DNA from: Ginglymostoma cirratum
Taxonomy: Eukaryota
Assembly: GCA_024137785.1 (NCBI GenBank)
Contig: JAHRHZ010000021.1
Location: forward strand, 41,145,769-41,209,768
Direction of reading: 5' to 3'
Length of the DNA stretch: 64,000 nucleotides
Shown here: positions 1 through 64,000 of the stretch, piece by piece
Layout: each line of letters begins with the position of its first letter
How positions within the stretch are numbered: the stretch's first letter is position 1
Made by a program: the position numbers and the translations under genes
The notes under the pieces: model-generated
What the model saw: the letters and a program-made list of their open reading frames with translations, nothing else
The model's database searches: none
Told to the model about the DNA's origin: nothing

Positions 1-1805
1 TGAGAAAGCCTCCCAGGAAATGAAGCAGCTGATTGGTTTCTTATGAAATAAGGACCCCAGAGCAGGAAGCCATGCCACCTTTAGCTGCACTCAGAGGCTG
101 GCAGCTCCTAAACTTGGTGACATCACATTGGAGGCTATCGCTGCTGTTGGACACTAACTCCCAGACTCCCAGGCAGAGATCACCACTGGGAAAGGTTGGT
201 ATTGTTTGGGTCAGGTTTTGGGGATTAGTTGAACAGGAATGCAGGGGAAATCTGAAACGAGCATAGTGGGTGTTGTATTGTACCTCATCTTTCAGAGAGC
301 TTACCTTTGAGATGTGCTCTCTGTATGTAGTGTTGTGACTCTGCTCTGTTACTTTGCTTTGGGTTTGGAGTCTGTAGAAATCAATTGGTTTCCTTAAATC
401 TCAGCCTCCTAACTTGCAATGTGCCTTACCTTTTTAAATAAACCACCTGACAGGGTTAATCAATCCCTGAAGAAGATTTACTTTTAGGCCAACATCATTA
501 CAATGACAGGGGGTGACGCTCAGTGACCACCTACTGCCTCAGCTCCAGACGCTCAGTCTCCACAAATTTGTGTGGATCGAGTGACCACAGCCCAACATAA
601 AAGCCTGTCTGCTCTGATTTACCAGTTGGCTAGGCCATGTTTACTCATCACAGCTGGAGTTTAACTCATTGAGGCTCAGGTGGGATGACGCTCTTCAGTT
701 ATCATTAACCAGGCCCAAATTGGCAGCTAGGTAGAAAAATCAAGTCTTGACTTTCCAGTCCAGAGCTGAGTTCCTGTGGTGGAGATAGGCAGCAGAGTTC
801 GCCCCCAAAGTCAACCCGCCCAATTAACTCCCTCCTCCCACTTATTCTTCCATCACTTTTCAAGAGGGGAAGATTCCATCCTCAGTCTTCCATTGCACCA
901 ATGTGAATTTTCTATACCAGCTCAAACTATACAATAATGACAAAGGAAAAACTGGACCACATTTTCTGACATTGCTCATCTGAAACAGCCAGCAACGTCT
1001 GAAGTCTGCATGGGTACAGCTAAAAGTGGAAGTCTAGGAATCATTGTCCATGATTCATTACTCAGTGAAGTACCACGGACAGACTGAAATCAAGTAGAAC
1101 TGATTGAAGTGAGAACTTATGTTATTGTTATGATCCCAGCTGACAAGTTAGACCCCAGATTAAAATTTGGTTTGAAAGATCATATTTTGTTTTCTTTTTA
1201 ATGAAGTTGTCTTTCGCCGAAATACAAGCACACATTGCAGATCTTGTTTGAACAATAAAACAAAACTTTATTATGTAAGTAAAAAGAAGAAAATATACAA
1301 TAAACCGAACTATTTACATATAATACAATTTGAAAGATTTCAAATATACAGTATTCCTTCTATCCCAATAGCAGCCCTTTACAGTAATCAAACCTGCGGG
1401 AATTCCTGTCTTAATTACGTTGCTTTCAATTCCCAGTCTTGAGAGTCTAATGGCCCCAAACCTATATATTCATACAATTGAAATTAGACTTTCTCAGTTT
1501 TAAATAATCCCTTCAGGATTCTAACCAGATATTTTTGGTCTGGAACTTTCAAACTAAAGCCCTGATACTGGGATAACCTATTTCTAACTTTACTGAACCA
1601 AGTCCTTTCACCCGGCGAACAGTGTTCTCCCTTTTAATTTTAGCTAATAATTCAGTGAACTGAAACCAAAAGCTTTACAAGCTATGGGCGCTTTCTTTAA
1701 GCAAAATCAAAGCCTCATCCATCTGACTGAAAACAAGCTAATGCACCACAATGTTTATGCTTTCAAAACACTCCCAAATACAAACAAATTCCTTTTTTCC
1801 CTAGC

Positions 1806-2111
1806 AGACCATTCAGCCCATCGAGTCTACATGAACCCTCCAAAGAGCATCCACCCAGAACCATCCCCCTACCCTATCCCTGTAACTCTGCATTTCCCAT
1901 GGCTAATCCACCTAGCCTACACATCCCTGGACACTATGGGTAATTTAGCGCAGCCAATCCACCTAACCTGCACATCTTTGGGCTGTGGAATGAAACTGGA
2001 GCACCTGGAGGAAGCCCATGCAGACACAGGGAGAATGTGCAAACTCCACACAGTCAGTTGTCTGAGGGTGGAATCGAACCCAGGTCCCTAGTGCTATGAG
2101 GCAGCAGTGCT
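1806..2111 (-). mobile_element. V-SINE (HE1-like) tRNA-derived SINE
   Basis: Reverse complement reads AGCACTGCTGCCTCATAGCACTAGGGACCTGGGTTCGATTCC (tRNA-like B-box GGTTCGATTCC), then the V-domain TGTGTGGAGTTTGCACATTCTCCCTGTGTCTGC and a CR1-like tail. Homologous to the copies at 7357 and 61849. Confidence 0.85.
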
Positions 2112-2644
2112 TCCCCTGGAACTGTCTCTGTCATAAAAACCTAAACTCCAGAAAGTCTATTACTATGCACCTTTACAGTAGTGAAGTATCGATATTGAAT
2201 TTGCAGCCATCATATTTTACCTCTGTCCATGGACACATTGCTCGGTGTCATTCACAGTCAGAAACTCATCATCCACAAAAGATGCAGCAAGATGCTTCTG
2301 ACGTCAAGGTAGGCCTCTTTGGATGTCTTCTCTGATTCTGCCACATATCTCATCATAGCCCATGATGCTCAGACCCCATTAAGATTCTGTCTATGACCGA
2401 GTTCAATGGTGTAACTGTTCATCATAAACTTAATCTCGTCCCTCACTTGAGGTATTCTCTCTGATTTGAATTTGTAAGGGTGTTGTTTTACAGGTAATGC
2501 ATCCCCTGCAGTACATTCAAACTCCAACCTGTGAACTAAATGATATTAGTGTATATATATTTCACAACTTTACATCACATTGTTAGTTTCACAAGAGACT
2601 ACTATTGAAAAAAAATTACAATTTTCTAGGTAAAATACATCTGT

Positions 2645-3350
2645 GGGTGTTATTTTATACCCTCCTCTTTGGTGAGTTTGGTAGCAGGGATGGCATTTAA
2701 TCAGGAGGGATGGATGTGGGTGGAGATCCTGCCATTTTCCAAGTTCAATCCCAATTAAGTCCATGGCAAGAAGACCCATGGAGAGTCTTCCCATCCTGCC
2801 TGAAATTGAAGCCCCTAAGAAGATAATTAATGCCATTTTAAGGTCTCATCCAGCCACCACTAGTCCTAAATCAACGGTGGGCATGCTTATTGCCACAAAA
2901 GGAAATACAACAAGTAATTCTGTGAGTTACTTGTGCCTGCTTATGGGAATGAACATTGGGAAGGGGTATCTGGCTAAGACTCACTCCCACCATTGCTGCA
3001 AAGCCCGATCCTCTGTGACACCAAATTCACAAAATCCCTCCCAATACCACTTAACTCTGGGCTGGGTCACTGTGCGATCTAAATGGGCCTCTGAATGGGT
3101 ATATTTTCCATCGGAGGAATCAGCGGTGCTGCTGTGTGACAGGACTGTCGGCCTCTGACTGCTTGTTAACCGATCACAGCAATCAGGAATTACGGTCCAG
3201 GGTCCTGATCCTGTCGAAGGCTCATTGATGGTCTGTAGACTGTCCAGATGGCTTGTATTAAGCAGGGCATTTCTCAGGGAGGTGATGCAGGTCTTATGCT
3301 GTCTCTTCAGCTGATGGCCAAAAGCTCAAAGACCTGCACAAAATTCACCC
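2645..3350. mobile_element. Old non-autonomous DNA element (MITE-like), tentative
   Basis: Imperfect terminal inverted repeats GGGTGTTATTTT / AAAATTCACCC with a GC-richer interior. Termini resemble those at 55960-56951. Confidence 0.35.
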
Positions 3351-5446
3351 ATGTATTCAAACCTATTTCATAATTACAGCAAAAAAGTCTTTCTGACCCT
3401 GGAAAACCACTACTGTATTTACATCATGTCAAATTTCTTCATTATGATACATTCTATAATTCCGTAATCATTTTCTTTCAAGGTTGTTTATTCCAGTATT
3501 TACCCTCACCCCATATGAACATCTCAGCCATTTATGTCATTTTTAAAAAAAACTTAAAGTCAAGGGTAATCAGTGCATTTTATTTCCTATTTTGCTACCT
3601 GTGAGAATCCCTCAGTATGATTCGTTGCCTGCCCTTTTGATGACATCATTGTTGATGTGCAACTGGAAGTCCTACGAGTCAGGGCCAGGTTCAAACTAAT
3701 GTTGGGAAAGGAGATCATTAGATCTTTGTGGGCATCTTTCTTCAAGGTCTGTAATGAGTGCCATGGTGTTATTGCTAACCACAAAATCCTGGCCATTATT
3801 TTTCTGACTCCCCAGTCTTGGTCAACTTTATGTCAATTGATGTTAAATTATGATTAATTTGTGTGGTGCTCCTATGTCCAACATCCTTCCCATTATCACT
3901 ATGTATTTAGGGGGAATTCTAAGTCAGATGCTGGATAGTATTAATGATTGCAAATATTTGGAAGAAAGATGGCTGTAACAAGTGGATCCATTGGCTATTT
4001 AAACTTTTCATCTTACTTTGAAAGTGAGATTGGTTATGCAAGCCAAATAGTTGCTAATGCAGTCTACCGCCACAGAGAAGTATTTCTGAGAGGATATTTA
4101 AAAATATTCCAAAATGTATTTGTGACCGTTTAGTCTGATTTCTTCAGGCAATATGAGTATAGCTCTCTGCAAGATATTTACTGCAGATGAGGTGCAATTA
4201 TTGTTGACAGGAAGAAATAATATTTATCAGGGTAAATGTAATGAACCTGATTTAACTAAATCTTAAATGTTAGATGTTAAATCTAGCAAGACATTGATTA
4301 TTAGAAACAAGATGTTAGAATTAGAAACATAACGGTGTGGAATATTTTAGACGGTCTCATCAAGCTAGATGAAGCAATGTTTGCAACTAGATTATTTTAG
4401 AAATCTTCAGCAAAAAAGGGTGAAAAAATCATAGCGGATGCAGGATTTAAGAAGCAATATAGTTAGAAATTAACTGCCAGCTCCTATCAAACAGCAGCTC
4501 AAGTCAAATGGTACTATTTAGGGGTTTCCAGGATACATAGAACTGAGAACTTTGTATGAATTGCAATACTCATGGTGTATTTACGTCATTTACTGATTGA
4601 AAATCTGAGCAGCCATTACAAAGAGAGTTACAATTCAGTAACTGAATATAAATGGAATGGAATTCTAACTGTTGCTTTTAAGGTGTATATTCTTGATGCA
4701 ATAATTATTCATGTATAATACTGATTACAACACCTAGGATAAATTGTTTTTGGAAACCTCAGTTACAAGTAAAAGAACACATTAATTAGTAAGCTGTCCA
4801 TTAACCATTATGTATTATATACAGGAATGGAGAAATGGGGATGAATCCACAAAAGCTCTCATTTGTTAATCATATAGGAATCAATGTCTTTCTTAATTGA
4901 GCCTGTCAAATGTCTCCACAAATGGCTGAGCTGCCAAATATGAAGCTTCTGGACTGTAGCCAGTGACAGCCAACAGGAAAGAATGTAGCACTTTCTTTCA
5001 ACCACTTAGCACTCACCAGTGCATTTATGTGAAAGGTCACTTCAGCAAAATGTGTTTGATTGAGAATAATCACAACATTATATACTTTTCTCTCTTTCAA
5101 AGTGACTAATAATTATGAAAAGACACAGCAGGGTTTCATATTTTCTTCACTTTTCACATTCATCATGACCATCCATTGGAAGGAAATCTATAGAAATATA
5201 TTTCCAAATTATTTGGTGAAAATAATGCTCCCTCTTCCACTTCATTAATCGCTATTCATTGTTTTTTTTCTTACCGAACTTAAGCAGGATTGTGCTGAGA
5301 AATATTTATGGGCATTCTGGTTGAATTCTATTGTTGTCCCACTGCCTGGCTTACCATTGTTGAGAACTATTAACATTTTAAAATATTTTTTGCATTTCAG
5401 TCTTATTTCAGGTATGTCAGTAACTGTGCTACCTCTCAAACAAAAA

Positions 5447-5660
5447 AAACAAAGAAAAACCTGTGGATGTGGAAATCTGAAGCAAAACAGAAAACATTTC
5501 CTGTCCAGTGACTTTTCAGGGTCAGGTCTGACTCTTCTTCAGAATGTTCTTCAAAACATTAACTCTGTTTCTCTCTCCACAAACACTGCCAGACCAGCTG
5601 ATTTTCTCTAACACTCTCTGTGTTTGTTTCAATTTTCCAGCATCTGTAAGATTTTACTTC
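5447..5660. mobile_element. Degenerate inverted Penelope-like 3' end (family B) with hammerhead remnant
   Basis: The two arms are mutually complementary (GGATGTGGAAATCTGAAGCAAAACAG / TGTTTCAATTTTCCAGCATCTG). Minus strand at about 5510-5545 reads CTGAAGA-A-GAGTC..GACCC-TGAAAAGTC. Confidence 0.6.
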
Positions 5661-5924
5661 TATTAATATGAAGAGCATCTTTTAATAGAAGGCCACTTGA
5701 GAATTCATTAAATAGGTTTCTAAACCAACAGATCACATGTATATCAGAGTTGATCCTAAGGAAACATTTCCCATTTCTAATCCAAAGAAATATCAGGACA
5801 ATCCAAGCCATCAAATTAAAGCCGACATGCAATCTTAAGATTCTCCAGGGTGCATATTGTGCATGGCACCCATACATCTGAGGCAGGTGACAAGGAATGG
5901 GGAAATGGTATAAAAAAGAAAGCT

Positions 5925-6340
5925 TTACATTTACATTGCTTCTTTCATGACCACCGAACATCCCAAAGCATGCAGCCAATGAAGTACTTTTTGAAGTACA
6001 GTCACATTGCAATAGAGGAAACATGGCTGCCAATTTGTGCGCAGAAAGCTCCCACAAAAAAAAATGTGATATTATGATTTGTTTTTGCAATTTGATTGAG
6101 AGCTGAATATTGACCAAGACGCCAGGGATAATTCCCCAATGGTTTTATGGGTAATTCCATTGGAACATTTACATCTACCTGAGAGGTCAAACAAGGTCTC
6201 AATTAAATGTCCACCTGAAAGACAACATTTCTGATAATGCAGCATCTCATTTATATCCGTTGGAATATTAGCTTTGATGTTTTTGTTTTCAGCTTCTGAG
6301 GTGGAACTTGGTTGAAAGAGTGCCAACAACTGAGCCACAA
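5925..6340 (-). mobile_element. DeuSINE-type (SacSINE1/AmnSINE-like) SINE
   Basis: Carries Deu-domain-like motifs (AAATGTCCACCTGAAAGACAACATTTCTGATAATGCAGCA) and the tail GAAGTACTTTTTGAAGTACAGTCAC, shared with 20765, 29858 and 43698. Confidence 0.7.
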
Positions 6341-6466
6341 CTAATACAATAGTTGCAAAAATTCTAAAGCATATAGTTTATGCCGTTTCAGCACTTAATT
6401 TAAGATACCAGTTAGGAGCAGTTCCATCCTCTGAACAATTATAGCTAGGTCAAAGCTTCACTTGAT

Positions 6467-6591
6467 AAAACAAAGAACTGTGGATGTTGGAAATCAGAAA
6501 CAAAATGGAAATTAATGGAGAAATTCAGCATGTCTGGCAGGATCATTGGCAATCCTGTTGAGTTTTTCCAGCAATTTCTATTTTTGTTTTA
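6467..6591. mobile_element. Short fold-back Penelope-like 3'-end insertion (family B)
   Basis: Inverted arms. Flanking direct repeat CTTCACTTGAT (6456-6466) / CTTTACTTGAT (6592-6602). Confidence 0.7.
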
Positions 6592-7356
6592 CTTTACTTG
6601 ATGTCTGCATTTCCCCACCTTTAAGTATTGCTACCCTATATTAAGAAAATCCAAAACACAGTTTGAGTTTTGATCTTGATTGAAATGGGGCTTCCTGGGC
6701 CACATTCTCCTCTTTCATTGCTGAGTGAGCGTGTGGTGGGAGGCCAAACTTGGGGGATGCCGGGCACTGCCTATGCATTTCCTGATGGAATGATGTCACC
6801 TTTTCACTGCCTGCTCCAAAGTAACTTGCTTTGGATTTAATTGGTATTTCACGAGACCAGGGTGAGTTTCTGAAGATGTTCATTTTGACAGATTGATGAG
6901 TACTTGAGATGAGAGATTGCTTTCTTGTAGAGCGTTTCAGTAGTTGTGTGTGTGTGCGAGAGATGAAGTTTTATTGGCTTTTAAGAGAGATTTTCTTTTC
7001 AACTGAAGTTTGAATGGCTTACTGTTTTGATTTCATAAGTTTTCAAAGACTTCCCTTTGTGTTGTATGGCAAATGTGTTCTATATGGAGTGAATATTGGA
7101 AGATTCAGTATGTAAGATACAAGTGGAGCTTGGAAGGTTCATAGGGACCATGGAAGTGGTATAGAGGCAAGGCAGATGCATGGAGAGAATGGATGAGGAA
7201 ATGAAGACTAGGTGGTCAAACAACTTTGTATAGAATAGGACCAACGTTCCAATGAACAAGGGCTGGCCTTCTTTCTGGCATGATATCTTCCCACCTCTGT
7301 TCCTACTCTCTTGGTACCTGAGCCCCAACTCCAGGTGAAAATTCTGTGTGTATTAG

Positions 7357-7712
7357 TGGCAAGGTACTCCATGGTTAGTACTGCTGCCTCACAGCACCAG
7401 GGCCCCAGGTTCGACTCCGCTCTTGGACAACTGTCTCTGTGTGGAGTTTGCACATTCTCCCATGTCTGTGTGTATTTCCTCTGGGTGAACTGCTTTCCTC
7501 CCACAGTCCAAAGCTGTGCTGGTTAGGTAGATTGGCCCTGCTAGATTGCCCATAATGTCCAGGGATAAACAGGCTAGTTGGATTAGCCATGGGAAATGCA
7601 GGGTTACAGGGATAAGGCAAAGGGGTGGGTGTGGATGGATCCTTTTCAGTGGGTGGATGTGAACTCCATGGGCCAAATGATCTGTTTCTACGCTGTAGGA
7701 ATTCTATGATTC
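7357..7712 (+). mobile_element. V-SINE (HE1-like)
   Basis: GGTTAGTACTGCTGCCTCACAGCACCAGGGCCCCAGGTTCGACTCC head, V-domain, and CR1-type tail ending GGAATTCTATGATTC. Confidence 0.88.
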
Positions 7713-10348
7713 AGAAGTGGGGGATATGATATCAGGAAATGGCCTGACACACCTCATGACTCAAAGGGGGACATTCTGCCAATTATGTTTAGCCAAACAT
7801 CTTTTCAGCTTCAATTCTGACAGCCTGTGATACTGGATCATAAGTTTAGAGTATCACTGAGGTGTTAGTTTCTATATCGCAAAAGAATTGGAAATCTATC
7901 TTATTTTACAACAAATATGTTGCTAATGCCACTGAATAAATTCCAAAACTGGAGAAATTGCAAAGACAAATAGGCAATAATCTTGAATGGTACTGTTTTA
8001 CATCTATTCTGTCAGTCAAGCAACGTACTTCAATTGTAATGTAAAAGTATACTTTTTTTGCGTGTAATCCATGACCTGTTTGAAGCTCTTAATTGGAAAA
8101 CCTCTGCATCCCTTAGCACTTAGATTCTTCATGTTACTGGCCACAGAAAAATAAGTTTTGACCTTCAGTTTGTTGCAGGCTTCAACCTGCCTCCTTGCTT
8201 ACATTCAGCTTTATTAAATAGTGCAATGTTTTCTTAAAGAAATACTCAGTGCTGACTTGGATTTAGAATTGTAAATATTAATGGTGCACTCATACACAAA
8301 ATCCATTATCACATATTCTGAACCATCTGCTGATGTGGGTGGGGATATCATGCTTTTAACAAATTCTAATTTTCACGGTTGGTGCTCCTTTTATGAAGCA
8401 TTATGCAAAGGATGACATTGCTGCCATCACGTTACGTTCTTTTCTGTGAATCAACTTTGCATCTCATTGGAAATATATTTTTATTGCAGAGACAAAATTC
8501 TAAAGAAATGATGCATAGAGCGCATTTAGAAAGAAAGAGCTATTTGCAGATATCATCATACTGAGAAGGTGGGAGCATGATAAGATTTTAAAATGAACCA
8601 TCAGATGGATTAGTTCGCAAACCAGGAACATCAATTCAAAACATTTTTCACTTGTTCGAGAGTGTGATTGAAATCCATTTTCTTTATCTTAATGAGATTT
8701 CTTTTCCTTTTTACAAAATAACAGTAACATTCTGAGATTCAGCCTTTCATGCATTGAAAGGATGTCAACCAAACAAATGCGACCAGCTCACATTGTTAAC
8801 ATTTTAGGATTGGCTTCATGGCACTTTTCCAACCTCAAATTTAAAAAGCTGTGATGTTTCAGTCCTTTGTGTTACGGGGCTCCCATATTTTTCTCAAGGA
8901 AGGTTATTATAAACTGCAAGGAGCTTTGTGTTCAAAGTCATTTCTACAATATTTCTGTTTACTTGGATTTTCAAAACTCGATCTCTCATCTAAGGTATAT
9001 TTAATATTTTGGCATATTTAAATTCTTTATCTTATAAAGTATTTCTGAAACTGTACAGCAATGCAACATTTGAAGCATGGTGTGTAAGAGGAGAGTGATC
9101 ATTACACAAAAAAGCACTTACTTCAAACTGTTGAATAAATGCAGTTGAAGATCTATGATTTTGGCCTAAATACATTTCTATATATAAAGTGTGCCGGGGT
9201 GTGATCTACTCAGCTCAATAAAGACATAATCCAGCAACAGGGAATAATCAGTTAAAGGGTGAACCCAAGCTTTCCAGGTATTTGCCTCGTCACTGACTGA
9301 AGGCGGCATGAAAGCCAAAGTGAGGCTGAACAACGTTTACCCTCATTCCCTGAAGGGCAGACAATTGCAAAAGTTTTCTGGCTGCATGAGGTAGATGGTC
9401 TTTACAGATGATCTATAATAACGTACATTGATCCCATTGCAAATGAGGTTATTCTCCTGCTCTCACAAACTCCAAAGAGGTCAGTACTGGAATGTACAAG
9501 TTGATGCAATCTATAGACTACAGCTTGGACTATGATCTGTATATTTCAGTGTCCACCTGAGCAACAGTTCTGTAGATCATTCTGTTTGCAATCATTGTGT
9601 GTAATATGAGCAATTTATTGCCTTCTACTGTTGAGCAGCAAGTAAATGAGTGAAAGACAGCATTAAATACCAGCTAAATACAGTTGGACAAAATGTGAAC
9701 ATTGTATGAGTAGAAGGTTTGCTAAAAGCACGGGTAGAGGCAAGGTGGCCCTCACATGCTCCCACACAATAGACCAGATGTTAAACAAAGATAGTGGCTA
9801 TTGGCTAAAAAGGCAGGGTAAGGCCATCTCCACTGGCCCAGAGATAGTAGCCAAATTTTCAAATTAATTACCTTGGTCATGGCTACTTCCTGCATGAGGG
9901 AGTACACCAGGCCTCCAAGAACTAGTAGTCAGACAGATGACTGGCAGCTCACCAGTCCTGGCATCACCACAGAACTTGGTGGCCGTTGTTGGGGCTACAG
10001 CCAGCTCTGATAAAGAGCCGGGGAGCCATGCAGGTCAGACTGCAAGGTAAGTGGGATGGGGAATTGCCAGGGCCAATCCCTTCCTGCTGAAGGGAAGAGT
10101 TGAGGCCAGGAGAGGCTCAAGTATGAGAGAGGGAGTGGGGTTGGTTATTGCAGAGGAGACACATAACTGAGGAGAGATATTTCCAGGGAGTACAAGATGT
10201 CCAAATAAGCAGCAAACATCCCTCTCACCCAGAACTTATAGTCAGGTAGGAAGAGACATTTAATTGGCCCATAGGTGAGCTGTGCCTACCCCGCAATGAC
10301 CAGCAGAGAGGTAGGTTTGTGATAGGCATGTCACGTAGTTTCACACAA

Positions 10349-10748
10349 NNNNNNNNNNNNNNNNNNNNNNNNNNNNNNNNNNNNNNNNNNNNNNNNNNNN
10401 NNNNNNNNNNNNNNNNNNNNNNNNNNNNNNNNNNNNNNNNNNNNNNNNNNNNNNNNNNNNNNNNNNNNNNNNNNNNNNNNNNNNNNNNNNNNNNNNNNNN
10501 NNNNNNNNNNNNNNNNNNNNNNNNNNNNNNNNNNNNNNNNNNNNNNNNNNNNNNNNNNNNNNNNNNNNNNNNNNNNNNNNNNNNNNNNNNNNNNNNNNNN
10601 NNNNNNNNNNNNNNNNNNNNNNNNNNNNNNNNNNNNNNNNNNNNNNNNNNNNNNNNNNNNNNNNNNNNNNNNNNNNNNNNNNNNNNNNNNNNNNNNNNNN
10701 NNNNNNNNNNNNNNNNNNNNNNNNNNNNNNNNNNNNNNNNNNNNNNNN
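10349..10748. other. Assembly gap (400 N)
   Basis: Run of N. Confidence 1.
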
Positions 10749-10865
10749 GGTTATGATGTGGGGAGGTTGAATATAAAATTTTGTCCTGTCTACTACTGTC
10801 TTTTCATACATTGTTAATAATTCATTGAAATGCATTCAATTTTAATTTTCAAAATCAATGATAGC

Positions 10866-12490
10866 GTCATACAGTCATATAGCATGGAAGCAGACCCTTA
10901 GGTCCAACTTGTCCATACCAACCAGGTTTCCTAAACTGGAAGTAGTCCCATTTACCAGTCACAGACTCACAGAGTAATATAGCATGGAAACAGGACCATC
11001 GACCCAAACTGGTCCATGCTGACCATGGTGCCCACTCAGCTAGTTCCAATTACCCATATTTGGCTCTGATCCCTCTAAACCCTTCCGATCCATGTACCTG
11101 TCCAAATGTTTTATAAATGTTGCTGTTATACCTCCCTCAACCACTTTCCCTGGCAGCCCATTGCATATAAGCACCACTCTCTGCATGAAGAAGTTGCCCT
11201 TTGGGTCTTCCTTAAATCTATCCCCTCTCACCTTAAACCAATGTCTTCTAGTTTTCAATTTCCCACCCTTGGGAAAAGGACTAAATGCATTCATACTATC
11301 CCTCATGATTTTATACACCTCAATAAGGTTACCACTGATTCTCCTATGTTTCAGAGAATAAAGTCCTATCCTATCCAACCTCTCCTTATAATTCAGGCAT
11401 ACTAGTCCTGGCAACGTCCTTGTAAATCTTCTTTGCACACTTTCCAGTTTAACTACGTCTTTCCTATAGCAGGGTGACCAAAACTATACACAATACTCCA
11501 AGTGCAGCTTCACCAACGAGTTATATAACTGTAACATAACATCCCAACTCATATACTCAATGCCTCGACCAATGAAGGCCAGCATGCTAAATGCCTTCTT
11601 CACCACCCTGACTACCTGCGATGCCGCTTTCAGTGTACTATGTAATTGTACTCCTGGGTCCCTCTGTTCCACACACTCCTCAGGACCTTATCATTTACTG
11701 CAAAATTCCTACCTTGGTTTGACTTTCCAAAGTGCAACACCTCACACTTATCTGTATTGAATTGCATTTGCCAATCCTCAGCCCACTTCTCCAACTGATC
11801 AAGATCCCTCTGTAATTTTTGATAACCTTCCTCGCTATCACCTGCAGACTTACTAATCATACCTTGTACATTCACATCCAGACCATTTATGTAAATAACA
11901 AATAGCAAAGGTCCCAGCATGACCACTAGTCACAAGCCTCCAGTCTGAGAAACAACCTTTAACCTTTACCCTTTGCTTCCTACCATCGAGCCAATTTTGA
12001 ATCCAATTAGTTAGCTCTCCCTGGATCCTATGTGACTAGCCTGCTGTGCAGGACCTTGTCAAAGGCCTTACTAAAGCCCGTATAGACAACATTCATTGTC
12101 CTACCCTCATCTATCCTCTTAGTTACCTCTTCCAAAAACTCTAAAACATTTGTCAGACATGATTTCCCACACACAAATCCATGTCCCTAATCAGACCTGT
12201 GTTTTGCCCACATTCCTCTAAACCATTTCTATTTATGTATCTGTCCAAATGCCTTTTAAATGTTGTATTTGTACTCACCTCTACCATTTTCTCTGGCAGT
12301 TTGTTCCATGTATTCACTATGCTCTGTGTGAAAAAGTTGCCTTTCAGGATCCTTTTAAATCTTTCCCATCTCACCTTAAACCTAAACAGTCTATTGTTGG
12401 TCTTCCCTACTTTGGGTAAAAGACCTTGCCCATTCACCTTACCTATGCCTCTCATGATTTTATAAACCTTGATAAGGTCACTCCTCAGGG
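10866..12490 (-). mobile_element. Two nested CR1 LINE 3' fragments: host copy 10866-10956 + 12198-12490, inserted copy 10957-12197
   Basis: Minus-strand peptides LGPLLFVIYINGLD, WQMQFNTDKCEVLHFG, LVKLHLEYCV and LIEVYKIM are typical of the CR1 ORF2 C-terminus. Two 3' tails occur in succession. The first tail (...CCCATTTACC) resumes at 12198 (TGTGTTTTGCCC...). Confidence 0.9.
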
Positions 12491-12608
12491 TCCTAAATCT
12501 ACCATTTGCCTTACTTATGTTGGTGAAGAAACTTGGGATTTTATTTCAGAGATGTCGCATAAAAATGAATTGTTAAATAATTTAATAAATGATTATATTG
12601 GTAGTAAG

Positions 12609-12762
12609 AAAGAACTTGCATTTATGTAGCTCCTTTCACAAGTTTAAGTACTAAGTACCTTAAGTACTTTAAGTACTGTGACTAAGTACTTTACAGTCAA
12701 ATGAACTACTTATTGAAGTGATCACTGTTGAAATGCAGGAAATATAGCTGCCACATTGCATA
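12609..12762 (-). mobile_element. DeuSINE tail fragment with local TAAGTAC micro-duplications
   Basis: AAATGAACTACTTATTGAAGTGATCACTGTTGAAATGCAGGAAATATAGCTGCCA matches the tail of the 5925 and 20765 copies. TAAGTAC occurs 5 times at about 12645-12690. Confidence 0.55.
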
Positions 12763-13699
12763 CACATGGTCCAGGTGTAGTAGCAAGACAAGGACTAGAC
12801 CAGGGCCTTGCCAAAATGTGGGCCAGGACCCCAGTGGGACCCTGAACTGAAACATTGGGTTTAGAAGCTGTAAGGCAGCAATGGCCGGACTGGAACACTG
12901 ACCAAGTTGAAATAATTGTGATCCTGCTACAACAGGCGTAACACTCTCCCTACCCCACTCCATCCTCTCTCAAGTCCCCCGAAGGCCTGTGAAAATTTTT
13001 AATGGTCAGAATGTGGTCACTGTGGGAGAAAGTTTGGGAAGCATCAGACTGGGACAATCTGTTTTGGTGAAGTTGTTTGAGGAACAAATGTCATCCAGGG
13101 CACCAGGGAGAACGCAGCAGATTGACAGAAGTGGTGTAAGTGACATGGGCACCGTTAAACTAGTGACACCCATCTCCACTGGTAGGGCAGGTTGTTCTGC
13201 AAAAGTGTCACCCATTGTATCTCCAACATTACAACAGCTGGCCAGGATTTTCTAGACCATGAATCTTTAACATGCCATTGTGTTGTGTATCCATTTTTGA
13301 TATTGTTTCTTAAATGACAGCAGATGATACACAGCAAATACCAACCAGCAGTTACAAAACAGCCAATCTCAGTGGTAGGTTTATCAGCTGCACTGCGAGA
13401 TTGGATTTCCGTCTGTAATTCCCTGCTAGCTACCCAGCATTATCTCTGTTATTAAATGGACAATAGATTCTTATAAGAAAACAAATGGTATTAATATAAC
13501 CGAGTTGATGTGACCTTTGCTGTTCCAGATGTGGTTTTCAATGATATAGCTGCTTACTGGATGCAGGTGAAGCGAAAACAACAAGAATACTGCTCTTTAC
13601 AAGCAACAAAGCTACTGAATCATTTTCCCTGAGGAATAACACACAAAATTAGCGTCTAAGTCATGTTGGCAGCTTAATTAGTGTATTTCCTTAACTAAC

Positions 13700-15200
13700 A
13701 AATAAAAGTCAAATCAGTGAGCAGTTGAATATCAGATACTACATGGAGAAAAAGAAGCCTCCCTTTCAAAATGAATCCTATCGAATGTAGTGTTAAATGA
13801 AAGGAAAACTGCCTTGAATCTTTCAAAGGCAAATGCAAGACTTTCAGTGGTTGCTGGTAGTGTGGGAATGGTTTCCCTCCTGTTTGAAATGTTCGGAGAA
13901 TTGCCTCCGCCTCTGCCTTCCCAATCCCTCCCCATGAGAGAGAGAGAGAGAGAAACTGTAAGCATGATTGCTCGGTGCACACAGGCAGAACATTTTCAAT
14001 CTTATCAGTCTTATCAGGAAACAGCATGATTTCATCTCGCGTTCTCAGCCAGCTAACTGGGTACTTGATTGCCGATTTTGACTTGTTTCTTTCCTCATCT
14101 ACTCCCAGTGATCAATAAAATAAGCAAACAAAGGAAGAGCCAAGAGGGGATATACTCAGGTGAGGTTGTGGAATAACAGCTGTGTGAAGACAGATTGGCC
14201 CAAAAGAACAGACTTAAACAACTGCACTTGCAGGAGAGAGAGAGTGCACTGGCTCTAAGGGATTGGAAAGAACGAAATGTTGGGACTGGTTGCTCTTGCC
14301 TGACCCCCGACCCTACCATTGGTGCCAGCCTAGTCTGTGTCAGGTTGGAACTGCTAATGACAGCATTAAACGTCTGAGCTCAGCTGTAAGGGCTGTCCGT
14401 TTTCTTTTCCATCGCCTTTGATCTGAAGACGGACTAGAATGGATTAACAAGACCACTGGGGAGAACAGTCAATTAAAAAAAAACAGAAACATTAAAACAT
14501 ATTTCAAAGATTTATTGAGATTACATGCCGGACTGCAATAAACCAACTGCTCACAGGTACAGAAATTTTCTTTGTCTTTTATTGTTTCACAGTGCTGTAA
14601 AAGCTGTTCCTGTGCTAAATGCTAGAGATTGTTGCCATGGTGATTTGAGTATAGTTATCGGGTACCAAAGTTTATCCAAGTAAGACGCAGCATCTATCAA
14701 TAACGTTTACACCGCACGCACAATATTTATAGGACTTTGCCAACAGTTGAGGGGGAAAGGACGGAGAATCATTTGCTGTCATAATGCACAGTGCGTGCCT
14801 ACTTGAATTTACATTGTAATCCGAACCAAGGAACTGTTACTCTTGTTTGGAGATTTAGCTCAATCAGCGCTGTTTAACTGGTCTGATTTCTGCAAACGCT
14901 GCCTGGTATGATGCACAAATTGGACGAATTGTTGATTTCTGTCTTAAAGTATGCTTAAAATTTAGCCTGTAGTTTCCAACACAAAAAAAATCTATTTGTG
15001 ATGCTAACGTGGCTCCAATGGAATGACATTGCATTGTTTTTTTCTGTACAGACGCTTCTGTTAACTCCATTCTCTTTACAGGATCACAGTACCATTTGAA
15101 ACGCAATTAGACTAAAAGAACAGCAAAAATGCACAGCTATTTTGCGAAGAGGAGGGAAGATTGACGATTGCTTGTGTGTTAGTATATACAAGACTAGAGG
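13700..15200 (+). promoter_or_regulatory. Candidate promoter/first-exon region, tentative
   Basis: No recognisable TE and visibly more CpG dinucleotides than the surrounding unique DNA. ATG at 14525 is followed by a donor-like CAG|GTACAG at 14556/14557. Confidence 0.35.
13935..13953 (+). repeat. (GA)n microsatellite
   Basis: GAGAGAGAGAGAGAGAGA. Confidence 0.9.
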
Positions 15201-17464
15201 CAGCAGATAATTTATGTTAAGTGTGACTACTAAGTAGACAAAAGGTGTCAAACTGCTTTACCAGTAAAGGTTGTGGTGGGGGAGGGGGTGGTGGTGGCTG
15301 AGTGGATTGGGAAGTTGACGTTTGATTCACTTCAGTTATTTTTGTGCCCATTTTTGGGGCACCAGTGTGGTGCCAGCTTTGAAGGTTGCCCGCAGTGATT
15401 TAGCATTTCATATCTTGGGTGTTTGACAGAGTGTGAATACACTGAATACAAAGTGACACATTTGGAGAATACTTTCTTGTGGTAAATCATTCTCTATAAT
15501 ATCCATTTAATAGAAAGCTTCATTCTCTCAAAAAAAATGTTTACCTGAGACTAATTTGGAATCTCCTGTCAGTCATACCTGGTGACCTGCAAGCTACATT
15601 CCATGTCGTATCAAGACAGTCCTTATTGTGGACTGCTATTCATTACATTTTGTAGGGAGGAGGATATGAACAGTTGCTCTTGTGGAAACTGTCTAATTAT
15701 TCCTTTAAATACAGAAAATTCAAGCTAATTCTAAGCCTGGAGCTCTGGTAATCCAAGTAAACAATTGAAGACTTCAGATGATAGCCATACTTTCACGTGT
15801 CCAAACATTGCCACTGAAAATATAGCTTAATGGAATAAGTGAGCAAGGAAGCAGTTTACGGGAGACTGGTTGAGTAGTAAGAAGAGATTTTACAATTCTA
15901 AGACTGTACCCCATTGTTGATCCAAGATGCCATTAAAACTTGAAAGTTACTTCTTTTTTAAGGAATGCAGTTTATACATTACTCCTCACCCAGAAAGTTC
16001 CTGATTCAATCAATAATTCTACAAAATATATGCCAACTTATAATGTTCAAAGGCAAGTGTTATCATGTAATGACAAACAATCCAAATACTTTAAAGCTAA
16101 ACATTTGTTGCAGCATTATTACATTAGCAATTGTGTTTTTCCAATCCTTGTAGTATTTTAGTTAATTAGACTCGAAAGTCAAAGTGAATAGAAATATCAC
16201 ATTTGCAAATATTTAGTTGTATTTAAGTTTTATCCAATACAGCTAACCTGTAGCCATTATAATAATACCCTGTAATTCTGAACTCAGGATATCACAAAAT
16301 GTCTTCCTTAAATCCGTAAGCAGCAACCAAACAATGAGCTAATCAGTTTACACTGAATGAGCACAGATTAGATACTGATAGTTACAATTCGTCAATGTGT
16401 ATATTGTAAAATTCAGAAACATTTCTGCTTTTTGTAACTCTCAGTGCACACCAGATGAAAAGAAACAACTCACTACTGTCTAGTACTGAAAGGCTTAAAT
16501 GTGTTTGAATTATAATTACTCTCTCATAACAAAGTTCACCTTTTTTATTGCTTTCCATAATTTGTATTTTATTCATGACTACTGTATCTGCTGTATACCA
16601 GTAGGTTATGAAATTGCTACAATTGACCAATCTCAGAAACTAAAACAAGGCTGATTGGTAACAAAAAGCAGTGGCTAACTTTTCTGTGATGGAAACATTG
16701 CCTTATCGAAGTGGTTCTTAAATGTTCACACCCACATGTCACTTGGATGGAACAAAAGACCCTACGCATCACTTCACCCTCTTTCTCTTGTTGCCAGCAA
16801 ATAACCCACTAGGATTAATGGGAAAATGCTGATGCTGTTGATGAGACATCAGTGAGGTGATGTCTGGCTCCGAGCTGAAGAGCTTCAGTCTCACATTGGA
16901 CTCGATGTTCAGCCAATTCCACTTTGTTGTTTTCTGGCTCCTAAGTGTTGATGATTCAATGGTGGCTTATATGTTCATTGTACGCCAGGTTCCTCAGAGC
17001 TGGGTCATGGAGCCTCAAATATTTGGAATACTTGGTGCGAAGACCTTTAAACTTTTGTCACTAAATACCAACATTAGTCACTTCAATTTTGGACCAGACA
17101 GTGGGCACCTTTGCAGAACACCAGCAGTCTGCAGGCTACCTTTTGAGAACCACTGCCCTACAAAAAGTACATTGCCTGTACAAGTGGGGGTGGGAAATCT
17201 CTGAATTAAAATTACACTGCCATGATATCAGGATCTTTCACTGTTAGCAGCTAAATTTTTGGAAGCAATATTTTTCTACAACTGCAAGATCCAAGTAATG
17301 GTGAAAGAGCTAGGTCAGAAGTTTCCTTGGAGCTGCCTGTGCCATGAAAACAAAACATGGTGGAAATTCCATTTATGGGCATAAGCAGAGATTTTCCACA
17401 CTTCCAGTGAAGTCATGCCAGCCGAGTGGAAATATTCCTGTCTGGTACTGCTGCATTGACATCA

Positions 17465-18830
17465 ATCTGCTAATGTGGAAGATTGCCCAGATATGTCCTG
17501 TTCACAAATAGCAGGACAAATCTAACCTAGCCAATTACCACCCTATCAGTCTATTCTCAATCATAAGCAAATAGATGGAAAGTGTCATCAATAGTACTAA
17601 GAAGTGGCACTTGATCATTGACAACCTGCTCACTGATGCTCAGTCTGCGTTCTGTCAAGGCCACTCAACTCCTGACTTTATTATATCCGTGGTACTAATA
17701 TGAACAACAATTTGAATTCCAGAGGTAAAGTGAAAATGACTTCTCTTGACATCAAAGCAGCATTTGACCAAGTGTGACATTAGGATCTCTAACAAAACTG
17801 AAGTTTATGGGAATCTGGTGGAAAACTCTCCACTGAATTAAGTCATAACAGTACAAAGGAAGATGGCTGTCAGAGGTCAGTTATCCCAGCCCCAGGACAC
17901 CGCTGCAAGCATTCTTCAGTGTGGTGCCCTGATCCCAGCCATCTTCAGCTGCTTCATCAATGACCTTCCCTCCAGCATATGGTCAGAGTGGAAATGTTCA
18001 CTGATGATTGCACCATGTCCAGCACTAATCCTGTCTCTTCATGTACTGAATCAGGCCATGTGCAATTGCAGCAAGACCAGGACAATACCTAGGCTCAGGT
18101 TGATATGTAACAAGCAATGTTTGTCCTACACAAGTGCCAGGCAATGACCCAGAGGGAATCTAACTACCATGCCTTTCTGTTCAATAGCATTACAACTGCT
18201 ATATTCCCTGATATCACATCCTTGAGGTTATCACTGACCAGGAACTCAACTGAACCACCCATATAAATATAAATACTCTTGCTACAAGAACAGTGAAAGG
18301 CTAGAAATTTTGCACTGAGTGACCTTGACTCCCAGTGCCTGTCTGCCATTTTTAAGACATCAGTCATGAGTGTGATGGAATACTCTCCATTTTCAGGGGT
18401 GGCTCAAAAAAGTTCACACTATCCATGTCAAAGCTGTCAAAATTGTTTGAGCTCTATCTATCACCTCCCACATTCATTCCCTCACCACCAATGCAGCGTG
18501 TCCCATTGACAAGATGCAATGCGATACGCTCCTTAGACAACACTTTCTGAACTCATGATCAACAACCTAGGAGAACAGGTCTGCTGATGCATGGGTACAC
18601 TACCATCTGCAAGTTCCCCTCCAAGCTACAGAGCATTTTGAATTGGACCTATCCTGTTGCTAGGTCACAATTCTGGAACTCCTTCCCTAACAGCAATGTG
18701 AGTGTACCTACACCCCAAGAACAGCATTCTTTCAAGAAAGTAGTTTAGCGTCTCTCAAAGGCTATTAGGGATGGGGACAATAAATGCTGGCTTAGTCAGC
18801 GATACTCAGTTCCCATGGATGAATTTTAAA
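17465..18830 (+). mobile_element. Degenerate CR1-group LINE 3' part (RT remnant plus 3' tail)
   Basis: Translates with stops as WKIAQICPVHK*QDKSNLANYHPISLFSIISK; also LDIKAAFDQV and FSCFINDLPS. Ends in the tail ATTAGGGATGGGGACAATAAATGCTGGC shared with the tRNA-SINEs at 25660, 49313 and 59213. Confidence 0.8.
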
Positions 18831-20764
18831 ATGTCCTGAGGAATCTCTGGGCTGCACTTGAGAAAGACGAGTGAAATGTATTTTAATTCCAAAATGAAGT
18901 GATAGAGGAAAGGAAATAAGATTGATTGATTGCTGGCAGAACTTAGCACAAATTAAGTAGTAGTGGCATGAGTGACTAGAACAAGTTCAATAAGTTAGAA
19001 CCAAGAAATGCAGACTCAGAGATTGTGAAGTAAGAGAAGGATTATCAAGATAGTATAATACGTTTTTCATCCATTTTGTTCAGGCCATGGGTATGAATTT
19101 GCTTGGTATCATGGTATTCCAATAATATGAAAATTCACTGTTATTTTATCAAGAGCCAAAAGCAAGAATCTAGATTGGTTGATTTATTGTATTGGAATGC
19201 TAATAAGTTGGAAAAGGAGGATCATTGTGTTCACTCTCAAACACTTTACGATATTGTAATGGAATGGTTCCCTGGTTACTCTTAAATTGACAGCTTTGCA
19301 ATGAGCTATTTATCACAGTTCGGTTTCTTCAGTTCTGGAGTTTTGCAATAATGAAAACGCTGCTGCATGTTGATCAGTTGAAATAGAAAGTCACCGAGAA
19401 ACACTGTCTTCCTTCAGAAAATATAATTTTCATTCAATGTTGATGAACTATTCCAGTTTAATTAAATGCTGGAATATATTGCTTACCCACTGCTTTAAGA
19501 ATTGAGCCCTCGGTTGCCATTACCTAGACTCTGTTGTTTTAAAGAATTGCCTTATCTCCCTTTATAGCAAGAGGGGAAAATAACTATGACATGGATGAGA
19601 ATAACAAGCTTCTTTTAAGGCAGCTTTGTTGCTGTGAATACACATGTTGATGGTGGAAATTCATAGCACGAAATGGTGGCACGTTCATATAACGTGCTAT
19701 CTACTAAGATAGTTAGGAATCTTTTAAACAATTTCCAAAGTAAATCAGCCGATATATTTATATTCCATATTGCACAGTTTAGAACAAACTTTGATCGAAA
19801 GTTGAAACTCTGAATAAAGTAGTTGGATATGTTTTTCTTTTTAACAGTGTTATAAGGTGCTGCCTTTTTGAGAAAAACAATTTTTCAGTTCATTTACAGA
19901 GAAGTGACTGACATTGATTTTATCATTGTGCCTCTTGCCAGTGGTCTCACCATGCCAGAAATTATGCATGGCTCATTTTTCTCTTTTACTTCAGCAATCA
20001 AAAAAGAACTGAAAACAGAATGGAATAACCTACCATGAAGATATAATTACTGAAAGCCACTTTTTTAATCATAAAAGAAGAGGCTTTGAAATAACAAGGT
20101 ACTGACTAGACAAAGATTCCAAAGTAATAATGCACTGTAATTGGTTCTGTTGTATCTACTTGGCTTTTTGGCTCTCTGGCGCATCCTTTCAGCCCCATCC
20201 CAGCTCTGTACCTTCCCATCTGATTACAAACCCTTTCGCCACCAAATTCACCACACAGGAGGGTATTAACTTCTGCCCTTACAACCATTACTGGATTGCT
20301 CTTCCATTTCTTCCTGTGGCTGGTTTCAGAGTGATAATAACAGAAGTCTGAAGTGTGTTAAATTGCATTCCCTCTCCTCCATATCTTATCCAAAGGAACA
20401 AGTTCAAGTCGGAAAAAGAATAAAGATGATTTGAAAACAAAACTTCACAAAAAAACCATGTTTTTACTTCCAACCTCACACCATCTAGTATATTTGGCTG
20501 AGCAAATGAAGGATTGATCCCAGATTGAAAGAGTTTTTGTTTCAAAGTGTTTGTTGAACATTTTCTCATTTGAAAATGTGAAGCAAAGTAATTTAAATGC
20601 TATTGAAGTACACCATGGTGTCATAAACAAAGATATTAATTGGAGTGAGAATGATGTGTAGCTTTTCCAGCTTGTTTTCTTTCCCAGAAAAAAAAAGAGC
20701 TTGCTAAACATTTTCCAAAAGTAAAGTTAAAAGAAGTATAAAAATAACAGGTATGAAAAGTAAG

Positions 20765-21182
20765 GGTTGCATATAGTGTCTTTCATGACCAAAAGACACC
20801 TCAAAACGATTCAAAGCCTATGACACACTTTTGTAATGTAGAGACTGATGTAATATAAGAAACATAGCAACCACATTGTGCTCAAAAAGCTTCCAAAAAC
20901 AGCAGTAGGGGAATGACTAGATATTTGTCCCTGTGTTGATCGAGTGATAATGACCAAAACACCTCGGATAACTCCTTACTGCCCTTTGAAGAAGCACCTT
21001 AGGAACTTTTACATTTCCCCGCTCAGGCAGATGAGATCTTGGTTTAAGATTTGATCTGAAAGACAGCACCTCAGAGTGCAGCATCTCCTCAGTACTACGC
21101 TGTATTGATAGCCTTGATTTTTGTGCACTTGAAACCAGATTTTCCTGATTCAGAGGCAAGGGTGCTATCAACTGACCCATAG
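20765..21182 (-). mobile_element. DeuSINE-type SINE
   Basis: GGTTTAAGATTTGATCTGAAAGACAGCACCTCAGAGTGCAGCATCTCCTCAGTACTAC Deu-domain-like core. Homologous to the 5925 copy. Confidence 0.75.
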
Positions 21183-22544
21183 CTTACATTTAGTAGGGAA
21201 GAAAATCTCTGGACAATTCTCTCTGACATCCTCCAAATCTCCCCCTCAAAAGCACAGTCCAGAATACTATAAGTGCCACGTGTTATCAGTGAATTCATTT
21301 ACCTGCTATCTGATCTGATCTCTGCTCTGGTCAAGAGCCCTATCCAGCTCCCTAGTAAAAGCAGGCTGAGAACTGACACTACATTCTACACACAAATGGC
21401 AAAATGAGACAAGTTCTCATGGAATGGAATAGTGCACATACAACCTCCCTGAGGCATCACTTATTCTACAATCAACATCACAGTATGAAAGAGTTAAAAA
21501 CTAATTTTTTTAAAAGAAGCGGTATGCTAATGAATGTCTCAGTTTTTAAATATGCAATCAGTTTGAACCAGACAAACCAGCTCCGATTGCTTTTTAATGC
21601 TTTTGGCCAAGATTACTGTGTTTGTGGGACTGCTATTGCCTCTGGATCCCTAAGTTAGGAAAGGAGATTTAAAGAAAACTGATTAGTATTTCCTTTCCTG
21701 ATTACTAGTGATCCTAACTTGGAAGTGTACGCTTGTGAACATTAGCAAAGGCAGATTTAAACTTAACTGTGCCACCATTCAAAGTTGGCATAGTCAAAAG
21801 TGAGGGAACAAAAAGGAACATCAGACAGTTATGATTGTTTTTATACAGGCCGTCGAGTCAGACTATAATAATAGAGAGCTATTCCAGTTATGATCCTATA
21901 ATAATAATTTTCTTCAGACTGTTGCCAGGTACTAGATATATCTTTTCTTTTTATCTTTCACCATAGATGTCAGTCATTATGTTGATATATCTCTGATGCC
22001 AGAAGGATGACAAATGGTATTATTACTGCTGTTTTGCAACATGAGCAGGAACTGTTAACAAGTAGCCTTGAATCATCAGTATGCAGCAAGTAGGTCTGTG
22101 GTATTTAGCCAGACCTATTTCTGGGTCATATACACAAGCACACGTAAGTGAGGAAGATTTGAGTTTCTGTTAAAAAAGAGATCCTTTTTCCCTGTCAGAT
22201 TTATCATTGAAATTGTCAAAGGACTTAAATAAAAATGTTAAATGCATAGTATTTACAAAGTAAGGCCCAGATCAGAAGCCATAAGGAGGAATTTAAAAAA
22301 AAGTCAGAAGAGTTGTGTCAATCAAATGTGTAGATTGTTTAAAATGTGGGTTAAAAGCAAAATTGTCAGAGATCACCATAAGCTACACATATCCATGTTA
22401 TTATAGAACCCAGCAGAAGTCTTGAGAAAGAGCATGTAGCAATGGGCTTAACAATTTAGCAAACCCCAAAGAACATCAGCATCAAGCTGGTGAAGAGTAG
22501 GACATGCAGATCTCGATATAGTTTTATAGAAGTTAATGATAAGC

Positions 22545-23660
22545 AACAATGACAACATTCATTTATAAATATGGGCAACAGTCTGAAAGCATGTCATAAA
22601 AGAGTAATAAAGATGAACTAGAGGTTTAGCCATTGATAGAGATATAGGAAGGGGGAACAAATTCTTAATCTCACAGATGTGTCATAAATGAGCTATTAAA
22701 GCAGAAATGGAGATGGAAAAGTGAAGCAATTTATGGAAAGAATTCTAAAGCATGAGGCCTTCAAGGATGAAGATATGACCGCAAACATTACTGCAAAGGG
22801 AGTGGGGATGCTCAAAGGACCAGAATTTAATGAAAAATTAGATTCAAAGGTATTATGGAGTTGGAGGAAGGTATGGAGAAAGGTATAAGCTACAAAAGCA
22901 ATTCAAATACAAGGTCGAGAAGTCAAATCTGTGACATTAGGAACTCAGAATCGATATTGTTCAGTTAGATATGAGGGGATGATAGAGAATTAATGATTGG
23001 TATTTGATACAGGATAGAGTTTTAGATAAGTCGAAATTTGCAGAGATTAGTGAGTACGAGTTTGGTCAAGAGATTATTGGAATGGTCAAGAAGGAATGTC
23101 AAAGAAATGGATTAATGTTTTGTCAAAACATTTGCTGTATCGGGATACTGGGGTGATTGTTTCATGGGTGGAAGAAGGTGGTGGTTATAATGTAGAAGAT
23201 AGCTTGGAGCTGAATATGATGCTGAAGTTAAGAACAGCTTGGTTCATCTTAAAACAATGGCTAGGGAAGGGAATTGAATCTGTCACAGGGATGCAGGATT
23301 TGTAGCAGACAGCTAAAACAAGATTTTGATTTGCCTAATCTTCACAAATTCTTGTACAAAAGTACATTAGACAAACAGTCTGACTACACAGAGACAATCT
23401 GCAGATACTGTCATTGAGAGCCGGTTCATAGGTAAGAAAGTTGAGGATAATTCTTGGAGGTGCTCCAAAGAAAAATGAGTGAAGGTGGGACGGGGTTAAA
23501 CCATGAGATAGACCCAAGGCAGGGTCATTCTGACTGAGTTGGACAATAGAAGCGAAGTGTTGGCAGGAGAAAGTTATGGTCAGATATGTCAAAGGCTGTA
23601 GAGCGGTTAAGAGCTAATGGTCCACACTCACAGTCAAAGAGACCATTCTAGATTATGGTT
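22545..23660 (-). mobile_element. Highly degenerate L2-like LINE fragment
   Basis: Purine-rich plus strand resembling the antisense of an L2 3' region (GAATTCTAAAGCATGAGGCCT...GAAG; TGAATATGATGCTGAAGTT). Recognition from memory only. Confidence 0.45.
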
Positions 23661-25659
23661 ATATTCATTGCTGTCTCCTGGAAGGGTCAAAAATCTGATG
23701 TTTTGATGTTGAAAGATAGGGCAGGAATGTCCTCTCCCTGAATGTGGCAAGAGATGTGGAGAGAAGGGAAAATAATTGGGTGAGTTGACCCTGTAGAGCT
23801 AGTCACCCCATTCTCACCATTTGCAAGGCTGTTGGGGATGGGGCATCCAATTTCCCAAATCTGTGGAAAATCAGGGGCACAGATGAGGGGCAAAGGGCAG
23901 TCTCTGAAAGTCACCAATTGCTGCCCCTTACTTCCAATCTCCCTGACTCCCCCCTCCCCATGACAAGTATAGACATGGGCAAACAGTCTTTAGGACCCAA
24001 GGGTTGGGCAAACAGGGGAACAAGTGTCAAGGCCAGCGATAGACTTGCTCACATGTATCTGTCAGCTCCTGGTGATGGGTTAAGTTTTCTCGATGGTGGG
24101 GGCGATGTGTGAGTCACCACCTTGTGTATTCACAATTGCACTTTAAAAAAAATGGGAAGACGCACTCACAGATTTGGGACCGGTAATATGTTCAAGGAGG
24201 TCAGAGAGGAAACAGAAGTTGGAGATGTGGAAATAATTTGCTGCGACTTTGAATAAGAAAGGTCAGTAACTACAGTTTTGGAAGAGAGAGGGAGAGTCAA
24301 GAGTGAAGATGACCAACTGCAAGAGGGCATTCTAGATCTGTATTGGTTCTTTGGCTCTGGAAAGAGTGGCAAAGGGTGGAACTGCCACTAATGCTGATGA
24401 TTGAATGGAAATAGAAGTCTTGCATCTTCCTATACTCTTTGTCTCAACACTGCTGTGAAGTTCTTCACTGGAGTTGACAGACACTGCTTTATTATTTCAT
24501 GGTGGCGCTTGAACTTTTGGTCAATGGGCCATGCAGAAGAAGAGGATAATGAGTTTCAGTTCATTGTCTGCCTCTTCATGAAGTTACAATGGCTTGACAC
24601 CTGGACTGTTCACATTTGAATCCGTTTTTTCTCTGCCCCGGTCAGGCTTTTTTTGCTTTTACAATAACTTCATCCTGAATGTCACACACAGGTACCAGCT
24701 GTCATGAGGAACAGAAATTCCACTGCAGCAATGTTTTCACCTTCTGACTTAATCCTAAGGGAGCACATATGTCCTATATGTCTGCCGAGGGAGCCGAGAA
24801 TGCTGTTGGAGATTAGCCCCTTGGTTGGTGGGAGTGGAAGAGAAACTTGAGTTGAAGAGAAATTGTATGTAATTTATAAGATTATTGGTTATTGGAAAAG
24901 TAAACTGAGAGTAGGAAGTGGAGAAAGACGTTGACGAAAGGATTAACTATAATTTTACACTAATATTAACTGCTGGGCTTGTACATGGGGAGCTATCTCC
25001 TGATGATGTCAGATCACATGGAACTGGGAGCTGAGTGTGCAGGTTTGCAGAGATCCCTCTCTTATCACTGACTAAAGATTGCTGTTATTCATTGATATGG
25101 GTATGACCTTCTATCAGAAACCCAGACCTGACCATAGTGTACTATCTTAACTTGTGATCAGAAATGATTGATTCCTTCATGAAACTTACACTATGGGGTC
25201 TGATTTTAACTGTGTTAGTAAGTGAGTTTTGAGTGATATGAGGTACTCCATGAATAGTTGAGGTTTGCGGATTACAATGTGTCACAGCCAGATTCCCGGC
25301 AAAGTATCCCAATTTATTATGGTTCCAGACAGGATACCCCAAAACCATTAAACTCCTGGGAGAGCAGGGAAGAACTGGCTCCCTATTGCAACAAGGTTAA
25401 TGCAAAAAGCATCTCTTCCCTTGCGAAAACCTTCCCCCTAGTCAAAATGAAATTGTATTTTAAAAGGACCCAATTTAAAAAGACTTTCTAGAATTGACAA
25501 AAAGCAAGTTTATTGATTAATAAACAGAAGAGAAATTAATAATGCAACACACATGCACACAGATCAAAAATAAGAGATGATACCAAAAAGTTAAACATTT
25601 AAAAGCACAAGTATATGGATCAGTCTCTGAATCATTGATGAAAAGTGGATAGCTGAATG

Positions 25660-26085
25660 AGGAGACGATGGTCTAGTGGAATGATTGCTATATTGGACTA
25701 TTATCCAGAACTCAGCTAACGTTAAGAATCTACTGATAACAATGAAATCATTGTCAATTGTTGGAGAAACCCATCTGTCTCATTAATATCCTTTAGGGAC
25801 GGATATCTGACAAACTTCACGTGTGTCTCCAGACACACAGCAATGTGTTTGATTCTCAACTGCCCTCTGAAATGGTCCAGCAAACCACTCAGTTGTATCA
25901 ACCACTATGAAGACTCAAATAAGAAATGAAACCCAACAGGCCACCTGGCATTGACCTTGGCAGCGGAAAAGACAACAGCAGAAGCAGCCTTGTCAACCTT
26001 GTAGCTGTTCAAGAAGGGAGCTCACCAACAGCTTCTCAATGGCTACTAGGGACTGGCTATAAATGCTAGACAGCCAGCCCCCATG
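25660..26085 (+). mobile_element. tRNA-headed SINE, long variant
   Basis: Head GGAGACGATGGTCTAGTGG..., shared body, an extra internal segment of about 130 bp, then the CR1-like LINE tail. Confidence 0.75.
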
Positions 26086-26089
26086 ATTC

Positions 26090-26280
26090 GTCCTACATTT
26101 TATGTACAGGACATACATAGGCAATTTTACACATTGTTGGGTAGATGCCGGTATTTTAATTGTACTGAAAGTGCTAGGCTAGGGGAGCGGCATGTTCTGG
26201 AGCACAAGTCTTCAGTACTATGGCTGGAATGTCGACAGGGCCTATAGCCTTTGCACTACCCAGTGTCTCCAACTGTTGTT
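26090..26280 (-). mobile_element. CR1-group LINE RT fragment
   Basis: Minus strand AAAGGCTATAGGCCCTGTCGACATTCCAGCCATAGTACTGAAGACTTGTGCTCCAGAAC translates KAIGPVDIPAIVLKTCAPE (K(S/A)PGPDGI-type motif). Confidence 0.65.
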
Positions 26281-26343
26281 TGGTACAGCCCTTCAAAAAG
26301 ATAACTTGACCATCTAAAACTCCAGGCCAATATGTATTTCTAA

Positions 26344-26460
26344 ATAAAAACCGAAAGAACTGCGGATGCTGTTAATCAGGAACAAAAACAAAAGTTGTTA
26401 GAAAAGCTCAGCAGGTCAGATGCTGCCAGACCTGCTGAGCTTTTCTAGCAACTTTGTTTT
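26344..26460. mobile_element. Short fold-back Penelope-like 3'-end insertion (family B)
   Basis: Near-perfect stem of about 35 bp: CAAAAACAAAAGTTGTTAGAAAAGCTCAGCAGGTC / GACCTGCTGAGCTTTTCTAGCAACTTTGTTTTTG. TSD-like TGTATTTCTAA (26333-26343) / TGCATTTCTAA (26461-26471). Confidence 0.8.
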
Positions 26461-27934
26461 TGCATTTCTAATTGCTCTGCTTGTCACATCCATTCCCAAA
26501 TACACAAGTTAGGCTAACTGGCCTATATATATATCTGTTTTCATCACTTTCCCTGTTTGACTAAGAGGGTTACTTTGGCAGGTTTCCAATCCTCTGGCAT
26601 TTTTCAAGAAATTGGCTTTTTTAACCCTTGTCCTTGTGCATTCTTCAAAGGGAAGTCCACAAAACGTACCTGCAGTTTGGGACATAATCCATAGAGGTGA
26701 CTTGCTTTTGAACAGACTTTGGTTGGCACTTCATTATCTTTGTAGTCACAAGAGATCACAGTCCAGTTTGTTTGAATTTTTTTTGAGACCTTTAGGTATT
26801 ACACCCTCTTGTTTTACACCTGCAGGTATTTTGTCTCTGTAACAATCCTCTCATTTTGGACCCAAAGATATTTTAAATACACGTGGTATTTTAAAGTTCT
26901 GACCCTTTATAACAAATGAAATGTTGGAAAAGTGAGATATCCTGTCTCATATCAGGGAGGAAACAGAGATATTTGGACCAGCTCATTATTCATTTTGCTT
27001 CAGTTTTCCTGTGGAGTTCTAGAGAGCATTAATCATGATTCTGACAAAGTCCCATTATTCAGAAATTCCTACCTCAAGAGGCCAAGGTATGGAAATACAT
27101 ATCTTTTACATACCAAATGTAGAAATCTCCTTAGATGATCTTTGGATGTTTCTTTTCTGTCTTCTGTCACAATTCAGGAATAAAGACATCACGTTTGTCA
27201 TTAGGGATAACAAGCCTTGCTGATAACTTACATGGAAGTCCCAGACCATGAACCATGGTACTGGATGTAATTAATTTAATTTAGTTTAATTGTACTGTTC
27301 TTGCTGTTTATGTTGCTTGATATTTGTTTTCACAGTAAGAGACCTAACGAATAAAAGTTCTTTTTTAAACAAACAACAACCAATTTGGTCATAGTTAATT
27401 TATGTGCTGGCTTGATATTTATAAATGTATGAGTGCAGTTTATCACATGCAGATGGGGAACATATGTGTAAACTGCTGGTCACCAAATTCATGACATTTC
27501 TGTATACAACATTCCCTCGGCATGGTTCTAAATATGATAACGGCCTACAACAATTATTTTCAGTGAACTTGGTCTTTAAGACATATTTACAATGTTCTTG
27601 CAATGGCTCAGTTGTGACTCAGCCAGACATCAGGAGGTAATACACCAGGAAGTCCCAGTATTCAAACCCTGTCTTGTGCTGAGTTGATTGATTTAACATA
27701 GTGGTGTTGACAATATAATTAGCTCTAATAACCCTGCCAAATCTGTTTGAGAATGCTCTGTGAAGCACACTGGGACATTTTCACTGGCACTAAAGATGCT
27801 ATATATATGCAAGTTGTTGTTGCTGATATTGTCAGAAAAGGAGCACCCAGCCAACATTTCTGATAGGAATCTTGTGATGCCAGTTGGAAAGGCCATTTGT
27901 GTTTTGTTTTAAGTTCATTTGTTGGGCCTGTACT

Positions 27935-28130
27935 TTTCTGGCTGGGTTAGCATTTAGTGCCCATCCCTAATTGCCCTTGAGAAGATAGTGGTGAGCTGAC
28001 TTCCTGACCTGTTGCAGTCCATCTGGTGTAAGCACACCCACGGTGCTGTTCGGGAGTGAGTTCCAGATTTTGACCCACTCCCAGCAACACTGAAAGAATG
28101 ATAATATATTTCCAAGTCAGGATGGTGACA
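27935..28130 (-). mobile_element. 3' tail of CR1-group LINE
   Basis: AGCATTTAGTGCCCATCCCTAATTGCCCTTGAGAAG is the reverse complement of the tail at about 18760-18800. Confidence 0.7.
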
Positions 28131-29510
28131 ATAAGACCATGAGACTTGGGGGCAGAAATTAGGCCATTCAGCCCATCGAGTCTGCTCCGCCATTCTATCG
28201 TGGCTGATAAGTTTCTCAACCCCATTCTCCCACTTTCTCCCCATAACTCTTGAACCCCTTGCCAATCAAAAATCTCTTTCTTAGATATACTCAATGACCT
28301 GCCTCCACAGCTTCCTGAGGCAATGAGGTCCATAGATTCACACTCTCTGGCTGAAGATGTTTCTCCTTATCTCCAATCTAGAAGGTCTTCCCTTTACTCT
28401 AAGGCTGTGCCCTTGGGCCGTGGTATCTCCTACCAATAGAAACATCTTCTCAATATCCACTCTGTCCAGGTGGTTCATTATTCTGTAAGTTTCAATTAGC
28501 TACCCTGTCATCCTTCGAAACTCCATTAAGTGTAGACCCAGAGTCGTCAAACGTTCCTCATATGTTAACCTTTTCAGTCCTGGGACCATTCTTGTGAACC
28601 TCCTCTGAACCTGCGCCAGGGCAGGTAAATCTTTCCTGAGATATAGAGCCTAAAACTGTGCACAATACTCCAAATGTGGCCTGACCAAAGCCTTATAGAG
28701 CCTCAGAAGTACATTCCTGCTTTTATATTCAAGTCCTCTCAAAATAAATGCCAACATTACATTTGCCTTCCTAACTACGGACTTAACCTGCAAGTTTACC
28801 TTGAGAGAATCCTGGACTAAAACTCCCAAGCCTCTTTGCATTTCAGATTTCTGAATTTCCCTCCATTTAGAATATAGCCCATGCCTCTATTCTTCTTACC
28901 AAAGTGCATGACCTCACACTTTCCCATGTTGTATTCCATCTGCCACTTCTTTACCCACTCTCCTAACCTGTCAAAATCCTTCTGCAGCTTCCCTGCCTCC
29001 TCAATACTACCTCTTCCTCTAGCTATCTTTGCATCATCTGCAAACTTAGCCAGGCTGATAAGTTTCTCTAAAGTACGAAGTAAAAAGTTGTGGTCCCAAC
29101 ACTGACCCTTGCGGAACATCACTTGTCACCAGCTGCCATCCTGAGAAAGACCCTTTTATCCCCACTCTCTGCTTTCTGCCAGACAGCCAATCTTCTATCC
29201 ATGCTAGCACCTTGCCTCTAACACCATGGGCCCTTGTCTTACTCTGCAACCTCCTGTGCGGCACCTTGTCAGAGGCCTTCTTGAAGTCCAGGTAGATAAC
29301 ATCCATTGGCTCTCCTTGGTCTAACCTGCCCGTTACTTCCTCAAAGAATTCTAGCAGATTTGTCAGGCATGACCTTCCCTTGATGAAACCATGCTGACTT
29401 TGCCCTACTTTACCAAACGCTTCCAAATATTCAGAAATCTCACCCTTCACAATGGATACCAATGCCTTACCCCATGACCAAGATTAGGCTAATTGGCGTG
29501 TAATTTTTCC
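28131..29510 (-). mobile_element. 5'-truncated CR1 LINE (RT domain, frameshifted)
   Basis: QHGFIKGRSCLTNLLEFFE, YLDFKKASDKVPH, VPQGSVLGPQLF, KFADDAK and LVRPHLEYCAQF, followed by a 3' UTR. Confidence 0.95.
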
Positions 29511-29857
29511 ATGCAGTTGAATCCACCCCTACAGAAGTTAACCTGCTGCTTTGTTTCCTACTGGAGTAAGTTTTACCTTTCCCTTCCCTGCCACCACCAC
29601 CACCACCATCATCCCCCCGCCCCCAACACTTTCTAGTTTAAAGTCCTGTTGACCAGCCTGTTTACCCTTTTGGCTAGAACATTGAGGAACGTACACTGAA
29701 GATTGGAATAGTTTTAGGCTGTTTCTTGCTAAAGTGTGCATCTTAGGGGAATATAAAGCTACATTGCTTTTGAAAAAAAATGTACAAGATTAGTGTGTAA
29801 GAAAGAAAGGAATCCCTTTCAAAAAGACTAAATGTCTCAAACCACCTTCCGGCTGAG

Positions 29858-30150
29858 AATGTACTTCTCAAGTATAGTCACTGTACTAATGTAGGAAACA
29901 ATAAGCCAATTTGAACATACCAAGTTTCCACAAATTACGAGGGGTCCATCACAGATAATTTGATTGAGGGGAAAGTATTATTCAGGACAATAGGAATAAC
30001 TGATCTTGTCTTCGAAATAGTAGAATGGAAGCTTTCATATCTGAGAGGGCAGATGGCTTAGTTTAACATTTCATCAAAAGAAGGCACCTTTGGAGAGTCA
30101 GCTGTGATTTTTGTCATGGAATGCAGTGAACCTTACAAATGCCTAGGCAA
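29858..30150 (-). mobile_element. DeuSINE-type SINE, degenerate
   Basis: GTTTAACATTTCATCAAAAGAAGGCACCT and a tail similar to the 5925 and 20765 copies. Confidence 0.6.
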
Positions 30151-32389
30151 GAGTGTGCAATAATGTCTTCCTGCCAGTTCCGAAGATTCTTTTATTTTCT
30201 TTGTTGTGGAAAAAAAGCATGAATTAAGTCTGTACCCATTCCTCATGGTATATTAAAATTTGAATTACATCACCACATTGAATCTTTAGACAGATCTCTG
30301 AAAGTGTTAACCAAATACATATATTTGTCTAGACACTTCGACATCCTGGTTTCAAATCCACCTCAGACCAATGAGGTTCGAAACTGCTGTACTGTAGGGG
30401 TTGTGTGTGAAGGGACAATCCCAAGCTTGTTTCCAGTGGCCTTAAGTTTACATCTTAAAACTGGATTAAGCACAACAGTGATAACCTCACTCAAACTGGC
30501 ACAGGATGGCTGATGGAGGAAATGGGAAAGTGCCATGTTGGTGCAATGGCATGTGTTCTCCTCGCTTGCTTTTAAGGCATATTTTGGGAGCAATGATGAG
30601 GGTGCAAAACTGGGAGTGCAGAAGTTAGCATTGGGGGATTGGAATTGCCTAATTCTCCAGCAATCACATGATCACCTCAATGTGTGCAAAATGAAAATTA
30701 TATCCCTTCAACACTAAATATAAAGCATGTTACCTCAAGGTACGTTTTTTTTTTATTTTGCATCCAAAGGATATTTTCGCCTACATCGGTGTGGATCAGT
30801 GCCTTATTCATACCGTTTAAGGGAAGGAGACAGCTTTACATCTCCATTGGACTAAATAGTCCACTGCATGTTGGTTGAGTGGAACATTTGCTAGACTATT
30901 TATAGGGCAGCAGATTGAAAGTTAATACTTACAAGGCTTGACTGAATTGTTCTTTTTGAGCTGTCACTGTAAATATAAGCAATCCCAATGAGTTCAGTAA
31001 TCAAAATGAAAATGTATGCTAGTTATTCTTTCAACGACCCGCTACCACATTAAATCCATGTACTTTGTCACCTACTCACCTGTAATCTATTTTACTTTTG
31101 GAGTGACAGTCCCTTAGAAACTTTGGGGAAGAAACTGGTCTACGCCAGCAGTGTTAATTAAGTTAGTAGCAAATCAGAAGTCAATTTTTCACTACCATTT
31201 GATGGGAAAATATTGATGAGATTTTTAATGCTAAACAAACCAACAGTGAGATTAAGCCTTAAAATAAAAAAAAAACAAACATTCAGAATGATCTTGAACT
31301 GTTATTCTCCAAACTTCAGTGGGAAGTGTACTGGGTATCGTGAAAGATTGGCTGCTGAATGACTGGAAATCTGTTATATTGTTGGTGCATACCAGTGCCA
31401 GCCTTCTTGACTTGACGGCCCAAAGAGTTAGATAGTTTCAAATCAGTACAGGAAGGACATTAAGTCAACAACAAGAGTGAGTGGACTACAGAACAGAAAA
31501 CAAGATCAATGTTATAGAAACCACAAGGATACAGAAATCAATGCTACAGATTGTTCTTAGGCTTAGATTAAGTGTAAAAAAGAAATAGCTGCAGAGAGAA
31601 ATTTACTGTGTACTAAGATAACTTGATAAGCTGTGATATCTTGGAGATGTGATATCTACTCAAAGCAAGAAAATAAATGATCCTTTTACTTTGTTTTCAT
31701 TGTTAACTCCACTGGGCACACTTTATTATTTAGTCTTGGGATCTTGCATGTAAATGCTAGATTGTTGTTGACAAAGAGTCTGTTATACACAGAGTCTGTT
31801 GTGGTTAAAGAAATAACACATGTCAGAAGTCTAAATCATGATCATGTTATAGCTTATATATATATAGGAAATATATAGGAAATTACATCCTATTAGTGTT
31901 TCCTCATGACCTGAGCAATATTATTATGTTATCAGTGCCATGTTCTTTAATTAATCTATGAAGAGGTCCACTCCACTAATATGCAGCTGGCTATTTCATC
32001 CGATGTAGCCTGACTGTACTTTAAATATAGAAAATGCAGATACAGCTAATATAGGATGAGAGCTGCATGACTGATATAGCCATAAGTTGCTCCTCTAAAA
32101 CATGTTCTTTGATTCAAGTGTACGTTTATTCTGCCATCAATTTGGAAAGTTATTTACCTTATTTTTAATTGCTTTACTAATTACAATGTGTACCAATTTC
32201 TAGGCCTAGAGGTCAGAAAGATAACTCTCGCCTCTGCCTCTGTTAACAAAGCTCTACAATTATCCCTTTTATAAAAATACCCCGTGGGAGAAGAATGATC
32301 TTCATGACAAAGATTGAGTTCTTGCAATGCCTGGATAACAAACACAGCCTGCTTCCCTCATATACAAACAGTACACTGTAGGTGCTGAA

Positions 32390-33270
32390 GAAAAAAGACA
32401 CAAAACACTTGAAATACACAGCAAATCAGGCAGAATCTGTAAAGAGAAAGAGTGCTCAGATGAACAAGCATCTCCATCCGAAATACTGAGCAGAATTTCC
32501 TGCTTTTTGTCTCAGGGTGATGACAGCTGTAAAGATCAGCCGTTACTGTGAAAGGGAAAGGCCACTGGGTCTTGAGTCAATCAGGTATTTAAGTAGTCAC
32601 GCATTGGACTCTTAACTAGGATTATTTCCCAGGACAGTGGCTACTCGTTCTGTCCCACCTCAGACTGCTGGCCACTCTGAAGCAAGCACCCATGGTGAAC
32701 TGCAACACTGCTATAGGGGCTGGGGCTGTTGGCTATACAACAATCCCAGTGTCCAGGAAAACAGGCACAGGATGTAGCTTTTCTGAGGTGAGGATTGTGG
32801 ATGTGAGAGTCACAAAGGAGGGGGCTTTTAGAAACAAGGGCAGGGTGTAACTTTCAGCAGCTGTCCTCCTTCACTACAACACCCACCCTCACAATTCATT
32901 CCCACAATTATCCCCAGAGATTGGGGCAGATCAAAGATCATTTCTGCAAAACTGGTGGGAAAGATGGCTAGAGTTCTTGCCTACCAGTAACAGAGTCTGT
33001 CAGGAGGGTGGTGTGGAGATGTTTAATTAGTTGTTAATTGATGGGTCTCAGTGGGGTCATAGTCAGAGGTAGGTAGGCTTCGCTCCCAGAACTTCATTCC
33101 TTTGATGGTAGAAAGGTGGCAGAAATCTTTGATTCAAACGTTCATAGTCGTCCCCTCACACCGTCCTGAACACCTCTTTTTGGGAGGGGGAGATTCCACC
33201 TAGTAACTCAGTTTCCCTATACTGATGCTGCCTGACTTGCTCAGTATTTACATCATTTTTCTGCTTTCAC
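32390..33270. mobile_element. Old inverted Penelope-like end interrupted by a MITE-like insertion (about 32488-33201)
   Basis: Arms GAAATACACAGCAAATCAGGCAGAATC (32411) and GATGCTGCCTGACTTGCTCAGTATTT (33224) are complementary. The insert has termini GAGCAGAATTTCC / GGAGATTCCACC. Confidence 0.45.
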
Positions 33271-35356
33271 TTTCTTTCCCAGTTCCAATATTCACACTAC
33301 GGTCAAGAATTCCCTCCCAAACCCTTCACATCTCCGTCTCTCATCTCTATGTCTAAGTTGTTGGCCATCCCTCCAAATATTTGGCTTCATCATGCCACTG
33401 TGAAGTACTTTGGGATATTATTACACATAAATGTGAGTATTTACTATTATTTCGAGGTGACAGTCTATTGTATCAATTTATTTCCAATGCCATGTAATGA
33501 CTTACAAATTTAGTACATCATTTAATTACCATAGTTTAGTTAATTTATACTTCCCATAATGGCAATTTTGCTTCAATCCTTGTTCTTAAATAGAGTTCAA
33601 TCAAAATGTAACATACACTCACAAATCAGTAGACTTAATCAAATGATAAGCACCAGAAGTGAATTAGAAGTAAATTTACAAGAATAAATGCTGTTAACAT
33701 CATGAACATACAGGGTTATTGGACCATAATGTGTAATTACTGGGAATCTAATGGTATCCATCAAGACTTGCCCCTGTTCCATTCACTAATTTTGTTCACT
33801 AGGTGACTGAAAGTGTGATCTGCTAGGAGTTATGTACTCCACCATTACTTCCAATGCCTCTGACTCCCTCTCCCGATGACCCTGCAACCTGGAAATGCCA
33901 CTCACGCAGCATCATTAGCCTTGCTCTGGGACGTAGGGGGTGCTCCTCTGCCAGCAGCCATGGCTGTCTCCATGGTACTGCTGAGCACAAGAGGCTGGCA
34001 GCTGTTGCTGGGCAGGATTTCTACCCTGGGGATCTTGCATGCAAGGGGAGGCCTGCAGGTTGTCTCTATGCCAGCAGATTGGCATTCGGTTCAGTGGGGC
34101 TTTCCTGGATGAGGCAAGACAAGGTTTTTTGCCAGCTCCACAGCCAACAGGTGAGGCTCCTGACACCTAAACCAATGAAAGGAATAGTAAGTTTGGAGTA
34201 AGCTACAGAAAAATTGAAACAGAGGTAATATATAAAATAATAAAGTGACATTTTTAAAATGTATATAAAAATCTGTGACCTGTAAGAGTGAGATATCACT
34301 TGTACCACTTAATTTCCAGGGCCAGAAAGGGTGCTGGCAGTCATTATGCCATTAAAAAGCTACTTGTGCTTTACTTCCCACTTTTAATTTAAGGGGACGT
34401 TAAACTGTATTTACAACACAAATATTGCAACTTCATGAAGCATGTCAATAGCAAGACAGAGAGTGAAATAATGTTTTTCATGAAGCTTTGTGCTTGCTAA
34501 ACAGTACACCACCATCATTTAGATATTTATATTTAACCTCAAATCTGGCCCTTGCCTGTTGTTTTTGCACTATTTATGTTTAGGAAAAATACTACCATTA
34601 GCCTTATTGTTATTTTGAAATCAAAAACAGGACCATTGTTGTTTCAACCCAAAGTCAGATCTTTATTTAGAAACCCATTATTTCTTGAACCTCTCCCAAT
34701 CTGGCAACTTTAACAGAGCAGTATCAGGTTAACAGGAGCAGCACTGAAGCTAATTTAAAATTCTAGCACGATCACGTGCCTGGGTTATCCCCAAATATTC
34801 TCAATCAAGATTTTCCTGGTCTGCCTTATTCCAGGAAATGAACCCAATTACACAATATTCAAAAAATCCCCAGAAAATCTCAAGCTTCTAGTTTCATTAT
34901 TTCTACTCTCAATTATCCTCGACAGGCGCTCCTGCTACCTCTCCCAATGGTGCCCTGCATTCCCATGTTACCACTTTCTTCCTTAACTGTTATGCCCAGA
35001 CACACACAATGCTGAGCTGTTGAAGACTATGTTTCTTTGCCACTTTCTCTAACTAACACAGTTGATTATGTTCCACTCACAATTTCTAAACAACTGCTTA
35101 TTTTCTGTACTGCTGCCTCATGCCGCACTGATCTAACTACAAACTTGATTAGCACCATATCTACAAGCATCCATTCTCTCCACCACTGACGCTCAGCAGC
35201 AGCAGTGCATACTATCTACAAGATGCACTGCAGGAATTCACCACTGATCCATAGACAGCAACTTCCAAACCCATTGCCCCTTCCATCTGGAAGAACAAGG
35301 GCAGCAGACACATGGGAAGAGCACCACTTGCAAGTTCCCCTCCAAACCATTCTCCA

Positions 35357-35528
35357 AGGTTTTAGAGTAGATTTGTAGCTCGGGTTGTGGATATTATGGT
35401 TGGTTGGCTCGCCGAGCTGGTTCGTTGTTCTGCAGCTTCATCGGAGGCTGCACTGATGATGTTACCCAGCAGGGTAATGAAACGTCTGCGGAACAACAAA
35501 CCAGCTCGGCAAGCCAACCAACCACAAA
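35357..35528. mobile_element. 172-bp fold-back Penelope-like insertion (family D)
   Basis: Inverted arms 35397-35435 / 35486-35524. 13-bp TSD AAACCATTCTCCA (35344-35356) / AAACCATTCACCA (35529-35541). Confidence 0.85.
35448..35491 (+). ncRNA. Minimal type-I hammerhead ribozyme motif
   Basis: Stem I CUGCA/UGCGG; core CUGAUGA (35453-35459) plus one extra U; stem II GUUACCC-AGCA-GGGUAAU; GAAA (35479-35482); palindromic ACGU loop 3; GUC cleavage triplet ending at 35486. Confidence 0.8.
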
Positions 35529-36574
35529 AAACCATTCACCATCCTGACGTGGAAATATATCGTTGATCCTTCACTGTTACTGGGTCAAAATCCTGGAATT
35601 CTTTCCCTAGGGACATTGTGGACCAATCTACAAAAAACACACACTACCCCACCCACAAAAATCCTCACTAAATCATCACTCCATATCTGCTCCAACGCAG
35701 TTAATGACTCCCAACTTCTGCTGAAGCAGCAACTGCAACTCCCATCCTCCAATCCATGACCACTTTCTCCATTCATTCCTCAGTAGTCTTATTGTGCTCC
35801 TAATGTCCCACCACTTACTCCTCTCTCCAATGACCATTTGTATCCTCCAGCTCCAACGTCTTCTGACACTATTTCTCCACCCCCGCCTTGTTGCTTCTCG
35901 CTCTTTCTCATCCCCAACAACCAGATCTATCTCACAGCTGTGAACTTCCATCACACCCTACCAGCTGTCTTCAGCTGCTCACTGTACTCTCCTGTTCACC
36001 CCATCACCAAGGTACACCTCAGGACCACAGAGAAAAACATTGCAAAGCTAAAAACTAGAAAAAAACGCTGACCATGTTTCCACCCTGCAAGTAGGAAATT
36101 TGCAGCTAGTTAAATCTACTCGTCAAATGAACTAGGAATTAATAAACAGTTATAATTATGTACATTTGTAAATTTAGATGACTCTCCCTCGGGGAGCTAT
36201 TATGCAGAGGCCAGGCTCTGCATCCCATACCCTAGCAAACAAAAACATAGTGTTATTGTGATGTGATACAAGTATCCCCATTCATGAGGCAGCTAATAGC
36301 CTATTGTGCTTATGATCCTGCCATCACTAGTAAAGGAAGTTTATATTGAAATATTTTCCATAGAAACTTCAAAGCAGTAACCTTGAAAGCCCCCTGTGAG
36401 CTATCCTGAAAGTTTGATTCATAAAGATGACCACAACTTGATTTTAGTGGCTCTTGCGTTGCAGGATCAGATTGTTAATGCTGCAAAATCCACAGAGAAC
36501 TGCTTTTTGTCCATATCCCATACCACTCCAGTTCTGATTTTTCTTTGATAATATAGCAGTTTTGTTTCTTCTTT

Positions 36575-36660
36575 GCTCATTCGCAGGATGTGGGCATCAC
36601 TAGCTGAGCCAGCATTTATTGCATATCCCTAGCTGTCCTCGATAAGGGGGAGGTAAGCCT
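36575..36660 (-). mobile_element. CR1-group LINE/SINE 3' tail fragment
   Basis: GCCAGCATTTATTGCATATCCCTAGCTG. Confidence 0.55.
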
Positions 36661-39600
36661 CAACTGTAGCTTCACATGAGCTCCTAGAGCTGCAAGCAGG
36701 AGTCTCTCTCTAAAGAGCAATCCCAGATCCCCTGATATACAGAGGATCTCATTGCAACTTTGAGTGAAGCATGTGTTGAGCGGCCTAACTGGTTATTCAC
36801 AAAGAAATTGTCAAAGACTGCTTTGAAAATGATAATCACTAAATTAGAGCTTTTCATAGGTCTGGCTCCACCAATCCCCAGCTGCCCAGTGGCCCCTTCC
36901 TCAGTCATTGTGCTTCCCCAATCTATCATCTCTTAATGGAAATGAAGCCAGCCTGTCAAAATGGCCCCTGCCCCTCCCAAACACTTTGTGTTGGAGGCTC
37001 AGGAGAGCCCCTCCCGCCAAAGTCTGCTCAGAGTTGAAAATCACAACTATATGTTTCAGATCTCCACCTGAATGTTGTTAGAAGATACCTAATAACTCTC
37101 CTGTTTATTTTTCACAGCTAGGAATCCTCATACTCATTTAGAGAAATTAATCCATTGATGTTTAATACAGTATTTCTTTTCATTTCTTTCTCTTGCACTG
37201 TCACTGCTTCTGATATTTTCAAGCACATCTGTTCAGTTTCCCAATTAGCATCTATCCTTGTTCCTTTCATGTCCATTCTCTAACACTGAATATGTGTCAG
37301 CAGTTTTCCCCTTTGTGACACTATGCCTGTGTTCATATGATTTTTTTTCCCAATTGGCATTTCCCCATAGATGGATGATAAAGGTCAACGAAGTACAAGT
37401 TCTTGGCTTGTAAGGTCTAACTTGCCTCATCTACTAGTTGTACATCAGAAAAGGAAATGTACAGCTTTTGCATGAACAATAGGGAATTAAAGATCTGGAA
37501 TGCAAAGTCAGCCTCGAGTGACAGATGTATCAGATTCAAAGACAGTGGCTAATCTATAAGCTTCAAATCTCTTTCACTCTGCGCAGACCCCATTTAGAGT
37601 CTACTTTGGCAATAATTTATAGGCTTATTAATATCACAACGCTTATAAATAAGGAGAAATACAAAATGAGCAGCTGGTGCATTACTGCATCTCAAGAAAT
37701 GTATGAATAAATGATTAGGCAGAGAAATGAATTGACAACAGGCAGAGGGCAACATCCATTAACATGTTACTATTGGGTCCAAGTACTCTGTGTGGTTGAG
37801 CAAAATCATGTGCAATGAATGTGATAAGCTCCAACATCTGCAATGACTGTAAAGTTGCCAGCAAAGTGATGGTTGAGCTAGTCCAAGCAAATATATCTGC
37901 CAATACTCCTTGATAGAACAGGAATAAAAACAACATCCGAACAGTTTCAACAAATCTATTGTTGCATAATTTGCTGGATGGCAACAGAACATAAAATGGT
38001 AGCATTGAGCTGATGGTCAACTTACAGCATTGTGTGATGTGTTGCTCAATTTTTGCTGTATATCACTTACAGTATTGCCTGGGTAGAGTCAGAAGATACA
38101 CATTTTTTAAATAAGATAGGTGTTTATGGCATGTTGCAATAATATCAAAGCCACTGATTTACAGCTACTGAGGAACTCAAATTGCATTGCTCTTAAATAG
38201 TATGCAGTGGATTTTATAAATGTTTTGGGGGATTAACCTCCATTCCTGTCCTTTATTTAATAAAGACCACAAATGAACAGCCTCCATTTTATATATTAGT
38301 AGATCTCTAATTGTGTTTACATGGGATGTCAAGGCCAATTTGAGTCATTAGGAGTTGGAGTAATTGAGTAGGGAATCAGAGAATAATTGGTCTATTTATC
38401 AGACTTTAAAGTCATATGTGTCTCCTTTTTTCACTATAATGCTTTGATTTCTTTGTTAAATAGCAAAACAATTTAGGAAGTGTAGATTATAACGTGGGGT
38501 TTTGTGTCTGTCAGCATTAGAAGGAGAATGTACACCTTGTAGGTGGGTATCCTAGACCTGACAAAATTGTTTAGTAACTTCCTAATTTAAAGATAACACA
38601 TGTGTGTTTTATGACTTATTCTTGAATGAGTACTTCTGTATTTGCTTTTCTTTCTGCATCTCCTTTTGCATGTCTTTCCTTCGCTATGCATCTCCTCCAC
38701 TTTCTCATCACTCTTTCTGCTTTCACTGCTGTTATTAATTACAACCTTTATATTTTCTAACTATTAACAAACACCCGTATAACAAAACAATAATTAGAGG
38801 TTTTGCTTTAAATATTCAGTCCTTTGAAGTCAAATTAGAATGGGGAAAGGCACTGTCTCTTTCTGCATTGTAGTATCAATTCCCCCACTATGAACATAAC
38901 CTCACTCACTGGGTGCAATAGGTAGCAATAATTAGTAAGTTTCATGTTTTAACTAGCCAACGAAATAAAAATGATAGTATTAGACTTCTGGTTTGCTTTC
39001 AGAAACCAATTCTTTTTTGGCATAAAAATAAACTGAATTAAGATGAAAAAAGAAACTGCATTCTGTCTCTCACATGCTCTCAGCTCAGTATCTACAATGT
39101 ATTTATTATTAAAACACTGACTGAAGCTACATGTGCATTAACAGCACAATCCAACATGTTTTGTTTCTCCCTCAATCACAGGCACATCCTGTTTTTAAAA
39201 CACACCTCAAAAAATAGAAATATACGCTGAATCTGAAGTTTAACTTCAGTTTTTTCAAAGTTATATTGAAGACAGCTGGATAGATTCTGTTTGAGACTAA
39301 GCAAATGGACTGTCATTTAATTAGCTTCATGCCACATGTCCAAAGTGGGAACCTGCGTGCACTGCATTTATTCCAACCATAGGTCTTCATTCAGCTAAAA
39401 GTGGAACTCTGAGCAGGAATATTAACTCAATTCGAGGCTGAGACCTCCAGTCAAAACCTATAATGAAATTATCTTTACACACAAAAAAAATGGCACAGAT
39501 TTGAGGTTGATAATAACAGTGAGGTGGAACATTACTTACAGCTATGTTATTGAGATATGAAATTTTACATTATAGTCAGCTGGGCATATGTATATATCTT

Positions 39601-39739
39601 GATCTATTTGAATAGAACGCTTTCCACAGTGCCCTGCCAAATGAACCAGGGAATGTTTTGTTGAGTTGAAACATGCAAACTGTGCGTACATATTCTGTCT
39701 GCAAAGACTAGCTCTCACTATGTTAATGCTTTTAGCTCT

Positions 39740-39895
39740 TTTTATTCACTCATGAAATGTGGGCATGACTGACTGGACCAGCATTTATTGCCCATCCTTA
39801 GTTGCCCTCAAGAAGGTAGTGACGGGCTGCCTCCTTGAACCACTGCCATCCTTTTGATGTAGGTGGAGCCACAATGTTGTTGCGGAGTTCCATGA
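39740..39895 (-). mobile_element. CR1-group LINE 3' tail fragment
   Basis: CCAGCATTTATTGCCCATCCTTAGTTGCCCTCAAGAAGG. Confidence 0.65.
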
Positions 39896-40659
39896 TACTT
39901 AGCTCCCAGTACATTACAGGTGCACCATTCTGTGACCCCTAAACGTCAATTTTATTTTTTTTATCAAACAAACTCCCCTCACTAATTTTTCCTGAGCGAG
40001 GTTGACTCAGGAGCCATATAAGAATAGTAGGTGACTACTAATCCTGGGATTTTCAACACCATTTCATTGTCTTCCAATTTTTGACAGCACCTTTTAAGGT
40101 TGTGGGCTTGGTCAGCTCTCAAGTCCCTAAACAGCATTCCCAACCTAGCATCCCGTTGCAGAGATAGGCATCAAATTGTGTGCCAGGTTTTTAAATAGTT
40201 GTAGTTCACAGCACCTCAGAGTTTTTGTGAACCTCAGACTGCATGAGGGAACATTTTAAATATAAGCTCAAAAGGTTCTCCTTGTGTCCTGCTTTCAAGG
40301 TGCAACCCCTAAATATCCCACAAAGCTCATCGTTTGCCCCATGCCAAGTCATGCCGCTTGTAATCTCGACCCTGAAACTGCAAGGCATTTGACACAACTT
40401 AAGCTTGTGTAAACAAACAACATGAAATTGGTAACAGAGATTAGAATACCAACATTTATGATCCACTTAAGAACCACAATTAGCTGTGGGGCAGGAAGGC
40501 TGTTTGCAATCCTTTCATCCATGGACTTAATAGGGGTAGAGTCTCAAAGGCAGCAGGATCCCCATCACTACCCTCCCACTAGATTAAATGATTACCCCAC
40601 CCCCCAACAATAAACATACCACAGGGGATCTATTGATTATTTGATGTAGATTATTTAAT

Positions 40660-43418
40660 GTCTGCCATTCTGGATGAGATGGTTGTTTAATGTTCCCGGG
40701 TATAAATATTTCAAAAGAAACAGGGAGGGAGGTAAAAGAGGTGGGGGAGTGGCATTGCTAATCAGAGATGGTATCACAGCTGCAGAAAGGGAGGTTGTGG
40801 AGGAGGGTTTCTCCACTGAGTCAGTATGGGTGGAAATCAGTAACAGGAAAGGAGCAGTCACTTCATTGGGAGTTTTCTATAGACCCCCCAGTAGCAACAG
40901 AGACACTGAAGAACAGATCGGGAGGTGGATTTTGGAAAGGTGTAGAAGTAATGGAGTTGTTGTCATGGGTGATAACTTCCCCAATATAGACTGGAACTTC
41001 CTAAGTGCAAATAGTTTGGATGGAGCAGATTTTGTCAGGTGTGTCCAGGAAGGATTTCTGACTCAATATATAGATAGGCCGACTAGAGGGGAGGCCATAT
41101 TGGATTTGGTGCTTGGCAACGAACCAGGTCAGGTGTCAGATATCTTGGTGGGAGAGCATTTTGGTGATAGTGATCACAACTCCCTGACCTTTACTATAGT
41201 CATGGAGAAGGATAGGAGCAGACAGTTTGGGAAAGTATTTAACTGGGGGAGGGGGAATTACAATGCTATTAGGCAAGAACTACAGAGCACCAATTGGGAT
41301 CAGATGTTCTCAGGGAAATGCACGATAGAAATGTGGAGGTAGTTTAGGGAGCAGTTGCTACAGGTACTGGATAGGTTTGTCCCACTGAGGCAAGGAAAGG
41401 ATGTTAAGGTGAAGGAACCTTGGATGAGAAGACATGTTGAACACCTAGTCAAGAGGAAGAAGGAAGCTTACTTCAGGTTTAGAAAGCAAGGATCGGACAG
41501 GGCTCCAGAGATCTACAAGGTACCCAGGAAGGAACTGAAGAATGGACTTAGGAGAGTTAGAAGTGGGTATGAGAAAATCTTGGTGGGTAGAATCAAGGAA
41601 AACCCCAAGGCTTTCTATACTTATGTGAGGAACAAGAAGATGGCCAGAGTGAGGGTAGGGCCAATCAAGGATAGTGGAGGAAACTTGTGCACGGAGTCAG
41701 GGGAGGTCCTTAATATATACTTTGCTTCAGTATTCACCAGTGAGAGGGACCTTAATGTTTGTGAGGACAGCATGAAATAGGCAGATAAGCTGGAACAGGT
41801 TGATGTTAGGAAGGAGGATGTGCTTGGAATTTTTAAAAACATGATGATAGATAAGTCCCCTGGGCCAGAAGGGATATATCCAAGGTTACTACGGGAAGCG
41901 AGGGAAGAGATTGCTGCCCCTTTGGCAATGATCTTTGCGTCCTCACTGTCCACTGGAGTAGTACCAGAAGATTGGAGGGTGGCAAATGTCATTCCCTTGT
42001 TCAAGAAAGGGAATAGGGATAATCCTGGAAATTACAAACCAGTCAGTCTTACTTCTGTGTTGGGCAAATTATTGGAGAGGATTCTGAGAGATGCTATTTA
42101 TGATTATTTAGAAAAGCACAGTTTGATTAGAAATAATCAGCATGGCTTTGTGAGGGGCAGGTCATGCCTCACAAGAATCATTGAATTCTTTGAGGATGTG
42201 ACAAAACACATTGATGAAGGTAGAGCAGTGGATGTGGTGTATATGGATTTTAGCAAGGCATTCGATAAGGTTCCACATGGTAGGCTCATTCAGAAAGTAA
42301 GGAGGCATGGGATTCAGGGAAATTTTGTTGTCTGGATACAAAACTAGCTGTCCAATCGAAGGCAGAGGGTGGTAGTAGATGGAAAGTATTCAGCCTGGAG
42401 CCCAGTGACCAGTGGTGTTCTACAGGGATCTGTTCTGGGACCTCTGCTTTTTGTGATCTTTATAAATGACTTGGATGAGGAAGTGGAAGGGTGGGTTAGT
42501 AAGTTTACCGATGACACAAAGGTTGGTGGAGTTGTGGACAGTGTGGAGGGCTGTTGTAGGTTGCAACGGGACATTGACAGGATGCAGAACTGGGCAAAGA
42601 AGTGGCAGATGGAATTCAACCCAGAAAAGTATGAAGTGATTCACTTTGGAAGGTCGAATTTGAATGCAGAATACAGGGTTAATGGCAGGATTCTTGGCAA
42701 TGTGGAGGAACAGAGGGATCTTGGGGCCCACGTCCATAGATCCCTCAAAGTCACCACCCAATTTGATAGGGTTGTATGGTGTGTTGGCTTCCATTGGCAG
42801 GGGGCTCTTTATAAATGAGTTTAAGAGCCATGAGGTTATGCTGCAGCTCTATAAAACTCTGATTAGACCACATTTGAAATAATGTGTTCAGTTCTGGTCA
42901 CCTCATTATAGGAAAGATGTGGAAGCTTTAGAGAGGGTGCAGAGGATATTTACCAGGATGCTGCCTGCAACGGACGGCAGGTCTTATGAGGAACAGTTGA
43001 GGGAGCTAGGGCTTTTTTCATTGAAGCGAAGAAGGATGAGAGGTGACTTGATAGAGGTTTACAAGATGATGAAAGGCATAGATAGAGTGGATAGTCAGAG
43101 ACTTTTTCCCAGAGTGGAAATGACTGTTACAAGGGGGCATAATTTTAAGGTGACTGGAGGAATGCATGTGGGAGACGTCAGAGGTAGGTTCTTTACACCG
43201 AGAGTGGTGGGCGTGCGGAATGCTCTGCTGGCAGTGGTAGTGGAGTCAGATACTTTAGAGACTTTGAAGCAACTCTTGGATAGGCACATGGAGGATAGTA
43301 AAATGTAGGGTATACAGGGTAGTTTGATCTTAGAGTAGGATAATAGGTTGGCACAACATCGTGGGCTGAAGAGCCTGTACTGTGCTGTACTGTTCTATGT
43401 TCTATGTTCTATGTTCTA
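40660..43418 (+). mobile_element. CR1 LINE, 5'-truncated, nearly complete but disrupted ORF2 (APE endonuclease + RT)
   Basis: EN motifs RGGGVALLI, GVFYRPP, MGD(F)NFPNIDW and SDHN. RT motifs KSPGPEGI, NYKPVSLTS, QHGFVRGRSC, YMDFSKAFDKVPH, QGSVLGPLLF and FTDD. Stops at about 41340, 41778 and 42345. Tail (TTCTATG)n at 43392-43418. Confidence 0.97.
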
Positions 43419-43697
43419 CGTAGATGCCTCTTGCCCTTAAATATTCTGTAGACAGTTGCCTGTGTAGTGAAGGGTGCAAGTTGTTCCTTCACCACAAACC
43501 ACAAAATCCAAGCAAGTATATTCAATAGTGTCTCATGAATTGGAAAATTGTCATTCAAAAATTACATGTACAGGCACACACATTGTAGAATCATAACTCG
43601 AATGCACTTAGGATACGTAATGGCTATTCACACCTGACTTAGCCAGGTACTTATTTAGAAATCAAGAAAGAAACAGAGAAGCTGAGAAGGCAAGGAG

Positions 43698-44120
43698 GCT
43701 GTGGATCAGTTGATTGCATCTTCTGAGTTAGACATTGAGACCTCAGCTCCTACTCCAGGCCAAGAGTAGAGGACCTTAGTTGACACTCCAGTGCAGTACT
43801 GAGAGAGTGCTACTCTGTTGGGCTTGTTTTTTAGGTGTGAAATTAAACAGGAGTCCCACCCTCCCTCGCAGATAGATATAAAAGAACCCAGAAAGATGCG
43901 CAGAGTAGTCATCGCTGGAGACCTGGGAATTTGAACAATATAAGTATTCCTTAATCAACCTAGCAGAAACAGATTATCTGGTCGTTATCAAATTCCTCTG
44001 CGTGGGAGCTTAACTGTGCACATATTGGCTGCTAATTGTCCTACATTACAACAGTGACAGCACTTCAAGAAGTATTTTACATTCAATGGTCATGAAAGAT
44101 GCTGTCTCAATCCAAGTTCT
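43698..44120 (+). mobile_element. DeuSINE-type SINE
   Basis: GACACTCCAGTGCAGTACTGAGAGAGTGCT core. Tail ACATTACAACAGTGACAGCACTTCAAGAAGTA is complementary to the 5925 copy. Confidence 0.75.
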
Positions 44121-45482
44121 TCCTGCTAACAAAAAAATTCATGCTCATGTCCATGGAGTTTTCAGGGAAAGAGGCATTTGTATGAGCTTAACTCAGAACA
44201 CCACATTTTACATACCCAGCCCAGAGTGGGCACTCAGACTGAACCAGGACCGAAGACATGGGTCCAGTCTGTCCTGTTTTATCAGTCTGAATACATGTAA
44301 CACTGCTTCTAATCAGGACTAGTTTAATATTATCACTTGTCAGTTACTATTGCAAGCTTGCTTTTGAAGCTGCAATTCATCAAAAAGGAATTTGAAAGAA
44401 CAATGCTTCCTTCAGAACATATCCTGAATTTATAACTCAGCCAAGATTAATTAAGATACATCAAAGAAATCTTGCCAAAATATACTTTTGATAAAAAACA
44501 TTTTCATAACACGTTTCCCAGCAAATTATCAATGATTATACTATGCCCAAAGAGGATTAAATCCTTCTCTATTTCAGTCTTCTTTATTTCTTCTTACTTT
44601 TTTGTGTATATTAATGTTTTCAATATTTTGGATTATATTTCTTCATTAATTTATTTCAAGTTCACTTGTCTTGATTTTTGTCATTTTTATAATATTTTGT
44701 CTGACTTTCAGAAAAAGAAAATTAATAGTATTGTTTGATGTAAAATATTTTGACATTTTCATCTTTCCTCAAATTATTTTGCTGTATTTATCTTCTGTGT
44801 TTCATATTATGGCACTGTTTTAGAGCCTCTGATCATGTCTGTCTTATTTTGCTACAATTCCCAAATTCAGGCTTTCAGCTATTCTTGTTTCACTCCAGAA
44901 AGAGGAGACCAGCTTCTGGCAATGTACAAAATGGACAATGAGCAAGGTGGCAATTTTTTTTCCACTTTTCCACATTTCTTTTACAGAATAGAAAATGGTC
45001 TGCTGGTCTGTTTTTGTCCATTTTGCACTACAACCCAAAACTAATTTCATCCCGAGATAGTGGGAACCGTAGATGCTGGAGAATCTGAAATAACAAGGTA
45101 TAGAGCTGGATGAACACAGCAGGCCAAGCAGCATCAGAGGAGCAGGAAGGCTGACGTTTCGGGCCTAGACCTTTCTTCAGAAATGGGGGAGAGGAAGGTT
45201 GTTCTGAAATAAATAGGGAGAGAGGGGGAGGCGGACAGAAGGTGGATAGAGGAGAAGATAGGTGGAGAAGAGACAGACAGGTCAAAGATGCGGGGATGGT
45301 GCCAGTAAAGGTGAGTGTAGGTGGGAGGAGGGGATAGGTGAGAGGAAGAACAGGTTAGGGAGGCGGGGACGAGCTAGGCTGGTTTGGGATGCGGTGGGGG
45401 GAGGGGAGATTTTGAAACTTGTGAAGTCCACATTGATATCATTGGGCTGCAGGGTTCCCAAGCGGAATGTGAGTTGCAACCT

Positions 45483-46031
45483 TCAGGTGGCATCGTTGTG
45501 GCACTGCAGGAGGCCCAGGATGAACATGTCGTCTGAGGAATGGGATGGGGAGTTGAAATGATTCGCGACTGGGAGGTGCAGTTGTTTAGTGCAAACTGAG
45601 CGTAGGTGTTCTGCAAAGCGGTCCCCAAACCTCCTCTTGGTTTCCCCAATGTAGAGGAGGCCACAACGGGAACAGTGGATGCAGTATACCACATTAGCCA
45701 ATTGGGAATAGGGGATGGCATTTTTGCAGGAAGGTGTGTGGGAGGAGTTGTATTCTAGGTAGCTGTGGGAGTCGGTGGGCTTGAAATGGATATCGGTTTC
45801 TAGGTGGTTACCAGAGATGGATACAGAGAGGTCCAGGAAGGAAAGAGAGGTATTAGAGATGGTCCAGGTGAACTTAAGGTTGGGGTGGAAGGTGTTGGTG
45901 AAGTGGATGAACTGTTCGAGCTCCTCGTGGAAGCACAAGGCGGCGCCGATACAGTCATCAATGTAACAGAGGAAGAGGTGGAGTTTAGGGCCAGTGTAGG
46001 TATGGAAGAGGGATTGTTCCACATAACCTAC
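45483..46031 (-). pseudogene. PLE RT C-terminus joined in frame to GIY-YIG by an internal deletion
   Basis: ORF 45483..46094: LFLCYIDDCIG...LSFLDL...KPTDSHSYL...AIPYSQL|ANVVYCIHCSRCGLLYIGET. Confidence 0.85.
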
Positions 46032-46748
46032 ACGTACCATCCCACCAACCTCCAGATCCAATGCATCATCCTCCGACACTTCCGCCATCTGCAATCCGAC
46101 CTCACCATCAAAGACATTTTTCCCTCCCCACCCTTACCTGCTTTCAGGAGGGACCACTCTATCCATGACTCCCTTGTCCACTCCACACTCCCCTCCAGCC
46201 CCACCACACCTGGCACTTTTCCCTGCAACCGCAGGAAGTGCTACGCCTGCCCCTACACCTCTCCCCTCAACACCATCCCAGGCCCCAAGAAGACTTTCCA
46301 CATCAAGCAGATGTTCACCTGCACATCTGCTAATGTGGTATACTGCATCTGCTGTTCCCGTTATGGCCTCCTCTACATTGGGGAAACCAAGCGGAGGCTT
46401 GGGGACCGCTTTGCAGAACACCTGCGCTCGGTTCGCACTAAACAACTGCACCTCCCAGTCGCGAACCATTTCAACTCCCCCTCCCATTCCTCAGACGACA
46501 TGTCCATCCTGGGCCTCCTGCAGTGCCACAACGATGCTACCCGAAGGCTGCAGGAACAGCAACTCATATTCTGCTTGGGAACCCTGCAGCCCAATGATAT
46601 CAATGTGGACTTCACAAACTTCAAAATCTCCCCTCTCACTACTGCATCCCAAAACCGGCCCAGCTCATCCCCGCCTCCCCAGCCTGTCCTTCCTCCCACG
46701 TATCCCCTCCTCCCACCTCAAGCCCCACCCCCATCTCCCACCTACTAA
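46031..46748 (+). pseudogene. PLE linker/Cys motif plus GIY-YIG endonuclease fragment
   Basis: TYHP...FPCNRRKCYACP...FTCTSANVVYCICCSRYGLLYIGETKRRLGDRFAEH in ORF 45804..46748. The N-terminal part of that ORF is antisense of the left arm. Confidence 0.85.
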
Positions 46749-49312
46749 CCTCATCCCGCCCCCTTGATCTGTCTGTCCACCCTGGAGTGACCTATCTCCT
46801 CCCTACCTCCCCACCTACACTCACCTTTACTGGCTCCATCCCCGCCTCTTTGACCTGTCTGTCTCCTCTCCACCTATCTTCTCCTCTATCCATCTTCTAC
46901 CCACCTCCCCCTCTCTCCCTAATTATTTCAGAATCCCCTTCTCCTCCCCCATTTCTGAAGAAGAGTCTAGGCCCAAAACGTCAGCCTTCCTGCTCCATCG
47001 ATGCTGCTTGGCCTGCTGCGTTCATCCAGCTCTACACCTTGTTATCACTAATTTCATCCCCTAACTTTTACTTATTCACACCATTATGTTTTGTATTTCT
47101 AGCTATGTTATTGCAGCTTCCAGTCACATTCTGTTCCTGCCTTTTTGCATGTCTACCCCATTCTACTGCTTTCTTTTTTCACATGCTTAGTACATCACAA
47201 TGTTGCACTTTAACAGTTCTCTTTTTTCTGGTCAGCACAATGCCAAAAACCAGTGCAGCACCAGACACTCTTGTGAAGCTATTCTTAACTTGTATTGTTG
47301 GGGTGCACACAACAAATTTAAACCTGGTAAATTATCGGTTTCCACTTTTACAGATGATAGTGACATTGGGTACAGGAAAAGCATTCTATTCTTTGATAAA
47401 CCAGAATAAACTAATAATCATTAAAAAAGAAATAGAATATTAAAATGTTAGTAACCAAAATAGTGTCTTATCACAGCCACAATTTATTTTTAGTCCTAAA
47501 TTTAGTCAACCAATATCCTCTAGAAAACACAGTGATAAGGATAACAATTATTGTGATTTCAAACCACCATGATACAGGCTACTCTTTAATATCTAGAACA
47601 ACTACTACAGTCTGGTTTAAATCTTTTGAGATTTTCAGGTGTTTCCACAAGGATATCTGCTATCAGAATTCAATGGAAACACCAAACATCCATGAAACAT
47701 TTATTGACTAATGCATCTAATTATTTCCAGAAGCGCCCTACCATTTGGATGATTTGCCATAATGTGTGAAGTTGCAGACACATACTTGGGGAGACCTGTA
47801 AAAGTAAACAGCAATTGGAGTGGGGATCACAGAAGGCAAAGAGAAATGCAGGCAACTGAGATCCTCAAATTGTCAGCCTTCAAAAAATTCACAAGATACA
47901 AAGCCATAATGTGAACTGCACTCATATAAGTCCTTAACTAAGACCTTTTTAAACACTCAACTTAACGTTTTTGAAAAGCAATCTCTTTAAGTCATATATT
48001 TGCTCAGGCACTTACGAAAATGCCAAGCAACATATTAAGCTGCTGAGGACTATTTCATATCTGTCAAGTTAAACAATAATAGGTAAATACAGACTGTAGT
48101 TTGCCAAACCGAGCACAGGATAGGTCATTAAAAAGTTGGTCTTTCTTAATTATTTAATACTTCAGACCATGAATTGTTTGGATAATTTAGTAAGAATGCC
48201 AATATTATCCTCAAGTTGATCATCTTCAAGTTTCAAAGTGCAATCTGAAAGTAACCTTCGATCAACTACCACACAAATAACTAGAGGTTAGAGTGGCTCC
48301 AACAGATTAAGCATAAAGGAATGTCAGAATTTTTTTCTGGCCTCTGAAATAGCATCCCAATTTAATGCAAACCAGCACTAAATAATAAATAGATTTGTGC
48401 CATTGTTTGCAAATATTGAAATCCAATTTGAAAATGTCCAAAACACATTTTTTATAGACTCTTTGAGCGAAGTGAGATTGTAAATTGTCTATTCTATCAA
48501 TCTGTGCAGAATTCAATCCTAATTTCAAGACGTGAAAGCACCGAATGGAACTGACCCACAAAGCCCTACAGTTCCAAGGTTGATTCATTAGGATTCTTCA
48601 GAAGAAGGGATAACTTCAACAATTTATGGTGTAAAACACGAACATCTGTTGAAAGATTATTGAGCTAAAATGTTAGCTAATCCTAAACCTAAAATATTAG
48701 CTCTGTTTCTCGGTCTGTAGCCGTTGCCTGACCTGCTGATTATTTCCACTATTTTCTGTTTTCACTTTTGATTTTATTTATTTAAATATTGTTCGTTGTT
48801 TGCCTTCCTTTGTTTTGCTGGTTGCAAATATACTGCTATTATTTGATCAAATATAGACTAATTCCATCGATAATTAATACTGAAATATTGCTGGTGATGC
48901 CTTGGAAACTGCTGTGTAATTGTGCTCTGAGCTTTTCTGAGTAGTTGAAGATTTATTCCACTCTTTAAGAATATAATGCGGTGAAAGAGTTCCCTGTATC
49001 ATTTCCTGTAAATGAAACGCAGAATGGTCAATATCTAATTTCAGTAAATGACATTCTTGAGCAGACAGATGCTGGTGTACTGACGTTGCTGCCGCATTCC
49101 ATGATTACAATATTGATTGCCTTCACAAGTTTAAAGCCGCTTTGGAAGAAATGGAGTTTTGAGAAGAGGCAGTGACATAGATTACAATCACTGTGAGCTG
49201 AATAAACCAGTTCGTCAGAAGGAAGCAGTTTGAACTATCCTCCAATCATACCCACTGGCATCAAACTGAACGAGTCCTGACAAAACAAATACTTTAACAT
49301 TATAGTATATAA

Positions 49313-49700
49313 TGGGGAGGTGGTAGAAGAGTGGTCATGCAGCCACAATAAGTGGCAACCTAATAATCCAGAGTTCAGAGTTCAATGTTACTATGGCACC
49401 TGATGGAATTTAAAATAAGTTAATAAATCTGGAGAAATAAGCTAGTCTCGGTAACAATGACCATGAAACTATCATTAATTATTATTAAAACCCACCTGTT
49501 TCTCTAATGTCCTTTAGGGAAGGAAATCTGCCATCCTTACCCAGTCTGGCCCACACGTGACTCCGGGCCTACAGCAATGGGTTTGACTCTTAATTGCCCT
49601 CTACAAAGGCCAAGTAAGCCATTCAGTTCCAGAGCAATTAGGAACGAACAACAAGTGGCCTTGTCTGTAATGACCACACCCCGTGAAAGAACAAAGAGAA
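49313..49700 (+). mobile_element. tRNA-headed SINE, intermediate variant
   Basis: CTAATGTCCTTTAGGGAAGGAAATCTGCCATCCTTACC body shared with the 25660 and 59213 copies. Confidence 0.75.
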
Positions 49701-51072
49701 AAAAATTCAGTGAAATTTTTCACATGGAGTTATAGCATGCTTCAGTTTCCAAGAAAGTACTAATTTTTAGTACTTATAACATCGTCATTTTAAGTTAGTG
49801 TCATATTTTTGCATACTCTTTATGATTCATAAGCAATGAAGCCATTTTAAGTATATCCACATTGAGCCACACATCACTAATGAATTGATCTGGGCCAGAT
49901 TAGTAGAACAGTTATACTTGACCTTAGAGCTCATTGACTATTGACAAGAAAATCCTCAAGCTCCAGCTTCTGTAACCATACAGGACAATGTGTAAGTGCA
50001 GGTGTGGACAAGATGAGGCTTAGCTGGTCCTTCCTCCCTGCCATCTTATACTGAAGACCATTTGTTGGTTTCTCTAACAGACAAAGAACACCATTTAGAT
50101 TGACACTTTAACATGAGCAATCTCACTCAGAAATGGGGACTAGAATAGGAAAAGATAAAATGCACACTTCGTTCACACAAATGTCAAAACATTTGATTCA
50201 TTTAAGAAGATCTTACCCTGCTTTGACTTGGTGCTTGTGTGATGATAAAGTACAGGAGCAGAGGTAAATTCCTTAATCCAACCAGGCACTGAACTTCAGT
50301 ATGTGTCAATGTTACCCAAAAACACCATGTCCTTTTGTGATTTGCCACTTGATGAATGAAGAATACTGTTTTTCTTCACCTTATCATTCCATAATTGCCA
50401 TTGAAATCAAAGGCTGTACTGCTTTTGTTCTGAGGTGGGAACTTCAGTTATGGAAAGGATGAGAAGGCTTAGAACGAACCAATTGGGATCATTATCTCTA
50501 CACATGCATCAACTTGGTAGCTCCACTGTTTGATCATTGAACTTAACTCTAGACAATCTTGCCCTTCAATCCTGACAAGTTTCACTCAATGTTTTATTGG
50601 TGGTAAAACATAGGACAAAACAGAAAGGGAGAAGTGACTAAACTGCAATGGGCATATCATTACTGGATCTTCTGTCTGTTTTATACCCAATGTCAAGTAA
50701 ACATCTCCCGTTTCATGTTAAATCAAATTTGACCTGTCTCTGTGTCCCACAAAAAAGGAGACTTAAAATACTAAATCAGCTCATTTTCTTCTATTCTTCA
50801 CCTCTCATACCATATGTCATCACCTCTCTTTGGGAAGAGCTTTATCATTGCTCCTGAATAGTTGGCATTAGTGCAGAGTACAAGAGGAAACAAAAGTGTT
50901 GATTTTCTTTTCTGTTCTTCCAACATTCTTCATTCTATCTGTTTGTTCCTCCTTGAATAATTCAAGATGATCAGAAATTTGCCATAACACCAAGCCAATG
51001 TGTATATATGGTCATCAATTTACTGCATCCAACATTATAATAACAAATACGTACCATGCCTCTTCCAGAATG

Positions 51073-51198
51073 TGGAGGTGCCAGTGTTGGACTGGGGTGG
51101 ACGAAGTCAGAAGTCACACAACACAAGGTTATAATCCAACAGGTTTATTTGAAATCACAAGCTTTCGGAGTGTAGCCCCTGCATCAAATGAAGTCTAT
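51073..51198 (-). mobile_element. Penelope-like 3'-end fragment (family C) with degenerate hammerhead (51155-51191)
   Basis: Perfect 12-bp TSD TCTTCCAGAATG (51061-51072 / 51199-51210). Minus strand reads UCAU-UUGAUGC-A-GGGGC UAC ACUCC-GAAA-GCUU-GUGA, followed by AATAAA. Confidence 0.75.
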
Positions 51199-52883
51199 TC
51201 TTCCAGAATGGCACACAAGTTAACAAATTTGAAGAAAATATGCTGACAGTTTTCAGAAAATTGGAAACAGAAAAAGAATCAACCTCAAAGGATTAATTTT
51301 CAACCAGATGAACATTGTTGACTATCTTTTGCATCTCCAGTTTGTTCAAAAAGTGCTAAAAACAATTTCTAAACAGCCTAAAAGCAACCGAGTGAATTTG
51401 AAGTAGAGTAAATGCTTGTTAACAGGCACCCTGCTGATAGAATATTCATTTAAATTGAACATTCGTTCAGCTGATTATTCATTCATTCACAGTGAGCTGA
51501 AATGCAAAACCTGCTGCTTTTTAAGAATGTTTTAGACTTTGGGGTGGGAATGTTGCAAATTAGAGACAGGATTTAAGCAATGTCAATTTGTTATTGCATA
51601 CCATCCTCAGCACAGTCAATCTACTCTTTATCCTACGCCTAGGTACTTGCACACAATTTATAACAGAGAATTGTTAATAGCAGCTAAGAGTGCCAAAACC
51701 TGCCTAAAATCATAACTTAAACAAACACTGTAAGCAGCATGAAAGAAAATACTTCTAGTACATGGAGTAGTGGATAAAACTGAGTTGAAACACAGCTGTA
51801 ACAGTAACGTCATGTGGAATTGAGTGCCCAGGGCATTCAGTGTTAACTGAGACAAACCTGCAGTAATTGTAAACTGTAATGTGCCATGTTGATACAATGT
51901 TGTTGAGATAGTGCCCATATTTCTCTGAAGCACATTCCATACTCAAAAGCCACGTTCCAAATGTCAATGAACCTAAAGAAACTTGGGTAACTGCACTTAA
52001 TCTAGATTATATGAGCAAAATATAACACCATTAACTCAGTTAACATAAAGAAGCAGTGACTCATTGAGATTGCTTTAGCCTCTTAACCACAGCAGTCACT
52101 TCAAAGATTATTTTTGAATCAGTTTCACAGATGTCTGGGACAGATACTACAGCACTAATCTCTAGCTAAAGGCTGCTGCTTTTAAGTGCACACAGTGATG
52201 TTGAGAGTATATTTTTCTCTTATAAATGTTTTCTTTCTTCTCTCTTCAACCAAAGGTATTGTCCAATCATGGCAAACCACTTCATGGTCTTCTGTTGCTT
52301 TCCACTTAATGTAATACAATTGGTTGTTTGTAAGTCTTGACAGACAGTCCAAATCCATGGGGTGTCCAATGACACATTTGTCATAATTCTTGATACACTG
52401 TGCCCAGAATTTTAGGGATTTCGGCATCCTTAGGGAACCGTGGCCCTAACCCTCAAAACAGCTGTCATACATCGTCTTCCTGCAAATGTTCTGGATAATA
52501 ATCTGGATAGGGAATGCTGTTTATGTTTTCCCTTTCCTAACCTTAGGGAACTGAGATTAAGTTAAGAATCTTTAGTTATAGGAGAGACCAACCAATTTGT
52601 ATTAATATACAGCAGCCACACTGGTTATACTGAAAGCCACACTATTCATTTTTCTAATGGCATGTTTCAATGGCAGGTCGACTAACCTAACTCAAAATCC
52701 AAAATTAATTAGTTTTTTGTACTCAGCCTTATATAGCCACGGGGAAAGTCAGTAAATATTTTACTGCACTGAGATTTAAACAAGTGGCAGGCCAATTCTC
52801 AAAAGCAGAGGTTTCTTTTGCCTCCAAACATGTATTTACCATCCCCGAGACACAAAGCGCGTAAAAAAGCATTTTATCATGGC

Positions 52884-53497
52884 ATAACAAGGTGTAGAGC
52901 TGGATGAACACAGCAGGCCAAGCAGCATCAGAGGAGCAGGAAGGCTGACGTTTCAGGCCTAGACCCTTTTCNNNNNNNNNNNNNNNNNNNNNNNNNNNNN
53001 NNNNNNNNNNNNNNNNNNNNNNNNNNNNNNNNNNNNNNNNNNNNNNNNNNNNNNNNNNNNNNNNNNNNNNNNNNNNNNNNNNNNNNNNNNNNNNNNNNNN
53101 NNNNNNNNNNNNNNNNNNNNNNNNNNNNNNNNNNNNNNNNNNNNNNNNNNNNNNNNNNNNNNNNNNNNNNNNNNNNNNNNNNNNNNNNNNNNNNNNNNNN
53201 NNNNNNNNNNNNNNNNNNNNNNNNNNNNNNNNNNNNNNNNNNNNNNNNNNNNNNNNNNNNNNNNNNNNNNNNNNNNNNNNNNNNNNNNNNNNNNNNNNNN
53301 NNNNNNNNNNNNNNNNNNNNNNNNNNNNNNNNNNNNNNNNNNNNNNNNNNNNNNNNNNNNNNNNNNNNNNNGAAAAGGGTCTAGGCCTGAAACGTCAGCC
53401 TTCCTGCTCCTCTGATGCTGCTTGGCCTGCTGTGTTCATCCAGCTCTACACCTTGTTATCTCAGATTCTCCAGCATCTGCAGTTCCTACTATCTCTG
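52884..53497. mobile_element. Inverted Penelope-like element (family A) spanning an assembly gap
   Basis: Sequences on the two sides of the gap are exact reverse complements and match the ends of 45054-47046. Degenerate TSD ATTTTATCATGGCAT / ATTTTATTATGGTAT. Confidence 0.85.
52972..53371. other. Assembly gap (400 N)
   Basis: Run of N. Confidence 1.
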
Positions 53498-55959
53498 AAA
53501 CAATTTTATTATGGTATCTGTTGTTATTAATTGGAAGTTAAACTGATGTACAAGAAATACACATAATCAATATGGAAATGGTGGTTAAAAGGAAGCAAAA
53601 AAATGCTAATGTATGTTAATAATTCTTGACATCATATTAAAGTCATTGTGGATGATTTGCAATGCATACCAATATTCACAATGTTACCACCAAACTCTTG
53701 TAGAGAAAGAAATTCAGACTGAACAAGTAACATTCGGCAGAACTGATAAACAACTGAAGCAATGAATGATGATGGAGGCAATGCTGCCAAAAACGTCATC
53801 CACAGCTAGACAATTGTCCTGTTCTTGTGGAATATATGACAGACAGAGACACAAAATTAGCACAAGGGGATCAACACTCATCTACACAGACTGGTTCACA
53901 GCACTTCACCTGGCGACATCGTCTTGATTTTCACTTCCAGGACAGGAGCAAGTGCACGGAGTGAGGAACTCACCTGGCTCAGTCAACTCTGCTCAAGGAT
54001 GAATAACCACAAATAGGGGACTGTTCATTCTGTTAGTCGTATGTGCCATAGTCCCTTATAGCTAGCATGCCAGCTCAATCCAAGCCCATCCATCCCAATG
54101 GTCCCTTTCAATTCCCTATGTTAATTTATTGCTAACTTATGCTCCCCAAACCTCCACCATCTGCCACCCTTCTTTGCTCTTCAACCCTCCACATAACTTA
54201 TATCCACAATAGGCAGGCTTCAGAAGCAATGCTGAGATGAAGCAAAATATAGTTCTAAATATCTATTACAGTCTTCACAATAAATAAAAAAACTCATTCT
54301 TGAATGCCGATTTGATACATTTAAATCCCAAACACTTAGCCCCTGACAAAAAGTAAACGTTTGCTTTCATTAGCAGCTAATTTTGTAGTAATCTCTTTGA
54401 GTTGTTGATGAAACAGTGAATTTACAGCACCACACCTCTATCCCACCACCACTACGATAATGATAGGGTGTGGAAGCAGGTAAGTAGTGAAAAAAACAAT
54501 GATCACACTTGGGTTTCTGTCAACAAACAGTTATTGAAGTTGCTAGAACAGATTTAACTCTCAGAATCAGGCAAACAATTTTTGGTTTTAATTTTTAAGG
54601 GAGTGGATATTTACATAATTTAGCTGATCCACAGTTTCACAGACTTTTTCCAGTCTTTGTGGTGTGGATGGTCATTGGTGATATTCAACATCTAATAGCC
54701 CTAATGCTAATGCTATAGCAGCATGGGTTCCAGTCCCACTATAACAACTGGTACAAATTTAAATTTAGTTATTTAATAAAACCTCTCATTGAAGCGAGTA
54801 TCAGTAAATTATTTGCAAGTTGTAAATCTCCTCAGGCACATAAAGGATTACCATTCCAAGAATTAAACATTTTAATGAGCTACGGTGAGTGGATTTTGCT
54901 TAATGTCTATTATCTGGAACGGCAGATATTCTCAGCTTCATGTGTTCTCTTTGTTTGAGTATCTTTCCTTCATGTAGCTCCAGCTCCACCTCCAATGGTT
55001 TCACTTTTGGGTCACAATCTTGATCTATTTCATACAAGCCTATGAAGCACATGATATTGAACAAGGCCTAATGTTTATATGTCACTTCACACTCACTTAT
55101 TGCTGTTCTTCTGCAGTCATGGTTCTAACTATTGCACCCATTTAGCATCTTGAAATTGGTAGATGTCAACATATGTTATGGTACTGATTGTTTTAACGTG
55201 ATCGTGGGCCGTAGTCTCTCTGGTAGCCATCTTCATAACCATGCTTTGCTTTTTTCCAAAAAGAATGCTTGCATGCTGAGTGAGTCAGTTTCTTGAAGTC
55301 TAAACACAGCACACCTCGTGTTGAATGTGTTTCCTTGTCTTTTGCGCAATGTCCTATGCGATTCTGTACACTGGCATTGATCTTTTGCCCAGCTCTTCTG
55401 CAAATATTTCTTCCTTAGCTCTGTTATTAAGTGTATATACTGTTCATAAAGGCTCTTGTGGCACAGTTGTGGTATCCCTAGTTCTAGTCCCACTTGCCGT
55501 GGAGGGGTGCCATTGGATGTTCGAACAGGATAATCAAAATACCTAAAGCGCTCAAAAATAATGTTACTAAAGGGTTCAAAATGGGTCTCCAAGGCCTTTA
55601 CAATTTTTGCAGTATGGCTTTTCTGTTCCTCAGCGAGGTCTCAGGTGTATTACAGCTAGTAGCTCTGTTCCCTCCTACACTGATAACAGAACTGCCCTCT
55701 TCTTTGTTTAGTGTTTCTGATTCACTCTATGGCTATCTCACAATTTTGCCATTGAGACTGGAAGAAGTTCCTATTCTATCTCAAATTGCCTTTTACCTCC
55801 GTAGTTGCAGGGAATGGAAAATTTGCAGTTTTGTTGCCTCACTGAGCGGTACAAAGATACAGACTGATTTTTAAAAATTGTCTCCTTCAGTGTCTTACAG
55901 AAACTGGCTCTTACAACCAGAGCAATAACCCAATTTCAACTGCACATTTCTGACACCAT

Positions 55960-56951
55960 GGGCAGAATTTTCTCATCCATTGTGTGGTGTAAATAATGGC
56001 GAGGAAGGTGAGAAAATATGGGAAAAATGAAAAGAAATCAGAATCTTGATGTCAAAGACAATTTTTGCAATTTTCCCCTCAAGCCGGGTAATTTCAGAAA
56101 GTCACTATTGAGTGGCAGTTCTGGGACTTGCATTGCTTTTTAATGGAGAGCGTGATGCAGGCAGCTAGTCACAGTGGGGAATATTGAACAGTCAAAGTGA
56201 TGGGCACGTCACTGTTTGGCATTAATGTTATACCTACAACATCTGCCAGCAGCTTACGCAGCAAACACACTACATGCCCTGTCAGCAAATAGCCATGTGT
56301 GGAAGTCAGTAGGGAGTAGTCCTTAGTGGGGTATAGAGGAAGTACAGTTAGTCAGAAAATATCACTACAGACAGTGAAGGGACGCATTTTATTCTAGTCC
56401 AGGCATTTGGTCACAGTCAGTCAGGAGTCCAGTCCTCTCAGGGCCTTGAGACCGACATCCTTGCATTATGGGGATTAGAGTTAAAGTAAGTTTGAGTATG
56501 AGGCAGCAAAGACCCTTGTGGATCATAGAAGATCATGGACCTTATCCTGCACTGATGGGTGTCCCATTTCACACAACAATGACTCAGGCTGCAGTATGTG
56601 TCCAATATGGCTTGATCAGATGGTGTGGCCTCCTGTGGTTGTGTGCAGGCTAAAATATTACTCTCCTCTCCAACACCCCAGCCACCAACACCTTCAGGTT
56701 GAGTTTTCCTATCCTCTGGGCCATATCTTTGGTGATAGCAGTCAGGCACCACAGTGTGAAGGATCTTTCCTGGTTTGCAGCAACTGAAGCGGCGTATAGG
56801 TGGGTGTCAAGCATGGCACCACCCTCAGGAATGCCAGAAGCTCTTGGCAGTGGTGAGCATTTCCATCTATCTGGCTGTGTGATTCTCCAAGAGAGCGCTG
56901 TGTTGTGTAATTAGTGAGATGAAGAGTGAACAATTGTGAGAAAATCCACCC
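55960..56951. mobile_element. Old TIR DNA element, tentative
   Basis: GGGCAGAATTTTCTCA ... TGAGAAAATCCACCC imperfect TIRs. Confidence 0.45.
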
Positions 56952-58870
56952 TGGGCCTTGGCAGACTGGCTGCCATGAATCTCACTCAACAAAACATTTT
57001 AACTGAAAATATAAAGATATTCCACATGCTGGCTTTTAATGGCTTCTGTGTCTAAACAGAAAATAATTAACACGGGTAACATGACTATGGCAAGTAACTC
57101 CATACAGATGCATTCCTCCAAATATATTCTGTTCTAATGCTGTTGTTGTAGATTTAAAGTCTTACATGACGATAAAATGTTTATGCCAGGATCACAACAG
57201 CTGCAGCTGGAAAATTCCTGTGAGGGGGAGTGGAGAGGGAGGTGAGAAATGTGGGATTGAGTTGGAGAGGCTGGGAAGCTTCGATTCTTCATTGGATCAG
57301 AGTGGGACGTTACTTGTAATGGACAGGAGGTCCAGAGACTGTCCCATCATTGTGATTGGTCGGGAGCACTGTAATCCCAGCAGGTGAGAAGGTGCCACAT
57401 TGGCAACCTGTTACATTCTGCTTCTGTCTTTAAATACACAGTAAAAGTCACTACCATATTTGACAATCTCTAGAATTCTCTCACGAGTCAATAACAACAC
57501 TTGAAAACCACCCACTGAATGCAGTTTACCTCCAGATTGGTGCGATAATTATCTTTGCTTGATGAAGCAAGCATTGGGTTTTGGGAAATTGGTTGTTCCT
57601 TCCTCTTCCAGTACAGATTCCCCATTTAAAAAATAACAAAGCTCTGCAGTGAATTGGCCCATGTTGCAATTTTCTCTAATCAGAGACTGTCATTATTAAT
57701 AATAAAGTTCAAAAGCATTTGTTTATACTGTAATCTCATTGTAAAGTGTATGAAAAGTAGTGAGGTGTTTTGACCTGGAGACAGACAGCTGAACTAAAGC
57801 AGTCTTTCTACCTCTGTATTCACAATGCAACAATAATTAAAGCGAAGACCCCTAGTAGTCACTCCAATGGTTCCTAAACAGACATTTGAATAACCAACCC
57901 TGACTTTACAATTAATTATTTTTCACTCACCGGTTTTTTATCTTAAACGAAAGACTTAACAATTTATTAATTACACAATATCTTTAGCCAAGAGTACATT
58001 AAGCAACACAATAAGTTGATTAACGTCTATGGTACAAACCAGAAACATTTGTTTTCAGCCCCATTCATACAAAAGCCAGGCAAGACAAACACAGTTAAAT
58101 GATAGATAAAAGAAACTAGCAAAACTCTCCAGATTACTTAAATGGCTTTCATGATGTGCTATTTCAGAGTGTAAATGTAACTCTTTCGCTGCTTTTCTGA
58201 AACATTGATAAGGGTTCTGAGTTCATCCATGCAGAGGCAGCAATACTTCGAACACAACTTTCTATTCTTTGGGCTTCCAGAAGATCGATTAGCAGATTAG
58301 GCAGGGAGTTTTCAAATCTTCTTGCTGTCTTAGTGAAATCCCAGAACCATCTCTCAGGAAACAAATAGACTGATCGACACTCCCAGAATTCTAGTTCACC
58401 ATTCAACATCTGCCATCTGCTTGAATGTAGATTCTCTTCCAGACTTCTCAGAACCAACTCACAGGTACAGATCTTGTTAATAGCCAACTTTCGCTATCTC
58501 TTTAAACACAATGATCTTCCTGGGGGAATCACTGTATTGCTTAAACCCCTTTAAATTATGGCTCAGCCTGCAATTAGCCTCCAGGCCGTAGCCTCATAAA
58601 CAAAGTTTTTGTTCTTTTCCTTTTCATACAGGCCATTTGCTAAAGTCCACCAGTCACTTCCAGCACATAATTCAAAATTGATAAAAGAATAAAAGTAATG
58701 AAAAATCAGTGAAGGTTCTAAGAGAGGAAAGACCATCAACACTTGTTTCATCCCATTGACAATGAAATCCCATACCCTGTTTATCTGTCACTCGGCTGCA
58801 AGCAGGCGCTTGTGACATGTATCATGAGGAGTGATAGCAAATGTGCCACATCCATCACCTACATGCCTTT

Positions 58871-59010
58871 ATGGTCAAACAAAGAACAGCAGCTGCTGGA
58901 GATCTAAAACAGAAAACAGAAATTTATGGAGAAACTCAGCAGTTTTGGCAGCAACTCCAGAGAGAAAGCAGAGTTAACGTTTCGAGTCCGGTGTCTCCCC
59001 ATCAGAACTC
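58871..59010 (-). mobile_element. Penelope-like 3'-end fragment (family B) with degenerate hammerhead (58971-59010)
   Basis: Minus strand reads GAGUU-CUGAUGG...CUC-GAAA-CGUU-AACUC (perfect 5-bp stem I). TSD-like CTACATGCCTTT / CTATATGCCTCT. Confidence 0.75.
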
Positions 59011-59212
59011 CTATATGCCTCTGCTGGGATTTTACCAGCAGCGGGAAGTGTCAGGTAACTCACACATTCCATCCTTGAGCCAACTGAGCTTGTAAAGTGG
59101 TTGATTTATTGCCAGCCCCCATGACATGGGGTAGGGGGTTACCCACACCACGTTGTGAAGTCATCAAGTGAGATCTTGCAGTCTTGTTGCCAGATAATGG
59201 GTAGTGCGATGC

Positions 59213-59549
59213 GAGGCAATGGCCTTGTGGTATTATCACTGGACTGTTAATCCAGAGCCCCAGGTAATAACTCGGGTTCGAATCCCACCATGGCAGATGG
59301 TGGAATTTGAATTCGATAAAATATCTGGAATTAAGAATATCATGAATCCATTGTCGATTGTCGGGAAAAACCCATCTAGTTCACTAATGCCCTTTAGGGA
59401 AGAAACTGCCATCCTTACCTGGTCTGGCCTACATGTGACTCCAGACCCACAGCAATGTGGCTGACTCTCAACTGCCCTCTGGGCAATTAGGGATGGGCAA
59501 TAAATGCTGCCTAGCCAGCGACACCCTAAACCCGTTAATGAATAAAGAA
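59213..59549 (+). mobile_element. tRNA-headed SINE, short variant
   Basis: A-box-like TGGCCTTGTGG, B-box GGTTCGAATCC, and tail GGGCAATTAGGGATGGGCAATAAATGCTG. Confidence 0.85.
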
Positions 59550-60232
59550 AGAATAAGTGCAGTATTAGCTGTCTCCTTGAGGACTCCCTCTCAAAGTACC
59601 CCACTTACTCTTTGCATTTCCTTCAGTCCTGGCATCTTGTACCCAGTCCCCAAGACACCTCACCAGGACCTGCTAGCAAGGCACCTGATGAAACCTCCAA
59701 GTGACCTCTCTGCCCAACACCATGGCTCCATGATGTGCTGGCACTGACTGCAGTCCAAACAGTGGCCACCATTCCCAGTGGGTCTGCTATGGACAAGAGA
59801 GCTACTGATCACCTCAGATGGGTTTGGCATCTCTCCTGGGACAGGCAAAAACACATTGTGTTTTCTATTCATTCATGGGACATGGGTATTGCTGAATGGT
59901 TCAAGATTTGTTGCCCACCCCTCGTTTTGTCCTGGATGGTGTCAAGCTTCTTGAGTGTTGCTGGGACTACATCATCCAGACAATGGGGAGCATTCCATTA
60001 AACATGGAAAACCTTTAACCAATTCTGGATAGTATTCTGGGAGACCCCTTGGTGTCTCACTAGGACAGGCAATTAAATCAAAGGAGATTACAGTTTGCTC
60101 TTTACTCGTCACATTCACAACTAAATAATATCTCACTTCCTATTGCTCAGCCTTTTCTCTGGAGCCAGTCTTGTTCTCTTTCAGAGGACTAAATATCACA
60201 CGTTCTTTTTTCTGAAGATATTCTTCCCGATG

Positions 60233-60770
60233 TAGAGTCATAGAGTCATACAGCATGGAAACAGACCCTTTGGTCCAACCAGTCCATGTCAACCATTGTC
60301 ACAAACTAAATTAGTCCCACTTGCCTGCAAACCATATCCCTCCAAACCTTTCTTAGTTATGTCATATTTAAATGTTGTAATGGTACCCGCATCCACCACT
60401 TCCTCTAGAAGTTCATTCCACTCATGAACCACCCGCTATGTAAAAAATTTGCCCCTTACGTCTTTTTTAAATCTTTCTCCTCTCACCTTAAAAATATACC
60501 CCTATCTTGAAATCCCCCAACCGAGGGAAAAGACATTATCCCTCAGGATTTTATAAATGTCTGTAAGGTCACCCCTCAAAGCCCTAGTGAAAAAGGCCCC
60601 ACCCTACCCAGCCTCTATCATACCCAGTGACATCCTGGTAAATTGCTTCTGAACCCTCTCCAGCTTAACAATATCCTTCCTGTAACAGGGAGACCAGAAC
60701 AGGACACAGTATTCTGGAAGAGGTAGAGGTGTCCTGTATAATCTCAACATAATGTTCCAACTCCAACTCA
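60233..60770 (-). mobile_element. CR1 LINE 3' fragment
   Basis: (TAGAGTCA)n tail and 3' UTR homologous to 10866 and 10960. Confidence 0.85.
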
Positions 60771-60834
60771 CAACATGCTGGATTCGCTATTGTGCTGGAT
60801 GCACTAACACATTGGATCCATTTCCACACATGAA

Positions 60835-61140
60835 CATGTTCATGAAATAGGAGCAGAAGTAGGCCATTCAGCCCTTTGAGCTTGTTCTGCCATTTAATAA
60901 GGTCACGGCTAATTTGGTTGTGTTTTTAATTCCACCTTGCCATCTATCCCAATAACCTTTGATTCTGTTGCCTACCAAGAATACGTCCGCCTCCACCTGA
61001 AAAATATTCAATGACCATTGCCTACCGCATCCTGAAGCAGAGAGATGTGAAGTTGCACAACCCTCTAGGAAGAAAACATTCTCCTCATTTCTGCTGTAAA
61101 AGGGTAACCAATAATATTAAAACAGCATCCCTTAGTTCAG
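60835..61140 (-). mobile_element. CR1 LINE 3' fragment (family as at 28131)
   Basis: AATAGGAGCAGAAGTAGGCCATTCAGCCC tail. Confidence 0.75.
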
Positions 61141-61147
61141 TACTCAC

Positions 61148-61216
61148 CCACATCCCCAGCATTGGGGCACTGACCACCCTCGATCAGCTACAATGGGCTG
61201 GGCAGGTCGTCCGTAT
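61148..61216 (+). mobile_element. RTE-clade LINE fragment
   Basis: IPSIGALTTLDQLQWAGQVVR resembles the RTE C-terminal motif QLRWAGHVVRM. Confidence 0.6.
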
Positions 61217-61848
61217 CTACCTGACTTGTTTTTATGTCCTATCTAAGCAGGCCCCCTTCACAAATGAATCATATACAATCGTCGCTATTGTTTCGGTACT
61301 CCACTACAAATAAATTAGGTATCATTTTGTCATCCAGCCCTTAGGTAGAAGTAAATTTAAAGAATCATAGCAGGTGATGTTTAATGGTGGATAAAATTCT
61401 TATTTTCAAATTATTTTCCATTTCACTAGTGCTATGCTGCCCACGGTGGATGCTTCAGTTTTGCAACCACCCCACAAATTCCAAAGAACCCAGGCAGTGT
61501 TTAATAACTCAGGAAGCCTGACTGGACAGGAACATCATTTATTGTTGAATACAAGGTAGAGCTACTGCTGTGTTGCACATAGGCTAGTCCCAGCTTAGTA
61601 CAGACAGATCTGCAAACTCGTCCCTGGGTCTGCTTTATAAGTGGCTCAGGTGATGAGTTCTTGTTGGGCAAGCCTTTGTCTGCTACCAAGAGATTTCATT
61701 CAACAAGCTCCAGAAAGAGACTACTAATTCCCCATAGGCCTTTGAGGGGGTTATCACTTAGTACATCCAGGAAACACACATGAAGTGTTTCCTGGAGGAA
61801 GAGGATGACAAGGTCTGGACAGAGATCAAACTGGTGATGTACAACAGT

Positions 61849-62140
61849 GCAGCATGGTGGCTTAGTCGTCAGCATTGCGGCTTCACAGCACCAGGGACCC
61901 AGGTTCAATTCTAGCCTTGGGCAAGGGTCTGTATGGAGATTGCACGTTTTCCCAGTGTCTGCATGGGTTTCCACCAGGCGCTTTGGTTTCCTCCCATACG
62001 CCAAAGATGAGTAGGCTATGGGATTGGCCATGGGAAACACAGGGTTATAGGGATAGGGTGGGTCTAGGCGGGATGCTCTTCAGAGGGTTGGAGTGGATTC
62101 GATGGGCCAAATGGCCTGCTTCCATACTGTAGGGAGTTTA
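61849..62140 (+). mobile_element. V-SINE (HE1-like), internally deleted
   Basis: CACAGCACCAGGGACCCAGGTTCAATTC head and GATGGGCCAAATGGCCTGCTTCCATACTGTAGGGA tail. Confidence 0.85.
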
Positions 62141-62516
62141 ACAGGAAGCATATACTATGCTTCGACCAGGATCCCAACTTCAAAATCTCCAGAGTTAAAC
62201 ATAGTGCTTTCACTTGGGAAGATGTCCATTATATATGCTATTTGCTTCTCCCATTTGCATAACAAGAAATGCTGGGATCCCCGGTGCCTCCATCTTTAAA
62301 AGGCCATTCTCTAGTTTGTAAAGGGCTGTCAGACCAGAGCTGACTGGCTTAGTTGTGACATGTGCCCCAGACATGGCAGGGAGGAGGAGATCAGTGCTAC
62401 TGTTTGTGAACAGGGACCTAGAGGTCTTGGTATTGCAGAGGAGGGCCATTTCCACCCCCCCCCCCCCCCACCAACTGGTAGAGGAGGCCACAGCACTAGA
62501 CCTTGCCAGCCTGGTC

Positions 62517-62643
62517 TGAAGTTCTGAGGAAGGGTCACTGGACTCGAAAAGTTAATTCTGAATTCTCTCCATGGATGCTGCCAGACCTGCTGAGCTTTTC
62601 TGGCAATTTCTGTTTTCCAGCATCTGCAGTTCTTCCGGCTTTT
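62517..62643 (+). mobile_element. Penelope-like 3'-end fragment (family B) with hammerhead core (62520-62557)
   Basis: AGUU-CUGAGGA-A-GGGUC ACUG GACUC-GAAA-AGUU-AAUU. Downstream sequence matches the 26344 arms. Confidence 0.75.
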
Positions 62644-62699
62644 AATCTTGTGAATGTATTTCCGTCATGCCACTAACACTAGAGTCTGATTAGCGGCAA

Positions 62700-63999
62700 A
62701 CCAAATTGGATGTATCTGGTCCAGCAAACCCCGAGAAGTGATTGTCAGCAATGCTTAGAAGCTGAGAGAGACAGCTGTCTCCAATCTGCTGTACCACAGG
62801 TTTAAGGGAACAATGTGACTATCTTGCCAGAAGCTAAGCCTGTATTTAGGGCCTCTGTGGTGCAGAGCTGCCTGTGGTGCCACAAAGACATTTACTGTAG
62901 TGCTGCAGCTGGTGATGAGAGATTCCACTAAGGCTTGCCATCTGTGAATCATTCTGGCAGACAATCTCCAATCCCTGCATGTATGCGTCATTCCATTGAG
63001 AGCTTTATCCTGTAGCAATTTAGCCAAGAGCCAATGACCTCGATATTCTTGTTGAAAATGCCAGACCTCTCAATTTCTACCTTTCCCATGTGCCCAGCAT
63101 TCCTGTGCACTCCTCCCTGATGCATGCTGATGGATGGGTTTGGTTGATGTTTGACAAGAAGTTGGTGAATTATGGCATGTGCCAGATACATTTCAGTCCA
63201 GTACCAACTTGGCTGCAGGACTTGAAGCTGATAACATTTCCACAAATTGCTGCCCTGTTCTTCTCAGTGGTAAGGGTCAAATGGCTGGAAGGTGCCAAGG
63301 TTAGTTTGATGACTTACCATCCCATTGATACCTACTGCAACCATTACGTGCTGCTGGTGATGGGGCAACAGTGCAGTAGACTGCTTTAACTTGGAAACTT
63401 CTGAGCTCCTTGAGTGTGATTACACAATCTTCACAAAGCAAGTGGAATGATTATAGTTGATAGTGGAAAGGAATGAGGGGTCAGGAGCGTAGGGACTTGC
63501 TACAATGAACCTGGCCTGTGCCTTGCCCTTGTACGCATAGAAATAGCTTGCTTAGTTAAGCTTCTGGATGTGATGCTGTTGAAGGTCGGGTTAAATTAGT
63601 TAGCTCTTCTCTTTCTGTATTATTAGACACATAACGTGACATTAACATTATCTTCTGCTTGTCAGCCAAAATTTGGACAATCTCCTCTGCAATAAACTGC
63701 TCCTTTGTTGACTTTGGCAGGAATGGAATTGAATGCTTCAGAGACAGTAGGAACTGCAGATGCTGGAGAATCTGAGATAACAAGGTGTAGAGCTGGATGA
63801 ACACAGCAGGCCCAACAACATCAGAGGAGCAGGAAAGCTGACGTTTCAGGCCTAGACCCTTCTTCAGGGGAAACTGTAGATAGTTGGGCCAAGGGCAATA
63901 TCCCATCAAATTCCTACAACAATGTCCTGGGGCTGTAATGATAGACCTCTGATAACCATGACCATCTTTCTTGTCAGATGTCAGCCCATCTACTGGCAC
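62700..63999 (-). mobile_element. Very degenerate CR1-group LINE body
   Basis: Patchy antisense similarity to 17465-18830 (TGTGCCAGATACATTTCAGTCCAG; GATAGTGGAAAGGAATGAGGGGTCAGGAG). Confidence 0.45.
63741..63867 (-). mobile_element. Solo Penelope-like 3' end (family A) with hammerhead-like core
   Basis: Near-identical to 45054-45180. Minus strand begins CUGAAGA-A-GGGU CUAG GCCU-GAAA-CGUC. Confidence 0.9.
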
Positions 64000-64000
64000 T

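Follow-up and report, generated by a model that had tools for sequence, protein, structure and literature searches.

The insert at positions 35357–35528 of the analyzed Ginglymostoma cirratum DNA (a stretch of 64,000 nucleotides, hereafter the window) is a 5′-truncated copy, arranged head to head, of an autonomous retrotransposon of the Penelope/Poseidon type. The locus as such is an ordinary dead Penelope insertion, a stub. Across the family, the starts of such arms show an excess at the first base after the predicted hammerhead cut; this family-level peak is real, and it is likely a minor in vivo footprint of self-cleavage.

Structure of the Insert

Direct reading of the region 35357–35528 revealed the hammerhead, two inverted arms, and the flanking 13-bp target-site duplication. 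Family positions are given on a scale whose zero (0) is the base immediately following the predicted cut (35487); the family reference is a majority ruler derived from 23 long copies. The following features were distinguished:

35150–35640 (outer limits approximate), plus strand: decayed C-terminal region of the host LINE ORF2, split by the insert (flank translations)
35344–35356, plus strand: target-site duplication, left copy, 12/13 identical to the right copy
35357–35393, minus strand: 37-nt "tail", present in a single arm only (arm comparison)
35357–35435, minus strand: tail-bearing arm, family −1/0 to +77, from the predicted cut to the downstream reverse transcription start region (ATG+105)
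35435, no strand: seam base fitting both arms (comparison with the family ruler)
35435–35527, plus strand: tail-less arm, family −52 to +40, with the end of the GIY-YIG frame, the whole hammerhead, and the ORF start
35448–35491, plus strand: minimal type I hammerhead (sequence; architecture according to PMC4209133)
35448–35452, plus strand: stem I, 5′ strand
35453–35459, plus strand: CUGAUGA core
35454–35461, plus strand: ORF stop codons within CUGAUGA, overlapping the start ATG at 35459–35461 (family frames)
35460, plus strand: single extra U
35461–35467/35472–35478, plus strand: stem II, 7 bp, first pair G.U
35479–35482, plus strand: GAAA
35482–35485, plus strand: ACGU palindrome
35487–35491, plus strand: stem I, 3′ strand (stem I of 5 bp)
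35529–35541, plus strand: target-site duplication, right copy, 12/13 identical to the left copy

The arms are inverted with respect to each other over 42 nt (35394–35435 and 35486–35527) with 90% complementarity, and their identity to the ruler was 96–98%. Of the 79 nt of the minus-strand arm (read from 35435 to 35357; family −1 to +77), 3 differed from the ruler, as did 2 of the 93 nt of the plus-strand arm (35435–35527; family −52 to +40). Since G35435 fits both arms, the minus-strand arm starts at −1 or 0, in agreement with the preliminary description, which placed the start of the inverted arm within about 1 nt of the predicted cut.

The 13-bp duplication described earlier was likewise found on both sides of 35357–35528; in relatives of the host element its motif was single-copy, as seen in the comparison with contigs of sequencing runs. 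Separate translation of the two flanks placed the insert in the C-terminal coding part of a LINE ORF2 with a WNS.P-type motif, which corrects the earlier description of the host as a CR1 tail. We take the clade of this LINE to be CR1. High-copy depth was observed at 35122–35639 when contigs of 4 sequencing runs were compared with the window; none of these contigs spans the locus, and an empty-site allele was accordingly not observed among them. The concept of the tail was taken from the study of PAc, the Poseidon element of Anolis carolinensis (PMC11167929).

Hammerhead Motif

The motif contained the CUGANGA and GAAA core, an NUH triplet (GUC, with the predicted cut after C35486), stems I and II, and a palindromic 15.2–16.2. 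Direct reading of 35448–35491 confirmed that all of the core elements listed earlier are present, and both the architecture and the reverse transcriptase (RT)/GIY-YIG context of the parent element agree with the proposed assignment to the Penelope-type minimal type I hammerheads. As in the minimal hammerheads (min-HHRs) of metazoan Penelope-like elements (PLE; PMC4209133), stem II was of 7 bp, stem I was of 5 bp, helix III was absent, an extra base was located between 9 and 10.1, and 15.2–16.2 was palindromic. The G10.1–C11.1 pair, highly conserved in that source, is in contrast replaced by G.U in the window copy and its subfamily. An Rfam scan of the region detected no hammerhead family at E ≤ 10, returning 9 unrelated weak matches.

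Among 217 family motifs, the first five pairs of stem II and the first four of stem I were paired in 92–99%. The first pair of stem II (10.1–11.1) was G.U in 151 motifs and G–C in 53, the latter mostly from a sister subfamily. U at 11.1 was found in 130 of the 141 motifs carrying linked markers of the window copy's subfamily, and C in 32/44 motifs of the sister subfamily. The G.U pair of the window copy is thus inherited from its subfamily; the earlier suggestion that it arose by CpG decay of G–C fails for this copy, U being the subfamily majority, and such decay may instead have taken place in a master copy and been inherited later. Compensatory stem changes were not found among the 217 motifs, the changes being of CpG type only.

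A second hammerhead-bearing repeat family is represented in the window by two motifs, at 63867 and 45180, both on the minus strand. In its 115 motifs, stem II pairs 2–4 and stem I pairs 1–2 differ from those of the Penelope family and are still paired, which is a contrast between families.

If the window copy is transcribed, the 3′ strand of its stem I would, in the predicted fold (−85.5 kcal/mol, z = −12.9), be base-paired to the inverted arm. No activity is therefore predicted for its ribozyme, which would be locked in a long hairpin.

Parent Element and Arm Layout

The searched genome was 4.36 Gb in size. A 16-nt anchor just past the cut identified at least 4093 arms, and a 31-nt tail motif had 137 exact matches, the first 90 of which, the window copy included, formed the unfiltered sample. 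In long copies, the upstream DNA reached frames with remnants of GIY-YIG and RT motifs. Locus L353 contained a 573-aa frame with an RVT_1 match above the Pfam cut-off (E = 2.6 × 10⁻⁸), and its companion frame, of GIY-YIG type, stopped just ahead of the hammerhead; in locus L099, the GIY-YIG match (E = 0.001) was below the cut-off. A CxxC...YIGQTGR motif was present in frames running to the hammerhead. Comparison of the 573-aa RT frame with PDB sequences gave no match. The order of RT followed by a C-terminal GIY-YIG is that of EN+ PLE, and every copy seen was broken.

The start ATG lies 28 nt ahead of the cut, with 105 nt from the ATG to the end of the tail, so that the ORF starts within the terminal repeat, at stem II of the hammerhead, also as in EN+ PLE. 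Since the stop codons overlap the ATG in the core, the element is nearly devoid of untranslated region, and cut linear RNA would lose the start codon.

The identity of the arms to the ruler, the RT and GIY-YIG upstream, and the layout together indicate that the insert consists of two truncated ends of the autonomous element; the label "Poseidon-type" is suggested by the layout. The remnants carried upstream by family copies support the earlier proposal of mobilization by a PLE RT/GIY-YIG. The other part of that proposal, a dedicated non-autonomous RNA processed by the ribozyme, was not upheld: the arms are ends of an autonomous element, seams vary between copies, 72/76 tail arms (see below) read through the ribozyme, and the second arm of the window copy contains it uncut.

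An inverted upstream partner was present at 48/90 tail-anchored loci. The partner arm ended at +34 to +48 in 36 of these 48, and the anchored arm ended near +77. An inverted 5′-truncated partner, a one-sided tail of 30–40 nt, and a target duplication, all found here, are features of EN+ PLE. The seams varied widely across the 48 inverted loci, and the window copy was among the shortest of its layout. By analogy with PAc, in which the tail arises from two RT start sites and both nicked strands are extended, we infer that a pair of cDNAs was linked in head-to-head orientation.

Arm Starts at the Predicted Cut

In the unfiltered sample, 76 tail arms reached +5; 72 passed −14, 2 stopped at −1 (the window copy and L035), and 0 stopped at position 0. 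Starts at −1 other than that of the window copy amounted to 1/89, and of the 36 partner arms lacking a tail, not one began at 0 or −1. Cleavage is thus not the main route.

An enriched sample was composed of anchored arms without family bases at −14/−13 (92 + 49 matches, all retrieved), with starts called by a script. After merging one segmental duplicate, it comprised 140 distinct arms. We excluded 17 mutated read-through arms and 30 arms with family DNA in sense orientation upstream, most of these being internal deletions. The remaining 93 junction arms, which started between −12 and +5, showed a sharp peak at a single base: 23 started at 0, and the other 17 positions had 1–9 starts each, with a mean of 4.1. 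The histogram of arm starts relative to the GUC site thus showed the peak that the preliminary description had anticipated. Compared with a simulated null (uniform starts, same filter and caller), the excess was evident both in arms with non-family DNA upstream (12/50 at 0 vs. 2.9 expected, P = 2 × 10⁻⁵) and in those with an inverted arm upstream (11/43 vs. 2.8 expected, P = 8 × 10⁻⁵). After 10 palindromic or microhomology arms at 9 loci were dropped, 13/83 starts remained at 0 (P = 0.002). The caller misplaces a few arms in both directions; it assigned +3, for instance, to L233 and to one arm of L131, whose starts lie at 0 and include a mutated base.

A second design required non-family bases at −2 and −1 and gave 45 matches, 44 of them distinct: 25 junctions at 0, 12 read-through arms, and 7 sense arms. 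About 7 junctions at 0 were expected by an estimate based on 4.1 per position and a filter pass of about 0.4 vs. 0.7; this sample partly overlaps the first. Overall, about 1% of the 4093 arms start at 0, in agreement with the unfiltered sample. A third cut-site sample, with 100 of 132 matches listed, had 21/100 rows at 0 by eye; the script, applied to its first 30 loci, placed 5/23 at 0, 3 of them repeating earlier arms, and these were not counted as independent. Both arms begin at 0 in the hairpins L131, L233, and L507, with 4, 0, and 2 filler bases, respectively; the filters favour some hairpins of this kind.

Several controls were analyzed. In a window from −65 to −46, with 100 of 136 matches listed, the script found 61 junction arms among 74 arms (first 72 rows), with 0–6 per position and no peak confined to one base. 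A strict reading by eye of the 100 listed matches gave a broad hump at −53 to −50, with 13 rows at −53 and 11 at −52, coinciding with the start of the other arm of the window copy. The discrepancy arises from the script, whose caller tolerated variant letters of the subfamilies and so flattened the hump. The hump indicates that stop rates vary without any cut. A second sharp hotspot at −52, a candidate transcription start, was an impression by eye that failed the scripted count and was rejected. A further control around −140, with 83 matches and 24 control matches, was flat by eye, with at most 5 rows per position, and is a weak test. Many 0-starts have T or TG in common with the partner sequence. 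Base preference fails to explain the peak, since the T/TG starts at −2, −9, and −12 hold just 5, 2, and 2 arms. As for replication in the second hammerhead family, its motifs dominated the genome-wide motif search (about 2580 matches); of the 454 matches left by filtering, 100 were listed and inspected by eye; mutated read-through copies dominated among them, and a palindrome is centred on the cut.

The same 11-nt deletion, located between short direct repeats, was found in 12/91 filtered arms (L126, L133, L211, L218, L219, L225, L234, L238, L245, L253, L260, and L265). Its loss takes away the cut site together with the greater part of the stem I 3′ strand; the deletion may be either recurrent or the mark of a ribozyme-dead sublineage that still moved.

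Discussion

We consider it probable that the insert is a Penelope by-product of two reverse-transcription events, the short arm of which ends at the end of hammerhead-cut RNA. The two events would have been primed from the two nicked target strands. One cDNA would have begun at the tail site, near +77, and run off at the 5′ end (0) of cleaved RNA; the other, copied from uncut RNA, would have run from the tail-less site, near +40, to a stop at −52, after which the two cDNA ends would have been joined with no more than 1 nt of shared sequence. Cleavage would be a side route affecting about 1% of arms and not the normal path. The peak is read as RT run-off on cleaved RNA because it is one base wide and lies at a site named in advance, and the double-0 hairpins are as expected if both templates were cut, which the dimer model in PMC4209133 allows.

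The same by-product could have formed on uncut RNA if the RT paused or switched templates at the helix junction of stem I. In the lowest-energy fold, this junction lies exactly at −1/0, with stem I continuing into a 4-bp helix from −1, and on strict reading stops are likewise more frequent around the small hairpin located at −53 to −50. Such a reading also accords with the reports that HHR cleavage is dispensable for PAc in vitro (PMC11167929) and that min-HHRs are poor cleavers in vitro (PMC4209133). However, neither the foot of stem II (−9) nor that of stem I (+4/+5) showed an excess (2, 4, and 2 of 93 starts), and a pause accounts less readily for a peak one base wide at a site predicted beforehand or for three hairpins in which both arms begin at 0. 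We regard pausing as unlikely.

More serious is the reading in which the family peak reflects real cleavage and the arm of the window copy is a random truncation at −1 with 1-nt microhomology to the −52 arm; to this we give a chance somewhat short of even. G35435 fits both arms, and starts at −1 are close to background (6/93), yet the shared G is explained by the partner arm alone, and position 0 is used about 4–5 times as often as −1. That arm boundaries record in vivo cleavage is likely for the family peak; for the window copy, with its seam at −1 or 0, the odds are about even.

A small non-autonomous hairpin RNA processed by the ribozyme and copied as a unit, similar to a retrozyme or a SINE, is very improbable. 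Locus L004 has the same seam (−52 joined to −1/0) and L010 is within one base of it, but both came from a likeness-ranked search in which 40/3108 candidates were scored, and the seams of the 48 inverted loci differ widely. Retrozymes are reported to derive from PLE ends and, like the insert, non-LTR retrozymes are short, non-coding, PLE-derived, and hammerhead-bearing (bioRxiv 10.64898/2026.07.22.740005); unlike the single inverted insertion in the window, they consist of tandemly repeated units, each bearing a hammerhead. No tandem hammerhead units were found at the locus, which has one hammerhead and no direct unit repeat within 34800–36200. We rejected copying as a unit given the variable seams, the ends of both arms at the two priming sites of the family, as in a fresh insertion, and the blocking of stem I in a hairpin with this fold.

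Returning to two joined cDNAs, the closest known system is PAc (PMC11167929), in which the cut is located 26 bp past the start codon and RT starts at 111–118. Common to PAc and the shark family are an ORF starting at hammerhead stem II with the cut 26–28 nt further on, two RT start sites flanking a tail of 30–40 nt, and, in PAc, nicking and extension of both target strands. The tail positions are shifted by some bases, being ATG+105 and about +68 in the shark-family element. Hammerhead mutants of PAc inserted normally in vitro, and the source reports no RNA-seq reads ending at the cut; that study thus saw neither RNA ends at the cut nor a need for cleavage in vitro, whereas in the shark family the starts of genomic arms accumulate at this site. 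With other EN+ PLE (PMC8557442, PMC3846280), the family shares head-to-head arms, a tail on one arm, duplications of 8–17 bp, and variable truncation; the window copy is at the short extreme of the adjacent inverted 5′-truncated insertions described there. The inverted layout is attributed in PMC3846280 to self-priming on an antisense template, in contrast to the double priming that the PAc data suggest here. The relevant passages of PMC8557442 and PMC3846280 do not relate arm ends to the ribozyme.

The element type, its layout, and its ribozyme are already known. The role of the hammerhead in PLE is called unclear in PMC8557442, and PMC4209133 states that in vivo evidence for it is lacking. 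Our full-text literature search, covering few subscription journals and no supplements, found no analysis of insertion ends relative to the cut site. We lean slightly toward the view that Penelope insertions keep a fossil record of germ-line hammerhead cuts at the predicted base, the cut RNA having been copied into dead-end stubs. If so, cut RNA keeps both RT start sites and is sometimes copied on both strands, as from a ribozyme dimer. Cleavage would then be an off-switch or a circularization step and not normal maturation, since it detaches the start codon from the ORF. A one-base excess of insertion ends at the cut can be read out cheaply from any repeat-rich genome and yields a direct prediction for the PAc assay already available.

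The base preceding 0 in 25 junction arms starting at 0 was A in 12, T in 10, and G in 3; the A, common without microhomology, is possibly an untemplated addition. Loci L501 and L503 have a common seam, in which the early ORF, downstream of the tail, is joined directly to 0, possibly by a template jump or through copying of a chimera. Locus L518 (G000:C133:26961399-26961606) carries an inverted duplication of non-family DNA bordered by two arms, both of which start at 0.
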